Source: Hormiphora californensis | Taxonomy: Eukaryota; Animalia; Ctenophora | Reading direction: 5' to 3' | NCBI GenBank assembly: GCA_020137815.1 | Contig: WFME01000027.1 | Location: 1-17,749 of the forward strand | Length of the DNA: 17,749 nt | Shown here: positions 1 through 17,749 of the stretch, in pieces | Position numbering within the stretch: the stretch's first letter is position 1 | Layout: every line of letters begins with the position of its first letter | Translations under genes and position numbers: made by a program | Notes under the pieces: generated by a model | Seen by the model: only the letters and a program-made list of their open reading frames with translations | Databases searched by the model: none | What the model was told of the DNA's origin: nothing

Positions 1-371
1 GGCACGTGGGAGCCGCATGATTAATAATAAAGAGCTTGTGTGAGGAGCCAGTATAGGGTGTAAGCTCCCATGAAACCGAGGACTTTAGTGAAGCCGAAAC
101 GACGAAATGACAAACCTCCACACCATCCCTTGTCTCCAGCTGATACGAGAGTTCTTGAAACACTGATCAGAGAAATACCAAAACAGGGGATATTTTGAGA
201 ATTGTAGAAAGGGACATTCAATTGAATTGTAGGATGAAATCAATGAAAGTCAGGGACTGTATTTACTAAAATTCGGTTGTACTCTTCGTTATAGAAGATC
301 AATAATCTCACTGTGATTTGTGGGGATTGTGTCCTCAGGAGAACTCGACAGGGCAATGAAATAATATATAG

Positions 372-457
372 TAGTCAAGCCTCGATATACCGTGCACTTC
401 GATTTATATTGTCCAAAAAACCCTTCTCGACCGAGTAGGTAAATCGGGTTCCAACTG
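372..457. mobile_element. possible short degenerate MITE remnant (pogo/Tigger-like TIR style)
   Basis: Imperfect inverted termini: TAGTCAAGCCTCGATATACC (372-391) versus reverse complement of 438-457, CAGTTGGAACCCGATTTACC. No clean TSD. Confidence 0.3.
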
Positions 458-2746
458 TGTAATTAATTAACTATTAATTATTCTGACAGCTATGATGAAT
501 ATGATATTTTCTTTCATAAAACTTCCAATGAAACTTGTTTACTTTGACCAAAATGTGGGAGATGTGGTTTCTGCAGTAAGTTAATACTCTCATCTTCAGC
601 CTAGCTTCTCATGTAGAAAACTCAATTGGGACAGACCAACGACCCTTGATTTAGTTTTATAGCTTCTTCTGAAGAGAGCTAAAGAGAGAAGAGTCCTGCA
701 GCCATCACCTCATGTTTTTAGTTTTTACTTCCTACTATGACTCCTAGCTCCTAGTATAACTCTTCCTAGCTCCAGTGCTGCGTGTTAAGAAGATCTTGCC
801 TTTTACTAGCTGATATTCGGCATGTTTATAAATTGCAGTAGTCTTTCATCCCTGTGTAAAGGGCTACACCAGGTTAAGATTTGTTACATGTTCTACATGT
901 TCACACTTGATTGTATCCATCCTCAAGACTCTGATAAACAAAACAGATGAATCCAACGACTCCTGCTGTATTTACTGTACGTGTACATATTAGCATTTAG
1001 CAAATAAAAGAACGATCATGAAACTGTTTTGCACGTGTACCTCTTATAAAATCTTATGAACACTAAAATTGTTTTTATATCATCCCAATCTTTAAATATA
1101 GTTTGGTGTATGTGACCCTGTGTGATGTTTGTTTTCCCACTCTGATCTGTGTAATAACTCTCTTGTTATTGCAGCAGAGACTTCACCCCTTGTTTATCTT
1201 ACACAGTGGGTTTTCTTTCACTCTGTTACCGGCAGCTTGTACTGTCGAATTGCTGTGTGCCTGATATTTTCTTTTAGAATGATTAGTAGTGATTCATTGA
1301 TTACTCTTATAATACTGAACTGTATATATTATAAAGATGGCATAATATATTTCATTCAATATTTTAAAGATAGCAGGGTATATTTAATATTTGTTTCATT
1401 CATTTTCCATCCCCACATCAAGCAACATCACTTTTTTATTTCAACGAATAGTAACACTAACACATTGAACTGATTATCTGCACGTTCAAACCCAGCAATA
1501 TTACGTTCAAATTTGAACAAAGATTCGATGTGGTCCCGTTCAACACCACATTAAACTAAAACATCCCCTCTCCCTCCCCTCTCTGTTTTGTCTGACCATG
1601 CAATGATCATCACAGTAATCAGATATTGCGCTGAACTTGGGTTCTCAGGATCAATGTTTGGTTAGTGAAATAGTGCACTTGTATATTTTGTATCTGTCAG
1701 CACAATGAATGATAGGTGTATTATATCGCTACAGCTGACTATTTTGGTAACAAAATTTCCAATGAATTCCATGATTTCTGGGGATTTTCCCCATCGGGAA
1801 TCACTCGGAACTAAAAACTGAGGTTCAGTTATTTTCCCTAACCCTGCAGATCATGGCGCTACTCAATTTGAAACTTGTTTCCCTAGATAAACAAACATCA
1901 ATTACCACCCACATTCTGCAGTACTCCCCCCCCCCCCCTCCCCTCGTCATGTCATTGTTTGTTCAGTGATATACCATCATGGTCTAACAATGATCATTTC
2001 GACGTCGGCATGTAGATTTAGTTATTTTTAAATCACCTACCAACCATTAATTAATGTGTACTTCCACCCTTCACAAACCATCAATGACAAACAATTTGTT
2101 CGTCAGTCCATGTTTGCTACGCAAGGGCCGCGGTAAACAAAGATCTTTCTGACAATGACTTCTTCGTGTTTTGTTTACTTTACTTTGACCTACTTTAATA
2201 CACACACCAAGTGTGTATCATGTACCTATCTTTTCAACACGCAAAGCCTCATTAGGCCATCATGTGGCATGTACAATTATACACATGTGCATGAGAATAA
2301 TTTTCTAAAATTCTGCCTGTTTCTATAATTTGCGTCGAATGAACGCACTTCCTGGTGCTCTTATAATATCTTCTGATTTGTGTAATATTGTACATCTTTT
2401 ATTTCTCTCCTTCTGATTTCACCCGCATTCATTTGTCTCTCGCATAAACTGAACATATAATTTGCTATTTGTGACCATATAAATCATATATAATGCTGTC
2501 ATAAAACTGATAAGACTTTTGAACTTTTGTAGTGCCTCACATAGCTGATAAAAGTGACCGTTTGAGTGTTTGACCTTGTGTTTTCTTGAAAATTGTTTTC
2601 TATCTGACATCTGTGGTACTATAGTACTTGAACCTTTTCCATTAGTCTACCTCGATGATAGTAGCCCCTTCAAATTACATCTTATTTTCTTTACAGACGT
2701 TCAGACTCATGACCACACGCTCCGACACACACATACATTGTCCTTC

Positions 2747-2908
2747 AGCCCCTCTTAGCTATTCAATTTCCCTCTCTATACAGCCCCGACCCTCTCCTAA
2801 CTATTTCATTTCCCTCTCTATAAAGCCCCGGCCCTCTCCTAACTATTTCATTTCCCTCTCTATAAAGCCCCGGCCCTCTCCTAACTATTTCATTTCCCTC
2901 TCTGTACA
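2747..2908. repeat. 42-bp tandem repeat, about 3.7 copies
   Basis: Unit CCCTCTCCTAACTATTTCATTTCCCTCTCTATAAAGCCCCGG starts at 2790, 2832 and 2874, with a degenerate copy before. Confidence 0.93.
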
Positions 2909-2960
2909 ACTCTGTAACTCAATATCATCTCTCCATATAGCAGCTCACGCACATTACACA

Positions 2961-2962
<2 letters not shown>

Positions 2963-3044
<82 letters not shown>

Positions 3045-3070
3045 AGAGAGAGAGAGAGAGAAAGAGAGAG
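2963..3070. repeat. (AG)n microsatellite
   Basis: About 108 bp of near-perfect AG repeat, followed by a short (AC)n. Confidence 0.99.
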
Positions 3071-3506
3071 ACACACACGCACACTCTGGATCATATAATT
3101 GTCTACCTAGCTCTTAACTTCCCTCTCTATAATCTTGTGTGTGTTTGTCTTTTTGTTTCACAAAATATTGTTCGAGGCCACCATCACCTGTAAAACCTAC
3201 AAACCGCAAATTCCTGATTTCCAGATCACACTGAACGGCCCAATATATCATTCTGGAATTCATCCTGTACCTATTATAATATTCTTCTTCTGAGTGTGTC
3301 GGGTTTGGGATACCCTCCACCTATAACTCCACAAAATTCTACATAACTCCTATACTGCTCCCATAACCCAACTCTGGAGTACCTTCAGAAGGTACTACCT
3401 TCTTACAACCTAACTCTACATAACTCCTACTACTAACCTAACTCTGGAGTACCTCCTTACCACCGATTGTATAGCGTTATTGGCGTGCTGCACGGGTCGA
3501 GGGAAG

Positions 3507-3587
3507 ATGATGTCGATACTGGATAAACTCCAGGGGAATATCTCTAATCGGGAACTCTCCAAATTCAGGGACCAGAATTATGATGAT
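3507..3587 (+). CDS. calpain exon 1 ([27 protein letters not shown])
   Basis: ATG at 3507, donor GTGAGT at 3588 (phase 0), DQNY motif. A possible acceptor at AG 3473-3474 leaves the frame open upstream (LLACCTGRGK). Confidence 0.8.
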
Positions 3588-6500
3588 GTGAGTTACAAGC
3601 TTTATACTTTTTCAAAACTTTACATCATCTCAAGTTTATACTTTTAATCTATGTTGTCGATAAATTAAAACCCTGTTTAGTTCTTTCATTAGCGTATCTT
3701 CTTCTTCTAACTCTAAAATGTATCAAACATCTCGACAGATAAAGAAGGAGTGTTTAGATTCTGGTGAGTACTGGACGGATCCTCTCTTTGGACCTGAAGA
3801 CACTTCACTTTGGGAGGGCGAGGCGAAGAAGGAAGTGGAGTGGATGAGAATCAAGGTAACCATTGGTTACCAAAACCAGACTCTAACATATTTCAAAAGA
3901 TGCCCGTCAAATTCTGCAGTACACGGCTCATCTTTTCACACGGCAGCACACCACATGGGTTTTTGTGTTTCCCTCAACTCTCTCCAATCCATAGCCTCAT
4001 CTAAGCCTGCCCTTTTACTATCTCTCCTAACTGAGCCTGCATCCAATCGAATGTAGTTAATAAAGGAGCAGTTCTTTGAACTTCTCCTAAATGGTCCGTC
4101 AGTCCTCCTCCTAACCTCTAAAACACCCTCTTTATATCTTCTCCAACCCTCCATGACCTCTCAACCCACCCCTCCATCAGCAATGAATCTATTCTCTCCA
4201 ACCCCCTCTCCAGGATATCCATGAGGTTGAAACTCTCCAGTACCCTACTACCCCCTCCAACCCACCCCAACCCACCTCTCCAACCCACCCCTCCAACCTC
4301 TCCAACCCTCAACCCCCCCCCCCTCTCCAGGATATCCATGAAGGTGCAACCCTCAACCCACCCCTCCACCCTCCAACCCACCCCTCCAACCTCTCCAACC
4401 CTCATCCCCCCCCCTCTCCAGGATATCCATGAAGGTGCAACCCTCTACGTGAATGGAGGCTGCGAGGATGATGTGAGACAGGGTGCCATGGGTAATTGTT
4501 GGTTCGTAGCGGCTGTAGCCTGCTTCGGAATCCACAAGAAACTACTTGATCATGTAATACTTTAATTAACTGCTTTATTAACTAGGGTAGACCGGGGTAA
4601 TTTGGACGGTTTTGGCATTCAATTGGTATTTCAAGAGCCATTAATTTACTTAATCAATTAGTTAGCTACTCAATTTGTGCAACTGAACCTTTATCTTGAG
4701 CCTCAGAACAAATTTGAATCGAAAACATAACTTTTAGATAGCTAATTAACCTTGTTAATGGAGGTAAGTCGGAATATTTTTGATCGCGAGACACGGGGCA
4801 ATTTGGACTAGTGGCTTCTACACCAACCACAATGCGCGCATTCAATCACGTGACCGCGACACACCACATTGCCCCAGCTGTAAATCTGCGATGTAAATCA
4901 GACCGAGGTTGGGGCTATTTGGACAAACTTGGATTGTAGCCACAGTTTTTGAGATATCGATTTCAAACTTTTCAGTCATCTAGTAATTTAGTATCCCGTG
5001 CTATTCCTTTTTTCAAAATTAGTTAATTAAGTAGTAATTAGCCTAATTAACCAAAAAATTAAGTGTTCATCAGATCTATATCTATAGGGTGCATTTTCGA
5101 AAGCTCAGGATTAGCCTAGTCGATTAGAAAAAGATTTAATCTAATCCCAAATAGGGTTTTTGAGAAAATCGACACCAAAGATCAAAAAACCACAAATAAA
5201 GCTACGGTTTTCAAAGGAATGCTGTTTGTGTTTTCAGGTGCTTACAAGGCCAGAAATTACTATTATGGGGATCCAGTCTAATCAATCATGTTAGTGGCCG
5301 ATTTCCACTCAATGCAATTCCCTGGGGTTACTATAGCAACGGAGTTTGTTACCATAGCAACCGGCGAATTTGCATTAATGTACTATTTTCTTGCTCCAAA
5401 TTCACCCATTACATCCGTATTATTAGACTATCGATTATTTAAACATGATTGTGAGTCACAATGAGACATCAGACTATCTTCAGTTACTAGCCAGTCAGTG
5501 GCTTTGGTTATCAAATGTATGCCTATTGCTCTAAGTTAGCCTGTAATTTATCCCTTTATTCAGTTATATCAGCTGCATATAATGGATAATTATCATGATA
5601 AAACACTACTTTTGGTCTTCAAAGCACCAGTCCTAGATATTCTGGAGCATGAAGTTGGTTTGTCGAATGCCACACCATGGATTGACTTGTTACCTTGGCA
5701 TCCAGAGAATTGATTGTAAAATGCGCCTTTTTTCTATTTTTTTGGTCTATTTACTCAGTTTTAGCCATCTATATTGATTGAATAGGATAATTTAGGGTCA
5801 CCACACACCAAAGTTAAAATTAAAATTAAAATTTGACGTTTTTGGTCATAACTCTCCCATTTCTTGGCAAAATTGCTTCATTTTGGGCTTGTTGGAAAGA
5901 GGGCATCAAGCCCGTTCTGAACAGCTCAAGAAACTTGAAATCCGCGCAAAGTGCGCGGCGTTACAGTGCAAAATGTGTGCGTTAAAATTTTAAAATTTTA
6001 ACACGCGCATTATGCGTCTTAACGCCGATCACTTTGCGCCGATTTTAAGTTTCTTGAGCTCTTTAGAACGGGCTCGATGCCCTCTTTCCAAAAAGCACAA
6101 AATGAAGCAATTTTGCTAAGAAATGGGAGAGTTATGACCAAAAACGTCAAATTTTAATTTTAATTTTAACTTTGGTGTGTGGTGACCCTATGAAAGCAGG
6201 TTGTCTATGGTTACCATAGAAACGAGTATAATGGCGCCATGAGGCCAATTTGTTTTAACCAATTTGCCCCATGGGGCAATTTGGTCTAGTCCAAATTGCC
6301 CCATGGGGCAATCTGGATTATGACCGAATTGCCCCCGATTTTTTCGTCCGAATTGCCCCAAATTGTCCGAATTGCCCCGCTTCATTAAAATGCCAATTAG
6401 CTAATTAAATCGAAAGCTAATGTCATTTTGATGATGAAACTGAATAGAAAAGTATCATATTGTGAAATTCTGACCCTTAATTTAAATAATTATCATAATT

Positions 6501-9500
6501 AAGTTTACCGAAACAAAGTTTAACTTTAAAGTCGTCATTTTTCGTTATTTCACACTAAACACCACAATTTAAAAGTCCCATATAAATCACTTGGTGACAT
6601 AGACACCGTGCGCGACCAAGATTGAGCTCACACACAGGTGTCTGCTCCGCCTCAAAAAGGGTCGTTTCTTTCAAGGGATGTTGCACGCGATCCACTGGAC
6701 CGATTTGCATCCGGTTTGTCGCAAAAGACTACAAATGATCCTAATATACTGGAAAATACCCGAGAAGTTTGTCTGTCAACAGGAAGTGGGTCGAAATTGA
6801 CACTGAAGTCAAACCTATAATCTGGCTTCCGAGAGTTTCTGCACTACGCCCATGCGATTTAGAAGATATTGGGAGATATGTTGATGCAATTAGCATCAGC
6901 TATTAATGCCGGGTATTTTCCAGTACTCACAAGAGTTCAACCTATCTTCTGATACCCTCAGATTCATTCTAAACCGTCTGGGAGTGGTGCAAAAAGGCTC
7001 GGAAGCCAGATTATAGATTTGACTTCAGTGTCAATTTTGACCCACTTCCTGTTGACAGACAAACTTCTCGGGTATTTTCCAGTAAAATAGGACCAATTTG
7101 TAGTCTTTTGCGACAAACCGGATGCAAATCGGTCCAGTGGATCACGTGCAATTTGGCTTGAAAGACACGACCCTTTTTTAGGGGGCGGAGCGGACACCTA
7201 TGTGCGAGCTCGATCTCGGTCGCCGCGCGACCTCGATCTCGCACGCACTAGGTGTCAATGTCACCAAATAAATCACTAGTCCACATTGCCCCGTCCTGTG
7301 ACCACATTGCCCCACCGTCCAAATTACCCCGGTCTACCCTACTTTTTAAAAGAATGGGTGATCCGGCACTTATAAGCTTTCTCACCCGGAGAGAATTGGC
7401 TGTGTGACTGTTGACAGTCCCAGCTGAGCAACACAAACCAAACCAACTCAAGCGCAAGCTCACTTATTCCTTTCTTTTAAACTTTGTAAAATTGAAATAT
7501 CTCATGTGTTTTACTCGTTATAATATCTCTCCCAGGTGATTCCAGAACCTAAGAAGCAGGATCCACAAGAGAATGAAGATTATTGTGGAATGTTCCTGTT
7601 CCGGTTTTACAGGTTCGGAGAGTGGGTCGAGGTAAGAACTGTGGGTTGGGTGCAGTGGTGAGGACGGTTGGGGTGGTGGGGGCGGGTGGAGTGGTGGGCG
7701 GGTAGGGCGGTGGGGGTTGATGGGGTGGTGGGGGTTAAGGTGTCGGTTGGGCAGGTGTGGACGGGTGAGGTTGAGCGGGGCGGGGTGGGGTGGACGGGTG
7801 GTGTGGGCGGGTGGGTTAGGCACTTCAAATCAGGCATCACAAACTCAGCCTAATATCTCTCACACACATCAAAGAATTTGCTAGTTTTTAAAACGGTGCT
7901 AAAAGTTCACAATATCACTTGCCATTAATTTCATTCAACATTTCATATTTCTAGGTTGTTATTGATGACTGGCTGCCTACACGACATGGTAAACTAGTGT
8001 TCATGCATAGTACAGAGAAGAACGAGTTCTGGTGTGCCCTACTGGAGAAGGCCTACGCAAAGTAAGTTATCTACTTTATATCTTGTTATCTAGTAAGTTA
8101 TCTAGTAAGTTATCTACTTTATTAGATCTACTACTACTTTAGAATTCTAGAACAGAAATTGTAAAGGGTTATGGGGCATGAAATCACAACGTTTTGGAGC
8201 ATGTAAGGAATCATAAATTCTCAATTAATAGCTTATAAACAACGTGTAGTAAACTAAAACAGAAAAAGCAGCATAAGCGGTCAACGTTTAGCAAGAAAAT
8301 AGTATAGATACATTTTGTATGGGCAATATACATTTACATATTATGCATGATTGCATGAATGTACTTGTATGTTATACAAATACATTCATGCATTGTTCAA
8401 TGCTGGAAGCAACTTCCACCAAGTCAATAGAAAGAGAGAAAAGAAACTAAAATAAGAACAAGCAATCGAAATTGTAGCAATATTACTGTAAAAACACAGA
8501 AGAAGGCAATTAGTGATAGTAAAACTAAATAGTACTGCTGCAATGGCAATTACAGGAGCTATTGATAATTATGTCTCGCAGATTGGATTTTAATTAGGAT
8601 TCATTGATTTCAAGAATTGTTTCCTAATATATATACTTCCTAATTGTTTCCTAATTGTACTTCCTAATTATATGTAATTCCTAATTATACTTCCTAATTG
8701 TTTCCTAATTAGGTAATTTAAAGACTCCTCTGATTATACTTCCTAATTAGGTTGGCGGGTAGTTACGAGGCACTTGATGCTGGACGACCCGCGGATGCCC
8801 TTACCGATCTTACTGGTGAGTCTCAGGATATGTTGAGTCTACATTAGAAAGATCTCCCATTCAAAGTTTTTGGATGGTACAATAAGGATTCATTGAATTT
8901 GAATCCGATTCAAATTTCTAAATCACAACTTTAATTCATTGGTACTGATCAATTTAAATCTAAATTTTGTTCAGGCGGAGTCAGTCAGTTTACTGACTTT
9001 ACAAAGGCCAACATCCGAGAGGACGAGGTTGCTAGAGAGAAACTGTTTCAGTAAGTACATGCTAGAGAGAAACTGTTCCAGTAAGTATACATGATTTGAG
9101 ATGTTGCACAACTCTTCAAACATATATAGGTTCTCACCTTTTTAGCACTCATGAAATTCGTATGAATGGTCGGCGGACCATACACGACCGTACAAGGTAT
9201 AACCGGGTATGTTTCTATCAAAAGTTGTGACTCTAAAAACATCCCCCCCCCCACTTCAGAGATCTGTTAAAGGCGTTATCCCGGGACTCCCTGGTGAACT
9301 GCAGTATGGTAGTTGATGAGCATGAGAACATGGAATCCATGAGAGAAAGTGGTCTGATCGTGGGACATGCCTACACTCTTATCAAGTGTTATGAGTTGTC
9401 TCTGGGCTTCCTGGGGTTGCAGGGGAGACACAGACTGGTTAAACTGAGGAACCCATGGGGTGGGACTGAGTGGAAGGGAGCTTGGAGTGATGATGATCCC

Positions 9501-9533
9501 AGGTGGGCTGAGATATCCGAATCGAAGAAGAAG
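3507..9533 (+). CDS. CAPN5: calpain-5/TRA-3-like cysteine protease, 3'-incomplete; join(3507-3587,3739-3855,4422-4553,7536-7631,7955-8061,8751-8815,8975-9050,9260-9533)
   Basis: Eight GT-AG exons splice into an open 948-nt frame (316 aa). Calpain motifs: DQNY..., [16 protein letters not shown] (Cys 4497-4499), [44 protein letters not shown] (His 9366-9368), [16 protein letters not shown] (Asn 9450-9452). [14 protein letters not shown] and KLAG resemble CAPN5 as recalled. Calpain identity is near certain; CAPN5 orthology is inferred. The start ATG is uncertain. Confidence 0.9.
3739..3855 (+). CDS. calpain exon 2 ([17 protein letters not shown]...EWMRIK)
   Basis: CAG acceptor at 3736-3738, donor GTAACC at 3856, phase 0/0. 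Confidence 0.92.
4140..4445. repeat. C-rich degenerate tandem repeat containing three copies of the exon 3 acceptor
   Basis: CCCTCTCCAG|GATATCCATGA has exon-side starts at 4214, 4331 and 4422, within CCAACCCACCCCT-type repeats. Confidence 0.9.
4422..4553 (+). CDS. calpain exon 3, catalytic Cys (DIHEG...[12 protein letters not shown]...LLDH)
   Basis: Acceptor AG 4420-4421, donor GTAATA at 4554, phase 0/0. Confidence 0.95.
5795..6188. mobile_element. spacerless palindromic MITE-like foldback nested in the transposon
   Basis: 5793-6190 is a 398-bp palindrome centred at 5991/5992. The outer ~73 bp are perfect and the rest is about 90% by eye. Ends are TA-GGGT...ACCC-TA. Confidence 0.85.
6259..6378. 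repeat. cluster of TIR-related GGGGCAAWTNGG motifs (putative transposase-binding repeats)
   Basis: TTGCCCCATGGGGCAA palindromes at 6264-6279 and 6296-6311, and three CCGAATTGCCCC copies. Related motifs near 4795, 4863, 4911, 7281 and 7302. Confidence 0.75.
6591..7267. mobile_element. long-TIR foldback element with 9-bp TSD (Mutator/MULE- or FB-like), nested
   Basis: Inverted arms at ~6591-6864 and ~6967-7267 (TTGGTGACAT...ATGTCACCAA), flanked by the direct repeat ATAAATCAC (6582-6590, 7268-7276). Mirror-image peptides in the ORF track agree. Confidence 0.88.
7536..7631 (+). CDS. calpain exon 4 (VIPEPKKQ...[15 protein letters not shown])
   Basis: CAG acceptor at 7533-7535, donor GTAAGA at 7632, phase 0/0. 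Confidence 0.95.
7641..7820 (+). repeat. G-rich low-complexity intronic tract (G-quadruplex potential)
   Basis: More than 15 runs of at least three G just downstream of the exon 4 donor. Confidence 0.85.
7955..8061 (+). CDS. calpain exon 5 (VVIDDWLPT...[14 protein letters not shown])
   Basis: TAG acceptor at 7952-7954, donor GTAAGT at 8062, phase 0/2. Confidence 0.96.
8615..8750. repeat. short TTCCTAATT-based tandem repeat ending at the exon 6 acceptor
   Basis: About eight copies of TTCCTAAT(T); two end in AG (8711-8712 and 8749-8750). Confidence 0.85.
8751..8815 (+). CDS. calpain exon 6 ([22 protein letters not shown])
   Basis: AG at 8749-8750, donor GTGAGT at 8816, phase 2/1. Confidence 0.95.
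8975..9050 (+). CDS. calpain exon 7 ([24 protein letters not shown])
   Basis: CAG at 8972-8974, donor GTAAGT at 9051, phase 1/2. Confidence 0.92.
9260..9533 (+). CDS. calpain exon 8, catalytic His and Asn (DLLKAL...GHAY...LRNPWG...SESKKK)
   Basis: CAG at 9257-9259, donor GTAAGT at 9534, phase 2/0. Confidence 0.96.
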
Positions 9534-9604
9534 GTAAGTGTGCTGATAATGAAAATGAGAATTCAACTATTCAACATTTCGTCATTTCTGTATTTTCCAC
9601 TATA

Positions 9605-9935
9605 GGGTAGACCGGGGTAATTTGGACGGTTTTAACATTCAATTGGTATTTCAAGAGCCATTAATTTACTTAATCAATTAGTTAGCTACTCAATTTGTGC
9701 AACTGAACCTTTATCTTGAGCCTCAGAACAAATTTGAATCGAAAAAATAACTTTTAGATAGCTAATTAACCTTGTTAATGAAGGTAAGTCGGAATATTTT
9801 TGATCGCGAGACACGGGGCAATTTGGACTAGTGGCTTCTACACCAATCACAATGCGCGCATTCAATCACGTGACCGCGACACACCACATTGCCCCAGCTG
9901 TAAATCTGCGATGTAAATCAGACCGAGGTTGGGGC
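9605..9935. mobile_element. DNA transposon copy 2, left end only, interrupted by an LTR element
   Basis: Matches 4585-4915 at an offset of 5020 with five substitutions seen. Preceded by TA. Identity stops at GGGGC|TGTCGG. Confidence 0.95.
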
Positions 9936-10190
9936 TGTCGGCGCTTTACATTTGCGTGGTTCTTGTGCTAAGTTCCGACAGGTTGTTAATCAAGACGGAT
10001 TGGTTACCAACTAAAACGCGGTCTTTACAAGGCATAAACAAATAGTGCATTTTACAAAGTCAAGTTTTCAATAATTTCATCATGCATAGCATTACTAGTG
10101 TACTCCATCTCTGTTGCTCATTTTGATCTCTTAATTTATAACTTTATCGCGTTTATACACGTCACCTTGTATTACTATGAACACAGATAT

Positions 10191-10359
10191 TTGACTTCTG
10201 TTGACTGCTCTTGAGACCGATGTCTCTCACAATACCTTTAGCAGAAGTCAAATATATAGCTTCTAAGGTACTTGACTTCTGTTGACTGCTCTTGAGACCG
10301 ATGTCTCTCACAATACCTTTAGCAGAAGTCAAGCCCTAAGCTTTTATCTCTTTTTAGAG
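10191..10359. repeat. hairpin-repeat array A: two 61-bp units
   Basis: Unit TTGACTTCTGTTGACTGCTCTTGAGACCGATGTCTCTCACAATACCTTTAGCAGAAGTCAA at 10191 and 10272. Confidence 0.95.
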
Positions 10360-11012
10360 TTAAGTTGAATGGATTGGGAAGGGGGATGAGCTCCCTGTAA
10401 TCCCAGTCCATAACAGGAGGCAGTGGGTCCGCAAGGATCCGGGGGCACGATAAATCCTCATATAGCGCTGGAGAGATGGCTGAAGGCTCCCGTGTCTAAC
10501 CAATCATGAAGCAACATGATACTGTGGTACCTCCTAGTCGGCCATGTTGTCGGGCTACTTGGGACAGAGCACCCCCAAGCAAGTGGCACATGGTGGTACG
10601 TGGACGACAGTCCACACCTAGCTGATCTGTACCCAAAGGCTTTATATAGGACCTGAGAGTCGGTGATATGATTTAGGGGTACAGATGCAGTGAACAGGCA
10701 AGGCTCTTGAAAACGGTCAAAGATCATAGTTGTGAAAGCAAGTCCTCTATGGTTCAGACCGTCGGGGGAACCCAGGCATGCCAATCACATGTACTGGTAA
10801 TCCGTCGCTACAGACTGGGTCAAGAGCCGGTTGGGTCACATATGCTATAAAATCCTGCAAAGGTCGCGTGCTCAGCTCAATGTACAGTCGGGCCTATTTT
10901 AGCTAAAAGCGAATTCGTCAGTAGGACGTGACAGTTAGTAAGCGAGAATAGCCGTTGTGATCGAGGTGATTTAAAATTGACCCTCGGGAAGCAATGGGCA
11001 GACGATGTTATG
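10356..11012 (+). ncRNA. group I intron ribozyme, subgroup IB-like; core 10702-10890, outer boundaries tentative
   Basis: P3 GGCUCUUG 10702-09/CAAGAGCC 10821-28; J3/4 AAA; P4 ACGGUC 10713-18/GACCGU 10757-62; J4/5 AAA; P5 GAUCAUAG 10722-29/CUAUGGUU 10747-54; P6 CGG 10763-65/UCG 10805-07; J6/7 CUA; P7 C(A)GACUG 10811-17/CAGUCG 10885-90, with bulged A and the G-C guanosine site; P8 GGUUGGGU 10829-36/GCUCAGCU 10870-77; J8/7 CAAUGUA. GCUACAGACUGG and AAUGUACAGUCGG match the R and S motifs of IB introns as recalled. Confidence 0.9.
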
Positions 11013-11558
11013 CAGTCACAGAAGTCAAGTACCTCTAAAAAGCTTAGGGCTTGACTTCTGCTAAAGGTATTGTGAGAGACATCGGTCTCAAGAGCAGTCA
11101 ACAGAAGTCAAGTACCTCTAAAAAGAGATAAAAGCTTAGGGCTTGACTTCTGCTAAAGGTATTGTGAGAGACATCGGTCTCAAGAGCAGTCAACAGAAGT
11201 CAAGTACCTTAGAAGCTATATATTTGACTTCTGTTGACTGCTCTTGAACCGATGTCTCTCACAATACCTTTAGCAGAAGTCAAATATATAGCTTCTAAGG
11301 TACTTGACTTCTGTTGACTGCTCTTGAGACCGATGTCTCTCACAATACCTTTAGCAGAAGTCAAGCCCTAAGCTTTTATCTCTTTTTAGAGGTACTTGAC
11401 TTCTGTTGACTGCTCTTGAGACCGATGTCTCTCACAATACCTTTAGCAGAAGTCAAGCCCTAAGCTTTTTAGAGGTACTTGACTTCTGTTGACTGCTCTT
11501 GAGACCGATGTCTCTCACAATACCTTTAGCAGAAGTCAAGCCCTAAGCTTTTATCTCT
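11012..11558. repeat. hairpin-repeat array B: inverted block followed by four forward units
   Basis: Reverse units at 11051-11111 and 11143-11203, with a partial unit at 11012-11028. Forward units at 11224, 11304, 11396 and 11479. Linkers are 20, 31 and 22 bp. Confidence 0.95.
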
Positions 11559-11563
11559 ACTCT

Positions 11564-11862
11564 TCTCTACTCTACCCCCCAACCCAACTGAGGTCTCATC
11601 TCTGCGTAAAGTCTAACTGTGAACTCATGGCCGGAACCACCGCCACTACGGTTTGCCCTCCCCTCACAAGTGAGGTGTGTCGGACGTAGTGTCGGTGTTG
11701 AGTATGGCTAAAATGTATCTCCTTATGATATCTACCAACTTACTACGGTTTGCCCTCCCCTCACAAGTGAGGTGTGTCGGACGCAGTGTTGGGTGTGATA
11801 TTCCTAATGACCTCTGCTAGTGATCTCTACTCTACCCTACCCCAACCCCAACTGAGGTCTCA
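11564..11862. repeat. two pairs of direct repeats in the LTR near the putative TSS
   Basis: TCTCTACTCTACCC..CAACTGAGGTCTCA at ~11564 and ~11824. ACTACGGTTTGCCCTCCCCTCACAAGTGAGGTGTGTCGGACG at 11645 and 11742. Confidence 0.85.
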
Positions 11863-12219
11863 AATCAAAAACACCATCTTTTATACTCGATTCTTTATCA
11901 CGCATGATTCTCTCTTCCCTTAGTTATTCTAACAATCTCTAAATAACGCGTGAGACAAATCCTAAAACCTGATTGGTCGATTCATAACAATAACTTAATA
12001 CTGATTGGTCAATCTCTAAACAATAGATCTCTGCTAAGATTTAGTAAACAACGTTCACGTACGACACTATCTTCCCTTATATTTTATAACACTCTCACTC
12101 ACAAAACTGTTTCTACGATACATATTCTATTGTCTTCACTCAACTTAAATCATCCTATTGTCTCCACTTCCGGTTGGCATCGTTCCAACATTAGATCATC
12201 CTATTGTCTCCACTTCCGG
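11850..12219 (-). promoter_or_regulatory. putative LTR promoter (TATA, Inr, two CCAAT, two ETS-like sites); TSS near 11853
   Basis: On the minus strand: TATAAAAG 11885-11878, TCAGTT 11855-11850 about 32 nt downstream, CCAAT at 11976-72 and 12008-04, and CCGGAAGT at 12173-66 and 12219-12 within a 46-bp duplication. Confidence 0.7.
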
Positions 12220-12370
12220 TTGGCATCGTTCCATCTGGCACCGTTCCATTTGGCATCGTTCCATCTGGCTTTGTTCCAACTACCAATATCCCAGATAATA
12301 ACCAAGTAACTTGTATACACAAATTCCTAGTCCAGGTCTACACTAAGTTGGAAACGTGTAGAATACACGG

Positions 12371-12633
12371 AGCCAACATCACCCCCTTCTTTCAAGCAAC
12401 GAAATTCCTTTTCTGATCTTCAATTAAGGAGGATCCATGATAAATTCATGGCTCCGACATCACCCCTTTCTCTCAAGCAACGAAATTCCTTTTCTGATCT
12501 TTTTAGGAGGATCCATGATGACTTCATGGCTCCGACATCACCCCTTCTTCTCAGGCAACGAAATTTCTTTTTTGATTTTTAATTAAGGAGGATCCATGAT
12601 GAATTCATGGGTCCGACATCACCCCTTCTTCTC
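12371..12633 (-). repeat. tandem array of four polypurine tracts, each abutting a TGT LTR-start-like end
   Basis: ...ACA|TCACCCC..TTC junctions at 12378, 12459, 12537 and 12618 (periods 81, 78, 81). Confidence 0.85.
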
Positions 12634-12937
12634 AAACACTTATGTTGTCTTCCTGGTAGTTTCCTGTCGGGGACAGAGTCGACACTCTGTCTATCTGGAA
12701 GTTAATTGCTTCCATCGATTCACTAACGTTCCTCAAGTTGTCCAGTAACTTCTGTTTGTCTTCCTGTTTGCTGGTAACCACTACATCGTCAATTATACAG
12801 ATATCATGGATTATGTTCACAAGTGATGACGGTATGGTATATTGCCAGCTGCTTCGGCCCATTACGATTTGGGGAGCTGGTGCTATACCAGGCAATTCAT
12901 ATGTATCACTAGAACGCCCACTAAATCCTAAGATAGC
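12632..12937 (-). pseudogene. degenerate reverse transcriptase core fragment (Gypsy-like)
   Basis: Open frame ELPGIAPAPQI...DICIIDDVVVTSKQEDKQKLLDNLRNVSESMEAINFQI resembles Gypsy RT LPFGxxxAP...CYxDDILVTG..E...HLxNLxxV. YxDD reads IIDD (DD at 12790-12785). Confidence 0.5.
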
Positions 12938-14020
12938 TCATTCAGTTTCTCAATGTACTGGTTTATTTTGTTTACCACAGTGGTTCCCTCATCATTTTGG
13001 CTTGCTGGATATCCATCGCCTGGAGTATCTTTCTCCCCGAGTTCTCCATTGACAGTCTTTCTCCCGGAGGGTTGCTGTTTCCCTCTGGTTATTAATTCCG
13101 ATCAGCTCGCGATTCTATTCTTTGTAGCTGCCAAGTCGTCGCTCTGTTGGTTTTCCTCCTAGTTCTAGGTCTTCGTGCAGTTTTCTTCTCCCCGTGATTG
13201 GGGTTTCTTTATGGGAAATTGGTAATCCATTGAACCCGTTGTTGCAGTTCGCTATCAGTTGAGTCACTTTCGCAGTAGTTTCCTGTCGGGGACAGAGTAG
13301 ACATCATCCTCCTCTTTCAGAAATTTAAAATTGTCCTTTCCAACTTTCTCAACGCACTTCTGATATGTTTAAATAAAATTTCTTCAACCTCTACTCATAC
13401 TCTACTCTCTTATCAAACTAAATTTTATCCTACTCACTTCTTCGTTCTTTAAAATACCATACTTTTACTCATAATATTCTTCTATGCTACTTTATTCAAC
13501 TCACTCACACTCTGATCTTTCTAGACAGTCTATCTTTCGCGGATATATTAATCATTGAATTTCCATCGTATTCCACATCTATCTTTATTTTCGTTTCATC
13601 ACTACTCGTCGTTTGCAGTAACTCCCCCTTCATGATGTATTCATGAGTCGTCATTGCCTGTTTTCGCATTCTGTTCAAGTGTTCGGAATTTCAATCCGAT
13701 ATTTTGGCATGGTCGATTCATATTCGGCTCCCCTGTTGTCTTTTTAATGTTACTTTAGTGTATGATCTGTAACTTCTCTATCTGTGTGTAATTCAGGGTG
13801 TTTCACTGTCTTTGCTGTCCTCTTCTTTCTGTCTTCTGGGTACGTCAATTTCGTTTCCACTGTACGATCTGAGTTCTGTATTTATCTCATCGTTGTTTGT
13901 TTGTGTCTCTGCTTCGACCCAGCGGTCTATTTTAAATGTCTGTCGGGTCTTTCGATTCATATTGATTTTGTCTCCTCTGAATGTTCTGTATCCTCACTTA
14001 TCGTATTCCCTTATCGTATT

Positions 14021-14152
14021 ACCTTGTCACCATAACCTTGTCACTACTACCTTGCCATCATAACCTTGTCACTTCTACCTTGTCATTGTTAACTTGTCAT
14101 CATAACTTTGTCACTTCTACCTTGTCATCATAACCTTGTCACTTCTACCTTT
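14021..14152. repeat. 14/28-bp tandem repeat
   Basis: Alternating ACCTTGTCATCATA and ACCTTGTCACTTCT units. Confidence 0.88.
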
Positions 14153-14859
14153 TCATTGACTTTGTCTTTATTATCTGTCTCGTCTCGTTTCAACAACTCA
14201 CCACTCCACTTGATTAAATTTTATTTTTCCCAACAATTTCTTCAATGAAAATTTTCTAAGCCTTGCCTTTTTTAAATTATTTTGTAAAGTTTTATGTTAT
14301 TACAATTACAAATAATACTTATTTAATATCTTATTTACTACTTTTTCACTTACTCAGTTATTTATTCATTGACTTGCTCTATTATCTAATTCATCTCAAC
14401 TAATTTATTCATACTAATCAAACCTAACGTAACATAATCTAATCCAATTAACTTAACTCTCTCTCTCTAATCCAATTAACTCACTCTCTCTCTTTCTCTA
14501 ACGTCAATCACTCAACATTCGTTAACCTACCCTAACTGAACTTATCCCGTTTCTTACTTAACTCGTATAGTCATATCGCAAACTAACTCCATCACTACTG
14601 ATCTATAACACTCAACTCGACTCTATCTAACTTACTCTGGCTTAATTCAATCCAACTTGACTCGACCTAGCTCGTCCTTACTAATCCATCCTAACTTCGC
14701 TTTAACCAACTTAGTTTCCTATTTAAATTATAAGCTTAATTCTCCTAGTCTTTCCTAACTCGTCTTAACTCTGGATCATTCAACTAACCCTGCTTCAACT
14801 TCTCTCATCCTAAATCCATTCAACTAACTCAATTAACTTGACTCGATCTTACTCTTAGT

Positions 14860-15745
14860 TTAACTTAACTTAACTTAACTTAACTTATCTCAACTCATCT
14901 TAACTTAACTTAAATTATCTCAACTCATCTTAACATAACTCAACTCAACTCAACTTAACTTAACTTATCTCAACTCATCTTAACTCAACTTAACTTAACT
15001 TATCTCAACTCATCTTAACTTAACTTAACTTAACTTAACTTATATCAACTCATCTTAACTTAACTTAACTTATCTCAACTCATCTTAACTTAACTCAACT
15101 CAACTCAACTTAACTTAACTTATCTCAACTCATCTTAACTCAACTTAACTTAACTTAACTTTACTTAACTCGACATAACTTAACTCAACTTAACTCAACT
15201 TAACTCAACTTAACCTAACCTACCTAACTTAACTTAACTCAACTCAACTCAACTCAACTTAACTTAACTTAACTTAACTTAACTTAACTCAACTTAACCT
15301 AATCTAACTCAACTTAACTCAACTTAGCCTAACTTAACTTTACTTAACTCGACATAACTTAACTCAACTTAACTCAACTTACTCAACTTAACCTAACCTA
15401 ACCTACCTAACTTAACTTAACTTAACTCAACTCAACTCAACTCAACTCAACTTAACTCAACTTAACTTAACTTAACTCAACTTAACCTAATCTACCTAAC
15501 TTAACTTAACTCAACTTAACTTAATGAAAGTTTACTTACTTTCAACTTGACTCCACAGCTTAATCTAGCTCAACTTAACTTAACTTAACTCAACTCAACT
15601 CAACTTAACTTAACTTAACTTAACTCAACTTTACCTAATCTACCTAACTTAACTTAACTCAACTTAACTTAATGAAAGTTTACTTACTTTCAACTTTACT
15701 CCACAGCTTAATCTAGCTCAACTTAACTTAACCTAACTTAACTTA
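14860..15745. repeat. (AACTT/AACTC)n pentamer satellite with higher-order structure
   Basis: About 0.9 kb of pentamers with recurrent TATCTCAACTCATCT interruptions and larger block duplications. Confidence 0.96.
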
Positions 15746-16102
15746 CTTATTCAGCCTAATTTAACTATAATCTAATTTATCATGCCTCAACTTATGTATA
15801 CCTTTATTCATATTTTTTTTAAATGCTACATATATTATTGGACAATTAGGTTTGCCTACTAGTTACATGACGGGAAGCTAATCCACCTCCACTGGAGAGA
15901 ACTCTACGATAGGCTTTACATAGTCAGCTCGCAACAACAAAAGGAGATCCGCTCCCCCTCATGACTCATAAGCAGACCAATATCCTTAACTTAAACATAC
16001 CACGGGTCTAACAGTATTCTAACTAGTTTAACAAGTTATACCAACTAATACACTAACTTCTCTAAATTAGCACAATCTGCCCTAAATGTTTCCTAATTAT
16101 AT

Positions 16103-16245
16103 ATCCTCAATGTGTCCTCAATATGTCCTCAATTCGTCCGTAATGTGTCACTAATATATGGGCTTGACGTGTCTTCAATGTGTCCTCAGACTGCCCTTGA
16201 ATTGTCCATGATTTGTGTCCTCAACGTGTCTCCAATTTGTCTCTA
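16103..16245. repeat. degenerate 11-bp tandem repeat (TGTCCTCAATG-like)
   Basis: Recurrent TGTCCTCAA variants at about 11-bp spacing. Confidence 0.65.
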
Positions 16246-17749
16246 AAAGTTCCGTAGGCAGTATTTCATAGTCCGATTCTTTCGTAGACTTGGTATGGGG
16301 CATGTTAGATAGGAGGGTGCATTGGAAAATCAACTAAAACGACCGTTACCTAACTTAACTTTGTGTAAATCCAGCTTGATTAATAACTTCCTTCAATAAT
16401 CAATATAATCCTACACAGCTCATTTCTACATGCCTATCCAATTTCAAATTTTTCGCCTTTCAGTGGGTTTTTCTTCAAAAGCTTCTTCACTCTACAGTCT
16501 ACACCCCAACCTTAACTCCTATATTTCACACTCATTCTAAACTATTTTCTAACGTTTCTTTATTTTCCTTGATCAATCCCTAAAATAGACAGATTCTTCA
16601 ACTTGTACCTGCTTCCCTTGTTTTATCTTTTTGACTATTGCAAACTTAGTCTTAAACTCTTCCTTTTTCTGAATCTAATTAAATCTACACAGTACACTTT
16701 AACATGATATTCCAGAGTCAAAACTTTATTTCATATCCTACTACTAGATCCCGCTAGATCCCATAATTATTTCACTATTTCAAAGGTATCACGACATGAT
16801 ATTTACAGTATAAGCCCCTTCCGAAATTGCCCAAATGCTGATATTATCTTTTAGACTTCTTAACCAATGAAACCAGTGCTTAACACCTTACTTCAACTTC
16901 CCTAAACATTAACATCCTCAAATATCAACTTCCTTTAATATCAACGTCATTTAACTTTAACTTCCTCAGATTCTGTACGTCTTTGATTGTTATTTAATAA
17001 GCCAATTTAGCGCTTTTATGTATGCAAGAGAAATTCGCCAGAACTCCATCCTAAATAAGAGTGATCAATTCTCATCATGGCACATTCGTAATGATCAGTT
17101 ACTCCTGCGCAGAAGCCCCGGAAAATTATCGTCATAATTCAAACAACTCCAGCACAACTGTGACAGACTTTTATAGTACTATCAGTCAGTCACCTTTCAG
17201 ATCCAAATAAGACTTCAAATCCATCAAAGGCAGGCAACTCCTTATACGATTGATCAAAATCCTAATATAGATCCAAGAAAATTTTCAATGAATTCATTGT
17301 GCTCTCCTCATTTAATTAAATCCATTTCATAATTCGAACAATTAACTCATTTACCAGCCGGTGATCTTAGTGCTCTCGGGCGCCACTCGACCCCTTATCT
17401 CCTTATTTCTACATATATCCACTTTACGTATCTCAATTCACCTGTTTATTCCTCGAATCCCTTTCATATAATTATCAGCTTACAGCACCAATTTCCATCA
17501 GTTAATATGCAATTTTTTAGAGCTTGTTCACTGAACTGATACCCCTTCAATTGTCTACTTTTCTCTAAACTATGTCACCCTGTCATATCATTTATCTTCT
17601 CCTCCTACTATTATCACAACCCGTCAAAATTTTCGCCTTATATTTATAACTCTAGCAAATACTTCTCGATTGTCCATGTTACACTTTTAGTCTTCAACCT
17701 CCTGCTGAACTAAGCAGGTGCAGTTTGAGCCGACTACCGTTCCACAGAC

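What the first reader, a model, noticed from the sequence alone, without database searches (positions are those of the whole stretch)
10356..11012. Complete group I intron ribozyme core (IB-like) inside the LTR of a nuclear retroelement, within an animal-type calpain intron
Seen: all core helices occur in canonical order with canonical joiners on the + strand. These are P3 (8 bp), AAA, P4 (6 bp), AAA, P5 (8 bp) with a GAAA-capped extension, P6/P6a/P6b, CUA, P7 with bulged A and G-C guanosine site, P8 (8 bp) with a GCAA-capped hairpin, J8/7 CAAUGUA, then P9-type hairpins (10894-10951, 10952-10997). None of the P3-P8 helices has a mismatch, and the G-U pairs work only on the + strand. Established: nuclear group I introns are known essentially from rDNA of fungi, algae and protists; in animals they are known from mitochondria of hexacorals, sponges and placozoans; IB introns are mainly organellar. 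Inference: an apparently intact ribozyme with no endonuclease ORF, carried by an LTR element, would be a eukaryotic analogue of bacterial IStrons and may be undescribed.
Basis: partly seen in the sequence, partly recalled or inferred. Interest (0 to 1): 0.95.

Follow-up and report, generated by a model that had tools for sequence, protein, structure and literature searches.

The report
Guide-targeted jumping intron in comb jelly
A self-splicing (group I) type intron, of a kind known from mitochondria and likely from giant viruses, sits at many different sites in what is likely a comb jelly's nuclear DNA, each time right behind six letters that match its own guide sequence, and relatives interrupt retrotransposon genes, so it likely spreads by splicing itself into retrotransposon RNA, a route long proposed but not yet shown.

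Summary
The ribozyme core is real. P3–P8 pair without mismatch, and a covariance model built from 13 outside introns hits the window once (87.7 bits). It is subgroup ID, not IB. The host is likely a ctenophore (calpain 74% to Bolinopsis).

The intron starts at 10375 (P1 with U·G). This copy is cut off at 11012. Complete copies run 67 nt further to a conserved AAGTG end, seen on the minus strand at 17682.

No LTR pair exists in the window. The intron is a multi-site mobile element with no endonuclease ORF. In 10 of 10 loci with a clear 5' end (two families), the 6-nt guide pairs with that locus's own flank. Contigs from two organisms show several different 3' flanks at exactly the same base. 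Intron-less alleles exist, and one has the guide-matching hexamer. Relatives sit in frame in LTR-retrotransposon gag-pol/integrase and Copia RT ORFs. The closest kin are introns in giant-virus-like rpb2/polB genes.

Best reading (inferred): guide-directed reverse splicing into retroelement RNA, fixed by the host's reverse transcriptase. Splicing and mobility are untested, and the window's own host repeat is unidentified. Ten literature searches found no report of this.

The parts
3510..9533 (+). Calpain (Peptidase_C2) exons. The last exon in the window ends at 9533, followed by GT; everything after it lies in the following intron or beyond a gene break
   Evidence: (74% to Bolinopsis microptera calpain-5-like)
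10187..10359 (+). Two tandem copies of a 61-nt hairpin repeat (H) with linkers. A separate high-depth repeat, not covered in organism B and not found in any related locus
10357..10374 (+). 5' exon (target flank); it ends in ATGGAT and matches the empty site at 14814-14831 on the minus strand
10369..10411 (+). P1: exon 10369-74 pairs with the guide GUCCAU 10406-11, with U10374·G10406 at the splice site; P1 extension 10375-79/10401-05
10375..11012 (+). Group ID intron, first 638 of about 705 nt; 3'-truncated copy with no terminal G
10412..10700 (+). Large structured 5' peripheral (P2-type) domain, shared with rpb2 introns of giant-virus-like contigs
   Evidence: 29 of 74 predicted pairs with double changes; z -3.5
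10702..10890 (+). Catalytic core P3-P8 with the G site in P7 (G10813-C10889)
10891..11012 (+). P9 hairpins, with compensatory T10897C + A10948G in X9 and X15
11012..11558 (.). H-repeat array: inverted units (11012-11233), then direct units (11220-11558). It replaces the intron's 3' end in this copy
14814..14831 (-). Empty counterpart of the 5' flank (12 nt exact, about 17 of 18), at the edge of the AGTTA satellite 14860-15749
   Evidence: (2 matches, 0.01 expected)
16741..17681 (-). 3' exon of a second intron copy: a degenerate multi-copy repeat, protein not identified; intron-less alleles run past 17681
17682..17749 (-). 3' tail of a second intron copy cut by the window edge; terminal G (omega-G) at 17682, ending AAGTG
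   Evidence: (loose ends after 11012 in X1, X5, X9)

Best explanation
This is a subgroup-ID group I intron with no endonuclease gene, found at many unrelated sites in likely ctenophore nuclear DNA, always behind six bases that pair with its own guide, and it likely spreads by reverse-splicing into retrotransposon RNA that the retrotransposon's reverse transcriptase would then copy into the genome. SHOWN: intact core; exact 5' and 3' boundaries shared by copies with different flanks; guide-flank pairing; seamless insertion with no target duplication; intron-less alleles; in-frame, sense-strand position in retrotransposon ORFs in relatives; much greater contig depth than the neighbouring host repeat. 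INFERRED: (1) it self-splices with GTP, which would keep the host ORF usable; (2) excised intron RNA binds a matching hexamer ending in U in another RNA and integrates; (3) only RNAs that get reverse-transcribed pass it on, which would explain the retroelement hosts; (4) template switching between copies at different sites gives the tandem, permuted and truncated forms seen in L013, L056 and this window; (5) the guide changes faster than the rest, by selection or by templated repair of the P1 hairpin; (6) the lineage came from, or shares ancestry with, giant-virus introns. The copy at 10375-11012 is a truncated, inverted by-product. It would not ligate exons normally, though its P1 and core look able to do the first (cleavage) step.
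For: Guide-flank pairing: U·G plus five Watson-Crick pairs in 6 of 6 family loci with a clear 5' end (window, L013, L082, L074, L054, L056) and in 4 of 4 of a second family (L066, L046, L027, L044); 7 different hexamers. Same guide with different wider context: L082 vs L074, and L046/L027/L044. Fixed 3' end AAGTG, then divergence, in L013 (both copies), L093, L082, L074, L054, L056 and the window tail. Loose ends exactly before 17682/17681 with low agreement: X5 3+2 contigs (0.62, 0.63), X9 3 contigs (0.56). Intron-less contigs: X1 record 8 (1320 nt) runs past 17681 and continues with the same six letters as the guide, i.e. a 6-of-6 complementary target (C, not U, at -1); X5 record 16 and X9 record 24 also run past that point. 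The window holds an empty counterpart of the filled 5' flank. Depth of intron tail vs adjacent flank: X5 about 9,000-12,000 vs 500-1,000; X9 about 1,400-1,700 vs 20 (summed contig depths, not copy numbers). Hosts: L082 flank is Integrase_H2C2 + rve; L054 flank is a zinc-knuckle gag with a protease-like motif read by eye; L066 flank is RVT_2. The frame stays open across the junction with the intron left out in L054, L082 and L074, and the ORFs on both sides of the L066 intron line up likewise. L056's two flanks come from two different AAATGAT sites of the ORF seen in L054. L054 vs L056: 9 differences in 782 nt, 3 of them guide positions 4-6, each matching the new flank (about 1e-6 by simple counting, positions chosen after the fact). 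Compensatory changes in P1, P2 domain, P3, P5, P6a, P9. Reviews describe this pathway as needing 4-6 complementary bases and lacking direct evidence (PMC3984707, PMC8395846).
Against: No spliced RNA junction was seen. The one RNA contig laid (X15, 567 nt) lies wholly inside the intron, and X23 laid nothing on 16300-17749. The window's own host repeat gave no RT, integrase or gag hit (only E 2.7 to L082 integrase). Hosts of L074, L046, L027 and L044 are unidentified, and L013's flank is a satellite upstream of a gag-like ORF without a Pfam hit, so retroelement enrichment is not quantified. L105 did not give a clean P1 or an AAGTG end. The empty allele has C at -1, a poor substrate by my knowledge of group I chemistry. 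No P10 pairing is evident. In the source-sample run X1 the intron is low-depth (7.7), unlike X5 and X9. G·U tolerance lets some guides pair 6/6 with other loci's flanks. Host taxa of L013, L082, L074 and L054 were not established. No listed contig spans the whole stretch.
Confidence: 0.65

Rival explanations
1. A non-autonomous IStron-like DNA element, moved at DNA level by a trans-acting HUH (Y1) transposase or homing-type nuclease; the ribozyme only hides insertions.
For: No target duplication, and a short 5' target often ending in GAT, resemble IS200/IS605 behaviour (recalled). Exact ends. IStrons exist (PMC3984707).
Against: No ORF over 99 aa in 5 introns. All identified host ORFs carry the intron in sense orientation. 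The target tracks the RNA guide 37 nt inside the element, not a subterminal DNA hairpin. Identified hosts are RT-using elements.
Confidence: 0.12
2. SINE-like retroposition: excised intron RNA is copied straight into chromosomal DNA by a LINE or Penelope-type RT, and the guide-flank match arises later by selection or hairpin repair.
For: High depth against the host repeat. 5'-truncated (L013 first copy) and tandem/inverted structures recall Penelope-like insertions (PMC8557442). Satellite flanks in L013 and X5. The guide varies fast.
Against: No poly-A or simple-repeat tail and no target duplication. Precise 5' ends in 10 of 10 loci. An intron-less allele already carries the matching hexamer. 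The same guide recurs with the same hexamer at unrelated sites.
Confidence: 0.1
3. One reading: a fixed ribozyme part of one retroelement family's LTR or leader, carried passively and perhaps processing the element's RNA ends.
For: L013 has the intron twice, 823 nt apart, upstream of a gag-like ORF. The window has two copies flanking a 6-kb repeat-rich stretch.
Against: Flanks differ at both ends among copies, within one organism and between organisms. It interrupts integrase, gag-pol and Copia RT ORFs. Intron-less host alleles exist. No LTR pair.
Confidence: 0.07
4. A NUMT, an endogenised giant-virus fragment, a symbiont sequence or an assembly chimera.
For: ID introns are mainly mitochondrial and viral. 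No single laid contig bridges calpain to the intron.
Against: No organellar or viral gene flanks any family copy. Ctenophore mtDNA has no known introns (PMC5633667). It is held by two organisms in separate studies. An independent 11-kb contig with repeats and a terminal TTAGGG array carries it (L013). Covariation implies ongoing selection.
Confidence: 0.04

Closest known systems
Group I introns, subgroup ID (fungal mitochondrial cob/cox1; PMC8971849)
   Same: P7 CAGACUG/CAGUCG; P3, P4, P6, J8/7 (CM 87.7 bits); P1 with U·G; terminal G
   Different: Nuclear, about 50% GC, no endonuclease ORF, many unrelated insertion sites rather than one homing site, large conserved 5' peripheral domain
Group I introns in giant-virus RNA polymerase and DNA polymerase genes (Bodo saltans virus and klosneuviruses, PMC5871332; here L002, L005, L052, L057, L055)
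   Same: ID core. The 5' peripheral domain HMM hits 4 such introns at E about 1e-9 and no mitochondrial locus. They group together in trees. One L057 intron also ends in AAGTG
   Different: Viral introns sit in essential genes and spread by homing endonucleases; this family lacks one and sits in repeats and retrotransposons. The viral origin of L005, L052, L055 and L057 is inferred from gene content and AT-richness, not shown
Nuclear rDNA group I introns (PMC8395846)
   Same: Nuclear location; reverse splicing proposed for their spread
   Different: They are described as restricted to rDNA of microbial eukaryotes; this one is ID-type, outside rDNA, in an animal
Group I introns in protist Polinton-like viruses (PMC12220804)
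   Same: Group I introns in nuclear-integrated mobile DNA outside rDNA
   Different: Those hit RF00028, lie in DNA viruses of protists and, in Rhodomonas, at one gene position; this family misses RF00028 and occupies many sites in RT-dependent elements
IStrons (CdISt1; PMC3984707)
   Same: Mobile unit that would remove itself from RNA; short 5' target paired in P1; no target duplication
   Different: IStrons are bacterial, IA2, and encode IS605-type proteins; none here
Penelope-like elements and retrozymes with small ribozymes (PMC8557442 for PLEs; retrozymes from search listings only)
   Same: A ribozyme tied to retroelements; tandem and inverted repeats at this locus
   Different: Those use hammerheads as fixed parts of terminal repeats; here a 700-nt splicing ribozyme is the mobile unit

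Membership tests
Group I intron | P3-P9 core with P3/P7 pseudoknot and G-binding site | tested here: met
Group I intron | P1 with U·G at the 5' splice site | tested here: met
   6 of 6 family loci with a clear 5' end; (L105 unclear)
Group I intron | Terminal omega-G at a fixed 3' end | tested here: met
   Met for the family and the minus-strand tail at 17682; absent from the truncated + copy
Group I intron | GTP-dependent self-splicing with exon ligation | not testable with these tools
   No spliced junction in the RNA contigs laid
Group I intron | Rfam RF00028 match | tested here: inconclusive
   No hit; 4 of 4 control loci also missed
Subgroup ID | P7 5'-C_A_GACUG...CAGUCG-3' and a match to an ID core model | tested here: met
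   PMC8971849. The paper warns that P7 alone can mislead; the ERPIN/RNAweasel models were not available
Subgroup IB | IB-type core model | not tested
   No IB model at hand; the P7 is the predominant ID motif
IStron | IS200/605/607 transposase and/or TnpB inside the intron | tested here: not met
   Longest ATG ORF 38-99 aa in 5 introns
IStron | DNA transposition by the element's own transposase | not testable with these tools
   none
LTR of an LTR retrotransposon | Paired direct terminal repeats containing the ribozyme around gag-pol | tested here: not met
   no retroelement protein hit in the window
Homing group I intron | Endonuclease gene and one conserved insertion site | tested here: not met
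   No ORF; many sites
NUMT | Organellar gene flanks, single decaying copy | tested here: not met

The most novel reading that the evidence does not exclude
A class of protein-free mobile introns, derived more than once from giant-virus group ID introns, that parasitise eukaryotic retrotransposons (Gypsy-type, Copia, probably non-LTR). They choose targets with a 6-nt RNA guide that is rewritten far faster than the rest of the ribozyme, integrate by reverse splicing, and have amplified to outnumber their host elements in ctenophore genomes. This would be the first genomic-scale case of RNA-guided group I transposition and of group ID introns in animal nuclear DNA.
Probability: 0.45. Interest if true: 0.96.

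Novelty: new variant of a known kind. Interest (0 to 1): 0.9.

Why it matters
[quoted passage not shown] This family gives many recent insertions with known guides, filled and empty sites, and near-identical copies with different guides, so the pathway becomes directly testable by genome counts and simple in vitro assays. It also points to gene flow from giant viruses into animal retroelements, a parasite-of-a-parasite lifestyle, and a natural retargetable splicing ribozyme that would work in an animal cell. Standard Rfam scans miss it, so more may be hidden in other genomes.

Tried and rejected
Rfam at gathering score and at E<=10: no group I hit, only hairpin-driven miRNA noise; uninformative given. 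No whole genome is held for this window, so copy number and context could not be counted. Phage blastn: no match. A window-derived exact pattern in viral contigs: 0. The window's degenerate minus-strand frames, read with X at stops: no retroelement hit in Pfam, PDB (2 of 6 frames tried) or 1.84 billion representatives (one frame), so the 'RT-like' and 'integrase-like' motifs seen by eye are not claimed. Host taxon of relatives: L054 gag and an L013 exon found no homologues; the Atlas gave only generic eukaryotic integrase clusters for L082; an exact look-up of the L054 ORF gave unnamed records. A formal pair count with shuffle controls was not obtained; covariation rests. The short-core tree had weak deep support (54/25). 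The longer tree (96/98) is partly driven by presence or absence of the 5' domain and by base composition. My cox1 queries were out of frame, so those labels were dropped; 84 of 109 loci stayed unclassified there. Supplements of the cited papers were not read.

Full report
OBSERVATION. P3, P4, P5 and P7 pair fully, as do P6 and P8. Rfam finds nothing, but it also finds nothing in 4 of 4 control loci fetched by pattern, three of which interrupt recognisable genes: fungal-type cob with a LAGLIDADG ORF (L003), rpb2 (L002) and a capsid-like ORF read by eye (L001). A model built from outside introns detects the window's core once and strongly: HMM 54.5 bits against at most 4.5 in 30 shuffles, and CM 87.7 bits against 7.7 for the next hit. 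The P7 is the motif PMC8971849 gives as predominant for subgroup ID (879 of 1,107 hits; passages read). The label IB is therefore replaced by ID.

HOST. Seven tblastn blocks at 3510-9533 match residues 1-314 of a Bolinopsis microptera calpain. The last exon is 74% identical, against at most 56% for the 7 weaker hits. Bolinopsis is a ctenophore. No later exon lies in the window. The stretch 10363-11012 is held by 20 of 23 listed runs in 14 studies: the possible source sample, a second sample of organism A (0.56 of words), organism B (0.43) and marine metagenomes. Ctenophore mitochondria have no known introns (PMC5633667, passages).

5' BOUNDARY. Laying contigs on 10270-11050 showed other 5' flanks joining at 10371-10374, and changes clustered at 10407-10411. 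These contigs are separate, so their linkage is inferred. A pattern scan of metagenomes returned 106 stretches, 105 loci. Seven loci align along the window's intron: L013 (two copies, 80-82%), L093, L082 (74%), L074 (72%), L105, L054 and L056. In the six sequences with a clear 5' end, the last six flank bases pair with six bases ending just before a conserved AACAGG, always as U·G plus five Watson-Crick pairs. RNAalifold finds the same helix with double changes at 5 of 6 positions. The splice site is after U10374. L105 does not give a clean P1.

3' BOUNDARY. In X1, X5 and X9, contigs continue after 11012 with sequence that is the reverse complement of the window's last bases. That 68-nt tail aligns with L013. 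All complete relatives end in AAGTG and then diverge (none found for L105). Laying contigs on 16300-17749 gave several different flanks joined at exactly 17682/17681 in X5 and X9. It also showed an A in place of G11012 in some X5 contigs, and far higher depth on the tail than on the adjacent repeat. So the full intron is about 705 nt, the + copy is truncated, and a second copy enters at the window's right edge on the minus strand.

EMPTY SITES. X1 record 8 covers 17513-17681 and carries on without the intron. On the + strand it continues with the same six letters as the guide, so the sense-strand target is fully complementary to the guide, with C rather than U at -1. X5 record 16 and X9 record 24 also pass this point. 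The 12 bases before the 5' splice site recur exactly once more in the window, at 14814-14825 on the minus strand, with no intron behind them (0.01 expected).

HOSTS OF RELATIVES. L082's 3' flank is an integrase (Integrase_H2C2, rve). L054's 5' flank is a zinc-knuckle gag followed by a protease-like motif. With the intron left out, the frame is open across the junction in L054, L082 and L074, but not in L056. L056 takes its two flanks from two different places in the ORF seen in L054, both ending in the heptamer its guide matches, as expected if copies inserted at two sites recombined. L054 and L056 differ at 9 of 782 bases, three of them the outer guide positions. L013 is an 11-kb contig ending in a TTAGGG array, with two intron copies beside a satellite upstream of a gag-like ORF that has no Pfam hit. 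The taxa of these contigs are unknown.

A SECOND FAMILY behaves the same way. L066, L046, L027 and L044 are 93-99% identical introns with four different pairs of flanks, matched guides and an AAGTG end; L066 lies just before a Copia RVT_2 domain.

THE WINDOW'S OWN SURROUNDINGS. The intron is flanked by tandem and inverted arrays of a 61-nt hairpin that is not covered in organism B and is absent from all related loci. There is no LTR pair, and the degenerate minus-strand frames gave no protein hit. The retroelement link is therefore shown for relatives and inferred here.

ORIGIN. An HMM of the 5' peripheral domain hits, outside the family, four introns in rpb2 genes of L052, L057 and L005 at E about 1e-9. 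It hits members of two other non-organellar families weakly, and no mitochondrial locus (genes). In a 21-row tree the family is a clade (99/97). It groups with rpb2, polB and Copia-hosted introns apart from mitochondrial ones (96/98), with the caveats the tool lists. The 48-row core tree is weaker at that node, but puts the Copia family next to a polB intron at 100/99. Self-splicing introns in giant-virus RNA polymerase genes are known (PMC5871332, passages). A viral source is likely but not shown.

MECHANISM. Seamless insertion behind a guide-matched hexamer, no target duplication, no encoded protein, sense orientation and RT-using hosts fit reverse splicing followed by reverse transcription. 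PMC3984707 describes exactly this route, needing four to six complementary bases, and says it lacks direct evidence; PMC8395846 says genomic integration is unsupported. Against: no spliced product was seen, enrichment in retroelements is not quantified, and X1 shows few copies where X5 and X9 show high depth. I put this reading at 0.65.

NOVELTY. Ten full-text searches listed no paper on group I introns in retrotransposons or in animal nuclear DNA. I judged most from titles and abstract starts, and the library lacks most subscription journals. The nearest printed case is RF00028 introns in protist Polinton-like viruses (PMC12220804, passages). PMC11296320, PMC3073962 and PMC8557442 (passages) add no such case. 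Earlier unchecked notes of this scan describe IC1-type introns in animal Polintons and introns in fungal telomeric retroelements; these are leads, not support. No look-alike of this sequence was on record. The ribozyme is a known kind; its niche, multi-site spread and fast-changing guide are not. Verdict: new variant of a known kind, interest 0.9.

Noticed in passing
L066:1889-2530, L046, L027, L044: Second family of ORF-less ID introns (641-745 nt, 93-99% identical) at four different sites with matched guides; one is in a Copia pol ORF; sister to a polB intron (L055/L089).
   Followed up: partly
L004, L007, L025, L039, L059, L070, L086, L099: GC-rich (63-65%) third family with a divergent P4-P6 region. 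L059, L070 and L099 share a 3' end but have three different 3' flanks; downstream ORFs look like non-LTR RT by eye, with no Pfam hit.
   Followed up: partly
L034, L069, L033, L045, L043, L014, L101: Further non-organellar-looking ID cores; L069 lies behind an ORF with a CCT-like basic end (by eye).
   Followed up: no
window 10187-10359 and 11012-11558: 61-nt hairpin repeat in head-to-tail and head-to-head arrays, with very high depth in X5 and none in X9; origin unexplained (fold-back products or a small hairpin element).
   Followed up: partly
window 10375-11012: The truncated copy lies in the sense direction of the calpain transcript with P1 and core intact, so it might cut that pre-mRNA at 10374 without ligating it.
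   Followed up: no
X15 record 10 (842 nt): A more divergent family member in an RNA run, matching only 10692-10722 and 10875-10895.
   Followed up: no
window 4574-7350 and 9603-9936: Nested inverted-repeat (MITE-like) elements in calpain introns: an outer element with terminal inverted repeats, a 400-nt palindrome at 5793-6190, another at 6591-7267, and a 98%-identical partial copy of the outer element at 9603.
   Followed up: no
window 11560-11870, 12350-12638, 13990-14160, 14860-15749: Duplicated tail-like segment, 81-nt and 14-nt tandem repeats, and a 5-nt satellite in a strongly C/T-skewed minus-strand repeat of unknown class.
   Followed up: partly
L057:9627-12600, L052: AT-rich rpb2 genes with inteins and three ID introns each or nearly so; two have a variant P7.
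   Followed up: partly
L003 (BMQF01000050.1) and L004 (CANGWK010000053.1): Contigs filed under bacteria that look eukaryotic: a fungal-type mitochondrial cob with a LAGLIDADG intron, and a member of the GC-rich intron family.
   Followed up: partly
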